Below, piece after piece: positions 1 through 64,000 of a DNA stretch of 64,000 bases. Below the pieces are notes generated by a model. That model had not been told where the DNA came from, ran no database searches, and was given only the letters and a program-made list of their open reading frames with translations. The DNA lies in NCBI GenBank assembly GCA_054600435.1, contig BAAIJX010000005.1, positions 1-64,000 of the forward strand, in the 5' to 3' direction. The position numbers were made by a program, and so were the translations under genes. Source of the DNA: Neophaeotheca triangularis (taxonomy: Eukaryota). Numbering within the stretch: position 1 is the stretch's first letter; each line of letters begins with the position of its first letter.

Positions 1-213
1 GGGGGGGGGGAGGGGAAGCTGCCTCGACTCACAATCTCCTTGGAGCGCAACGACTCCCACAGCCGCTAGAAGCGAAATCAACCGCCTACCTCGCCTACCT
101 CTCCCGATCGACGCACAAACCTACATCAACCTACAGGACCTAAGAAACATATCTTACCTACCTACCTCGGTTGCCCATACACCCACCTCCCCAACCTACC
201 TAAAAACCAAACA

Positions 214-1018
214 ATGACAATCCCTCACCCCCTCACCCCTTCAACTCTCACCCCAGCTCAACCTCTACCGACAGAACTCCTCCACCAAATCTACCACCTC
301 CTCGGCCCACGACGCTTTCCACGCCGGCCGGCACACTTGTCGCCACTGGCTAGCCGCAAGTCTGCACGCGCTGTTGTTGCAACTACAACTCAGACGCGGC
401 GGGACCGCGGGCGGTGGGAGACCTTGGCAGAACTGCGTGATGGCGAGCAGAGGGTGGGGGGAGCTGAGTCGACTTTTGGCACGGGAGACTTGGCTGATGG
501 GTTCGGAAGCCAAGACGCCGGTGACGTGAGATGGAAACATTGCCCGTGTCGTTGAGAGGGAGCGATGCGCCCAGGGGATGGGGGGTTCGCGGTGGGGGCC
601 CTAGGGGTTGCGGGGTGGCTTAATGTGCTTGGGAGTGGTTGTGGTTGTGGTTGTGGTGGAGGTGGTAGAGGTGGAGGTGGTGATAGGAACCCCGGTAGCA
701 GAGGTAAAGGTGGTAGTCCTGATGTCGCTCACAGGCTGAATACGCTCTGGCTCGCGCATCGGAAACGAGGCAGCGGCGCCGCCATGGCTGCTGCTGGGAA
801 ACTTGCGTCGAGCCGTTTATCAGCCGCCGGTGAGTCCGATCTCCGGCCGGTCGTCTGCGAGCCCGTGCATGTGGGCAGTCTGGACGGAGAAGTTGCTGGC
901 GTGGCTGTTTGAAGAGGAGCACATAGTTGGCAACGCGGAAGGAGGCGCTAAATTGGTGGTGTGGGGGTTTGAGGTTTGTGACTCGTGGAAGAGGTGGAGT
1001 TTTGGGGTAGGTTGTTAG
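214..1018 (+). pseudogene. Probable frameshifted/degenerate fungal F-box domain gene
   Basis: The ATG214 ORF gives LPTELLHQIYHLLGP (F-box-like). After a +1 shift near 307-311 the frame reads DAFHAGRHTCRHWLAASLHALLLQLQLRRGG...WGELSRLLARE, which as I recall resembles a Pezizomycotina F-box family. A TGA follows near 526. Fragments VGSLDGEVAGVAV and KLVVWGF lie in other frames near 870-970. No splice sites repair the first shift. Confidence 0.5.
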
Positions 1019-1984
1019 CAGCAGATGTGGTGGTCGAAAAACCAGTTCGAACAGCCAAGGTGGGTAAGGTAACCATCGCTCCAGTAATTAAGTGTCGAAC
1101 CACGCGAGAACCCCAGCCTCTATATCTTTTCGATCGTTATTACCATTTTAAATTTTCCCACAGCCTACAAAGTTCCGTCAAAACCCAGCGGTAGAGTTGT
1201 ACTAGTAGAGTCAGTGTTTCGAACCTCAAGCTGTAGCCCATACTACATACCACTCACTCACTAGCTACAGATAGATAGCACCTAAACCCTTCATCTACAA
1301 GTACAACAGATCACCCACACACGTCTAAAACGCGCCGAATAACAAAAAAAGAGTCCCGAGTGCGGAGCCACCACCACCACCACCTCCCTCCGGTGAGGTT
1401 TAAACAAGCTCAAGTCGTGCATACAAGCAAGCCATCAACCGCTTTTAGCTCTCTCCTCCCATCCACGCAAACGACAGCAATCCCACCCGCACGCATTATC
1501 GGAAACAGCGCTAGAAAAACCGCGCGAGCAAGCAAGAAATCACAGCAAGCTTGCTTTCCTCTTCCGCCCTATGTTCCTTGACAAACAAAGCTAAAAAGCA
1601 GCGGCGGCAAATAAGTAGATGCCGTGGTGCAGTTGAGTTTGCTTCCGCCATGTAGAGGAAGCCCAAGAGTCGCGTGTGTAAACCCTAGCTAGCTAGCTAG
1701 CCGATGAAGAGTAGGGAGGGGGTTTTAGGGGAGGCTAGTGACAAAGGCGTTGCTTCCACACACTTGCCTGAAAAGGGGTGATATGACACGGCGGACGAAC
1801 ACCCTTGTCTTTCGAGGTAGCGCGGGGGCGCGAGCAAACCTAGCCTTCGTTTCCGTTCCCTCGCCCCTCGAGCGTCGTCGTGGTGTCGGGTAGTGTTGGT
1901 ACAAAAAGGTCGTTGCTTCTAGTCGCGAATCTCAAGGGGCTGGCTTAGGTTCATCTCAGCGTGCTTTTGGGGTAGGGCAAGATC

Positions 1985-2007
1985 CTCTCTCTTTCTCTCT
2001 CTCTACT

Positions 2008-2046
<39 letters not shown>
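1985..2046. repeat. (CT)n/(AG)n microsatellite downstream of the C2H2 gene
   Basis: Visible imperfect CT dinucleotide run. Confidence 0.9.
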
Positions 2047-2048
<2 letters not shown>

Positions 2049-2323
2049 CAGAGAAAACAACATCCCCCCTTCTTTTCCCTCTTCTCACTGCCCCAGAAAA
2101 AGATGCGGAGCAATGGCTCGGGTATCTCGTGATTGTTTCATCTCTATATGCGTACTTCGGGTCCTCCACACCATGCCCCACTCCCGACCGCCGCATTCCC
2201 ATGGCTGGCTCAAACCAAGGGAACCGGCTACAAAAGCGTACACTGCCAGCCTCTTCCTGGCACCGCCGTTTCCTCGACACCCAAGTTTTGTAGCAACGCG
2301 CCCTCACATTCGACGCGGTAGTT

Positions 2324-4432
2324 CTAATACCTAGGCTGCGGGACGTCGTTGCTATAGTTGCCCACGGGCCCCACGGGCGCGACGGGGTTCGAATTCACGT
2401 GCGCGTTGCCGGAAACCTGTTGCTGGTTGTTCGCCGTGGCGTTGGCCAGCTGAGTCCGCAGACTGATGACTTCCTCGCTCAACCTGCCGATTCGCAATTC
2501 GTACTCATCCTGCATGCGCGAGAATCGCGAGTCGAGAGTGCGTACGTAGTTCCAGAGGTCAGTGGTCGGATCGGAGCCGGAACTGGCGACAATGTCGCGC
2601 ATGCTGCTGCCGCTGCTGTGGCCGTGCGACGAGAGACTGCTGCCGGGTTGGCTGCTGGTGGTAGGAGGATGGGTGTGATGGCTGCTCCCGCTGCCTCCGC
2701 CGCCGCCCGAGGGGCCTGTTTGCGGGGTCTGGGGAGGTAATTGTTGGTGTTGAAGCAGGCTAGGGCCGTGGGATTGGCCGCCTCCCGGGTACGAGGATGA
2801 CGCTGGCTGCATGCCGCTTCGTGGGCCTTGGACTTGGTTGTTGCCGAGACCGGGAAGGATGGGGAGTTGTGGGGCGCCCTTGCTGGAATGTGAAGGTGGA
2901 AATTGAGTCGAAGGTGGGGTTCCGCGGCCGCTTCCACGGCCGAAATGAGCTTGTTGAAATTGGGTCGTGAGGGACGGGGACCGGTTGCGATGGACGCCGC
3001 TGGAACCTGCTGGGTCGCTTGTTGATAGTCTGTGCTGATCCACGGGCGCAGAGGGCGATAGTGGACCGGGTGACTCGGTCATGACCCCTTGCTGGGAGAA
3101 GACCTGACCCGGCGCCCCTGAAGCGTAGCAGTTCGATCCCATAGACGAGCCGCCGCCCGGACTAGGCTGGCCTGACGCATCGCGAGACGTATCTGTACTC
3201 GGACCCTGATGAACTACCTGAGGTGGCGCCATGTTACCGGCGTTGCCCCGCATTACTTGACTCCGGACTGGCGGGTAAGTGCTCGAGTGCTGCCGATACA
3301 CATCCCGGCTTGCGTCTTGAGGTGTTTCCAATTGCGTACGCTTCCTGCTCGGCTCACTCCCGCGTCGGCCTTCCTGATCACCTCCAACGTCGTCCTCGTC
3401 GTCATACTCGACGCCGTCCATACCGTCGCCATACTCATCGTCGGCGCCAAAGCTGGACCGCCGCCCGGCGCAACCTCCAGGCCCTTTACTGTGCCTTGCC
3501 AACGCATCTCCTCGAGCAAATCGTCTGCCGCACTTGTCGCATGTGTGCGGCCGCTCTCCAGTGTGCAGCTTGGTATGTCGCTTGAGATCGTGCAGTCTCC
3601 GAAAGCGCGCTTGACACGTTTGGCAAACATATGGCTTTTCTTGACTGTGGGTCAAAAGGTGACTCTTGAGATTGTGGTGCCTAGTAAAGTCGGTAGAGCA
3701 ATACGGGCATTTATGCCTCTTGTTTCCCGATGTAGGAGGGGATTTGGGGCTACTCCGGCCATAACCAGGGAGACTCATACCTCTTGACACTCCACCGTCT
3801 TGGTTCGTCTCCGATGGAGGAGGGCCCGGATAGGAGAACGCCTTGTTCGCATCTTGATCACCAGGTGGCATGAGGCTAGTGGCATCGCCGCTTTGACGAT
3901 AATCAGTTGGCTCTTCCACCATCTGACGTTGCGCCGAAGCTGTGGCAGTCATCGATCCGCCAGCCCCGGTGCTTTCTGCACTGCCAAAAGATGACATGCT
4001 CATTGGGCTTGTCTGCACAGACCCAGACTGTCCATTCGGCGGCATGTTCATCTTTTCCACCACTTGGCCCATAGGCTCGCTGACTTTGTTCGGTGAGGGC
4101 CGATCGGTAGGCTTGCTCATTCCTCCTCCGATCAACCACTGCATAGCTTCCATGGCCGGATTAGGACTCGTTTGTCTGCCTTGGTGGGCCTCCTCCTGCT
4201 GCCTCCTCCTCCTGATCTCTGCCATAGCGCCAGCGCCTGTCAAGTTAGGCGGCGTATAAGTAGGTAAGAGCGCTGGTTTCGCCGTCGCTCCTGTGTTGGA
4301 AGTTACAGACCTGCTGGTAGGTTTGAGTCGATCGGAGTCCTTTGAGAAGCCTTGCGTCGATGGATGCGTTTGCGGGGCGCCCTCGAGTGGTTGGAGATGG
4401 GCCGGACTACTCGCTCGCGTCGTCGCTGCCAT
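2324..4432 (-). CDS. C2H2 zinc-finger transcription factor (three fingers, Crz1/Prz1-like finger array)
   Basis: Single long ORF with CPYCSTDFTRHHNLKSHLLTH-SQEKPY-CQTCQARFRRLHDLKRHTKLH-TGERPH-CDKCGRRFARGDALARH, S/P/Q/G-rich flanks and a C-terminal coiled coil. The first ATG is at 4432; the track start at 4477 is TTG. Confidence 0.92.
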   Translation of the reverse strand: MAATTRASSPAHLQPLEGAPQTHPSTQGFSKDSDRLKPTSRSVTSNTGATAKPALLPTYTPPNLTGAGAMAEIRRRRQQEEAHQGRQTSPNPAMEAMQWLIGGGMSKPTDRPSPNKVSEPMGQVVEKMNMPPNGQSGSVQTSPMSMSSFGSAESTGAGGSMTATASAQRQMVEEPTDYRQSGDATSLMPPGDQDANKAFSYPGPPPSETNQDGGVSRGMSLPGYGRSSPKSPPTSGNKRHKCPYCSTDFTRHHNLKSHLLTHSQEKPYVCQTCQARFRRLHDLKRHTKLHTGERPHTCDKCGRRFARGDALARHSKGPGGCAGRRSSFGADDEYGDGMDGVEYDDEDDVGGDQEGRRGSEPSRKRTQLETPQDASRDVYRQHSSTYPPVRSQVMRGNAGNMAPPQVVHQGPSTDTSRDASGQPSPGGGSSMGSNCYASGAPGQVFSQQGVMTESPGPLSPSAPVDQHRLSTSDPAGSSGVHRNRSPSLTTQFQQAHFGRGSGRGTPPSTQFPPSHSSKGAPQLPILPGLGNNQVQGPRSGMQPASSSYPGGGQSHGPSLLQHQQLPPQTPQTGPSGGGGGSGSSHHTHPPTTSSQPGSSLSSHGHSSGSSMRDIVASSGSDPTTDLWNYVRTLDSRFSRMQDEYELRIGRLSEEVISLRTQLANATANNQQQVSGNAHVNSNPVAPVGPVGNYSNDVPQPRY

Positions 4433-5090
4433 AAGTGTGGCTAACTCAGCATCTGGTCGACAGAGTACGACCGTCAAAGAGGAGTGTGATCAAGTTGGCG
4501 GACGACTATGCGCGCCAACAGCACCCTTCGCAACAATGCACTCTTGCTGGCTGTGTACTCGAGTACGAGGCAGTCGAAGATTTTCGACGAGCGCAATGCG
4601 ACCGACTCGTGGCTGCTGGACGTCCGCGCGTTGCGTTTCGTGGAACTCGGGCTCGGATAGAGTCGCAAGCTGGAGACTGAGTAGGCCTCAGGCGATTCAG
4701 CCGCTGTCGAAGTGTGGATGCTTACGGAACGAAGATGGTAACAATTGTGATTGGCTGGCGGTGTCGTCGGTGTAGGATCAGATTAGATGGTGAGCAGCGC
4801 GGGCGTGGCTGGTCGAGCAACAATTCGAGCGAGGTTGGCTCGATGGGTCAGAGACTAAGAGGATGGAAACAGGGCGTGGTGAGTTGAGCTGATGGCATGT
4901 AGGTACTGCAGGTGAGCGAGGCTGTCTGGGTTCATGCAAAGTCAGCAGCTTTGTTGTCGGCGCCGGCGCACTTGATTCGAGCGAGCGTGGCGCAGAAGAG
5001 TCGGCAACAAACTAATGCTGTGTGGCGGCCGGGATCTGGGAGTGGGGGAGGAAGTAGCGTCTCGTCGGGGGGAGGGATGCCTGGCGGAAA

Positions 5091-5206
5091 GTGGTGATGG
5101 TGGTGGTGGTGGTGGGGGTAAGGCGCCGGTTGGACGTAAGGTCGCGTTGCGTCGTCTGGATGTTGGTTGATGGTGGTGGTGGTGGTGATGGTGGTAGTAG
5201 TAGTGG
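5091..5206. repeat. (GGT/GAT/AGT)n trinucleotide low-complexity tracts upstream of the C2H2 gene
   Basis: Visible tggtggtgg and gtagtagta runs. Confidence 0.7.
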
Positions 5207-7253
5207 ATGGTTTCGGTCGAGTACAGGTCGTGGTCGTAGAGAGCGAGGAGGAGGAGCAACCTAAGGCCCGGTTTCTGGCGTTGGGTGTGGCAGTGCATGA
5301 CGTAGACTGCGCCATTGCCGCCACTCCACACTGACAGATCAAGCTAACCTAAGTTTCTAATGATACCTTAATCGAATAACTAGAGGCTCTTTTCGGCATA
5401 GTATGTTAGTTATGCCCTGAACAGAATCATAACAAAACTTCTACCTTAGTTTTGCTTAGAACTTTATACTAGGTAGTCTATAGTCTAAGCCGTCGCCGGA
5501 CGGGACATTATTATTTGTTGCAACCGTCACCGGCGACAGCGGTAAGGTACCTTACTCTTCAGCCCTCAGGCTGGGGTGCTCGTAATCATCGCCCTGCAAC
5601 AGACGCTTGGACAAGAAAGATGCGTACTGTAAATACTACGCAAGTCGCTGAAACATCGGGCCGGAAAGCCTTCAACACCCGACATCCGACACACCTTACT
5701 GTATATACTAGGTAGGTAGGTGGTGTACTGTGTGTGTGTATACAATAGTTATGCGTTCTAGTAGTAGTCTACAAATAATGAATGATAACGCTCAGCCACA
5801 TTCCAGCCGGGCGTCTTGAGTTCTTAACAAATAAAAGGTACCTCATAGTATCTTCGGTAGGAACTAGCTAGACCTGGATCGGGCCTCGTAAAACGCCGCT
5901 CGCTTCCGTAGACAGACACACTACTACTGCACTACTCGTCTCTCCCCTCCCCGGGCCATGCGGAACGACAAAGGAAGGGCTTGTCACGTGCAGCCTTGAT
6001 CTGGTCCAACAGGCTCCCATCTCTATATCGATCCTTTGCTTGATGATATAGTAGTCGTCATCATCGTTTTTCTCCTGTCGCTCGCCGTGTACAGTTGTTC
6101 ATCGAATCTATCACCATGCATCCTGACTGTTGACAGTTTGGCGCCTTCCTAGCCACGCCAAGAGCCGCGATAAGATGAGTCTACAGACAGAGGTTCTAGC
6201 CTGGCGCCTCATCTGGGCTGTACTCATTCATCAGCAATAATCTCGCTGTGGCTAAGGTATGTAGGGTGCATTCCTCAAGAGCAGGTACTGTCATCATCGA
6301 GAGAGCCTAAAAGGATGTCGGGTTCCTTGATCGCGCCATAATAATACCTTAATAATCGTATCTAGCTACGTTTCCGTACTTCCTACCTACCTAGGGAAGA
6401 GGCAAACGGTAGGACCAGTGTATGCCATGCCATGTGCACCAATCCCGAACCGTGGAACAGAATAGGCCCTCAGCGGCGTGTAGAAAGTGGCTCACCTCAG
6501 CCACTGGCACCATCATTCAAAAAAGCCTACAGTACTAGTACGTGGCTTCCCGCGGACAATGATAATAATGCTAGGTAGGTATCTATGTATTCACTAGACC
6601 CACCAGAATCAACGTCTCACCGTCTCTACATCACCGTTGTAGTCACGCCCAGTACCTAGGTAGCAATCCCTTGACCCTCCACCCCTTCAGAGACAGTCCC
6701 GTCAACAACCCTCCGAAACCAGAGCGCATCTCCACTCAGTCACCCCAACTAACCGTACTCGCCATCAACGACATCACCAAAACACCCTCCTCTAGCCCCC
6801 GTCCGATGAGGAAGTGGCGCAAGCTCCATCCCCAGCTCCGCGGCTTCAACAGTCCGCATCCACTGACTGCACGCTGAGGCTCGCGACGTGTGTAGACATT
6901 TTGTTGGCAGTGCGGGACTTCACTAAAGCTTTTTGGGGAAATGCAAGAGATTGTATCACGAAAGCTATGTAAACGAACGCATTAAACAAGTCGAGGAGGG
7001 AGAAGGGTAAACATCAACATAAATCAATCTCTGCGCTCCCTCCAGCTGAGTAGCATTGCCAGGCGAGCCTCTTTCCGCAAGGGGTATTGCCAAGCCGCAG
7101 ACGGCCTGTGCCCGAGATCGTATTGGCTTCTAGAGCAAGGCTGGACGAAATGGAGAGAGGGGAAAATGGACAAAAGAAAGAGTCGACCGCGGAGGATACG
7201 TCGATTGTTGTTTCAAGTTATCGAGGCGGGGACACCGCGTCTGGTTTGTCGAG

Positions 7254-8421
7254 TTAGTCACCGGCCATTTCACTGTTTCCGACCTGGACACAGAGCAACT
7301 CACCTTGCAAGAGCTGATGCCACGCGAGGATCACACGGTCGAATTGAGCGCCCGGATTCCTAGCACGATACCGCTGCATGATAGTCTGATACAGCGCCGT
7401 CAGATCCTGCAGTCGGTGTCGGTAGCTCGCGGGTCCAGCCTGTCGCAACACGTCTACAACGAATAAGCCCGCGCCAGGCTCGCCGATGAGCGCCACGTAG
7501 AGATTGCGCTCCTCGTCGTAAGCGGGCCGGGTGACGCCGCTACCGGCGTAGGCGTCTCTGTCCCAGTCCATAACAGCTGTGACGAGCTCGACAAGAATAT
7601 CGACGAATGGTCGTCTTTGTGGGGCCTCGAGGTTCGCGAAACAATCGCGCACGATGATTCGGACGGCTCCGGCGAGACTGCGCAGATTATTTGCCGTGTC
7701 GTGTACGTCGCTGCCGTGGGCTTGTCCGTAAGTGATGTTCCTACTTAGCTGGAGGAAGATCTGCTGACTGCGGCGCCGAAGGTTAGTCGCCGTTTGCCGA
7801 GCCCAAAAGGGTGTGGAGATTGCTTGGGCAAGCTCGCTCCTTAACTGGGGATCTCTGAGGCTCGCGCGAGCAAGCGCTGCTGCGATCTGTCGGAACGCGG
7901 CGCTAGACTGTTTATCAGACACTAGCTGACGGTATGCGGCTTCCTGGGATTACTCACCCTGGCTCGGTTGTGGCTACCCCGGATCCTGCTAGGACGGCGT
8001 CTTCGCCAGGTACTCGGAGGTCAGGATCGAAGACACTCATCAAGCTGTGCACATGAGCGAGAATGGCGCGCTGCTGCTGAGCAGAGTCAGAGCTGCGCCT
8101 TGAGCCAGAGCCACTGTCATTGTCGTCGTCTTCATCGATATCGCTGTCTGCTTCCTCGTCACTTCCGTCTGAAGATTCTACCAGGCTCCTGGCTGGCGCT
8201 GTAGCTTGGACAATGGGACGACCGCCGGAGCGCTGCGAAGTGGAAGCGGTTTTTGAAGATCTTTGATGCGCCGACATGTGCTTGCCCGATGACTTTGAGC
8301 TGGCCGCCTGTTCGCGCTGGCGTTTTGAAGACCTGGTTTCGACCATGCTTGGATTCTTGCTAGTGAGAGTAAGCCGCCCAAATTCCGACGAGGGAGTACT
8401 CCGCCTGTTTGGACGCGACAT
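7254..8421 (-). CDS. Hypothetical protein (~370 aa, two exons; disordered basic/acidic N-terminus, helical C-terminus)
   Basis: ORFs 7954-8421 and 7254-7922 join in frame through intron 7957-7903 (GTGAGT...CTGAT...TCTAG), giving TTEPG-AAFRQ. No family recognised. Confidence 0.7.
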
Positions 8422-11101
8422 TTGCTTCGAAGTGCGAACGATAGATGTGTAAGGGGTAAGCCAAAAAGCAGTCCTATCATGAGTTACCGGCTGTGAGAAC
8501 CTTTATATTCAATACAAACCTCGCTTGCGGCAAAGTGAGATGCTCCCACCTTGACTTGGTCGTCGATCACCGTTGAACAAGCTGTACGGCAAGTGGGCAG
8601 TAGTTGCCCAATCCTGCGCGCAAACGGAAAGGCGAAGCAGTCTCACCAGCTCTCTGGGTCGGATAGCAACACTGTTAGGAGCGACTAGATTGGTGTTGGT
8701 GTGGGAACCAGAAGAGAATAGGCCCCACGATTGTTGCTCGCGACGTTTTCTTCGGCAATTTGACTTCACCGAGACCACCGAGAGCCCTTGGGTATGGCTT
8801 GTTTTCGCAAGTCGCACAGCTCAGTGCTGGGCCGGATATAATGGCAAACGGTTGCCGAGGCTGTACAAGCAGGCTGAATGTGCTGGAGGTGTTGCAGAAA
8901 AAGGCCCGAGGCCTTGGGTCAAAAGCTCACGAGAGGTGTGCTCGAAAGAACCGGCACTACGACGTCCTATCGCTACGAGGAAGCCGGTTATTAGGCATCA
9001 CTGTTACAGCCCCAGGTATCGATTTCACGACGAGACCTGTGAGCTTGACGTCGTCGCTTCAGTTGGTGTGGACTGTTGTTGGAATCGCAGGCAAGGACGG
9101 GCTATAAAGCACGATCGTACGGTCTATCGAACACTCCAAGAAAGGAAAGCGGAGCGCATGCTGCGGGTGATGGGATAAAGCGTCACTGCGTACATGGCTG
9201 AGTAGAGCTGCAGTCCCCATGGTCATTTATTTCGGTGGTGGTTGTGGAAGAGTAGAGATGAAGTCGAAGAGTAGTTCGGAGGAATCCTTGTCAGACGCTC
9301 GGGCCTGTGCCGTTGCTGCAGAAGCGACGTTTTTCCTTTCAACGCTGCCAATCAGCCTTCTTCTGTAGCCGCAGTACTATGTTAAAAACAACACCAACCG
9401 CATGAGCATTGCCATTGATACAATTTGAAAAGCGCTTGTGCGATTTCGTGAGCCACTCACTTCCGGACGTTTTGCGCAGAACGAGCCCGCATTGAGCGCA
9501 ACGCAATAGTGAAGGCCAAGTTGCTTTTGCAGCACCGTTCGCCCGAAAGAGCAGCACGACTCAGGCATAGTCAGTAGGTCTGCAGAGTTTCAGGGAACAT
9601 CGCGGCAGTTTACCGTCTACCGCAAAGCTAAGTAGGTGGGCGACGACCTTACTGGGTCACAGTAGTGTGTTGATGTTGCGGCAACCCGGAAAATGTCGCG
9701 CTGCGAATGTGCATGCACCATTCCAGATACTTGAGAGGTTCGCACTATGCAGGGTTTTCCGATACTCGTCGAGGGCATGCAACAGTGGAGTCAATATCGA
9801 GTCGCATGAATCGACCGTCATGTGCTATGCCGAGACAACGTGTACGCAATGACCACGAGTTTCTCTAGCAATTCAACGAGGTAATCTCTCACACTATGCG
9901 TCTATGAGCGCCATGTCACCGATCGCGTGAAGGGCGCACGACGCCATGGATTTTCGATCAATCAGATGCGGGCCTAGCGTATGGGTACCGGCGGTCAGCT
10001 GCTCCTTTTTGTTGTCCGATATTGCTCGGCTCACCTTGTCATCGAAGATCGATTTTCGGGCTATATCCATTCTGCAGCCATGCAGCACTTAGCCGCTGGA
10101 GTCTTGATCAGTCGCTTCAATGTCTAATGCGGTGTGTCGAAGACTCCGTTCTATCAAAGTCGCCGCGCTGGTGGAGGGTCGCCGTCACTGTTTTGTCCAC
10201 GCGTACGGTGTTTGGCCCTGCCAGGAAGTGGAATAGGCTGCACATTCTCGGAAGCTCTTCTACCGACGGGCCTTGTCTCCCGTCTAGGCTATTCAATGGA
10301 GGTCCTGATTCCTGAGGCATCCTGCAGTAATGTGTATGAACAGCGGGTTGCCCGGGTGGTCAATCATTCTCAACCGCTCTTGAGCACCGCGGTTGCTGAT
10401 TAGACGTTCCTCAATAGTGCTGAGAGTGGCACTCAGTAGCTCCAGCTTTTACCTTGGCTGGGAACAAACCTCTTACAAGCGACCCTTTCCCCGTTAAATT
10501 CCTCGTGTTTGATGTAGAAAGTGACAGAAGGATACATGTTTGTCGGGCCAGGATCAGATGAGCAAGCCCCGCTGTGTGTTACGGGTTTCACATCATCTCC
10601 AGTCATGACGATATTTGGCTGGCCGGAAGACAGGAGCGGACTGTTCTTGTAGAAATTTCGAGGAGGGCTGAATGGTGCAATCTTACGACCAGGTTCAAGC
10701 AACCACGGTAGGGCGACCAATGGCCACATCTTTGAAGCCGAAGGACCAGAACATAGAAGCCCATACATAGGTGGCGCCCAAGTATTCGTAACAGGACAAT
10801 GGCGGACACTTGTGGTGTTGTGAAGGAGCATAGGTATTGCCAGTCCAAGAGAACGGTGACTGCTGCCAACGATCCAGGCTGATGTTGACGGCAGAAGAAC
10901 GACCATTCTTCTTCGATTGTTTCTCAGAATGGGTACCTAGTTGTCCTGTAACGTGATGGAAAGCAAAGGAAATAACGTTACCATAGGTAGAGCACATAAG
11001 GTAGAAGTCAACAGACAAAGGTGTGAAGAAGTTCCGCAGTTTCCCCGTTTCCTCCCTCGCTTGAGGCCGTTTGACCTTGTTGCCAAAACTTCGACGTCTG
11101 A

Positions 11102-11108
11102 TGAGTCA
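11102..11108. promoter_or_regulatory. Gcn4/CpcA/CPC-1 response element TGAGTCA upstream of LYS1
   Basis: Perfect TGA(C/G)TCA about 80 bp before the LYS1 ATG. Amino-acid biosynthetic genes are established cross-pathway-control targets. Confidence 0.6.
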
Positions 11109-11184
11109 ACCCATCTTCTGCCCTGTACAACATTCCCAATTCGCACTTCGACCGGGTACCATCTTTTCGATAGTCACTATCATC

Positions 11185-12610
11185 ATGGCTCCGACGACTT
11201 TGCATGTGCGTGCCGAGACCAAGCCTCTCGAGCACCGCTCCGCCATCACTCCAGCCATTGCCAAAAAGCTCACCCAAGAAGGAGGCTACACTGTAAATGT
11301 GGAAAGGTCGCCTCTGAGCATCTTCGACGATTCAGAGTATGAAGGCACGGGGGCTTCGCTCGTCCCTACCGGCTCCTGGACAGAGGCACCAAGCGATCAC
11401 ATCATCGTTGGCTTGAAGGAGTTGCCCGAGGAGGACTTCCCTCTCAAGCATACAGTAAGTTGACGAAAATACAAGCAGCAACAGACTTTCAACTAAACAG
11501 TTCACCAGCACGTCCAATTCGCTCATTGTAGGCTGAAAGCTTCAAAATAATCGTTCTTCTAGCGCTGACATGTCTCAAAGGCTACAAGGGCCAAGGTGGA
11601 TGGGACAAAGTTTTGGGCAGGTATAACCATGGCAAGGGCACTCTTCTTGACATGGAATTTCTCCAGGATGGTATGAGATACAACGAATCCCTCTTCCTTG
11701 CGTACTGATCACGTCTAACAGATAACAGAGCAAGGCCGTAGAGTCGCCGCTTTTGGCTACGTAAGTCTTTCAGTCGATGAGAAGTGTTCGTATCACGCTA
11801 ATACTGGCAACAGCATGCTGGTTTTGCTGGTGCTGCGCTTGCTCTCATCACGTGGGCATGGCAGCTAGAGAACGGCCAGGGCAAGCCTTTGCCTAGTGTA
11901 TCAAGCTACGAGAACGAAGACCTGCTTATTGCGGACGTAAAGAAGGCTGTCCAGCAAGGCAAGGCAAAGTCCGGCCATCTTCCTCGTGTCCTTGTCATCG
12001 GTGCGCTTGGGCGTTGCGGAAAGGGTGCCGTCGATCTTTGCAAGCGCGCCGACGTTGAGGATATCTTGGTAAGATTCGTCCACCCTCCTCGTAGCGACCC
12101 ATCACTGACCTTTCTTAGCAATGGGATCTTCCAGAGACATCCGCCAAATCTGGACCGTACCCGGAAATCATCCAGTCCGACGTCTTCGTCAACTGCATCT
12201 ACCTCTCGGCCAAGATTCCGCCGTTCATCGACCCGCAGTCGCTCTCGACACCGGACCGCAAACTCTCCGTCGTCTGCGACGTCTCCTGCGACACTACCAA
12301 CCCTCACAACCCCATCCCGATCTACGACATCAACACTACCTTCAGCGAGCCAACAGTGCCCGTCAAGCTTCCCGCCGGATCCAGCGAACTGCCCTTGAGT
12401 GTCATTAGCATCGACCATTTGCCGTCGCTGCTGCCGAGAGAAGCGAGCGAGGCCTTCAGTGCGGCCTTGCTACCAAGTCTGATGCAGTTGGACGACTGGA
12501 AGAACGCGAGGGTATGGAAGGAAGCCGACAAGCTTTACCAGGAGAAGTGTGCGACTTTGCCTGAAGGCGCTGTCGATACCAAGACGGAGCTTATTGCTGG
12601 TCAGTCTTAG
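11185..12610 (+). CDS. LYS1: Saccharopine dehydrogenase (NAD+, L-lysine-forming)
   Basis: Exons 11185-11454, 11509-11527, 11581-11670, 11729-11760, 11814-12068, 12119-12610. Spliced motifs LHVRAETKPLEHRSA, IIVGLKELPE, HVQFAHCYKGQGGW, GRRVAAFGYHAGFAG, IGALGRCGKGA, DVSCDTTNPHNPIPIY, ISIDHLPSLLPREASEAFS. Confidence 0.96.
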
Positions 12611-13252
12611 TGGCGAGGCTGGCGCCTATAATTTCGAAGATCGTCTGCTTTGGGTATTTAGGAGTGTCAAAACAAGGCCTCGCGATCTGCGACTTCGCAT
12701 CGTGAAGAGCGACAATGCGGTCTGACTAGACAGCCTTTAAGCTCAAGAGTTATGAGAAATCCAATACACTATGTACCTGCTTCTTGAGACTGTCTCGACC
12801 AATTTTTTTCATGAAGACTCTGTTTTTCAAGTTCTTGTAGTTAATGTAATCAACGCTAGGTTACTGTCACCTTTTTCTTGTTTCCAGTCGCCCAGTTTGG
12901 TTGTCTAGGTACCTTGTTTTGTGGTGAGATTTGGAAAGTTCTCCTGACAGCCAACCGAACCATGCCCCCCTGTCCAAGCTTCGCGTCGGACCTGAATCGC
13001 AGGCCTCGAACTTGTCGACCAAGGAGACATCCAGCGTCTCACCCTGCCGTCCCCCACACACGTCCCTAATAACTTCTCTGACAATTTCCGTCGTCTTCAA
13101 CAGCTACACCGCGGCCTTGCACGAATTATTCTTCTCAACGCCAATGAGTAGAAACGCTCGCTATTCCACGCCTTCTCACGCCGTTGCGTCCTAAAAGTTT
13201 CCGCCAAGACGTAACACAGAGTCGCAACACCCCCTCCCGATACCCACCCACC

Positions 13253-15310
13253 ATGGCCTCGGCCATTTCCAAACGACAGCAGGCTCGCAACGAGCGCACT
13301 CTCCAGGACCTCATACGCAATGTCCCGGGCAATGATCGGTGCTGCGATTGCAGCGCGAAGAACCCAGGCTGGTCTTCATGGAATCTGGGCATCTTCCTCT
13401 GCATGCGATGCGCGGCGCTGCACCGCAAACTTGGGACGCATGTTTCCAAAGTCAAGAGCTTGAGTATGGATGCGTGGACTGGTGATCAGGTGGAAGTCAT
13501 GAAGAAAGTGGGAAACGTGATCAGTAATCGCGTCTTCAACCCCGCCAACGTTAAACCGAATCTCCCAATCGACCACGATGAGGTGGATGGCGCCATGGAG
13601 AAGTTCATACGGCAAAAGTACGAGCAAAAAACTCTGAGTGGTGGCCGCATGGGTGAGACTGCTCGGGCTCGAGATACGGCTACACGACAGAATACGGGCA
13701 GCACAGGCGAGGGCGAACCGCCGCCTCTTCCCCCTAAGCCTGGGAAGAAGTTCGGCTTCTCGTTGCGCTCCTCAAGCTCCGTCTTTCCCAGTCATTCGAG
13801 ACCGGACCGCATCACACCTCCCCTGAGCCCGAACTATACCGGCAGTGATCACTCGGCTGGCCCTCCGTCTCCCAAGGCGAGCAAGCCGAGTCAGGTGTTC
13901 GGCATGAAGATCCCAACCATCAATAATAACTTCGACACCAAGCTCGCCTCCTTACGAGACATGGGTTTTATTGATGCCAGGCAAAATTCAGATGTACTAA
14001 AGAGCACGGATGGCAACCTGGACAAGGCTGTAGAGGTATTAGCTCGTATGGGAGAAACAAGTAAGCCGGCGAGCCGGGCTTTGACGCCAGTGAGCATGGG
14101 AAGTACCGGAGTTAATGGACTTTCAGTAGAGAAGACGAGACAGGCAGAGCCAGCAGCGCTGCCCGGCAATCCGTGGGAGATTCGGGACAATGGTGCACAG
14201 CAAAGATCTGCCACGCTTCCAATACCACAACAGTACTCGAGTGCTGCGAGCAGTGGTCAAAGTCCTGCGCCGAACTTGAATAACTGGAACCCGTTTATGA
14301 GCCAGACGCAACCGCAAGCAGACCCGCAACAGCAGAATTTGGCAAGCAACTTCCAGAACTTGCAGGTCTCCAACAATGTGCAGATGCAGCCTCCGCAGAT
14401 TCAGCAACCCCAGGGTCAAGCATTCCCTTCCGGTTTTCAGCAGCAGCAGCAGCAGAGCAACCCCTTTATGAATACCCAAGGATCGTACGATAAATCGCCG
14501 TGGCAACAATCCCCCTCAGCAACTCCACAACCACCATCTCAGCAGCAAAGCAACCCCTTTCTGCGCAGTTCGCGATCGCAGACTTTTCAGGCTAGCAATC
14601 CCTGGGCACAGCAAGCTCAGCTCCAGCATCACGCCCAAACTCAACCGCAATTTCAATCGCAAGCTTCTAGTAATCCTTTCGGAAATTGGCAACAGCAGAG
14701 TATATTCCAGCAGCCCTCAACACAATCCCCTCAACCCATATACGGGCAGCAGACGGACTTTTGCTCGCCCGCGCAACCTCAGCAGCAGACCTACCATACA
14801 CAGCTTACTTCGCAGAATCCTTGGGCTCAGCAACAGCAAGGTTACCAAAACTTCGTGCCGCAGCCTCAGCAGCAACAGCAACCGCAAATGCAGCCGACAT
14901 CGTTCTCGCCCCAAGCCACAGGCGCACAACAGTCTCAATCTCCGCAACAACAACACCCCCCGTATCGGCAAGACAACTCCTCAATCCTCGCCCTCTACAA
15001 TCTTCCCAACATGGCACCTCCGCGTCCACTACAGAACATCGTAGAAGATCCATCCTCAACGCAACAGCAACACCAAAGCTCCATGTCGGCCCCTCCCTCC
15101 CCTCCCAAACCACGAAACTTCACTATGCCCACGGTCGGCAGTATGAATCCTTTTGCCCCGATGCAGAGCGCGACTGGCCGTAGTGCGAGCGGTGATGGAA
15201 GAGGTCACGCCAGTCACGATAGCACGGCTTTTAGAGGCATGCCAGGCGGCGACGACGGAAGGCACAGCCCCGACGCTTTCGCCGGGCTCAGTAGCCGATA
15301 TGCGAGATGA
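13253..15310 (+). CDS. GTS1: ArfGAP + UBA domain protein (Gts1/Ucp3-like)
   Basis: [48 protein letters not shown]rfGAP zinc finger, a UBA-like LRDMGF...[10 protein letters not shown], and a Q-rich tail with many NPF/NPW motifs. First ATG at 13253. Confidence 0.9.
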
Positions 15311-15905
15311 AGTGCGGATGCAGGTGTTTGGGTGATTCTTGATTGTACGATCTGATGTACGATACACTTTCAGATGGATTTGGCGGCGCATTTTTCTTCT
15401 TGGGGTTGATTCCCTTGTACGTATAGGATACCTTGGTGCGATATTCGATTCGTTGGTTTGGAACGCAGAGGAAAGACAGTTCAGCATGCAACGGCGGGCG
15501 CGCACTCTCTTAAGTCGTTAATCTGTTCACTCTCGTGACGACCTCTACGTGTATCTCTATTGTTTGCAAGTTCCAGTTCGCTGCCTGAGGCGCTTTCAAA
15601 AGATCAGCACTTCACTTCATCCTTCCGCGGCGTCTGTGCTTTTGACTTCTGACTACATTTACGTGAGGGGTTACCCAACCCAGTCATACAGCGTGATATG
15701 AAGAGATCGCTCTAGTCGCAGCTTTTCGGACTAAACCTTCGCCCGCCAGCGTCTTATAAACATTCATCTCGTTGCTACTCTCTCCTTCTCTCTTCGTCTC
15801 GCCATTACCGTGTAGTTGTCTGGTTGCCTACGAAACCGACAAATTAGCCAACTCGACGTCTCGTCATTGACCTCACAGCGTTAATCGAAGCACCAGCATT
15901 CCAAG

Positions 15906-17559
15906 ATGGCAGACCAAGAACCCTTCACCCTGATCGAAGAGTCCCCCCGGCCCGGCCGCCAGCGCCTCTTCGACGACGTCCTGAGCGCCGAAAGCGCCAA
16001 ATCCGCCGACCACGACCTCCAGTACGTCCAAAGCCTGCGCGCCATGAGCCCCGCATCCATCGTGACTGCGATCCCAGAGTACCACGCTCCGCTGCGCCTC
16101 TTCGCGGCCGCGGGACTCGCCACGTGCCAGCTCGATGCCGAAAGCGACTCGTTTTACAGCTGGCGCGGGTACGTGCCGCCTGCGGCTCGACAGGCCAAAG
16201 GCCGCGTCGGCGAGCAAGTGCATTTTGCAAAGTTTCGCTTCCACTGGGCTGGGGAGGCCTTTTTACTGTATCTGGTCACGGGGATGCAGTATATTCTGAA
16301 GGAGCCGCGGGACGGGGAGCCTGTCATTGGGCCTTCGCGGGTTACCGACGAGTTGGTCAGGGCGGTTGGTGACTGGGTTCTTGGCGAGAAGGAGATTGTT
16401 TGGGTTTACGACCTGTACTGGTCGCGGTCTAAGCAGCTTTACGATGAGGTTATGAAGGCGAGTTGGGAGAGGGTTATCTTGGATGAAGGCATGAAGAAGG
16501 ATCTCACTTCGGTGACCAAGAACTTTTTCGATTCGAAAGATGTTTACGACGATCTCGGGGTGCCGTGGAAACGCGGTCTACTGTTTCATGGACCGTAAGT
16601 TATTTACCGCGCTGGAATGGGCGAGAGTATAGACTAACAACTGCGACAGTCCGGGCAACGGCAAAACAATCTCAATCAAAGCCCTGATGCACACGCTCCT
16701 GGATCTCAAAGATCCCATCCCGGCCCTCTACGTCAAGAGCGCGCCACGGACCTTTGACATTCAACAAATCTTCGCGCGAGCACGACAGCTGGCCCCGTGC
16801 ATGCTGATCCTCGAAGACGTGGAAACGATCGTCACGCCCCAGACCCGCAGCTACTTTTTCAACGAAATGGACGGCCTGTCGAATAACTCGGGCGTCTTCG
16901 TCGTCGCTTCTACCAACTTTCTCGACCGCTTAGATCCGGGCCTGTCCAAGCGGCCTAGTCGTTTCGATCGCAAGTACCTCTTCCCCTTGCCCAACGAGCA
17001 CGAGCGAACGCTGTATTGTGAGTTTTGGAGGCAGAAACTGGAGGGGAAGAAGTCTGCGAGGGTCGATTTCCCGCAGAGTCTTTGTCCGGCTATGGCGCAT
17101 ATTACGGCGGGGTTCTCTTTTGCTTTTATGCAAGAGGCTTTTGTGGCGAGTTTGTTGGAGCTTGCGCGGAGGGAGGATGGGGATGGGGTTGAGCGGGTTG
17201 CGGTGGTCCGTAGGGATTTGAACGACTATGAGCTTTGGAGATTGTTCAAGCGGCAGGTGGAGGCTCTGCGGAAGGAAGTTGACGGCGAGGTGGGAGGGCT
17301 GCCTAGCATGGCGGTTGGAGGAGAGTGTGTTTGTGATGAGACTGGAGGTGAGTACGATGGCAGGCTTGGGATGGAGAGTCGCCGTTCTAGAGGTCGTCCC
17401 GGTCCCCTCTCTGGCCCAGTACGTCGCGAGTGGGACGACATGCTCACGGCTAGGATGGACGAGTTACAAATGGAGGACAAGGTGCTACCTGACCTGCCTT
17501 ACCCGCAAAAGGTGCACGAGGATATTAATTCAAGGGCAATAACCGCGTCGATTGGGTAG
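15906..17559 (+). CDS. AAA+ ATPase (BCS1-like fungal family)
   Basis: Intron 16595-16649 (GTAAGT...CTAAC...CAG) restores Walker A in GVPWKRGLLFHGPPGNGKT. Walker B MLILEDVE and SRH STNFLDRLDPGLSKRPSRFDR are present. Confidence 0.9.
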
Positions 17560-18595
17560 AAGCTTTCGGTAAATTTGTTGGACAGGGACCGCATAGGGCG
17601 AAGGAACGAGCGCAGTGGCCATGAACGAAGCCATTCACGATCCCTCTCTCAGCCAGTGCTTGGACTAATCCCACGCTCCATCACCCCCTCTCCATTAGAA
17701 CTGTCTTTGCCTATTCGCGCGTTGTTCTTAGCCATCCGCGACCAGCTTTTCCCAGCTCCATGCTGCCGGCACGCTCGCCTGCTTAGTGTACAAGTAGTAC
17801 AATCCGTCCTCAAGATTTCAAGACTTCCGTGACCATTTACGAGCTTGATTGAGGGGAGTCACTACGAACTTACCTACTAGTAAGTAGTACCTACATAGTA
17901 GGTAAGCTTGGAAGATGAGAACGATGCCGGGAGTGCGGCACGGGAGGAGTATCGGAGGAGAACCATGCCGCTTTACCGTTCGTTCCCTTGGATCACATAT
18001 ACTAGTCGTTTGTTATTGTTGCCTGGTGTTTGTAAGCGTCTCGCAACTATCGACCTCTATAGGCTGGGATGACTCTCGACCATTGATTGCTCCCTGAATT
18101 AACAAGTCAGGTACACACTAGGTATGTACTATGAGTATCACGGAGTATGTAGTCTTGAGGTACTAGCTAGATTAAATTGGTAGATCGGTAGGTAATAGTC
18201 GTCGCCCCCTCCGCGATGCACTAACGTTAGGTACTTATTAGTACTGTACCTAGCAACACGGTTCAAGCCATCTGCACATCCTCCAAGCTAAGCCCGTCGG
18301 CCGAAACGAACCGCATCCTCTACGAAGCTTGTCTCTGTGTGTCTGCCTTCCATGAATTGATTGATCGAATCACATTCCACCGTTAAGAGTCGCTTACGGC
18401 ATCCACGTCGGACTTTGGTCGTCGTTGAAGCCGACCGTTTCGATGATGCCTCCGGCCTTCAAGACTGGACTACTGCTTCGGAGCCCGAGTGTTTCGATTC
18501 CCTTTGCCATCCACCAAACGCCTCTCTTTTCTTTTCTTTTCGTCTTTCTTTGCTACCATCGCCCAAACTGGCGTACTAACGGATAGATTACCATC

Positions 18596-21500
18596 ATGTC
18601 TGCACAGGCCGGGGGCGTCCCCGAGCAACACTGGACCACCTCGAATCCCGTCCCAGACCCGAACTTGCCTCGAGACGATGAGCCCGTCGCCGAAGAGCCT
18701 GAGAAACGAGTTGCCACAGAGGCCGAATTGAATGAAGAGACAGTCTTCGACCGGGATGCAGTAGAGGCAAGGGAAGAAGCAGAGGCATCATCACAGGATG
18801 ACGAGAAGGCGGCTCCGAAGCCGCAAAGGACGGCTATGCAGAGGACACAGAGCAATTGGACGACGACCACAACGACGAGCAGTACATACGAACCCGAACC
18901 TCCGCCTCCACGGAAACGAACGTGGGGAGAGAAGATCAACCCGTTCAAGAGCAAACACCCTCCTCCAGTACCGGATAAGCGATACCCCTCCCGTGAATAC
19001 AAGGCCAACATTCTGAGCAAGGTCACGTTCCAATGGATGGCGCCTTTGATGTCCACCGGCTACCAGCGCACACTCGAGCTCAACGATATCTGGGAAGTTG
19101 CCGAGGATAGATCGGTGGAAGCACTTCAAGAACGGCTCAAGGCATCTTTCCAGAGACGGCGGCAGAAAGGGGAGAAGCGAATGCTGCTAGGTGCCCTGTA
19201 TGATACCAACAAGAGGGAGTTCTTGGTTGGTGGTGCTTGTCAGTTCGTTGGAGCATGCTTGCAAGTCTTCACGCCGTTTGTGATGAAGTACCTGATCCGA
19301 TTCGCGGCCCAGGCCTATTATGCGAATAATCCACAGCCAGGGACACCCGACGTTCCAGCACCTGATATCGGACACGGGATCGGACTTGTGCTTGGTATCA
19401 CGGCCATGCAAATTGTCCAGTCTCAATGTATAAATCAGTTTATTTACCGGGGTATGGTTGTTGGAGGACAGTCGCGGGCTGTACTGATCAGCGTGGTGTT
19501 CGAGAAAGCGATGAAGCTATCAGGTCGGGCCAAAGCAGGAGGCAGGTCACAGGAGGACCAGGCTCCCAAGGACCTACAACCCGGCAGCGAGAAAGAGAAG
19601 AGTTGGTTCAAGAAGAAGTTGGGCAAGGACAAGAAGCCAACGCAGGATGCTGCCAAGGGCGTGGCAGGTGACGGTCAGGGATGGGGTAATGGAAGAATCG
19701 TCAACTTGATGTCCGTCGATACCTATCGCGTCGATCAAGCCTGCGGTATGTTCCACATGGTGTGGACTTCGCCGGTGCAGGTGATCATCACTCTGATCTT
19801 GCTCTTGATCAACTTGGGCCCTAGCGCTCTCTCGGGGTTCGGTCTCATTTGCATCATGATGCCCCTTCTCGGTCGTGCCATTGGTAGCTTGATGAGACGG
19901 AGAAAAGACATCAACAAGATCACTGATCAGCGTGTCGGTCTCACGCAAGAGATCTTATCTGCCGTGCGATTCGTAAAATTCTTTGGTTGGGAAACTAGCT
20001 TTCTGGAGCGCCTCGAAGCGATACGAACCCGGGAGATCAACAAGATCGCCTTCCTATTGTCCATTCGAAACGGTATCATGGCTGTGGCGATGTCCATGCC
20101 CATTTTCGCCTCCATGCTGGCTTTCATCACTTACGCTCTGACGAACGGAGGACTTGCTAGTGCAGCGAACATCTTCTCTTCTCTGGCCCTGTTCAACGCT
20201 TTGCGTATTCCGCTTAATCTGCTGCCGCTGGTCATTGGCCAAGTCGTTGATGCAAACGCATCGCTCGGCCGCGTCCAGGACTTTTTGCTTGCAGAGGAAA
20301 GACAGGAGGAGGCAACTCTGGATCCTGATGGCAAGAACGCTGTCGACATTCACCATGCAGATTTCACCTGGGAGCGATCACCTACGCAGGATCCCGATCA
20401 AGTGCCCGGCAAGAACCCGAAGAGCGCAAAGCAGATAAAGGAAGAGAAGAAGGAAGACAAGCGCAAAAATAAGCAGGCTGAGAAGGAGAAGATTGCTAGC
20501 GAACCCGGGAGCGCAAGCAGCAGCACTCTGGCTGACGAGGAGCAGAACATTTTCCAAATCAAGGATATTGATCTCTCGATTGGACGAAACGAGCTGGTGG
20601 CGGTCATTGGCTCGGTTGGTTCTGGCAAAAGTTCATTATTGGCGGCGCTGGCTGGTGACATGCGTCGGAGCAACGGCACTATGACATTGGGTGCTTCTCG
20701 AGCATTCTGTCCCCAGTACGCATGGATCCAGAACGCAACCTTCAAGGACAACATCGTCTTTGGCAAGGAGTACAACAATCGGTGGTACGATCAGGTCATC
20801 GATGCTTGTGCTTTACGACCTGATATCGACATGCTCCCGAGTGGCGACCTGACAGAGATTGGTGAGCGCGGCATCACTGTTTCTGGCGGCCAGAAGCAAC
20901 GCTTGAACATTGCCAGAGCCATCTACTTCAACTCTGATCTCATCCTCATGGACGACCCTCTTTCAGCTGTCGACGCTCACGTTGGCAAGCACATTATGGA
21001 TCAGGCGATTTGCGGTCTCTTGCAAAACAAGGCAAGAGTGCTAGCTACACACCAGCTTCACGTCCTGAACCGTGCCGATCGCATCGTTTGGATGAAGGAG
21101 GGTGGTATCCACAAGGTCGCTACCTTTACAGATCTCTACGCTAACGACCCCGAGTTCCAAAAACTGATGGCGACTACTGCTGTAGCAGAAAAGCCCGAGG
21201 AGAAAGAGGAGCCCAACGAAGATGAGGTCGAGGAAGAGAAGAAGGAGGTGACGAAGAAGAAGAAGGGCAAGAAGCCTGCGGCCGCGCTGATGCAGCAGGA
21301 AGAGCGCGCTACCAGCAGCGTCGGTGGTGCAGTCTATTGGGCCTACATCAAAGCCTCGGGGTCTATCTGGATTGCGCCACTCGTGTTTATATTACTCGCC
21401 ATCTCGCAGGCGGCCAATATCGTCACCAGTCTGTGGTTGTCGTGGTGGACCAGCGACGAATACGGCTTCCCAATCGGCGCGTACATTGGCACCTACGCCG

Positions 21501-23203
21501 GATTGGGTGTGGTGCAAGCTCTCCTGCAATTCGCCTTCTCGGTTGCCTTGACAGTCTATGGAACCAAGGCCAGTAAAGTCATGCTACACAGAGCCATCAC
21601 TCGCTGCTTGCGGGCGCCCATGTCTTTCTTCGATACCACACCACTCGGTCGGATCACCAATCGTTTTTCCAAGGATGTCGACACAATGGACAATACTCTC
21701 ACCGACTCCATGCGCATGTTCTTCTTGACAATGGCTATGATTCTCTCCGTCTTCGGTTTGATTATCGCTTACTATTACTACTTTGCCGTTGCGCTCGGTC
21801 CGCTTTTCCTGGTGTTCTTGTTCTCCGCCAGTTACTACCGCGCCTCTGCGCGAGAGGTCAAACGCCATGAATCGGTTCTGCGTAGTGTTGTTTTCTCGCG
21901 CTTCAGCGAGGCCATCAACGGCACTCCTACCATTCGAGCGTATGGATTGGAGACTCAGTTTTCCAACTCGATCAACCAAGCTGTGAACTCCATGGACGGC
22001 GCTTACTTCCTGACCTTTGCCAACCAGCGTTGGCTAGCGGTGCGTCTTGACTTTGTTGGTATTGGACTGGTCTTTACCGTCGGTATCCTGGTGGTCACTT
22101 CACGTTTCGCCGTTGATCCCTCCATCGGCGGTCTTGTGTTGTCCTATATCTTGTCCATTGTGCAGATGATTCAGTTCACAGTAAGGCAGCTTGCGGAGGT
22201 CGAAAACAACATGAACTCCACCGAGCGCATCCACTACTACGGCACAGAGCTGGAAGAAGAGGCAGCCCTCCATACCCGCGACGTGCCACCTCAATGGCCC
22301 CAGCACGGCGAGATCGAATTCGACAACGTCCAGATGCGTTACCGTGCAGGTCTACCACTAGTCCTACAAGGCCTAACCATGCACGTCAAAGCGGGCGAAC
22401 GCATCGGTGTCGTCGGCCGCACAGGCGCCGGCAAGTCCTCTATCATGTCCACGCTCTTCCGACTTTCTGAGCTATCGGGCGGCAGCATCAAAATCGACGG
22501 CATTGACATCGCTAGCATCGGGCTCGCGGACCTCCGCTCCCGCCTAGCAATCATCCCGCAAGACCCAACCCTCTTCAAAGGCTCCATCCGCTCCAACCTC
22601 GACCCCTTCAACGAACACTCGGACCTCGACCTCTTCAACGCCCTCCGCCAAGCCGACCTCATCGACGAGCACCAGAAGATCGAAGACGAAAATGGCCGCA
22701 TCCACTTGGACACAGTCGTCGAAGACGAAGGTCTCAACTTCTCTCTCGGCCAGCGCCAACTCCTCGCCCTGGCCAGAGCGCTGGTACGCAACTCGCAAAT
22801 CATCGTATGCGACGAAGCGACCTCGTCGGTGGATTTCGAAACCGACCAGAAGATTCAAAAGACAATCGTGCGCGGTTTCGCCGGACGCACGCTGCTGTGC
22901 ATCGCCCATCGTCTGAAGACCATCATCGGGTACGTTTGTTGCCTTCCCATCCCCCCTACTAAAAGTAACCGCAGTTTTGCTAACACGATCCCTCACAGCT
23001 ACGACCGCATCCTCGTCATGGACGCCGGCAACGTCGCCGAGTTGGACTCGCCCATCAACCTCTACGACCAGGGCGGCATTTTTCGAGGCATGTGCGACCG
23101 CAGCGGTATCCGACGAGACGACTTTTTCAACAGCGACGAGGCGAGGTTTGATGAGGCGAGTCCCACGTTGGAGAGGAAGGAAAGTCGGCAGCTGGGCAAT
23201 TGA
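18596..23203 (+). CDS. YOR1: ABCC/MRP-type ABC transporter, YOR1-like
   Basis: TMD-NBD-TMD-NBD layout with GSVGSGKS, VSGGQKQR, LMDDPLSAVD, GRTGAGKS, FSLGQRQ, CDEATS and IAHRL. Probable in-frame intron 22930-22998 (GTACGT...CTAAC...CAG). Confidence 0.93.
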   Translation: MSAQAGGVPEQHWTTSNPVPDPNLPRDDEPVAEEPEKRVATEAELNEETVFDRDAVEAREEAEASSQDDEKAAPKPQRTAMQRTQSNWTTTTTTSSTYEPEPPPPRKRTWGEKINPFKSKHPPPVPDKRYPSREYKANILSKVTFQWMAPLMSTGYQRTLELNDIWEVAEDRSVEALQERLKASFQRRRQKGEKRMLLGALYDTNKREFLVGGACQFVGACLQVFTPFVMKYLIRFAAQAYYANNPQPGTPDVPAPDIGHGIGLVLGITAMQIVQSQCINQFIYRGMVVGGQSRAVLISVVFEKAMKLSGRAKAGGRSQEDQAPKDLQPGSEKEKSWFKKKLGKDKKPTQDAAKGVAGDGQGWGNGRIVNLMSVDTYRVDQACGMFHMVWTSPVQVIITLILLLINLGPSALSGFGLICIMMPLLGRAIGSLMRRRKDINKITDQRVGLTQEILSAVRFVKFFGWETSFLERLEAIRTREINKIAFLLSIRNGIMAVAMSMPIFASMLAFITYALTNGGLASAANIFSSLALFNALRIPLNLLPLVIGQVVDANASLGRVQDFLLAEERQEEATLDPDGKNAVDIHHADFTWERSPTQDPDQVPGKNPKSAKQIKEEKKEDKRKNKQAEKEKIASEPGSASSSTLADEEQNIFQIKDIDLSIGRNELVAVIGSVGSGKSSLLAALAGDMRRSNGTMTLGASRAFCPQYAWIQNATFKDNIVFGKEYNNRWYDQVIDACALRPDIDMLPSGDLTEIGERGITVSGGQKQRLNIARAIYFNSDLILMDDPLSAVDAHVGKHIMDQAICGLLQNKARVLATHQLHVLNRADRIVWMKEGGIHKVATFTDLYANDPEFQKLMATTAVAEKPEEKEEPNEDEVEEEKKEVTKKKKGKKPAAALMQQEERATSSVGGAVYWAYIKASGSIWIAPLVFILLAISQAANIVTSLWLSWWTSDEYGFPIGAYIGTYAGLGVVQALLQFAFSVALTVYGTKASKVMLHRAITRCLRAPMSFFDTTPLGRITNRFSKDVDTMDNTLTDSMRMFFLTMAMILSVFGLIIAYYYYFAVALGPLFLVFLFSASYYRASAREVKRHESVLRSVVFSRFSEAINGTPTIRAYGLETQFSNSINQAVNSMDGAYFLTFANQRWLAVRLDFVGIGLVFTVGILVVTSRFAVDPSIGGLVLSYILSIVQMIQFTVRQLAEVENNMNSTERIHYYGTELEEEAALHTRDVPPQWPQHGEIEFDNVQMRYRAGLPLVLQGLTMHVKAGERIGVVGRTGAGKSSIMSTLFRLSELSGGSIKIDGIDIASIGLADLRSRLAIIPQDPTLFKGSIRSNLDPFNEHSDLDLFNALRQADLIDEHQKIEDENGRIHLDTVVEDEGLNFSLGQRQLLALARALVRNSQIIVCDEATSSVDFETDQKIQKTIVRGFAGRTLLCIAHRLKTIIGYVCCLPIPPTKSNRSFANTIPHSYDRILVMDAGNVAELDSPINLYDQGGIFRGMCDRSGIRRDDFFNSDEARFDEASPTLERKESRQLGN

Positions 23204-24215
23204 TGTTTGCTTCCCAGCGGTTATTGAAGGGTTTTATGATGTGATGTGATGATGATTTTGAGTTGGGTTGGGTTGGACAAGGAAAGGGGTTTTATTCATG
23301 GCTTCTTGGATACCTTGGGTTTGGCACGTTGTAAATATGGGTGAGCAAAAATTGCACAGGCTTGACAGGGTCATCGGAGCCATAGGGCATTTGTTGCGTC
23401 GAGGCGTGTTTTGGTCGGGAGCTTATAGAAGGCATCTAACTTGGATCAGATGACTTTTCGTCTCGTTTGCAGTGTCGTTCCCGTCTACACCCCGTTCCGC
23501 GATCCCCAACACGCCGTCAAAAGATTGTGGAACGATACTTGGCGGACTTGCACGTGAGACATTGGGCCGACCTTGGTGACTCTCAATTGAGTCCGGTCTC
23601 GATTCCCGCCACCGGTTGACCGGGTCTGGAATGTTTTTTAGTAAGAAGAGTAGATGTACCGGGTCCCTCACTCACGGAGCACGATGCTGCTGGGCTTTTT
23701 CTCTCAGGATTGCCCCGGTCTACAAGATCGTGCGAGCGGTACTAGCCATGTTCGACGGCAAGTTCTGAGGCAGAGACGTTGCACCTGCTGGAGGGATGGA
23801 AGTCCGGGCCAGCCTGGCATTTATCACATGGCATCGAAAGTCATGGCACCATGCCTATGAATACCGCAACGTCCCCTACAGGCATTGTCGCTGGTACCCA
23901 TTGAAAGACGTGTTTGGGGGTGAATAGATAGATATCAGGTCAATCTCGCTATCTTGAAGAAAGACTCGTGTTAGCTTTCTGTTCGTTAACCATCGTACAC
24001 TCAAACTCTCACCCTAACACAAATCGAATAGAAAGTGTATATGGCATCTTCACTCGTTCCATTTCAAGGCGATATCCAGCAAAGCGTCGAGGCAGCGCGT
24101 ATGACATCCATCTACAAGGCGGCCTCAATCTTCCCATATCATTACAATCTCAAAGCGCATGCACCACTCTCAACACCCAGTATCTCTCCGACCCCCACCA
24201 ACCCCATCCATCCTC

Positions 24216-24958
24216 CTACTGCTTCTTTTTCCCCATCCCACTAGCGCTCTTTCCCTCCTCCTTCGCCTTCTTCTTCTCATCGCGAATCCGATCCATCTCA
24301 GCAATCTCCTGCGCCTCCTTCCTCTGCGCATACCACTGCCCGGCCTGCAAAACCAGCACACCGCAAAGCACCACGACCAAAATCGTATTACTCGCGCTCA
24401 TAACCCTCAACGTATCCTCACGGGAAATATACCTCCCACCGTCCTCGGGGTCCGCCTTGCCCTCCATCCCCGTCGCCGGCGCGCCCCAGGCTTCCGCCGT
24501 AATAGTCCGCAAACCCTTGACAACATTAGCCACGTAGACGACGATGCCGCACATGTACAGCACGAGCGAGGCGCCGTCGAAGAGCACGTTGGCCTCGGAG
24601 GGTTTGAAGAGTTTCATCAGGAATCCCAGGATTCCCGTGCCGATTACTATGTGTAGGATTCGGGCGATGAGCGGGGGAGAGGCGTGCAGGACTTTGAGGT
24701 GCGATTCTTGGAGGTCGAAGTAGGGGGCGCGCGGGTCTGTGCCGGCTGCGGCGTCGGGGAGGAGCGAGGGGCTGGTCCAGAGGACTGGGTAGTCGTAGGG
24801 GAAAAGGGCGAAGATGATGCCGAGGAAGAAGCAGGTTGCTGTGGGTTGTGGGTTAGCCCTGGAGGGACCGGAGGTGGAATGGAGTTGGGTGACTTACGCC
24901 CGACGATGAGGAATGTCGCAAAGGGCGCGCTCCGGCCGTTGTTCGTTTGCGCAGGCAT
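24216..24958 (-). CDS. SHR3: ER membrane chaperone for amino-acid permeases (Shr3/SH3 family)
   Basis: Exons 24958-24898 and 24838-24216 (intron GTAAGT...CTAAC...CAG). Spliced FATFLIVGPTCFFLGIIFALFPYDYPVLWT, KLFKPSEANVLFDGASLVLY, SASNTILVVVLCGVLVLQAGQWYA, and a K-rich tail. Confidence 0.9.
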
Positions 24959-25744
24959 GTTGAGCGTTGTCTGTCCTGGTAAGTGACCTGGTCGTCTTGC
25001 TGGGTCTCCGGGAAGAGTCGATGCGGTGAATTGGGGCTTCGACTCTTGTTTTATACCATTGAGCAAGTACAGCAGCAAAGACGGAAGAAGTGCAGACGAG
25101 CGCGAAACGAAGGAAAAGGAAGGTAGCTTTATTATGATGAGCTCCAGGTCTGGTCCCTGGAGAGGGGCTTGGCCAATGCTCGGAAAGATAAGCCGCTTTA
25201 AGCGACGTGGAAGAACCTTGGGCGTTCAAGTCTCGACTCCTGAGCAAGAGTATGTCACTCACAAAAACTCATATAGAATAACACGTTTTCATCGACAGCC
25301 TCTTCAGTATCAGCGAGACAATAGACATGCAAGCACATCTTTTGATTGTGGGTGAGTAGTTACAGCGTTATGACCACCTCTTCAAGGCAATCTTAGACCG
25401 AACGACTACATTCTCGCTCTCCCCTAAAACACCTCACCCCGAGCGCTGAGCCTTGCGGCAATGCGACACATTCCTCTCGCTTGGAAAACCTCCATGAAAC
25501 ATCATCTCATAGCAAGTCAGTATACGTGAGCAGCCGAAGGTAAGAAGTATCGGTGTCTCACCCAGCTCGAGCTAGCTCCACGCTCACGTCCAGCAGACGC
25601 AAGGCATCATAGCGAGTGCCATTGCCATGCAATACCTGCAAAAGTTGAGCCCAGGATAGTTCCGTCTAGATCCAGGGCCGGGTGGGTCCTCCGAAGATGT
25701 TAGCAAGGGCTTGGGTTATAGATCTCGTCGTTTCCCCCATAGTA

Positions 25745-28030
25745 TCAGCCCCACCCTCCCTTCCCTCCGAAACCACCAGAATCATCTCCGCCTCTACCTT
25801 TGTTCTTGTTGCCACCCTTCTGCTGCGCTGCCTCGTGCCTGCGTAACGCATCCGGAACCGCGCTGATCTTGCTCTTGCTCATCATCTGCTTGAGGTCGTA
25901 CATGACGTCGGCATCCTCGCTGCCCAAGAAGGTGATGGCGACACCAGTTTTGCCAGCACGGCCTGTACGTCCGATGCGATGGGTATAGGTGTCGATCTTT
26001 TCGGGCATGTTGAAGTTGACGACGAGACTAACATCGCTGACATCGAGACCACGACCCGCAACATCAGTGGCGACGAGGACTTGCGCTTTGCCGCTGCGCA
26101 AGCCCGAAAGGGCGGCCTCACGCTGGTCTTGCGACTTGGAGCCGGACATGGTGACGACGTCGAAGCCCATTTTGCGGACGTGATTGCCAACGGATTCGAC
26201 GTTGGCTTTGACGTTGACGAAGACGATGACAGGGGGTTCGAATTGCCTAGATTGGAGAATCTCCTGGAGACGCTTCTTGCGCTTGTCCTCGCCTTGAATC
26301 ATTTCGACGCGCTGCTCGACCGTTTCGACCGCTTCACCTTGGTTGCCGATGTTGATTTGAGCGGGACGACGAAGGTAGTTGCGGGCGATGCGTTCGACGG
26401 CGGTCGACATGGTGGCCGTGTACATCATTGTTTGCCTGTAACGCTCGTGTCCACCGAGCCAAGTCGACATGGCTTGCGCGTTCTCCGCAGCATCAGTGTC
26501 AGGCTTCTCGTTAGTCACGGGAAGTGCTTGGAGGATCTTTTGGACTGGCTCCTCGAAACCCATGTCGATCATGCGGTCGGCTTCGTCCATGATGACGTAG
26601 CAGCACTGGTTCAACACCAGCCAGCGTTGCTCGAGGGCATCACAGAGACGACCGGGAGTGGCAATAACAATCTCGGCGCCTCTGCTCAGCTCGTTGCTCT
26701 GGATCTCCATGCTGTGACCACCAATCATGCAGACGCTTCTGAAACCCAGAGGAGTGGCAAACTTGTCGGTCTCCGCCTTGATCTGTAGCGCAAGTTCACG
26801 CGTCGGGGCAAGGATGATCGCATAGGGGCCGTCATTTTTGGTGTAGTTGTCGAGGTGAGGCATATCCATGATGTAGCAGAGCAGGGGAAGAAGGAACGCA
26901 GCAGTCTTGCCAGAACCAGTGACGGCCACACCAATGAGATCGCGGGATTGCAAAGCGATGGGGATGGAAGCACGCTGGATGGGGGACGGCTCAGTGTAAC
27001 CGACCGAATCGACGACATCAAGCAGGGGCTGAGGAAGGCCGGACTCGTCCCACGTGCGCATGGGGTTAGGAATAGCGCCGCCTTTGGTTTGGATGCTGTA
27101 GTCCTCCTTGAAAATACGCCAGTCACGCTCGCGCATATCCGAGAGCTTCTTCTCGGACCAATGCTTGATGATGCCGTTTCTCGTGTCGTCCTTGCTGCGA
27201 TTGTGCTCCATCTTAAGGATGCGCGCGGCACGCTCACGACCGTGTTCAGGATCCGACTCTGCAATAGCCTTTGCGTACGTTTCACTCATTTGGTCCTTGA
27301 TAGTGTTGGCGTATCCGCCGGGTCTGCCTCTGCCGAAGAAGCTCAGCTCAGCCCTGTCGTTGTAGAGTGGGTTGTAGTCAACAGAAGTATCCTCGTCCAG
27401 GTTCCACTCAAAGTTGAACTTTTTCTCGGTGGTTCTCTTGCGCTTCTTCTTGGCGGAGAAGGTGGATTGGTTGACGTCGGCGCCCATGTAGCGGTCCTTG
27501 ACAAATGCAGCCTCCGCCTCTCCCTCATCAGGCCTATCGTTGACTGGTGCAGACTTGCCGTTCTTTTGGTTCTTGGGAGGGGGCGGCATGCTCTGACGAT
27601 CCGAGGCGGAGCGCATGGACGCGGGACCGGTAGGGATCTCGCCGGGGCGAAGGGAGCGGGGTTTGTTGAAATTTGCATCTCTCTGCGACTGTCCGTTCTG
27701 CTGGTAGCCACCGCCTTTGGATGCCTGCTCCGCCGCCCCATCAGGCGCGCGCGCGAATTTCTCCATGGTCTCCTTCCTGTTCTTCTCCAGCTTGGCCTTG
27801 TGCTCGGCATGCTCCTTGTTGCGCTTCTCAAGTGCTATAGCCTCACGCTCCTTCTTTGAGATGAACTTGGGCTTGTTCTCCGCCGCTTTCCTCGCCTTCT
27901 GCTGTGCAATGAAGTCGCCAGAGTCCAAGGGCACTACCGACTTGCGCTTCTTTACTGGTGGCATCACGCCATCGTCTGGGATATCTCCACTACTTAGCCT
28001 AGACGGCGTGTAGCCTTGTGGGTCGGACAT
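25745..28030 (-). CDS. PRP28: Pre-mRNA splicing DEAD-box helicase Prp28
   Basis: Intronless 761 aa with KKFNFEW, HWSEKKL...RDWRIFKED, AVTGSGKT, PTRELA, DEAD, ATDVAGRGLD and YTHRIGRTGRAG. Confidence 0.95.
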   Translation of the reverse strand: MSDPQGYTPSRLSSGDIPDDGVMPPVKKRKSVVPLDSGDFIAQQKARKAAENKPKFISKKEREAIALEKRNKEHAEHKAKLEKNRKETMEKFARAPDGAAEQASKGGGYQQNGQSQRDANFNKPRSLRPGEIPTGPASMRSASDRQSMPPPPKNQKNGKSAPVNDRPDEGEAEAAFVKDRYMGADVNQSTFSAKKKRKRTTEKKFNFEWNLDEDTSVDYNPLYNDRAELSFFGRGRPGGYANTIKDQMSETYAKAIAESDPEHGRERAARILKMEHNRSKDDTRNGIIKHWSEKKLSDMRERDWRIFKEDYSIQTKGGAIPNPMRTWDESGLPQPLLDVVDSVGYTEPSPIQRASIPIALQSRDLIGVAVTGSGKTAAFLLPLLCYIMDMPHLDNYTKNDGPYAIILAPTRELALQIKAETDKFATPLGFRSVCMIGGHSMEIQSNELSRGAEIVIATPGRLCDALEQRWLVLNQCCYVIMDEADRMIDMGFEEPVQKILQALPVTNEKPDTDAAENAQAMSTWLGGHERYRQTMMYTATMSTAVERIARNYLRRPAQINIGNQGEAVETVEQRVEMIQGEDKRKKRLQEILQSRQFEPPVIVFVNVKANVESVGNHVRKMGFDVVTMSGSKSQDQREAALSGLRSGKAQVLVATDVAGRGLDVSDVSLVVNFNMPEKIDTYTHRIGRTGRAGKTGVAITFLGSEDADVMYDLKQMMSKSKISAVPDALRRHEAAQQKGGNKNKGRGGDDSGGFGGKGGWG

Positions 28031-29471
28031 GATGTCGTCCTTGCGCGCTATCGTGTCTGGTGAAGTGAAGAGTGAAGGAAGAGCAGGAAGTTCTAAGCAT
28101 CCATGGATGCCTGCAAGTGACGGCCAGGGGGCACGAGCTTGCCGAACGCTGACTCAGCATGCGAGTATTGCCAAGCCCGCGCCTCGTATATTTTCTTTTC
28201 AATCTTCGTCTTCTTTCTTTTCTCCCTCAACAGTATCGCCTCTTTCCGGTTATCAATTCATACCTTATTGGTACTGTAATTCTACAATTATACTGTGCAG
28301 CTTTCATACCATCTCATGAGACGGCAGCAAGACAACAGGTAGAGCCTCCTCGAATCTGCCTACCATTACTCCCATTCCTTCAGTTACCCCAGTATTACAC
28401 CACAACACCACGATATGCCTGCTTCCTGGCTCCTTCACATAGCCTCCAAGCCTACTTCATTATTAGTGGAAGAGTAAAACCCACGGTGTAAGCAGCACCG
28501 CGTCTTCTCCACCCTTCTGATCCTGCCTCCAGTGGTGCAGAAGGACTATTTATTTGACGGACATTCCACCTATGTAATACTCGACTATCACTTTATGCAT
28601 TACTTGCTCGAAGCCCCTCAGGCTGAGATTTCGATCCAACCATGCCGTATTTGCGGGTTTGAGAGTACGGTAGGAGTGATGTATTTGGAAGGTCCCGGTA
28701 CATTTCGGCTGAGCAGATGGCTTGGTTACCACGTCCGATGGTCATTCCAATCTGCTTCTAAATACCTAGACAGACTTTCTTTCGTTCATTACATGCCAAG
28801 CTGGTGGCGGCCGCCTGCGATTAAACGCCGCCTGGGCCTTTGGACTTTACCTACCCTTTAAGCCATAGACCCGAGTACCTAGAGAGATGGATGTTGCAAG
28901 CCTCCGCCTGACGTCGAGAAGCTTTACGCAAACACCGCAGGGTACTTCCGCCACTTGTGAAAATCGAAATGCCCTAGCTACGGGGGAGTCGAGGCTCTAT
29001 AAGGTGTAGCAATCAACTAACCTGCTCTAGTAGAGACTGCATGCTGCTGACGGCGGGTCCCGTGCGGACGAGAAGCAAAGAGAGACCTAAGGCGAGATTG
29101 TAAGAACCCTGTGGGCAGCGCTTGATCTGTCCAGCGTTAACTGGAAGCAAGAAGGAGAGCTAGTTGACCGCGACATCGAATCTCGGAGAAAAGAGTCTCG
29201 TGGGGCTACGAAGTAGACAATAATGCGTAGGTCGATAAGGCTTAAGGGACTTAGGAACCGCTTAACTAGGTAATCCATGGACCATGGCCCATGGGGTGTC
29301 TGCCAAGCCTCCTGGCTGGGGGACTAGCGTCTCGAGTGCGCCACAACCGCAGAGCAGCCACAAGTAGTGAGATTGGATCGACATCGTACCTCAACTTCAG
29401 ATTATAGGTACTCATGCAGCTTCGCAGCGTCCACGCCAACGACCCCCCCTCCAGCCTCGTACTCCCTCGCC

Positions 29472-32400
29472 ATGGAGGCATCTCGTCAACGTGCGCCCAG
29501 GCTACGTCGGCAACACACCTCGGAAGACGGCGTGATCCAACATCGTACGGAACTGAGCCGCGAAAAAGACGTCTACAAGTACCTCCACACCTGGGCCAAC
29601 CTCCATCAACCTCCTGCCCTCTACAGACACGCCTTCCCCCCAGATAATGAGCCTCTCCATTCTCCGGAGCCGGGACGCGACACCACCTTGGCAGCTCTCG
29701 CCCAGCTCTGTGCTCTACGACTCAGAGCGCGCCGATGCTTGGTCACTCTCATCTCAACCGGCACCGAGTACGTTCTCGCCGAGGCGACATGCACCATGTC
29801 GCTGCAACATGATTTGGTGGAGGACGAAAAAGATACCCCCTGGCTGGGCACCTGCAGTTTCCCCCGCAGCGACGGCCTGAACGACGTCGTCGTGGACCAC
29901 TGGCGCAAGGCACGCCATCTCCGGGAGCTCCCTCAAGACAACCAGTTCTACTACAGCGAGGGCCGCTCGCCGCATTGGTTCATTGTCAGTGACACGATCA
30001 ATAATCCCGAATACAACGACCGTGCCTTTGTGTCTCGCGCGCCTCGGCTGCGCTTCTTCTGCTCCGTTCCGCTCCGTGATTCCCATGGCTCGGTTATCGG
30101 ATCCCTGAGCGTCATGGACGACAAGCCTCGCTTCGGAGTCAGTGCGTCCGAGATGCTTCTCCTTGAAGGTAATGTAGACACAATCGCAGCCCACCTGGAC
30201 TCTTTGGTGACAAAGTCGCGGCAGCAGCGGAGCGAGCGCCTCATCCAGGCTCTGGGACTGTTCAACAGCCGTAAAGACTCGCTAAGAGAATGGTGGCTGG
30301 GGCAAGACATGCGACGCCCGAGAGAAGGTGGTCGCTACATGCACCAAGAGGTGGATTCTCGGGAACAACAACAAGATAAGATGGACAAGGAGTTTGGCGT
30401 TCAAGACGCATCCGAATCATCTGATGCAGCTCAGCGGCGCAAAAAGCGCGAGTTCAGCGACGACTCGCAGTCTACCGAGGCTGTTAATACAACGCCAGCC
30501 ACTGAGACGAATGCAAACGCCTCCAATGCCAGGGACAAGGAGGGAATAACTGGCACCGATTTTGACACCCGTCCTGCTGCACCTCTACAGTCCCAACCCG
30601 AGTTTGCTGGCGTCGGTGGCGATCCAGCGCAATCAGCGGCATCTCGGCAAAGCAATACGCGGAAGAAAAGACAGGGACCGGGGACAGCAGGCTTCGACTT
30701 GCCTCGACAGTCGGAGGATGCATACGCCCGAGCTAGCAACCTCATCTGCGAGGCGATGCACGTCGATGGCGTGGTGTTTGTTGACGCCAAGGCTGCGTCT
30801 GCGGCTCTTCCCTCGAGGCGTCGTCCCGGGGGCAGTGAAGCCCCAGGCGCACACTTAAGTTCGTCGACACTGACCCAAAGTGGAGCGGCCACGGGCACTT
30901 CAAGTGACGATGGTGCTGCTTCAGACGATCCCAATGCTTCCAAACTATGTACGCTCAAAGGATTCGCTACGAGAAATCGATCGACGCTCGCAGGTCCATC
31001 TCCGTCTCGCCAATTCTCGCTTCACGAGGTAGAGCTTCGAAAACTAATCAAAAGATACCCTAACGGCAAAGTCTTCAACTTCGCCGAATCCGGTGGCATA
31101 TACTCGAGCTCGGGCGAGGACCCAGGACCCGGTTCTAGCGAATCTAGTGAAGACCAACCGAGCACGCGACAAGACCCCCGCAAAACTCGTGCAAGCAGAG
31201 ACGCAAAGAGACTGGGAGAAGTCCTCGTCGGAGCACGGAGCATTGCCTTTTTCCCTATCATGGATCACGCTTCGGAGTTTTACCGCTCTGCAGTTTTCGT
31301 CTGGAGCACAACACCACTGCGATATTTCGACAGCATCGAAGACATGACTTACTTATCTGCCTTTGCGCACAGCATGACGGCGGAAATTGCCCGATTGCAA
31401 ACACTTGCGTCAGACAATGCAAAAGCCACATTCATCTCATCAATCAGCCACGAACTGCGATCGCCTCTTCACGGCGTCCTAGCCGGCGCTGAGCTGTTAC
31501 AAGAGACCGAGCTCACTAGCTTCCAGCACGAGATGGCCTGCACAGTCTCCATGGCCGGGAGGACTTTACTAGATACGTTGGTTACGCACTGCACCGTTCT
31601 GCGAATACGGCAACTACTAACGTTACCAGGGTGAACAACGTCCTAGACTACTCCAAACTCAGCAGTCGTGTGCATCCAGGCATGAAGAGTACCACGCACG
31701 AAAAAGACAGCTCTTTGGTCGACCTCGCGCGCCTTGTAGAAGAGTGGGTCGTTATCTTTGTCTCCCTGCTATCCTACATGTCTGACCTCCTTGCAGCACC
31801 GTGGAAACGGTTGTTTCGGCTCACAGATATCATCGCACGTTAGGGTCCTGGCTCCCGAACGGGGGCAACTCGCAAGTAGCCCAGTCATACACGCCTCCGT
31901 CGTCTGTCGGCGAAGATGTGGCTGTAGTGCTCGATATTGAGAAGAGAGACAATTGGACGGGCGAGTTTTCGCGCGGTTCTTGGACCCGGGTCATTACAAA
32001 CCTAGTTGGTGTGTCCTCTCAACAGCGCTGCAGCAATCAAGCACCCGCGTTCGCTTCTCCCGATTACTCCTTCCGCTGACTGCCACAAAAGGGAACGCTC
32101 TCAAATACACGAGAGCGGGCGTTGTAACCGTGTCATTGCGTGCACCCGATAAGGCTCCAGAGAGTGACACTCTCCCTGTCGAACTTGTTGTCCAAGATAC
32201 TGGGATAGGCATGTCTGAAGACTTCCTCGCTGCCGACCTCTTCACGCCATATCGACAAGCCGACCCAAACACCGTCGGCACCGGTCTAGGCCTCAGTATT
32301 GTGAAGCACATTGCTCAAACCATCGGAGCCCGGCTCGACATTCAAAGCGAGCTCGACAAAGGAACCAGAGTCTCCATGAGGCTTAGCGTAAATTTGAGCA

Positions 32401-33784
32401 ACGATGGACTTGCTGCCGAGAACGTTGACGAACAAGATTCACGACTCGTCGAAGATGCACCATCCATAAGTCCACGTCTATTTCACCTCTTTGCCCCGAA
32501 CGAGACACAAGGAGTCGCCGCTGGCGCAATAGGCCGGAGTGTTATTCGTACCGCTTCTGATTGGCTGCAAAGCGTCACGACGTCCGGCTTATACTGGGCC
32601 ACGGACTCCGACAATAGCGTTTGCGCTATACTTGAGAGCGAGCTCGAAATATTGGCAGAGTCACAGCCTCGCGCCCTTTCTTTGGCCATGTCCGGGCTTG
32701 TCACCCGCAACATGCCCCTCCTTGTTCTCGCGCGCAATCTGCATGGCATTTCGCCTTCGTCTGTCTTGGACGACTTCAAAGTACGCCCTATATTCATTCA
32801 TCAACCGTAAGTCACTCGTAACGGTGGGCAACTGTTTGAACCTTCCAGCATGTACCGAGCGTGCTGTTCCACCCTGTCGAAACGGGCTGACACCCAACAC
32901 AGCATCGGCCCTCGGAAACTACTTCGAGCAGTGAAAGCGAGCCAAGATCCTTTGGCAGAGATGAGCCAACAGAGGCCTTCACTGCTATCGTCTCGGCAAG
33001 CAAGCACCTCAGCTACTAGTAAGGGAGACAACGGGAGTCAAATGGACCGCCTACCAACCCGGAGCTCTGTCAAGAGAGCGCAGAGTAGCGACAACAAGTC
33101 TTCGAGCCTTGCAGCTGCTGGATCCGCTAGTGGCGTTTCTGTGCGCACTTCTCTCAACAGAATGCCCTCCATCAGAGCGAGCGTCGCCAAATCTCCGCAG
33201 GCGGTCAATCCGTCGGCTCTCGAGCCACCTTCCTACGAGCACAGTGCTCAACTTGAGTCCAGCGAAGTCCCAAACCCGGCTAATAGAGAGACTGCGCTTC
33301 TAGTCGAAGATAACGTAATCAATCTAAAGGTAGGTCTTGACCAAGGAACTCAGCGCAAATACCAGAACAAGCTGTCCACGACTCCGCAACCGACTAATCA
33401 TATCCCCTGTAACAGTTCCTAAAAGTCCTGATGGACAAGCTCAAACTTCCCTACGACACGGCCGTCGACGGCGAAAAAGCCCTCGACATGTTCACCGCGA
33501 ACCCCTTTCGATACTTCCTCATCTTGACCGACATATCCATGCCCATCATGGACGGCAACGAAGCAACGGCTCGGATTCGTGACGTAGAGAAAAAGCGGAA
33601 AATCCCGCGCACAACCATCGTAGCCATCTCCGGAGTCGCGAACGTCGAGTCGCAGAAAACCTCTTTTGCTGCAGGAGTCGATCAGTATTTTGTTAAACCG
33701 ATCAGGATGAAGGATATCAGTAGTGTGGTTGAGGGGATTAAGCTGGCGGCTAAGGGCGGGTTGGTGGAAGCTGCTGAGACATGA
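29472..33784 (+). CDS. Hybrid histidine kinase (GAF-HisKA-HATPase-receiver), resembling fungal group I HHKs
   Basis: GAF (LRFFCSVPLRDSHGSVIGSLSVMDDKPR), H-box FISSISHELRSPLHG, N-box NLVGNALKYT, G1 DTGIGM, G2 GTGLGLSIV, receiver LLVEDNVIN...TDISMPIMDG...FVKP. Introns 31577-31629, 31744-31796, 32009-32091, 32807-32902 and 33330-33415 keep the frame. First ATG at 29472. Confidence 0.9.
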
Positions 33785-35834
33785 GGGCTGTGTCCGAGGG
33801 TACGGTTGTGACTTGTAGGCTTTGCACCTCCGTCGTCTTTGAAGACGGGAGCTGAGCGCGTGGCGTCTGAAACCGCAACGTTGATTGGGCGAGAGTAGGA
33901 ACATCTTAATCGACCACGGCTTTACGAAAAATGACGAGTGGAGTCCGCCTCGTCTAAACCGACGATAAATCGATCAGCGCCTCGAAACCGAAGCCATCGT
34001 TTGTAAGGCTTACAAGACGAGAACAATGGCAAAGCGCCTCTGCTTCAGAGCCTGAAAGGAGTCAAGGGCGGCCTTTAGAGGGTACTCGGCGCCCTAGTAT
34101 CGCTGCAAAACGATCCCGTAACTAAGCACGCACGGATTGCTCGTCACCTAGCACTGCCGCCTACCGCCTCCATAAAAGACATCCTAGACGAGACGCTTTC
34201 CCCAGCTCGCGCACAGTCAAGTCGACGTCGAGAACCTGAAGCAGATGGACACGACCCGCGAGGACTTTTAGAAGACAGTAGGTGGTCTCGTCTTCTCCTA
34301 CAAGGCAGGATACACGATCCACCGCTTAGTGCTCTGCAGACGCGACATTGACGTCTGCGACGAGTACGACATCATGTTTGTCTTCGCGACAAAGTGTAGA
34401 CCCAGCAAGGACGATACCCGTTGTGAGGACTGCCACGGTTTTCCCTTGATTTCCCACATGAGCCATGGCAATGGATAGCTTATTTTAGTGGGCAAGGTGG
34501 CCTCTCACGCGCTGATGCCTTCGCAATACAAGAGTGAACAGAGCTGGCAGCAAGCGAGTTTCAAACACTCCTATCCTGAGTCTTTTCAGCAGAGTGTCAG
34601 TGAGCGGTGGAGGGGGTGGGGTTTCTAACTCTAGAGGCAAGACAAGCCCGTCGTAAGTGGTGGAGGTTTAAAGCGAGAGTTCTAGACCAGCTCTCTCGGA
34701 TAATACATGCCCCTGAGTATAGCTTTGTCGGGGAACACCCCATCTTTGTGGCAGCGATTGAAACTTAAAGTCTGATAATGCGTAAGGTAGTTGGAAATCA
34801 TTTGCTCAGGGGCAGCGTCATCTGCATCCAAGCGCAACACTTTATCTTTTCAGCTTTCGTGGACGTTTGCACGCTCTCTTGCATCCCCTCGAAAGGATCC
34901 CGATCAATGAGCCCTCCGTCTCCGCTCCGAAGCTCTGCGCCCGAGACTGCCATATCCTGCGTCGTCGGAATCATTTCCCAAAGTGGCATCGAGTCCAGGG
35001 ACGAGTTCGAGCAGCCTTGTTTCCGATTCGTATTCCAAATCAAACAACGACATGTTAAGCACCCAAACAGCACAAAGGTAAATTTTGGAGATGGCCCCAA
35101 CTATCAAAGACCAGCAAGCAGATTCACAAGGTCTGTCTATGCATGAGGAAGCCCTGAGAGCAGGTAGGTGCCTAGCTAGGAAGCCGACTCAAAGCTCGAG
35201 TAAGAAGCCAGCTGGGCATCGCGATGTCTCAAGGAAACCGTTTCACGGTGGCAATTAATTACCTTGCAGTCATCGTTCGAGATTTTTAACTTCTTGGAGG
35301 ATCGGTCGTGCCGGTCCTTGCTAACTAACGGGGGCGGGGGGATATCTCTCGAGCTCATGGCTCGCTGTGGAAACCACACTCAGGAAACGTTAAGGTTGCC
35401 GGTCGTTACACGCCAGAGCTGACGAGCGTGAGAATGCGGACAACAGCACCGTGGATCATCTTCTTGAAAGCGGTTCAAAGCCGATAGATCAAGCGTGGTG
35501 GCAAACCAGGAGGCCACGGAAAACGATCGGCACCACGACATAGTTGGTCAGAATCCTCCTTAGTACCAGATTAGTTGGTCATGGAAGTTTCCTGGTTGAC
35601 TCAATAACGACTAGGTGTCAAGATATTTCTGTCGTCATAAGGCTGCAGCATTGTTCTTGCAATCTGGATATACTCTTGTAGGATATCGCCCCATTGAACA
35701 ATCACCCCAAGCAGGCACGGTTGTCCAAATGTCACGCTTCAAAATATACAGTAGCACACGATGAAATTTAAGAAATGACACTTCCCCCTAGCTCCGGACC
35801 CAGGGTACCCCTTCGCAACCTTACTCCATTCAAC

Positions 35835-36959
35835 CTAACCCTGCTTAGGCTTCTGCGCCTGCGGCCCCATCTCCTTGCTAAACGCCGCGTAACTAACCTG
35901 CAACCCAGCCAGCGCCGTCATGCCCACGTACAAGATCACCAACAGCAGCAAACTGACTGTGAGCGTCATGAATAGTCCTGGGGTGAGGAATTGGTACTTC
36001 TCGAAGAGCGGGAGGTTAGATTGCGGGTTGGTGGTGGAGTTATCCTTGTCGTCCGAGGAGTCGGCGCGGTGGTGGAGTTGGCGCTTGAGGTCTTGGTGGA
36101 GTGCGCTCGGGTAGGGTTCGTCCATTTCGTATTGGTATTCGGGGAGGTCTTGGGGAAGGTTGGTGGTGGTAGTGGTGGTCGTGTAGATTAGGACGTATGC
36201 GGCGTTAGAGGGGAGTTGGGAGAGCTGCTTCTCGAGGGCCGCGTCTGTGGATTAATCATGTTAGCCTCGAGTCTCCAACGACAGACCACAACCGCAGCGG
36301 ATCAGGCTTACCGTTCGCAACAAGCGCTTCAGCTCTCGCCGGCTGCTCCTTCGGCAGAGCCTCGTAGCTAACCTGAGCAATCTTGTTTCCATGACCCGTC
36401 TCAACAACACGCTCAAAACCTGTCCTCAAAGTCAGCCTCCAAACCCCTCCTAAACCACCATCTCCCCCGAACGCTCGACTCACCTCCCTGCAACCCAACC
36501 GCTCTCTCACCCCCACAGCCCTCCACCAAGCCCTGCACCAAACCCTCCCCATCCAACGCACCAAATACACTCCCGACCTCCATAACCGACTCTCGACTCT
36601 CCCTCACTCGCTCCCGCAGAGCAGGCATCGCACTCTCCTCCTCAAAATCCCCCCCGCCCACTCCAGCCTGATGTACCACAACCGCATATTCCCACCCGGC
36701 ACACTCAGGCTCGCTCGTCAAAGCACCCATGACCTTGTCCCGTAGACTCGAGGCGGTCGCCACGTTCGCGCTCTGGAGCTCGAGACTGCGGTTTTAGAAG
36801 TTAGTGCTTTGTGTGTTGTAGTACGGGCAAGCTCGAGAGTGCGGCTTACCCGGTTTTTGCGCCATTGTTGGTGGTCAGGAAGAAGGGAGATGCGTTTTCG
36901 AAAGCGCTGGCGAGGCTTGTTGCGGCTGCGCTTGTCGTGAGGAGGCGCCTGAGTTGCAT
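35835..36959 (-). CDS. V-ATPase assembly/accessory protein, Voa1/Ac45 (BIG1-like annotation) type I membrane protein
   Basis: Exons 36959-36850, 36785-36484, 36419-36312, 36244-35835. Signal peptide MQLRRLLTTSAAATSLASAF and C-terminal LPLFEKYQFLTPGLFM-TM-LQVSYAAFSKEMGP, typical of the Ac45/Voa1 TM segment. Confidence 0.8.
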
Positions 36960-37186
36960 GGTGAGGTGGCTCTGGCTGGGGTTGCGCCTTTGAATCTGGT
37001 CCAGCTGGCTTTGGTTTGGTCTATTGTTGTAGAGAGGGAGTGGGTAATGCGAGAGGTGTTGCTGTTGTTATCGCTGGACTCGGGTCGAGTGAGGTGAGGT
37101 GTGGTATAGGAAGTGTGGTGATGGAGGTGTGGTGTTGGTAGTGACGGTGCAGCTTGCCCGTGTAAGCAGGCAGGCGAGCTCGCTCG

Positions 37187-38200
37187 GACGGTCACCCAAG
37201 CATACCCAGCGACGGATTTCTGTCCCTACGTCCCGCTTAAACTTCTATCTTTCACTTTCCTAGTCATAAGATAATTGTATATACCTCGCTATATAGACTT
37301 CTATATTACTAGAAGACTAAGGATATCATGCTTTACCGTAAGATTTACCTTAGGTTATATCGTAAGGCATCTTACCCCGTCGCATTATAAGGCCCCTTCG
37401 CATTTTACCCTATCACATTATGAGGCCCCGTCGCATTATGAGGTCGCCGTCGCATTATAAGGCCCTATCGCATTATGAGGCCCCGTCGCATCTTGTCCCG
37501 TCGCATTATAAGGCCCTATCGCATTATAAGGTGGCCGTCGCATTATGAGGCCCCGTCGCATTATAAGGCCCCGTCGCATCTTATCCCGTCGCATTATAAG
37601 GCCCCGTCGCATCTTGTCCCGTCGCATTATGAGGTCGCCGTCGCATTATGAGGCCCTATCGCATTATAAGGCCCCGTCGTATCTTGTCCCGTCGCATTAT
37701 AAGGTCGCCGTCGCATTATGAGGCCCCGTCGCATTATGAGGTTGCCGTCGCATTATAAGGTCGCCGTTGCATTATAAGGCCCTGTCATATCTTGTCCCGT
37801 CGCATTATGAGGTCGCCGTCGCATTATGAGGTCGCCGTCGCATTATGAGGCCCCATCGTATCTTATCCCGTCGCATTATGAGGTCGCCCGGGCCGTCGTA
37901 TTATGAGGCCCCGTCGTATTATGAGGCCCTATCGCGTCTTGCCCCGTCGTATCTTGCCCCGTCGTACCGTGAGGTCGCCGTCGTATCGTGAAGCCCGTCG
38001 CATTGTGAGGTCGTAGGCCCCGTCGTACCGTGAGGTCGCCGTCGCATCGTGAAGCCCGTCGCATCTCGAAGTCGCCGTCGCATCTCGAGGTCGCTGTCGT
38101 ATTAAAACATTGTTATCTAGGTAGGGGGGGAAGAATAGGTAGAAGTTTAAGCGGGACATTAGGACAGAAATCCGTCGCTGGGTATGCTTGGGTGACCGTC
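37187..38200. mobile_element. Non-autonomous TIR DNA element (MITE-like, 1,014 bp) with internal minisatellite
   Basis: Left TIR 37187-37247 and right TIR 38140-38200 are inverted copies, with the first 39 bp identical and 3 mismatches in 61 bp. CTCG flanks both ends directly (37183-37186, 38201-38204). No transposase ORF; the interior is TpA-rich. Confidence 0.85.
37377..38103. repeat. Compound minisatellite, about 41 units of mostly 15-19 bp beginning CCGTCGCAT
   Basis: Unit types CCGTCGCATTATRAGGCC (18), CCGTCGCATTATRAGGTCG (19) and CCGTCGCATCTTGTC (15) are interspersed; counted by eye. Confidence 0.95.
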
Positions 38201-38772
38201 CTCGGGAGACGGGACGATTTCCGCCCTTGAGCTTGCCTTCTTCCTCTCCCCGGCCATCCCCATCAACCTTCTGAGATGATGGGATCTGGTTTATTCTGGG
38301 GGACGTTCGAAGAACATTCCATCGTCTCCAACGTGACGTTCACATTCTGAAAGTAGACGGGAAGAAGGATCCCAGAATTGCAAGTATCATGGCTGTTATC
38401 GAATGTGTCAACCTCGACCAGTGTAAGGCATCAGGCGCGATTAGGACCATTCAAAGTACATCCACGGTATTGTATTACGGGTGGGTTACTGTACAGCTAC
38501 CATCATTAGACCAGTCTGACTCTTGCCTCCCTTCTCCTTCCCTTTTCGCTCTCGCCAGCGAAGAACAAATGCTAAACAACTACAAGCAAAAGAGTACCAA
38601 CCACGAACTAAAACCAAGGCCTGAACCAAGGGCAAAGAACAATAACAAGCCCAACTCGGCATAATTCACCATCCGAAGCACACCCCTTTACTTACTAAAC
38701 CAACCACATTCAACAAATGACAGCCTCTAGCGCAACCCCAGCACGATCCCCAACTCCCGACTCCCCCATTCA

Positions 38773-38775
<3 letters not shown>

Positions 38776-38808
<33 letters not shown>
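38776..38808. repeat. (CT)n microsatellite
   Basis: Perfect CT run. Confidence 0.9.
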
Positions 38809-38811
<3 letters not shown>

Positions 38812-39449
38812 CCCCACCACACTCCGAACAGACAACTCAAATTCAAATGCCCTACCTCCTCTCCAACTTCCTAGCGCTCTTCCTAGCCTACCTGATCCAA
38901 CGACTGCTTCCTCAGTTGCGAGAGAGACGGGTCCTAGTCCGCGAGCGGAAAGTCACGGCATGAGAGATTATCTAGTTTAGAAGCGCTTTTACCGTTTCTT
39001 AACCTTCTTTGCTCCAAGTGTAGATATTAGCGAAGAGAAGAGCAGGGCCGGTGTTGGAGTGGGCGAGACGCGGGGTGCAAGGGGGTTGAGTCATGTGTTG
39101 GTTCGGGTTGGAGGGGTATGGGGAGGATGGTGAGGCAATGGATGGGACGAGAGGGTGTCGAGGTCCTCTGGGGAGCTGTAGGAGCGGTCTTTAGTGATCG
39201 GAGGGGGGTTCTTTTTTCTCTTTGAACTCGAGGGGAGGAGTCGTCTTCTCGCTATCAACAGAGCCGCAGCCGTTTCCAATTACACCGACCCCGATGCAAA
39301 CACCAACGCTAGCATTACAATCCGAGAGAAGTCTAGGACCACCAGATCGAATTGCAACAAACACCGCTCGCCTCACCTACAACCGCGAAAAGGACCGCGA
39401 AAAAAGAAGTCCGCCTCTCCCACTAACATCCACCCGCTCTCTCATTCTC

Positions 39450-41669
39450 TCACCTCCCCTTCCCGCTCCCAAACCTCTTCAAACTCCCCCACCTGCCAAC
39501 CCCTCTCTCCCCAGTAATCCCCGCTCCCGCTCCCGCTCCCGCTCCAGTGCCAGTACCAGTGCCAGTTCCAGCCCCCGCCGGCAGAGCAGGCACCGCTGGC
39601 CTCGGGTGCAAATCCTCCTCCCGCACGCCCGCGCGCTGCATCAGATCGCCGAAAGTGGTGAACCGCTGCTCCCCCTGCTGTGGGGCTGAAGGGTGGAAAG
39701 CTGTGGTTGGGAAGTGCTGGGGAGTTGGGGTTGGGTTGGTGACGGTGGAGTTTTGGGTTTGGCTTTGCGGGGAGCTGAAGGGGGAGGCGAGGTTGCGGGA
39801 TGCTGTTGGTAGGGTGTTTGGGGCTGTTATTGCCGTGGCCGTTGTTGCTGGTGTTGGGGGCTTGGTAGGTGGTTTTGCGGCTCGTCGGGGCGGGCTGGCT
39901 GCGGAGAGGGTCGTTGTGTGCTGGGCTGGATGTAGGGGTTGGCGGGTCGGGGTGTCGTCGTCGGCGTTGGGGTTGATGTTGACGCTGCCGTTGTATGAGT
40001 ATGGGTACAGGATTCCTGCGGTCGATTTATGGGGGTTTGGGTTATGGTTTGCCGACGCTGGGGCGTGGGTGTAGCTGCCGCCGCTGAGGAAGGTCGGGCT
40101 CACGGGGGAGGAGTCTTCGATGGAAGAAACAGTTTGCGTGCTTGCTACGCTTGCTGCTCGAGGGCGGGAGAAGCGCTGCTGCTGCTGCTGTTGTTGCTGT
40201 GGCTGAGCTGCGTGGCGAGGCTGATGGGGAGAAATGTAGTCGCTGCCACTGCGGTCTACGCCGATCATTATTTCTTCTTGGCTTGGAGTCTTGAGGTGAT
40301 TGGGTCGCATGGGCCACATCCATCGCCCGCTCGCGCTGCGGCGGTTTTCTGAGATTGCGTTTGGGTTCGCTTCTTCCGTCATCCGGCGGTGGAGGGAGCG
40401 CTCGCTCCGCTGCTTGCGAAGTTCGCGAATCGGGGTGATTTTGTTTTTGCTGCTTGGGGTTGAGGTGTTGGTTTTCTGGAAGAGTGGAAGTACTGATAGG
40501 GTGCCACGTTTAAGGTGGGCAGGCAACGGTGGTTGGGTTGGTATTGGTGTTGATGGGTCGTACTTGAATGCTGGCGAGCTGAAGGTCATGTCGCTTGGAG
40601 ACCAGAGTTTGGTTGAGAGGCGTGAGAGAGCACTCTTAGGAGTAGCTGCAGCCTTTTCGCCAGAGGGTGAAGTAATTGAGGTAGTGTTGCCGAAGGATTG
40701 TAAGTCTTCCGCCTTCTCGTCGAAGGGCTGCATTCGTGGTGGTGTGCCCCTAGCAAAGTCGGTGCGATGCGTGCCTGTCACGTCTGTAACTGGCTCCGAG
40801 ATTGATCGACCGTGCATAGTTGGGCGGTACGACAGGGCGGGCGACGGTCCCAAAGATGTTAACTGATCGCGGGTCCTACGCTTCTCCTCGTCACTGTCGG
40901 CGTAGCAAGTGTTGCGCTTTTTGCGAAAGACGCAGAAGTAGAGCAGTAGTGCTATCAGTATGCCACCGATGAAGATGCCAGGCAGGAAGCCTGCCACGAA
41001 TGAGCGACCAGAGAAACCGTCACCATCATCGTGAGTCGTGCTTGCACTGGTAGGATCCGTATCATCACCCTCCGTTTCTTTGGTTTGTGCCCCTGCAGCT
41101 CCAGCAGAAGCCGTTTGAGGGGGAGAAGAGGTAGATACAGGCGCACTGACAGTAATAGAAGCCGTAGGAGCGCTCATGCTGGCACTAGGTATATTCGACG
41201 TTTTTGCGGCATCCTGCATAGCGTAGCACCTGTCGTCCTGGCATTGATAACCCATGGGACAGCAGTTCGAGCCACAGCTCTCCAACTCCAGCGTAGGCTC
41301 GGAATGAATCATATTGTCTGGCATCATGGTTGCGTTTTGAGCGCCTTGAGCGCATGTTATTGGCGCAATCACGGAGCAGTCGACGCCCTCCGGGCAGCAC
41401 AACACTGCGCTGGATTCGGTGGTATTGAGCTGTACGCATATTGTCGAAGATTCGCAGCAGAAGTCTGACGCGAAAGCTGCACCGCACTGAGAGAGGGCAG
41501 GATTGCCACCGCAGGTTGCAGAGCCATCGCCGTCCGCACGAGGAAATATGAGATGGCTGGCGAAGGTTGGAAGAGCTTTAAAGGTTGACGTTTCGGTTGG
41601 AAGGGCCGCGACCAGCGCGGGTAGGTAGTAAAGTGAGGCGATAACGGCGAGCTGAATGATGCGCTGCAT
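39450..41669 (-). CDS. Single-pass cell-surface protein with Cys-rich ectodomain, S/T stalk and long disordered cytoplasmic tail (Mid2/sensor-like architecture)
   Basis: Signal peptide MQRIIQLAVIASLYYLPALVAALP (ATG 41669; alternative ATG 41684), a Cys-rich domain (DFCCESSTIC...CCPEGVDC...CGSNCCPMGYQC), S/T-rich linker, and TM FVAGFLPGIFIGGILIALLLYFCVF followed by RKKR. Confidence 0.8.
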   Translation of the reverse strand: MQRIIQLAVIASLYYLPALVAALPTETSTFKALPTFASHLIFPRADGDGSATCGGNPALSQCGAAFASDFCCESSTICVQLNTTESSAVLCCPEGVDCSVIAPITCAQGAQNATMMPDNMIHSEPTLELESCGSNCCPMGYQCQDDRCYAMQDAAKTSNIPSASMSAPTASITVSAPVSTSSPPQTASAGAAGAQTKETEGDDTDPTSASTTHDDGDGFSGRSFVAGFLPGIFIGGILIALLLYFCVFRKKRNTCYADSDEEKRRTRDQLTSLGPSPALSYRPTMHGRSISEPVTDVTGTHRTDFARGTPPRMQPFDEKAEDLQSFGNTTSITSPSGEKAAATPKSALSRLSTKLWSPSDMTFSSPAFKYDPSTPIPTQPPLPAHLKRGTLSVLPLFQKTNTSTPSSKNKITPIRELRKQRSERSLHRRMTEEANPNAISENRRSASGRWMWPMRPNHLKTPSQEEIMIGVDRSGSDYISPHQPRHAAQPQQQQQQQQRFSRPRAASVASTQTVSSIEDSSPVSPTFLSGGSYTHAPASANHNPNPHKSTAGILYPYSYNGSVNINPNADDDTPTRQPLHPAQHTTTLSAASPPRRAAKPPTKPPTPATTATAITAPNTLPTASRNLASPFSSPQSQTQNSTVTNPTPTPQHFPTTAFHPSAPQQGEQRFTTFGDLMQRAGVREEDLHPRPAVPALPAGAGTGTGTGTGAGAGAGAGITGERGVGRWGSLKRFGSGKGR

Positions 41670-42335
41670 CTTTGCTTGAAGCATGGAAGATTTGAGTGTC
41701 GCCGTCCGAAGGAACTGTCGTCTAGATGTGTTGCAGAGAGGTACTGGAAGAAGAGATGTTGCCTCGAGCAATAGAAGAGCCAACGCAACGATAATGACAC
41801 CGAAAGAAAAGTGCGACTCGCGCAAAAGACACAACACTGGGAAAAGATTTCACCTACAGGTCGACAAAGAGAATCATAGGGAGGCAAGACAGTCTTACGG
41901 TAGGTAGGAGGAAGTGCAACACAGCCTTCCAAGTCGCGTGCGCGAACCATCCCTCCTCGGCACCGACTGAGTGGGCGCGATGCTGTAGCTGGGCTACTGA
42001 CGTGAAGCCATTTGCAGCAGCAAAGACATTGGACAAGGCGCTGTCTGACGGTCTATACTAGATTAGCTTGGGCGGTTGTGAGACGTTTGTTTCGTTCATG
42101 TCGAGGTGAAGTCCCTTGGAAGGCTTTCATTGGACGCCGACGCTACCTACCAACCTACCTACCAACCCTACCTACCTACGCATTTGAGCCGCTTGGTCCG
42201 TGTCCTCAAGCGGCGCTTCCAAGGTTCTCTCCCCCGATGGATTCCATCCAAGTTAGCATTATTCCAGCAGACAGCAGAATTGGCCAGCTTGGGTGGGATA
42301 TTCTCGTACAGTTCGCGATACCCAACATACCAGCC

Positions 42336-43375
42336 ATGATCACGAGACGGATATCAGGCGTCTTGAGCGGTCTTGCGGCGGCGGAGAGCGGTGGTGCTTG
42401 GACGTGTGCTTCTTGCGTAGGTCGTCCGCTCCGGTCGGCAGCCCTGCTAAGAGACCCTACTCTAACAATCCCTCTTTACAGCGTAGAGCATCTCGCCCCC
42501 TACCTTCGCAACGACAATCGCCTCTGACTCGCTTCCAACAAACGCGCTCCCTCTTCAACGTCCCCCGCCTCGCTCACAACGAAATCTTCGAACGCGATGG
42601 CGTACGGGGTCTCTACTCAGCCGCGGGCTACAAAATCGGCTGGAAGATGAACATGGCAGGCTTGACGCAAAAGCTAAACGAGCTCACTGCCGGCCTACCA
42701 GAGAATAACGCACAATGCAAAGACCTCGTATTACGTTATGCACGAGACCCCATGTCTGCATCACTCTTCAACCACGCTAGCATGGCGCACAATGTCGAAT
42801 TCTTCTACCGCGGCTTCAGCACCAAACCCCTAGAGCTCGAATACCAGCCTGGCTTGCAACAGAGTTTAGAGCGCTCTTTTGGCAGCATCGACACCCTCCG
42901 CACGACCATGTTGGACACGGCAGCGGGCATGTTTGGGCCGGGTTTCGTCTGGCTTGTATGGGCCAATGGTCCCGGGGGCATGGGCAAGAGCACGCAAGGA
43001 GAGGGCTGGCGCATTCTCAACACCTACAGCGCCGGCACCCCTTACCCGGAAGCCGGCTACAGACAGCAGAGCGTGGACATGAACAATCAACACACGCAAC
43101 CGCAAAACACTGCCGGGCAATTCGGTCAATATAGTCGGACTGCAAAGGACAATGCTAGGGTGCCACCGGGAGGCACCAAGCTCACACCAGTGCTGTGTGT
43201 CAACACTTGGGAACATGCGTATCTTCCCGATTTCGGGGTGGATAGGAAGAGGCTGTATTTAAGCGCTTGGTGGAATGCTATTGACTGGCACACGGTCTTT
43301 GAGAATGCGCCGCCGGGTGCGGCTAGGGGGGAGCCTAGTGCAAACAAGTTCTCCAGTAGCGGGTGGAGAGGTTGA
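42336..43375 (+). CDS. RSM26: Fe/Mn-SOD-fold mitochondrial small-subunit ribosomal protein (mS42/mS43; Rsm26/Mrp1 family)
   Basis: Exons 42336-42416 and 42482-43375 (GTAGGT...CTAAC...CAG). Presequence MITRRISG...WTCASC|RRASR, then LFNHASMAHN, SFGSIDTLR, MFGPGFVWLV and PVLCVNTWEHAY. The metal-ligand Asp is replaced by Asn, so it is not a catalytic SOD. Confidence 0.85.
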
Positions 43376-44273
43376 CGTTTACACAAAGGAGGCCGGCATG
43401 AGGAGGATATGGTGAGTGAAGACGCGGGATAGGATGAGGGGTGAGAGGAGCTTTGCATGCCTGAAGGCGAGGAACGCTGGGCCGGCGAAGGTGTTGGTGG
43501 TAGTGGAGGGGGAGTGTAGCAGCAGCAACGGACGACAAACTGGTAGACCGTCGGATCGCGGGGGGGAGGATGCGCGCATTTTGGCGCATCTTTGTACTGT
43601 AGTTTCACATACAAATGTACAACACGCATCCATCATCGGGAGGAGAAGGGAGGGAGTAGAAGAAGACTGGGGTAAGGCAGTCAGGCAGTCGATTGAGTGC
43701 GGCAACAAGCCCCCTTCCCCAGCTTTGCAAAGTCAACCCACCCCGCGAAAGCCGGCAGACAAGCGCCTAACACCGGTCTAATAAAACAAAGAAGCCATGA
43801 TTCAGCCGTTACATATACCTCGTCAAAGCTAGGACAAGAATGAAGAGGAAGAGTGGTGGCAAGTAATCGGATGGCCGATAAGCAAAAGTAACAGGCTCGC
43901 GAGCGGCTCGAAAGCGGCTTTCCAAAAGGCCAACGCCCTCCGCACCCACTATCCCGTTTTGGTTTAGAAAACCCCGTGGCGGGGGACAACGACAACGACA
44001 GCGACAACCTTAAGCCGGCCTTTCATCGACGTCGACCTCATTACCCTATACTTACCCTATACTTACCCTATAACCGGTGCTGCATTACCCCATGGCTAAC
44101 GCTATCAGCTCGCCCGCCCGCCCACGCCCGCCGTAGTTGCTCGCTCTATACAGTAGCCCGTTCCCCTTTCCAGTTGGCGGGCATGGAGAGTGCACCACGC
44201 ACGACCTGGCCTCGCCGTCTTGGATTCGCGACTATCGCCGGCTGCCTTCTTTCCTGGCCTGCCCTGCCCGCGT

Positions 44274-44310
44274 TATCCTATCCTATCCTATCCTATCCAA
44301 TCCAATCCAA
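44274..44310. repeat. (TATCC)n/(AATCC)n pentanucleotide repeat
   Basis: Visible tandem tatcc x5 followed by aatcc units. Confidence 0.85.
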
Positions 44311-44373
44311 CTGCGCACTTCCGACCGGGTGGACTCGTAAGTCTTTTGTCTTTTTTTGTCGTCGATGCGGTGC

Positions 44374-44481
44374 GATAAGTTCGTCGTGCGGAGAGGGTAG
44401 TAATAACTCAGTCTGGACCTCTGACTCTGAGCGATAGGCAGGCTTTGTTTGGTCGGGGTTTAGTGAGATAAGTTATATATA
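44374..44481 (+). promoter_or_regulatory. Cluster of three HGATAR sites plus a TATA-like box upstream of serine dehydratase
   Basis: GATAAG at 44374, GATAGG at 44433, GATAAG at 44467 and TATATATA at 44474, 240-350 bp upstream of ATG 44723. Consistent with AreA/NIT-2 control (inference). Confidence 0.4.
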
Positions 44482-44722
44482 CCCGGCTCGTCTCGTTGCG
44501 TCTCTGTGGTCCTGGTTTCTTTTTCACATCGAGTAGGTTGTTCTCTATTTCTCGGTTCAATTGTTCTATTCATTGTATCCCACATTGCTTCTCGTTGTCG
44601 TCAATCTATATCGACGGTCTCTCTACTCGCTAGGTGGCTCACATTGAGTTCACATCGCTCTACAATCCATCTCCCTCAACTATCAGCCGTTACCCTAGGC
44701 TCTCAGAGCACTCACGACGAAA

Positions 44723-46210
44723 ATGGCCATCAAAGAGCTTCCCGCCCCTCCTCAGCCCGAGAGCAAGCCTATCGAGCAACCACCATGGCGCGAAACGCCG
44801 TTGGTCGAATCTACCAAGCTGTCTAAGGCTGCCGGATGGTACGTTGTGACAGACACATTCCTTTCTAACGCACTCATCTCCATTTCGCCGACCCCCCCCT
44901 TCTTCGTCTTGCTGCACTCCCCGTGCATCCATGAAAACAACCCCCCTCTCATTGCTCCCCTCAGCAACCACGCCTCAACACAAACGATCCCGTCCCTCCA
45001 CCAACCAACCCAAAAACCGCACAGACCACTAAATCGCAGAAGCAGAATCCACCTAAAACTGGACCTCCTCCAACCCAGCGGCTCCTTCAAATCCCGCGGC
45101 ATCGGCCAACTAATGCTAACCCGGCTGGCCAACTCTCCCACCCCGGAGCGCATTCACTTCTACTCCTCCTCGGGCGGCAACGCCGGTCTCGCCTGCGTAA
45201 CCGCCGCGCGCGCTCTCAACCGCCCCGCCACCGTCTGCGTCCCTCTGACGACCAAGCCGGCGATGATCGCCAAGATCGAGGCCGCGGGCGCTTGGGAAGT
45301 CATCCAGTACGGCGAGGGACTGCGCGAGGCCGACGAGTACTTGAAAGACGTCGTCATCGGCGGCAAGCGGGATGGCGATGCCGTCGAGGCCGTTTACATT
45401 CCGCCCTTTGACGACCCGGAGATTTGGAAAGGCAACCAGACCGTCCTCGAGGAGATTACGCGGCAGATGCCCCGCGGCGTGGCGCCGGATGCTGTCGTCT
45501 GCTCTGTCGGGGGCGGTGGGCTGTTCAACGGCATCGTGCAGGGCATTCTGGAGAATTCGGCTGATAAGAGCAGGGTCGGCGCCGGCTGGGAGCGGACGCA
45601 GGTGCTGGCTGTGGAGACCAAAGGGGCGGATTCGCTGGGTACGGCGTTGGAGCGGGATGAGGAGACGACTCTGCAGAAGGTGACGAGTTTGGCGACGAGT
45701 CTGGGGTGTGCGAGGGTGAGTTGGAAGTGTTTTGAGTTGGCGAGGCGGTATGTGGCCGAGGGCATGGTCAAGACTGCGACGATGAGTGATGCCGAGGCCG
45801 CCATGGGTTGTTGGCGGTTTGCGGATGATGAGCGGATGATGGTGGAGCTGGCGTGTGGTGTGGCTTTGGCGGTGTGTTATGGGGGTAGGTTGGAGAGGTT
45901 TTTGGGCAGGAAGGTCGACCCAGAGGAGAATGTGGTGATTGTGGTTTGCGGTGGCAGCAATGTCAGTTCACAGATTCTCGAGCAGTGGAGGGCGGAGTAT
46001 GGGGCGGAGTTTGAGAACGAGGTTGATCAGCCCGTGGTCAGAGTCGACTCTCACTCGAATGAGGTTGAGGGTTACCCGAAGGCGGTCGACGGCTTTACTA
46101 CGGATGGGCATGTTGACGGGTATGTGGATGAGTATGAGTATGCAAACGGCATCAGTGGGTTTTCCAACGGCATCAACGGTTTTACGAACGACATTAGTGT
46201 CCAGGCTTGA
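44723..46210 (+). CDS. CHA1: Catabolic L-serine/L-threonine dehydratase (PLP-dependent)
   Basis: PWRETPLVES...KLDLLQPSGSFKSRG (PLP Lys), SSGGNAGLA, IPPFDDPEIWKG, CSVGGGGL, VVCGGS. Probable in-frame intron 44839-45042 gives AAGC|RIHLK. Confidence 0.9.
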   Translation: MAIKELPAPPQPESKPIEQPPWRETPLVESTKLSKAAGWYVVTDTFLSNALISISPTPPFFVLLHSPCIHENNPPLIAPLSNHASTQTIPSLHQPTQKPHRPLNRRSRIHLKLDLLQPSGSFKSRGIGQLMLTRLANSPTPERIHFYSSSGGNAGLACVTAARALNRPATVCVPLTTKPAMIAKIEAAGAWEVIQYGEGLREADEYLKDVVIGGKRDGDAVEAVYIPPFDDPEIWKGNQTVLEEITRQMPRGVAPDAVVCSVGGGGLFNGIVQGILENSADKSRVGAGWERTQVLAVETKGADSLGTALERDEETTLQKVTSLATSLGCARVSWKCFELARRYVAEGMVKTATMSDAEAAMGCWRFADDERMMVELACGVALAVCYGGRLERFLGRKVDPEENVVIVVCGGSNVSSQILEQWRAEYGAEFENEVDQPVVRVDSHSNEVEGYPKAVDGFTTDGHVDGYVDEYEYANGISGFSNGINGFTNDISVQA

Positions 46211-46513
46211 TCGACAGGCAGGCTTCGACTTTTTACGATTGGGATTGGTACAGGCGCACGCAATGTGGACGGGCATTTTTGGCAGATCTCTAGCATAATA
46301 TATGAGAAGGCGTAACGCTTCACACATTCAACGAAATTATTTGATTATTGAAGAGTCTATGCACGAGGTCGCCATGTGCCTTGGTCTCGACAGGGTCAAA
46401 CCTTTCTCTCAAAATACCCAATGCCGACAAACGCCTTGCTCAGCTTTGCTGCAAAATGCACGTCTCCAAAAACCCTCACCGATCGACCCACCATGAATAT
46501 GTCGATATCTGCA

Positions 46514-49500
46514 TCAAGCCACACTCCTCTCTGCCCTCCTCACAACCCCTTTATACCTCCATCGAACACTACTCGGCAGAAACTCCAGCACCTCCCCCAT
46601 CCTCGCACCATCAAAGGGCAGTCTCGTCCCACTCAAAGCCGTCATCACATAATTCGCCACAGTCGGCTGGGCCAAGGGCGTCTCGCGTAGCAGGGCCGCA
46701 ATCTCAGGCACAGACTTTTGTTGAAAGTGCCAGAGATGGTAGGCACGGAGGTTTGCAGGAGTGATTGTGGGGTTGGAAGAGTCGGAGCGGTAGGTTGTGA
46801 GCCAAGCTTCTGCTGCAGCTGTTTCGGGGGAAGACGGGATGGTTCTTTGAGGGGTCGATGACTTAGGAGGAGCGGAAGGAGCTGCTGCTGAGCTTGAGAT
46901 GAGGGTGTTGACGTTGTTGGCCTCGGCGTTGATGTTGAGCGTTTCCAGCGGCGGCAGCGAGGGGTACGTGATGCCTGAGAGAGGCACGCCGGCGTAGCTG
47001 TAGACTTCGTCTGCGTCATCTTGGGTTTCCACGGCGTCGAAGAACTCTTCGTCGTCCTCGTCTTCGGCTTCGGTGCCTTTACTCGCTGCAGCAGTCTTAT
47101 CTTTCATACCAGACTTAGGCATGACCTTCGTGCCATCACCAAGCACGAGCGGCTGGTGAAGTTCGTAGAAAGCAGGACGAGGAGGTGTCGGCTTCATTGC
47201 TTTCCTTTTGGTTTCCAAAGCATCGAACAGCCTGAACCCAGCGTATGCATCCGAAGCGGCATACAAGCATTGTTCGACATTCAGTCGCTTGGACCACGCA
47301 CTCGTCCGAACCTCACCCTTTCTGAGCGGCAAGTGTAAGATTTCCTCAACTTGCTTCGCCAAGCTCCAAGGTTTGCGATTGACTTTGTGTACCTCCTTTT
47401 CCGAGTATTTGACGACTTTGTAGAGGTGGCTCAGTTCAAAAAGACCCTGCATCTCGATACCGAAGCACTTTCTCAGACGGTTGGCATCCCCGACGACATT
47501 GACACCGGCTTTGACGACAGTGGGCGACTCGAGAATTAGACGCAGGCTAGGAGGCATCAGTTCGTCCACGGTTCTACCCTTGAAGCAGGCGATGTGGAAA
47601 AGACATATTTTGTCCTCGGCGGCAATCTGCACAAGAGAAACGTTGTCCTTGATGCTCGAACTGTCGAGTTTTGCGTATGTTTCCCACTCCAAGTCAAAGC
47701 CAAGCACTGGCTCGTTCAAGAACTTCTTCGCTTGGATCTCAGCTGTCTCGTAACTGGTGCAGTAATGATAGCGGGGCGTCTGACCCTCTGGGCCTCTGTA
47801 CAGTGTATGCTTCCAATAGGCTGCGCTTGTAGTAGGTGATGCCCTGAGGGCACCTTTGAAAACGTCTTCCGGTATTTGAAAAGTCGGCGGTGTATGCTCT
47901 TCATGCGGAGTACTGACTTCTGCATCAGCCACATTCTCTGTCTTGTCCGTTGTGGTACTCGAGTCTGAAGATTGTGCCATTTCTGGAGGGTTCTCGGCAG
48001 AATCGGTGGGGTCGGAGTTGGAGGAGTCTAGCAATTTTAAATCTCCAAGTTGCCGCGTGGAAGAGTCAATGAAGCTTACAGTTCCAGGGTGGTGAATAGA
48101 AAAAGAGTCTTCTCGTAAATGCTCGTGGGACCGCTCAAAGCCATTGGGAAGGAAAGCAACATTCACAGTTATGTTCTCTTCCAGCTTTGGCAGCAGTATC
48201 CCGGGGAGCTTGAACGTGTGTTCTGCCCGCATTGGCGCACTGGGTCGAAAGTTTAAGGACCTCTGACCGCTATAAGGGGCACGCCGAGGCTCTCTGTGCG
48301 GCCTTGATGTCGCGGCAGCCCTCGAGCGCAAGCGGGGAGAGGAAAGGCGGCTTGAGAGCGAGCTGACTGGGCTTGCTGTCTTGTCCACTTGAAAGTATTG
48401 CCTCATAGATTCGACAACTTCCTTTCGCTTTTCGGCGATGAGTCTCTCAATGGCTTGGTCGTAACGTTTCTCCTCCTCGTCGGCCTGTCCAAGGCTTTTC
48501 TTCACCAGTGCAGTGCGACGGACGAAGCTTTCGTGGACAAACTTGTTTTCAACGGTAGCTGCACGAGCATCGCCAATGATAGTCAACGATTGACTAACGC
48601 GTTTTCGGCTCTGAGCCCCTAGAGCCTGCTCCCCGATCTTTACCTGGATCTTTTGCACCATAAAGTCGGTTTGTTTGTCCGAATCAGTCTCGAGAAAAAC
48701 CGCCTTAGCACCGATATCTTCGTGACGAATCGCTATCAGCTCGTCTAGGTCTCGCAGTCTGCCTAGGTTTTTAGCCCAGTCCCGGAAAAAGGAATTGATC
48801 TTCTTGGAGTTGACCTGGCTCAAGGCCAACTCCATCAAGCGCGCCCAAGGCTTAGAAACTCCCTGAATATTCGCGGCGTAGCTGAGCTCGTTGTAGTCAC
48901 CGCGATTGCGGAGGCGCAACCATCTGATTAGATTCCTGTGGTCGTGAGCGACTCCGGAAAACTGTTGATATGCTTGTACTACCCCTCGCGTGAGATCACG
49001 ACTCGCTTGGAGTGCCTTCTCAGCCCGCTGCAAGTTGTCTGCGAGGTATTTCTTCACTTCTTTTACTATGGGAACGTGACGTCGAAGCAGCCAGCTCGCT
49101 TTCTGTTCCTCGCAAAATCGTTCGAAACTCTGCTGCGCGCCTTCCCAGTACTTTACTATATCACGACTGCTCGAAGTCAGCAAATTGTTGTCAATCGACA
49201 AAAGGCTTAATTCTTTCTGCAAATTCCCATAGATCTTGCGATAAGCGGCGTAGTTGGATCGACGCTGGGGCCGAGCTACCGCCTCGTTTTCTGCAATCCG
49301 AATGTCGTGAGAGTACTTGGCCTTGATTAGGCGAATCTCTTCGTCGTACTGTGATTGCATGGCGCGAACTCCATCCTCTCTCTCGGTGTTGAAACGCTGC
49401 ATGCGCTCCCTGAGGGCATCATTTTCGGCCTCGAGAGGTTCGACCCGATTCATGGCAAGCGAAGCACGCTGCATCTCAGCCCTGGCCGTTTCCTCAGCCG

Positions 49501-50278
49501 CCACATCCCGGTTCCTCTCGATCTCTAATTTCTCCCGCAAAGGTCTGGCAGTCCGTTCTACGGCACGAGCAACGTGTTCTTCAAGCTCCTCCCCTGCTCT
49601 GGTCTTCTGCTCCAGAAACTGCCTCTTAGTGTCCACTTCCCACTGCCTTCTTTCCTCATCGTGTTCCTTCTTCAGCGATTTGTAGTCCCGATTCCATTCG
49701 CGTACCTTTTCCTCCGATGCTGCGAGCTGCTTCTCCAAGCCGTGCTTTTCGCTTTTTATTTGCTTCAACTCCTTGATAGCTTGCTGACCCTCTAAATACT
49801 CCTTCTCCCGGTTCAGATCTTCCCCTGCCCTCCGCCCGCCAAATTCTTTGAGCGATGGACCCATCGTTTCTCGAGCATGTGACTTGACAGAGGATCTAGC
49901 AGATCCGCCAAAATTTGGTTTCGGAGGAGGTTGCGAGCGCGAAGAGTACAATCGTCGGGATGAAGCTGGTTCGGATGGGGAGGAGAATATCGCTTGCGTT
50001 GGCGACGACCTGTAATCTCGTAAGGCGGTGCGCCTATTCCCACTGAATACTATTCCCCGTGATCTATCCCATCTCTTGTCGATGGGGCGGCGGGATGGAA
50101 GGCGAGGAGCAATCTGGTTCAAAGCCGTACCAGAGTCGCTCACGCTACTTTGCACCATGGTGCGCCCGTCAACATCGCCAGATTGATCCGCCAGCTGGCA
50201 TGAGGCGAAACTATGGGAGACAGCCGGCTGAGAGAAGCGAGCAGCGACCTCTTGGAACGCGAGTCGCTGTAGTAGCAT
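46514..50278 (-). CDS. DEDDy 3'-5' exonuclease (WRN-exo/EXD2-like) with long N-terminal coiled coil
   Basis: ExoI VLGFDLEW, VSLVQIA, ExoII KAGVNVVGDANRL, ExoIII YAASDAYAG, and a C-terminal RAYHLWH helical domain. First ATG at 50278; the N-terminus is R/S-rich. Confidence 0.85.
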   Translation of the reverse strand: MLLQRLAFQEVAARFSQPAVSHSFASCQLADQSGDVDGRTMVQSSVSDSGTALNQIAPRLPSRRPIDKRWDRSRGIVFSGNRRTALRDYRSSPTQAIFSSPSEPASSRRLYSSRSQPPPKPNFGGSARSSVKSHARETMGPSLKEFGGRRAGEDLNREKEYLEGQQAIKELKQIKSEKHGLEKQLAASEEKVREWNRDYKSLKKEHDEERRQWEVDTKRQFLEQKTRAGEELEEHVARAVERTARPLREKLEIERNRDVAAEETARAEMQRASLAMNRVEPLEAENDALRERMQRFNTEREDGVRAMQSQYDEEIRLIKAKYSHDIRIAENEAVARPQRRSNYAAYRKIYGNLQKELSLLSIDNNLLTSSSRDIVKYWEGAQQSFERFCEEQKASWLLRRHVPIVKEVKKYLADNLQRAEKALQASRDLTRGVVQAYQQFSGVAHDHRNLIRWLRLRNRGDYNELSYAANIQGVSKPWARLMELALSQVNSKKINSFFRDWAKNLGRLRDLDELIAIRHEDIGAKAVFLETDSDKQTDFMVQKIQVKIGEQALGAQSRKRVSQSLTIIGDARAATVENKFVHESFVRRTALVKKSLGQADEEEKRYDQAIERLIAEKRKEVVESMRQYFQVDKTASPVSSLSSRLSSPRLRSRAAATSRPHREPRRAPYSGQRSLNFRPSAPMRAEHTFKLPGILLPKLEENITVNVAFLPNGFERSHEHLREDSFSIHHPGTVSFIDSSTRQLGDLKLLDSSNSDPTDSAENPPEMAQSSDSSTTTDKTENVADAEVSTPHEEHTPPTFQIPEDVFKGALRASPTTSAAYWKHTLYRGPEGQTPRYHYCTSYETAEIQAKKFLNEPVLGFDLEWETYAKLDSSSIKDNVSLVQIAAEDKICLFHIACFKGRTVDELMPPSLRLILESPTVVKAGVNVVGDANRLRKCFGIEMQGLFELSHLYKVVKYSEKEVHKVNRKPWSLAKQVEEILHLPLRKGEVRTSAWSKRLNVEQCLYAASDAYAGFRLFDALETKRKAMKPTPPRPAFYELHQPLVLGDGTKVMPKSGMKDKTAAASKGTEAEDEDDEEFFDAVETQDDADEVYSYAGVPLSGITYPSLPPLETLNINAEANNVNTLISSSAAAPSAPPKSSTPQRTIPSSPETAAAEAWLTTYRSDSSNPTITPANLRAYHLWHFQQKSVPEIAALLRETPLAQPTVANYVMTALSGTRLPFDGARMGEVLEFLPSSVRWRYKGVVRRAERSVA

Positions 50279-50570
50279 CCCGTTCCATACTTTGGAATCT
50301 GGTCGAGTCCAAGGGAGGTGGCGTTGCCTGTATCGAAAGGGTTGAAAAGGGCGGGGGGATAGATACACAACAAGGTGATGCAGTTCAATACAAGTACTGA
50401 TCTACAGTATCTAAGGCTGAAGTCTAAGCCGAACGCGTGGGCACGTGCAGCTCCCGCGAAGCACTGTCCAAAGTTCGCCTCTTCTAACTTCACCTTCCTC
50501 CGCCATTTACCTTGCTATACGAGCATGACATAGCTCCGACAATCTTTCAATCACATTGAAACCACTTGCT

Positions 50571-51088
50571 ATGGCTTCCGACTCCCAGAACAGACTGTTG
50601 CCGAGCGAACTCTTGGACAAATGCCGCGATCAGCCAATATGGGTTATCATGAAGAACGAGCTTGGTGCGTCCACCGCAGGAAGTCGGATAGAGGAAGAGC
50701 GTCACTGACCATTGCGAAGAGTTCGAGGGGATTCTCAAAGGCTACGACGACTACGTCAGTAAGTGTTATCTGACAAGACGACGTTTTGCTTTGAATTCGT
50801 TGAAGCTTACCCGCAGAAAGACATGGTTCTGGTCGATGTTACCCAGCAGTAAGCTTGAGGAGACCCTCAACTTCACTCGTGCATTAAAATCTCACAAATC
50901 TGTTAGCGACTACGATGGCGAGACTATAAAGCTCAAGCAAATCCTCCTTAACGGCAATAATATTTGCATGGTTTGTGCCCGCGCCAGCTTCTCATACCTA
51001 CAGGACAGTATGGCCTAACAATCTATAGTGTATTCCCGGCTCTCTGCCCTCGAAGGATGGCCTCCCCGCTGTCAATGGCGACGCATGA
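50571..51088 (+). CDS. LSM5: U6 snRNA-associated Sm-like protein Lsm5 (five exons, missed by the ORF track)
   Basis: Exons 50571-50664, 50720-50758, 50821-50848, 50907-50970, 51029-51088 give 94 aa: MASDSQNRLLPSELLDKCRDQPIWVIMKNELEFEGILKGYDDYVNMVLVDVTQHDYDGETIKLKQILLNGNNICMCIPGSLPSKDGLPAVNGDA, with Sm1 and Sm2 motifs typical of Lsm5. Confidence 0.92.
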
Positions 51089-51501
51089 ACGAACAGTGGG
51101 CAAGGTGGCGCTCCAGGCAATGGCGAATGATACCCAACGTAGCGGTTTCGACGAAGACGCGGACTGGAGACTTAGCGGACGGCAGACTCGGATGCAATCC
51201 ACAATACAGGTGGACTACTGAGAGAATGCAATTCTACCATTAAAGCTCCCAAACAGCTTCCGTCTTCAGTGTTTCTACAAGACCAGCCATCTCCACAGGT
51301 GACGAGTGGGCCGCCAGGCTCCTTGCGGGTTTGCACTCACTGCCAAAGCCGGGGGCACGTGAGAACAGAAATGAACAGAAACATCTTCGTCGAGCACAAG
51401 ACCCAGCGCGATTCCTCTAAGCATGCGCAATACCGAAAGGAATTCCGAAACCTGGCGCCAACGCCGAACGCCTGCCCTTCACCACCACCATCAGCAACCG
51501 A

Positions 51502-52322
51502 CTAACTAGTAATCGTCGCCCCAGCATTCCTCCACACCTCCCTCACCTCCTCCCTAACCAACCTCTCAAAAACCCACTCCCCAACATCCTCCCTACGAAT
51601 CGAATACCCCACAGCCGGCTCCCCCTCCCAACCCTCCCTCACCCTCCCAATCCCCAAACCCTTCCCATCCACCAGCAAAGTAGACATGACGGTAGTATAA
51701 ACCCCCAAAACCTGCTGCGATTCCGGCTTTCGCATTTCCGCTCGCAGCAGTTCTTGCACTTTGCGCTTGTCCTCGTGGGGTTCGTGCAGAAGCCAGTGGT
51801 AGAGGTAGCCGTAGCCCAGGGGCACATCTCGGGTGGCTTTGGGGCCGCCGAGGCCCGTGGTAGAGAGGTTGATCAGGCGGGGTTTTTGACCCCGTGAGAG
51901 CTGCGCGAGCGCGAGCAGGAGGACTTTCATCGCGTCTTCGCAGACGGTGGGGTCGGCGAGACCCATGGGAATCCAGCTGAGGCGGAGTTGTGGGGTCGAA
52001 CCTAGGCAGCGAGGGTGAGTTTGGGATGTCGTTTTGCTTTGATTTGGGGAACGGGGTGACGCGAACCGACTCCCGAGATTATGATGTCGACGACTGAGTC
52101 TTTGAAGACGAGAGCTTTCTTGACGTCTTCGACGTTTTTGGCGTCGCCTTGGATGATTTGCAGGTTGCTGGTGTCTATGCCTTTGCTTTTGAGGGCGGTG
52201 GTGAGTTTTGAGGGCGTGCGGGCTAGTGCGATGCAGTCGTGGCCGTTTTTGAGTGCATGTGCGAGAGCGCTGCCTGCGCAACCGCCCGTGGCGCCAAAGA
52301 AGGCGAGTCTAGGGAGGGCCAT
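51502..52322 (-). CDS. NAD(P)-binding Rossmann protein (atypical SDR / flavin reductase-like)
   Basis: LAFFGATGGCAG...ALARTPSKL...IIQGDA. Intron 52066-52002 joins IISGVG|STPQL. LSTTG, HEDKRK and GYSIRREDVG follow. Confidence 0.85.
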
Positions 52323-53743
52323 GATGGAGGGTCACTTGTGGGTTTAACAGCAAAAATGTGTGAGATTCTGAGATGAGCGATATGAGGAAGCGGAACTGTT
52401 TACGGCTTCAAGTGTGCGAGCTCACTAGTTGCACGTACTTGTACTTGCGAGATCTCACCTTCCTTGCTGCCTTCAGCGCTACAGCTGTTGTTCCTTCGTA
52501 TCTCGGAAGCGACGGGACCTCAGCTCTGCGGGAAGGATCGTTAATTTATAGCTCTCAGCCCGTAAGCGATGTTGGAGCGTCTGCAACGCGACGGTCTAGA
52601 GCTTCCAGATGTTGGCGCCCCGCTGGTACTTAGGTGGTTCACCTAAGACGGTGGCTAAGCCTCCTGAAGTAAGTACCGGATGCTTAGCTCGTAGGATAGA
52701 ATGAGATACCTAGAAAAAGGAAAGTTGGGTACCTTGAGGTGCATTTGCAGCTGCTGCGCGGCAAGGTCACAAGCACCAGCTGTTCTCTCCGCGTTCGTGC
52801 CAGGCTCCAGCATCATGACTGCAGGTGGCGAGGGTACCGGCATGGGAGCAGGAATACAATGGATGTACCGCAGTCTCAGTCCTCTGCCGCAGTGAAGACG
52901 GTGTCCCCGAACTCTTCTCCAACCTCGAGCCGCGCGAACAGCGAGCCCAAGGACTTGGTGAAAAGAAAGCGCTGATCCATACAGTTTAGGAGAGGGTTGC
53001 CAAAAATTCCCATTCGATCCGAAGACCCTATTGAGTCGTTAGCATCAATCACCTTTAGCATGACTCAAGAAACTTGTGTGGGATAACTTACAAATGGAGC
53101 AGTCAGTCGAATAGTTTTCAACTGGGAAGAGAGTTAGTAGGGGTCTTGACGGCGTGAAAAAGGTATTTCTGCTTACCTAGCAAAAATCTGAGCTCGAACG
53201 AATTCTCACTGCTACAGATAATGCCCTTGCACTCGGATGGGGAAGAGAAGAAGAAAGAGTTCCTACAGAAAGCTGAGGTGCCTTCGGTTTTGTAGCTAGA
53301 CTAGCGGGAACGGGACTGACTGGGAAGCGCTCGGGCCTCCTACCAAGGCTGACTCAGCTGCTACTGAGGCACCAACAGTGAGGCAGGCATTTAGGTACCT
53401 AGGTATAGGTAGGCCAACGACCCATGTTTGTTCCTTTGTCGTCGGGTTCCCATGTCGTCGCGATGGGTGCGTGCTCATACTACATCCCGTTTGCCAGAGA
53501 CATATCGCATATCGCATTTTACGGTAGCAGGGTGGCGTGCGACAACCAAACTTCCTGCCTGAGGCGCTCCAGGTATCGCAGCTCGCCGATAGCCAACCTC
53601 ACACCGAACGTAAGTGCATGATAACGAGCATCACGTCTCTATTACCTTGCCACGGCACCTTTCGATTTCCACCTACCGATCGTCCAAATGATCACACTAC
53701 CTCTCTCTGCCTCTGCACATCCTCCTCACGTTGACGACTTCGG

Positions 53744-56218
53744 ATGAGACGAGACCTCAGCCTACTCAGCAACATGGAGCCCACAGAATCGACCGACATG
53801 TCGAACACCGACTACGACGCCTACATAGCCTCGATGCGCGAGACAGAGTATCCAATGCTACAGGACGCCATCTATCTAGACCATGCAGGAACAACGCTCT
53901 ACCCCAAAACCCTCATGGAGCGTTTCACCACTGATATGCTTGCCAACCTCTACGGCAACCCACACTCTGCTTCTCCTTCGAGCCAGCTCTCCACTGTAGC
54001 CATTGAGAATATCCGTCTCGATCTGCTGCGAGTCTTCCAGGCCGATCCTGACCAGTTTGATCTCGTATTTACTGCTAATGCGACAGCGGGGATCAAAGTG
54101 ATCGTAGAGGCTTTGAGGGCGCAAGAGGGGGGGTTCTGGTATGGGTACCATAGTGATGCGCATACGAGTCTAGTGGGAGTGAGGGAAGAAGCGGAGAGGG
54201 GGGCTAGGTGTTTTGGAGGAGATGCGGAGGTCGAAACGTGGTTCGAGGAAGATGTTGGAAATGTCAATGGCAGAGTGGGCCTCTTCGCTTGGCCTGCACA
54301 ATCGAATATGAATGGAAGGAGATTGCCATTGAGTTGGAGTCGGAAGGTCAGGGACAAGGAGCTGCTAGGTGGTGGGAAGGTGTACTCATTGCTGGACGCG
54401 GCTGCTTTAGTCTCAACATCGGCGCTGGACTTGTCGGACCCTTCCATGTCACCGGATTTTACGGTCCTCAGCTTGTATAAAGTTTTTGGGTTCCCGGATC
54501 TGGGGGCACTCATCGTAAGAAAGGATACTACGAATTTGTTTCGGCGGCGGAAGTATTTTGGCGGTGGAACGGTCGATATGGTTGTTTGCTTGAAGGAAGA
54601 GTGGCACGCGAAGAAGACGGCGGCGCTTCATGAGCAGCTTGAGGACGGTACTTTGCCGATTCACAGTATCATTGCGTTGCGGTCGGCTATGCAGACGCAT
54701 CTGGAGCTATTTGGCACGCTTGACCGGGTCTCGAAGCATACTGCGTATCTCGCCGAGCGTCTCCACACTGAACTCAGCAGCCTAAGGCACGGGAATGGCC
54801 TGCCTGCCTGCCAACTGTATAGCGCCAGGCCATCTAGTGAACTCCCAACCGTCAAACAAGGCCCAGTCTTGGCCTTCAATTTCTGTGATGCAAAAGGTAA
54901 CTGGGTGAGCAACACAGAGGTCGAGAAGCTAGCGACAGTTAAGAACGTACATCTACGGACAGGCGGTCTCTGTAACCCGGGAGGTATTGCAGCATCGCTG
55001 GGACTTTCCCCTTGGGAGATGCGTGACAATTTCTCTGCGGGCCATCGTTGTGGTGGGGAGAACGACATTCTGAACGGCAAACCCACCGGGATGACAAGGC
55101 TCAGTCTTGGGGCTATGAGTACGATGAGTGACGTGACCGCGTTTCTGAATTTGGCTCGTGAGTTTTTCATCGATGGAACAACATCTGCGCCGCCTTCGCC
55201 AGCGCTAGTGGACAACCCGAACTCTGCTCAGCTCTATGTCGAAAGTCTGACCGTCTACCCTATCAAGAGCTGCGCAGGCTGGCCCGTTGCCCTTGATCGA
55301 TCCTGGGAGGTGAGACCTGAAGGATTGGCGTGGGATCGTGAGTGGTGCATCGTGCACCAAGGCTCTGGCGCCGCACTGAGCCAAAAGCGATATCCAAAGA
55401 TGGCGCTCATCAGACCTTCGCTTGACTTCGAAGCCGGCGTCCTTCGCATAAGCATCTCTGGCAAATCAGACGACCTAACAGTACCGCTCTCTCTCGACCC
55501 ATCTCACTTCGCCACGTCACCCTTCCGTCAGCATCCAGCAAACGTCTGCAACGAACCCATTAGCGCCCACATCTACACTTCCAAAACAATGTCGGGTCTT
55601 CTCACAGCCTTCCTCAACGTCCCCTGCACTCTCGCGCGCTTCCCACCCGCCACCCGCGCCTCACCATCAACCCGCCACAGCAAATCGCACCTCCAGACTA
55701 CCGTCGCACAACGACCCGACGCCACTCCCCGCCCCATCCTCCTAAGCAACGAATCCCCAATCCTCACAATCACCCGTCCCAGCCTCAACCGCCTAAACGA
55801 AACCATCAAGGCCCGCTCCGGCAAAGCAGCTTCCCCTTCAGTCTTCCGCGCCAACATTGTCCTAGCAGCGTCCCCCTTCATACCTCCGGGAAGCGAAACC
55901 CCTTATGCCGAAGACAATTGGGAGAATATGCGCATCACCAACCATCAGCAAAACGACGATACCGATGCGGGTACTGGCTCGGTGGGTTTTGAGTTCCTGG
56001 GTGGTTGCAGAAGGTGTCAAATGGTGTGCGTGGATCAGACGACGGGGGAGCGGGACCAGGAGCCTTTTGTCACGCTGGCGAAGACTAGACGATTCGAAGG
56101 TAGGGTGCTTTTTGGGGTGCACACTGCGCTGCAGAGGGGAGAGGAGAGGGGGACTGCTAGAGTGAGGGTCGGGGATGCTGTTGAGGTTGTTGAGAGAAAG
56201 AGGGAGGTGTTTGAATGA
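53744..56218 (+). CDS. hxB: Molybdenum cofactor sulfurase (NifS-like + MOSC domains)
   Basis: YLDHAGTT, YGNPHS, LLDAAA, SLYKVFGFPDLGAL (PLP Lys), LRTGGLCNPGG (catalytic Cys), VYPIKSC, WDREW, FRANIV, CRRCQMVCVDQ. The start could be ATG 53774. Confidence 0.95.
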   Translation: MRRDLSLLSNMEPTESTDMSNTDYDAYIASMRETEYPMLQDAIYLDHAGTTLYPKTLMERFTTDMLANLYGNPHSASPSSQLSTVAIENIRLDLLRVFQADPDQFDLVFTANATAGIKVIVEALRAQEGGFWYGYHSDAHTSLVGVREEAERGARCFGGDAEVETWFEEDVGNVNGRVGLFAWPAQSNMNGRRLPLSWSRKVRDKELLGGGKVYSLLDAAALVSTSALDLSDPSMSPDFTVLSLYKVFGFPDLGALIVRKDTTNLFRRRKYFGGGTVDMVVCLKEEWHAKKTAALHEQLEDGTLPIHSIIALRSAMQTHLELFGTLDRVSKHTAYLAERLHTELSSLRHGNGLPACQLYSARPSSELPTVKQGPVLAFNFCDAKGNWVSNTEVEKLATVKNVHLRTGGLCNPGGIAASLGLSPWEMRDNFSAGHRCGGENDILNGKPTGMTRLSLGAMSTMSDVTAFLNLAREFFIDGTTSAPPSPALVDNPNSAQLYVESLTVYPIKSCAGWPVALDRSWEVRPEGLAWDREWCIVHQGSGAALSQKRYPKMALIRPSLDFEAGVLRISISGKSDDLTVPLSLDPSHFATSPFRQHPANVCNEPISAHIYTSKTMSGLLTAFLNVPCTLARFPPATRASPSTRHSKSHLQTTVAQRPDATPRPILLSNESPILTITRPSLNRLNETIKARSGKAASPSVFRANIVLAASPFIPPGSETPYAEDNWENMRITNHQQNDDTDAGTGSVGFEFLGGCRRCQMVCVDQTTGERDQEPFVTLAKTRRFEGRVLFGVHTALQRGEERGTARVRVGDAVEVVERKREVFE

Positions 56219-57541
56219 CGGATTGCTTCTCCCCAACGATTTGCTGGCTTTCCACAGAGCCAAGTATCCCAAATTCAGTCGGACGTTAGGGACGGGGAGA
56301 AATTCGGGATGCAGCGACTTTTGGCTAGCTACGCTTAGGTTGGTACACGCGTGTCGGGTCGGTATTACGATGGCCAAGAGACCTTACCCTGAACGAGGAC
56401 GGTCAGTCGGGCGACGTTGAACGTTGCATGGATCGTGCAGATGCGAATCAGTGGTGGTTCTTATACCGCCGGCAACGTGTCTTAGCAGCGGGAACTCTTT
56501 TCCAGTGAGCCGGCGGATCTTTTACTGCGATGAGGATCAATTCAGATACTCCCGGTACCGTCTCCTTCCACTTATACCTCGACCGCGACGACCCAACGAG
56601 TCGCTATGAAGGCTACTGCGAGAAAGTCGGCTCGGACACTATTATCACAGGTGGCACTAGTGCGGAAACGGGGCTCGGAAGCTAACGAATGTGCTCGCAT
56701 TGTGTCCGCGTCTGGCTCGGTGTCGACGCTGGGAAGTTACGTCTTTTACAAGAAACGTCACGCAAGCTCGGCTGCATTTGCAGTTCTGAACGACTTCTCT
56801 GCAAAGACAAGCCGCGAGATGCTGCGCTTGGAAATTTTGTATGGCGTAGGGGCTGAAGAGTCTACGGGTCTCCGCGTGAGGCGCACGCGGAAGAGTGTCA
56901 GAGCTGAGCCGCCGTTCTCTTGTTGGTTTAGGAGCCTCGACGGCTGCGCGGAAGAATCGAACTACGAGGTCTTGCATGGGCAAACTGGAAGAATCATTTG
57001 ATCAGGAGACTGTGCTGCTTTACTGTCGGTTTTCTCGCTATCTCTTTGTTGCAACTTTGCGCGCTGGGATACTGCCACTGAATCTACAAGGGACTTCGAA
57101 TTTTGATCGTCTAGCATCAACATCAACATCGGAATGAATAACTGGCCGGCACTTGTGATCAATCTGGCAGACTGCTGGCGCTTGTATGTCGCATCGAACC
57201 AAGATAGCCTGGCGTGGCGTGGTGTGCGTGCAGTTGCTGGTGTTGTGGACGTCCAGACGGTGATTCAGAGAGATTGGCGAGACTGGGCTTACTCAGTCGT
57301 TACGCTGTGATTGCACATTCACCAGTCAGTAGCAGGTAGCTTTTTGCAATCATTTAGCAACCTATAAAATGGGTCTTTTTCATGCCAGGAAAAGGTCATA
57401 GGATGCAAAACCCGAGTAATCATACTTGATTCCCTCAACACGGAAACAGACGCCCAATGCCGGGGTATCTCTAAACCAAGCACTTTACCCTTTTCCTATT
57501 CCCCACCCACCAAACGCCATTCCCAAACCGAACAAACCACC

Positions 57542-58045
57542 TTACTCCTCCACAGCGCTCTCCTGAACCTTCTCCCCCTTCTTCCCCCCACCGCCCATCC
57601 CAAGCATCTCCTTCCCTTTACCCACGATGCCCTGAAAACTCGACCGCCTCGCCTTACCGCCCCCCCTCTCCTGACTCCTCGCACGACTCCTACTCCTCTC
57701 CTCCTGCTCCTTGCGCACCTCCTTATCCGCATCCTTGCCCCCGACGGTCGTCATATTGCCCTCCCCGCCACGGCCCCAGTGATACGTCCCCTTGGGCGCT
57801 TTGGCATGGTGCGCCGGCGCTTCGACATCTTGCGCCTGTCGCGCCACGTCGGGGTTCTCGTTGGGCACGATGTTGCCCGTGCCGCCGCGGCCGGTCGTGT
57901 ACGCGGGTGTCTTGATCGTGGGCGTTGCGAGGTCTTCGGCGTTGACGCTGGTGGGGTTTGCGCTTGCGGCGGCTTGGATGTTGCCGGCGCCGCCGCGGCC
58001 GCTGGAGGTGCTGCGGAGGGGCTTGTCTTTGAGGAAGTGGGCCAT
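57542..58045 (-). CDS. PAR32: Par32/DUF3602-family protein
   Basis: Three GRGGxGN motifs (GRGGAGNI, GRGGTGNI, GRGGEGNM) in a small disordered protein with a basic C-terminus. Confidence 0.8.
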   Translation of the reverse strand: MAHFLKDKPLRSTSSGRGGAGNIQAAASANPTSVNAEDLATPTIKTPAYTTGRGGTGNIVPNENPDVARQAQDVEAPAHHAKAPKGTYHWGRGGEGNMTTVGGKDADKEVRKEQEERSRSRARSQERGGGKARRSSFQGIVGKGKEMLGMGGGGKKGEKVQESAVEE

Positions 58046-58619
58046 TGTTTTGAGTGGGATTTTCTTTTGAGGTGCGTGGTGTGTTGGGTGTAGAGGTGGG
58101 TTTGAGGAGAGGAGGGAAGATTTGGTGGAGGAGCTCGTGGTTTGTTTTTAAAAGCGTCGTTCGACCCAAGAGTCTTGTGGTATCGAGGGTAGAAGACGAA
58201 GAGGTGAAGTACCAGTAAGGTATCGAAGAGATGCAAGCATACCTCACCTAACTTCACTTAATTTAGGTATTTCGATTAGATAAAAGGCCGCCCAAAGAGC
58301 GGCCACTTGAGGCGGAGAGGCTAGAGCCAATCAGATCACTCTACTCTACTCGCTTCCTCACTACATGTTATTTTATATAATTATCATTATTATTACTACT
58401 ACTACTACTGTAGTACATCACCAGGAGACGTCGGGATACTCTTATCTTATCCGGCCATCGTTTTCCTGGATCTCTACCTACCTACATAGTACCTAACAAC
58501 CATAGCTTAATCTACTGGACTCGGCCATCATACCGCGTATCCTTTGCGTCCATCTGGACCGATTCCAACCGTCAACGGCTTGCCGGTCAACGCCACCAAA
58601 TCCATCGACTCTATCAAAC

Positions 58620-59732
58620 ATGGCCGGCCTTCCCCCTCGACCGACCTTCGAACAAGACTTTACCAGCGAAAAAGCACTCCAGCCAATCGAGGCATCAAAC
58701 ATCATCCCGATCCAAACCCCCAACCCGCAACAACCCCCCCAGCCACCCCAAGACCCCTCTCGCCCTCCCCCAGAAGGCTACTCGCCCCTCCTCGCCCTCC
58801 CAGTAGAACTGCTAGAACTAATCCTTTCCCACGCCCTCCCTCACCCCTCCCCACTCACCTACGATCAAATCTACAAACCCCCAGTAATCCGTAAACTCAA
58901 AAGCGCCGGCCAGCACGCCCACGCCGACGACCTCGCAGCCGCAAACCTCCGCAGCCAACTCAACACCCCCCCTCGAAACCTAGCAGCCTGCCGACACCTA
59001 TACACTCTAGCCCAAAACCTCCACCACAAAACCCGACACTTCACCTTCCACTCCGCAAACCTTCACCCCTTGCTCCTACGAAACCCAATCCCCCATCTCC
59101 TCCACCCCAGTCTCGAAACCACAACATCTGTCCAACTCCCCCTCCACCCGTCCAAAAACACCACTCTCCGCTTACAGCAACTATGCGCCTGTTTCCCCGC
59201 TTTGCGAAGGCTGGAATTAACCGAGCTGAAGCTTTCGCACTTCTGGCCGCATGAGTTTCGTAAGAAGCGGCCGAGAGAGCTAGCGGCGATGCTGGATTGC
59301 GAGCGAGTGCCGTGGGCGGAAGTGGTGCTGGGGTTTGCGGGCTTGCGGGTTTTGGGTGTGACTGCTTCGAGCGAGTTTGGTGCTAGTGAGGTCGGGGTGC
59401 AGAGTGTCGAGGGCTTTGGTCGGTGGTTGAGGGGAAAGTTTTGGGAGAAGTATGGACGGGAGTGTCGGGGTTTTGATGATGGTGATGGTGGGTTTGTGGG
59501 GGAGGGGGTTGGTGCGGAGGTTGAGAGAGCGAAGGGATTGCGTGAGGTGGAGGAGGCGCGGGTGGCGAGGTGTGAGAGGGTGGAGAAGGCTGCTAGGGAG
59601 AGGTTGCTGAGGGTTGAGATAGCTGAGGGGGAGGGGGTGGAGTTGCTGCGGGCGGATGGGGATGAGCGGGGGTCTAGAGAGCTGGGTTTGAGTGATGTGC
59701 TAGATAAGAGGCAGATGCGGAGGTTTTTGTAG
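58620..59732 (+). CDS. Hypothetical protein with F-box-like motif
   Basis: 370-aa ORF with ATG in good context (aaacATGG), SPLLALPVELLELILSHAL, and an LRR-like FPALRRLELTEL. Confidence 0.65.
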   Translation: MAGLPPRPTFEQDFTSEKALQPIEASNIIPIQTPNPQQPPQPPQDPSRPPPEGYSPLLALPVELLELILSHALPHPSPLTYDQIYKPPVIRKLKSAGQHAHADDLAAANLRSQLNTPPRNLAACRHLYTLAQNLHHKTRHFTFHSANLHPLLLRNPIPHLLHPSLETTTSVQLPLHPSKNTTLRLQQLCACFPALRRLELTELKLSHFWPHEFRKKRPRELAAMLDCERVPWAEVVLGFAGLRVLGVTASSEFGASEVGVQSVEGFGRWLRGKFWEKYGRECRGFDDGDGGFVGEGVGAEVERAKGLREVEEARVARCERVEKAARERLLRVEIAEGEGVELLRADGDERGSRELGLSDVLDKRQMRRFL

Positions 59733-60812
59733 AGGGAGGAGCGTTCTGGGGTGCTCCGCAAAGATGACTTGACAGGATCCTCTCTCGGTCGAGACTACCA
59801 TCGCCACGTCAAACGAAGCTAGTCGTAAAGACCACAAACGAACCCCTGTGCTTGCGATCACGAGCGTGCCTACGCCGGGAATTGTTTGCCACAGCTAGGG
59901 GCGACGCTCGCACGAAGCAGGGGATTGGTGATTTCTTCCTTTTTGTCTTTTTGTGCTTTTGCCGAGTGGTGCGGTTTCGGTTGGCTATAAGGGGTGCTGG
60001 CGGTTGCTGGGACTGAGGGCGTGGGAAGGGGTGGAGAGGGAGGGCGCGTAGGTGTCGGGGTATGGCTGTTTTGGGAGGGGTTTTTGTGGAATGGGTTTTT
60101 GGGAATGGGGTTTTTAGGGAATGTTAGTGACTGCTAAGCGGAAGAGTGGCGCCTGGGAGAGAGGTAGGAGTGGATGGGAGGGGTTCTGGGAGTGTGCTGT
60201 GCTTTGCTGTGCTGTGCGGAATTCGTTTTCTTTTTGTCCGTGTTTCGAAGTCAGCGTTTCCTCGCTACAGCGGGATGAGGGTGGCTGTGGAGTACTGTAG
60301 TGGTGAGGAGGAACGGGGTGTCTACGGGCTTGTGGAGCTGGATGCCATAGCCCTGCTGGCAGATCATAGGTAGAGGTCTGCCTCGTCACCCCGACAAACG
60401 GGACTGCATATACCAATCTCGAACCGCACGATAAACGATCTTGGAGCTTGACCGGCAACTTTGCTCAAGTAGTAGCTGGAGTATCCTCCCGAATTTATAC
60501 TCAAAATTCTTGCTCATCAGTCTGCCCACAGCATTTCTCATTCTGCTGTGCTAGTCTGCCGGTTGCGTACGCCGTGTAAACGCCTCGCCATGCTGGCATA
60601 CCTATGGTACAAAGAAGTCCATCTTCTCCGCTTACAGCCGGGGAGAGTAGCCATCTTCCAATCGTGATACAGGCTCGCGAGTTCCTCTCCGTCCCCATGA
60701 GAGCCATTACACTCGCGCTTTGAACCGTGCTACCCTCATCTTTCTCCGCTGTATTCGCTTCCCCGACTCTTCCTCTCGTATCGGTTTCGCCACCCGCCTC
60801 TCAGAAAGCCGC

Positions 60813-61567
60813 CTAATCCTGCCTACCCTTCAACAGCTTCTTGGTGACCTTGTCCTTCTCGATAATGTACACGTGCGCACCCCAACCGGACAAAGCATCT
60901 CTGTCAACCGCATTCAGTAGCGCTTGCGAGATCGTCTCAAACAGATCCTCAGGCTCGAGATCCGGCTCCCACAGGCCTTCGCATGTTCCGAAGAGTTGAT
61001 CTGAAGCTGTACCGGCGACGATGAAGTCCTTGGCGAAGTCGATGCAGCCGATGGAGTCGAAACTGCACAGTTGACACCAAACATTAGCTCTCATCCTCGT
61101 TCAAAAGTCTCGCACGTGTACGTGCAACTCACCCGCAAATAAAAGGCTTCCCGGTAGTATGATTGATGCCCGCGACAACGGGACTAACAAACCACGGCCC
61201 AAAGCGCCTCTCGTACAAACTGCTGCTGACCATGTTCGCGAAAGTCTGCGGGCTGATGTCGCGCTCCTCGCGCAGTCGGTACATGTTGACTTTGTAGCGG
61301 AAGAGCTCGGAGACGGTTTGCACGTCCGTTGCCAGGCCCGTGAGACCCAGGTGTACGTCGCCGTAGGGGAAGATTTTGGGGAAGTCGTTGCTGACGGTGA
61401 GGGCCTGGAGGCCGAGGCGCAGGTCGCAGGCTATGGCTACGCAGTCTTTGCCGACCATTGCTACGCAGGCACCGCCGTCTGAGGGGAGGGGGAGAGCGGG
61501 TTAGTGAGGGTGGGTTTGGGAGGAGGCGTGGATGTGAGGACGTACTGATGCCGAATGGCGAGGCCAT
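60813..61567 (-). CDS. PUP3: 20S proteasome subunit beta-3
   Basis: Exons 61567-61546, 61478-61133, 61062-60813. [56 protein letters not shown]. Confidence 0.96.
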
Positions 61568-61897
61568 GTTGGGGGTTTGTTTCTCGTTTGAATCGGTAGG
61601 GTTTGGTGTTGAGGCTTCCGATTGGAGTTACAAAGCTTCGAACTGGGTATGGCGAGACAGATGATGATGTTGTCGTCGATGTATGTAGTTGATGTAGTTG
61701 TAGTTGCTTGTACTGCTCAAGCTATCTGTACCCAAACGGGCAAGGCAGCTCTCGGGTGACGAACGCGCCGGCGGATGTTCCAACACGGAAGGTTAAGCGA
61801 AAGAGAGCCTGACTTGGGAGGTAGGATTCTACTAGACATCCAATCACTCCATCTTCTTCTCGTCCAGACCAGAAGGTCAACACAACCCGCAGCCATC

Positions 61898-62491
61898 ATG
61901 GAAACACACATACGACTGGCACAATCGCTGCCCCCGCGCCTCCTTAACTTCTTCAAACGCTACCCACCACCACAACTAGCAGCAAGAACAAGCGCCTCCA
62001 CCACAACCGCATCACAACCACCCCCGGAAATCGCAATCGCCTCCAACACCTCCTCCTCGGACCCAAACGCCCCCCAAACCACCACTGCAACCGCCCCTTC
62101 AACAACCGCTACCTCGGCCCTCCCCTCCAATCCAACCAAAAAACACAACCCTTTCCTTCCCTTCCGCAACCCGACAACAGGAAATTGGCACAGTGCCCCC
62201 ATCTCCCTCCGCCGACAAGCCGAACTCTTCAAACTCGCCCAACTCCACCACGTCCTTCCGCTCATGCCGGAATCGCCCAAACACCCTGAGACCAAGGAGC
62301 AGAAGCGCGTGCAGAATGGGTTGCGAGTGCAGGGAACCGGGTTGGGGAGGAAGGTCAAGGGTAAGATGTGGGAGCGGACATTGAAGGGACGGTTGGAGGC
62401 GAGGAAGACGGCGATGGAGGGGATGCCGGAGATGATAAGGCTGTGGAAGGAGAGAGGGCATGGGAGGGGGTGGAAGAAGTGGCCGAAATGA
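61898..62491 (+). CDS. MRPL25: Mitochondrial large-subunit ribosomal protein mL59
   Basis: LAQSLPPRLLNFFKRYPP...NPFLPFRNPTTGNW...SLRRQAELFKLA...VKGKMWERTL...RGHGRGWKKWPK. The ATG at 61898 is divergent from PUP3. Confidence 0.9.
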   Translation: METHIRLAQSLPPRLLNFFKRYPPPQLAARTSASTTTASQPPPEIAIASNTSSSDPNAPQTTTATAPSTTATSALPSNPTKKHNPFLPFRNPTTGNWHSAPISLRRQAELFKLAQLHHVLPLMPESPKHPETKEQKRVQNGLRVQGTGLGRKVKGKMWERTLKGRLEARKTAMEGMPEMIRLWKERGHGRGWKKWPK

Positions 62492-62945
62492 GGGGAGGAT
62501 TTTCCCGGCTGGGGGAAGTTTATTGGCGCTTTCTTGTTGGTTTATGGGCATTCTATGGGTTTTTGAGCCACATGCTAGGCTCGATGCATGGCCTTGTCGG
62601 GCGATGGGAGGGAATTGTACGCTGGAAGCTTTGTAAGAGATGGATGGCTGTGAGATCAGATGTACATGTACATACTACAATGACGTGGAAGAAGACGCGC
62701 GCAAGAAATGAAAGAGCATTTCGTTGGCCCTAGGCATCCTTGGACGAGTTACTGGTATTTCGGGAAATGCAAATCCCTCCCTCACTGAACCTGCGCCACA
62801 ACCATCCAGCAGGCAAAAGAGAAAACTCCAGACTGAAGCACTCACCCAACGCCCCCATCTCTTTCCTAATAATTCTTGCAACCCAACCCCAAAAGCCCTC
62901 AAGCACCCCCACTTCCCCCTCCCCCCTCCAACCTTCCCCCCAATC

Positions 62946-63530
62946 TCAACCTCTCCAAAACCTTCCCCCCAGCGGATCACCCTTCCCCATCTCGCACCCG
63001 CCGAACCCAGCCTCAACAAGCACTTCCCAGACCTCCTCCCGACTAACCTTGTACCCAGTTTTCGCCCACCGGGAATTCAGCCAATCGGCTAGAGCGTCCG
63101 AGGAATGTTCCCACGAGGTCAGGTGGGCGAGGTAAGAGGTTTGGATGAGGTGTTTGATGGGGTCGGGGATTGGGGACCTAGAATGGCTAAAGACGGGTCC
63201 CGAGGAGGGCTTTGATGGTTTGCTGAATTTGGTTAGTTTGGTCAGTCTGCAGCGTCTGGCCGATTTTGGGCTGGGATGTGCTCCTCTTTGGGGGCTGGGA
63301 TGGGAGGCGCGAGTAGACGTGGGAATGGGTTTGGAGCTAGTGGACTTGGAGGCCGCCTTGAACGCCGACTTGGCCTGAGAAGAAGATGGAGAGCAGTCTC
63401 CAGAAACTCGACTCTCGCCTCCGCCGTTGGAGGCGGATGATCTTCGAGACTGGAGTCTAGCATTGAGTTTAGTCAGAAACCCGGCCGGAGAATCAAGGGG
63501 TTGCGGCAGTGGTGCTAGTGGAGGGCACAT
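62946..63530 (-). CDS. Hypothetical protein (S/P/K-rich N-terminus, small helical C-terminal domain)
   Basis: ORF from ATG 63530. The C-terminal IKHLIQTSY...LADWLNSRW...VSREEVWEVL looks like a folded, possibly HTH-like module. No family recognised. Confidence 0.5.
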   Translation of the reverse strand: MCPPLAPLPQPLDSPAGFLTKLNARLQSRRSSASNGGGESRVSGDCSPSSSQAKSAFKAASKSTSSKPIPTSTRASHPSPQRGAHPSPKSARRCRLTKLTKFSKPSKPSSGPVFSHSRSPIPDPIKHLIQTSYLAHLTSWEHSSDALADWLNSRWAKTGYKVSREEVWEVLVEAGFGGCEMGKGDPLGGRFWRG

Positions 63531-64000
63531 ACTTTGCGGTGTTTGGCTTGTAGGTTTGCAGTCTTGTCGTACAGGGTTTTCTGGTGGCTGGTGGTCAATT
63601 GTAGCTTTCACGTGTCTCGGGGTCAGAGTGATTGATGGTCTGGGATATATCGTCGTCTCGGCGTCTGCTCTTGCTCCTGCTCTTGCTCTTGTTATTGGAC
63701 TTCCCGTGTATAATTCTCTCGACCGGCGAGAGATGTCTGTAGGTGAGTTTAAGAAGTTAGTCGATAAGGCAGAGCAGACAGAGCAGATGGAAAGGACTTG
63801 AAGTGTAAAGTTAGTAACCCGTGGGAGATGGCAGGGCAGTTATCTCTCTGCAGGGGGCCTCTTGTAAGTATACAGACTTCCCTTGTGGTATTTTACGGTG
63901 TCGTTGGAGGGCATAATATCTTTGTGTTGGGACAAAGGGAGCGTGGTTCTTTGGACGTGGACAAAAAGAGGCTATAAAGGGGCATTGTTGTGCTGTGTTC

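Follow-up and report, generated by a model that had tools for sequence, protein, structure and literature searches.

What moved the 1,014-bp element that lies at positions 37187 to 38200 of the window (the whole 64,000-nucleotide stretch of DNA analyzed here), and to which group of DNA transposons does it belong? An earlier note had reported 61-bp terminal inverted repeats (TIRs) with the first 39 bp perfect, the tetranucleotide CTCG on both flanks, and no coding capacity, all of which is borne out. The inverted repeats form both ends of the element and match at 58 of 61 positions, the left TIR (37187 to 37247, forward strand) starting with GACGG and the right TIR (38140 to 38200, reverse strand) ending with CCGTC. 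The target-site duplications, CTCG in each case, occupy 37183 to 37186 and 38201 to 38204, and the longest stop-free frame within the element has 89 codons.

Two further features are absent from that description. Most of the interior (725 bp, 71% of the element; 37375 to 38099, forward strand) is a unidirectional head-to-tail minisatellite of about 38 units of 15 to 19 bp with the core CCGTCGCAT, a word found 29 times inside the element and not once in the remaining 62,986 bases of the window. The other is a retained beginning of a transposase gene. The first ~164 bp (37187 to 37350, forward strand) are homologous, at 81%, to the left terminus of 5.6-kb transposase-bearing copies elsewhere in the assembly and include the transposase ATG at 37328, which aligns with element position 142 of the copy on contig C32 and opens a decayed remnant of the first transposase codons (37328 to 37360, forward strand). 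The minisatellite shares the motif CCGTCGC with the TIR and was considered as a set of extra transposase-binding sites; however, 343 of 5,000 shuffled TIRs share it too, so that the likeness is within chance, and the 5.6-kb copies lack the motif, which also disfavors this role. A reading of the element as having two left ends was judged weak from a comparison of positions 35 to 100, where its right end scored 0.57 to 0.64 against the left end of the partners and 0.48 to 0.53 against their right end.

The assembly that contains the window (G000; 25.4 Mb, 136 contigs) holds 12 exact, mismatch-free occurrences of the first 30 TIR bases, which fall into six pairs; the reversed control gave none. 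These pairs, subfamily A, comprise the window copy, a 751-bp copy on C17, two 5.6-kb copies on C32 and C26, and two long copies, of 25.3 kb on C4 (the 5.6-kb element plus a nested insert) and 21.9 kb on C1 (a short element plus a nested insert). Three sister subfamilies were reached by tracking the transposase and the minisatellite through the assembly: B (GACGGTCGTA; C20, C16, C8:284878, and one copy split over C74 and C43), C (GACTG; C8:126422-152859, C58, and C8:476446-504957), and D (GACCG; C9). The C74 and C43 halves were treated as one copy on the strength of their matching duplication, an inferred pairing. The earlier note had proposed aligning other copies with their flanks, and doing so gave at least 14 paired elements in four subfamilies, with duplications of their own (all copy counts are lower bounds); neither of the outcomes it named as contrary, a single-copy TIR with no empty site in any relative or copies with the termini and duplications of a described family, was encountered.

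All seven non-autonomous copies carry related minisatellites; the 5.6-kb copies have none. Two of the seven also bear the end of another subfamily just within their own: in C58:62478-64173 and C8:476446-504957, C-type outer ends are followed ~95 to 130 bp inward by a D-type or degenerate B-type TIR and then by the minisatellite. The combination of a foreign end inside the own end with related minisatellites suggests that these are chimeric non-autonomous elements, perhaps products of chimeric repair.

The inserts that lengthen C4:259031-284357 and C1:1054246-1076137 (loci L030 to L035) are damaged by RIP, start with TG, and have direct terminal repeats, resembling LTR retrotransposons, with a 5-bp duplication around the C4 insert. 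Related inserts also interrupt the C74/C43 and C8 copies, i.e., the elements seed nested repeat blocks. Elsewhere, a C-type end without a partner lies near a contig start (C4:821-2345, L180), where the RIP-damaged sequence on its inner side contains telomere-like TAACCC words, and a short minisatellite piece for which no paired ends were found sits at the edge of a RIP-damaged block (C2:322684, L173).

The paired copies define the termini and the length of the duplication. It is 4 bp in 12 of the 14 elements (GGGA, four times CTAG, CTCG, GTGT, CTTA, GTGG, ATAC, TTGG, and TCTA), 5 bp in two (C58 and C9), and 6 bp in none; in subfamilies A and B it is 4 bp in 10 of 10. The termini read GAC...GTC throughout, save for one G-to-A and one internal change, with GA...TC at 27 of the 28 paired ends, AA at the other, and G as the terminal base in 27/28. 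An alternative reading raised in the earlier note, a 5-bp CTCGG duplication with asymmetric ends, is excluded by the other copies, since 12/12 subfamily A ends share the starting 30-mer and each of the six pairs has its own 4-bp duplication (probability of one 4-mer match by chance, 0.004).

The 4-bp sites favor a central pyrimidine-purine (YR) step, present in 8 of 12 (P = 0.002; background, 0.237), and none of the 12 has a central RY (P = 0.04), in a test that was picked after the sites had been seen and that leans on the four CTAG sites; among distinct sites the YR count is five of nine (P = 0.04). In the available portion of PMC4422553, retroviral integrases that make 4-bp duplications show a central YR bias that is inversely related to duplication length, which makes a sharply bent target the likely cause of the bias seen here.

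An empty site with a single CTCG, which the earlier note had suggested looking for, was found in another sample, sequencing run X2, whose flanks are ~3 to 6% diverged from the window. A single contig (depth, 91.9; 98 letters on its shorter side) joins 37182 to 38201, omitting exactly 1,018 bp (1,014 + 4) and leaving one CTCG. Run X1 is not independent, as it may be the assembly's own source. X2 also shows the TIR beside other flanks. The insertion is polymorphic, and the X2 contig fits a never-filled site or a clean excision alike.

The earlier inference of a non-autonomous element with its transposase elsewhere, to be sought in longer copies, holds: the 5.6-kb copies bear the same TIR as the window copy together with a degraded transposase gene, which in each of them begins 142 bp inside the left end. 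With stops read as X, its core matches the integrase core Pfam rva_4 above the cut-off (E = 4e-11); the N-terminal part, separated from the core by an inferred intron, matches Clr5 below the cut-off (E = 0.057). In the copy on C26, D, D, and E are preserved, with a spacing of 45. Judged from these motifs, the gene appears to be a RIP-destroyed transposase gene of HTH plus integrase-core (DD45E) type with IS3EU/GingerRoot motifs. Its product is 41% identical to the intact homologue P0008, 49% to L040, and 50% to P0032; named homologues occur in Aspergillus, Letharia, Oleoguttula, and Peltula. The predicted structure of an intact homologue, P0061 (pLDDT, 90.6), is all-helical before the core and matches TnsB transpososomes and retroviral intasomes, albeit weakly (E = 5e-5 at best; TM, 0.2 to 0.5 over the core).

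Differences among copies are nearly all transitions (381/387, 492/501, and 531/538), and stops interrupt each of the 11 transposase matches in the assembly, the signature of RIP. None of them is an intact transposase of this subfamily, and what ties the enzyme to the ends is that both reside in the same element. The 5.6-kb element also has two more degraded frames, conserved among copies and without a Pfam match, which could in principle take part in mobilization.

Taken together, the window element is most probably (about 0.85) a non-autonomous derivative of the 5.6-kb DNA transposon, of an IS3EU-related lineage and with cut and paste as its proposed mode. This has direct support in the ends shared with the 5.6-kb copies, in the 4-bp duplication and the empty site, and in the partners' gene with its HTH and DDE core. 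DDE enzymes nick at the 3' end and join the strand to target phosphates, and repair fills the gaps. Applied here, the helical N-terminal domains of the transposase would bind each end at its conserved first ~34 bp, and the core would cut at GTC-3', with a 3' C where IS3EU has A. Both ends would then be joined to target phosphates 4 nt apart, the target being bent at its central flexible step, and gap repair by the host would create the duplication. The short copy most likely arose by an internal deletion just past the transposase start codon, the interior being replaced by the minisatellite, and would then have been moved in trans by the partner transposase, before RIP destroyed every transposase copy found in the assembly. 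Beyond this, we lean slightly toward an undescribed IS3EU-like branch that has changed its cut base (3' C for the A of IS3EU, IS3, and IS481) and its stagger (4, sometimes 5, not 6), and that bears the mark of target bending known from 4-bp intasomes.

It is possible, although we think it unlikely, that this is an ordinary catalogued subgroup, i.e., that fungal IS3EU families with GAC ends and 4- to 5-bp duplications already stand in Repbase or in a subscription paper. The protein family is indeed widespread, with 2,361 representatives at E = 0.001. The published rules, as far as the available text of each source goes, differ from what is seen here: in complete IS3EU families the ends are always TA..TA and the duplication is usually 6 bp (PMC10045372, Kojima and Bao 2023), fungal ones have TAYGG..CCRTA ends and 6 bp (PMC12730594, Kojima 2025), and GingerRoot elements with TA ends have 6 bp in 72 of 77 copies, with no shorter class (PMC6839031, Cerbin et al. 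2019). Searches of the open literature found no IS3EU description with GAC ends or 4-bp duplications; of 27 matches to TIR strings in papers, the 20 listed were unrelated by title, and the accessible part of PMC4522978 held no matching family. The earlier note's suggestion of a poorly described or new family accordingly stands for the GAC...GTC end and the 4-bp duplication, both undescribed in the literature searched, but not for the enzyme, whose class is known.

A control set of 82 loci with homologous transposases (80 of at least 496 confirmed, plus two) points the same way. It yielded 16 candidate end pairs, none of which starts with GAC and 10 of which start with TACGG or TATGG; L065 and L100 were left out because their inverted matches are internal arrays. 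A clean duplication was seen at four of the 16, all metagenome relatives with TACGG ends and all with 6 bp, and at two of the four the TIR is nearly the same as that of IS3EU-1_TuIn. The TACGG/6-bp relatives stand at ~35 to 45% identity. In trees built without Repbase sequences (a quick tree of 52 rows and a careful one of 22), the five transposases of this assembly share a clade with L040 (100/97) that is separate from the TAYGG loci, a grouping into which RIP may draw the five rows; the TAYGG rows as one clade are not rejected (p-AU = 0.214).

Five of the loci matched the 15-mers of our ends at ≤2 mismatches. The best match, at L058 and L070, falls within another inserted sequence and lacks a partner end. 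Compared with L065, L082, and L089, L058 and L070 carry a 3.2-kb insertion on the upstream side of the transposase; at L065, long inverted arrays flank the gene on both sides. A distant homologue at L083 (WNGC01014159.1, 57-4462) has 172-bp TIRs starting with GGCGG and no duplication, possibly another non-TA end. Viral contigs gave neither a homologue nor a TIR. Among prokaryote genomes, an IS3EU-like transposase was found on short contigs of two bacterial MAGs (L119 and L120), which are probably contaminated with mis-binned eukaryotic DNA.

It is very improbable that the element comes from a different superfamily making 4-bp duplications (IS481EU, Ginger1, Sola, Chapaev, Kolobok, or piggyBac) and carries the IS3EU-like gene as a passenger. 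Kolobok and piggyBac have TTAA as their target site, and no fixed TTAA target is present at the copies. Against a passenger, the gene has a constant position, 142 bp in, among the 5.6-kb copies and goes together with the ends in four subfamilies. In the excerpts available, IS481EU has ~4-bp duplications and is poorly separated from IS3EU in trees (PMC10045372), and Ginger1 makes 4-bp duplications (PMC6839031); however, the gene motifs, compared by eye, fit the IS3EU rows of the PMC10045372 supplement and not the IS481EU rows shown there, and Ginger ends are TG...CA (PMC6839031), unlike those here. The earlier note, which saw no obvious match among the 4-bp superfamilies it named, left IS3EU/GingerRoot off its list.

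Least credible is a reading in which the outer G and C are target bases, the element ends in ACGG...CCGT like Styx/REP9, and the duplication is an ordinary 6 bp at C-NNNN-G targets. In its favor, the Styx TIR in the available part of PMC10853768 begins with ACGG, the empty-site length of 1,018 bp fits 1,012 + 6 equally, and three of 12 copies tested conform. Nine of the 12, the window copy included, do not, which refutes the reading for this genome; 23 of the 24 tested ends have G as their outermost base, with variable bases outside the 4-mer, and the Styx duplications listed there have no fixed outer bases.

Returning to the IS3EU-related derivative, the polymorphic insertion adjoins a host gene for a V-ATPase accessory subunit with an Ac45/VOA1 transmembrane domain (35835 to 36959, reverse strand; Pfam PF20520, E = 2e-14), lying 227 bp upstream of its inferred ATG; the gene is context, outside the element. 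Also in the window are a hybrid histidine kinase gene (29328 to 33784, forward; GAF, HisKA, and receiver), two ordinary genes, for an Fe/Mn-SOD-fold protein (42257 to 43375, forward; Sod_Fe_C) and a PLP-dependent enzyme (44699 to 46210, forward; PALP), and a 799-codon open frame (39450 to 41849, reverse) with Cys-rich and Ser/Thr-rich parts, a likely membrane segment, and no Pfam match.

In scope this adds a single dead transposon family, known from one assembly. However, DNA transposons are in practice classified by their ends and duplication length, and the lineage breaks both published IS3EU rules although it keeps the enzyme, so that an annotation looking for TA...TA and 6 bp will overlook it. 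With closely related enzymes that have 4-, 5-, and 6-bp staggers, it would become testable what in the structure sets the stagger length and the choice of 3'-end base. If the branch is as we propose, it would offer a natural 4-5-6 series in one eukaryotic transposase family, which could reveal the residues that set duplication length, and would warrant its own subgroup name.

Among known systems, Ginger1 resembles the family in its 4-bp duplication, but the TG...CA ends and H2C2/GPY motifs given in the consulted part of PMC6839031 set it apart from an element with GA...TC ends. IS481EU, known from parabasalids, has a related DDE core, and ~4-bp duplications occur in it according to the portion of PMC10045372 at hand; it differs in host group, in motifs, and in having 15- and 25-bp duplications, whereas only 4 to 5 bp are seen here. 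The retroviral integrases of PFV and MoMLV, as treated in the same portion of PMC4422553, share the fold class, the 4-bp duplication, the central YR preference, and the avoidance of RY; the element has no LTRs or reverse transcriptase, and the parallel is mechanistic only.

Styx/REP9 of Zymoseptoria, going by the passages available, is likewise related to IS3EU and resident in a RIP-active ascomycete, and is multigenic as the 5.6-kb element may be, with a non-canonical ACGG end, RIP-dead copies, and degenerate copies moved in trans. Styx differs in its length (7.9 kb against 5.6 kb for the partners here), its four genes, its ends one base shorter, and its 6-bp duplication (33/36 copies; PMC8232023 and PMC10853768).

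Closest are IS3EU and GingerRoot, which share with the window family the integrase-type DDE core motifs, TIRs of >30 bp, and, for IS3EU, end bases 2 to 5 (ACGG, as in TACGG); the two additional degraded frames of the 5.6-kb element are candidates for the extra genes that accompany the transposase in that group. The absence of an HHCC zinc domain and the presence of a helical N-terminal region are also common to them, going by the P0061 model and the weak HTH/Clr5 matches. In contrast, the first base is G and not T and the 3' end C and not A, departing from TA...TA (occasionally TG...CA); the duplication is 4 or 5 bp where theirs is 6 (in GingerRoot rarely 7 to 8); and the sites are biased toward central YR and CTAG where GingerRoot and REP9, in the text available, report no sequence consensus. 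By its motifs, then, the transposase belongs with IS3EU/GingerRoot and would work like IS3EU, but the element departs from both end features of that group and is for this reason not filed as a canonical IS3EU member.
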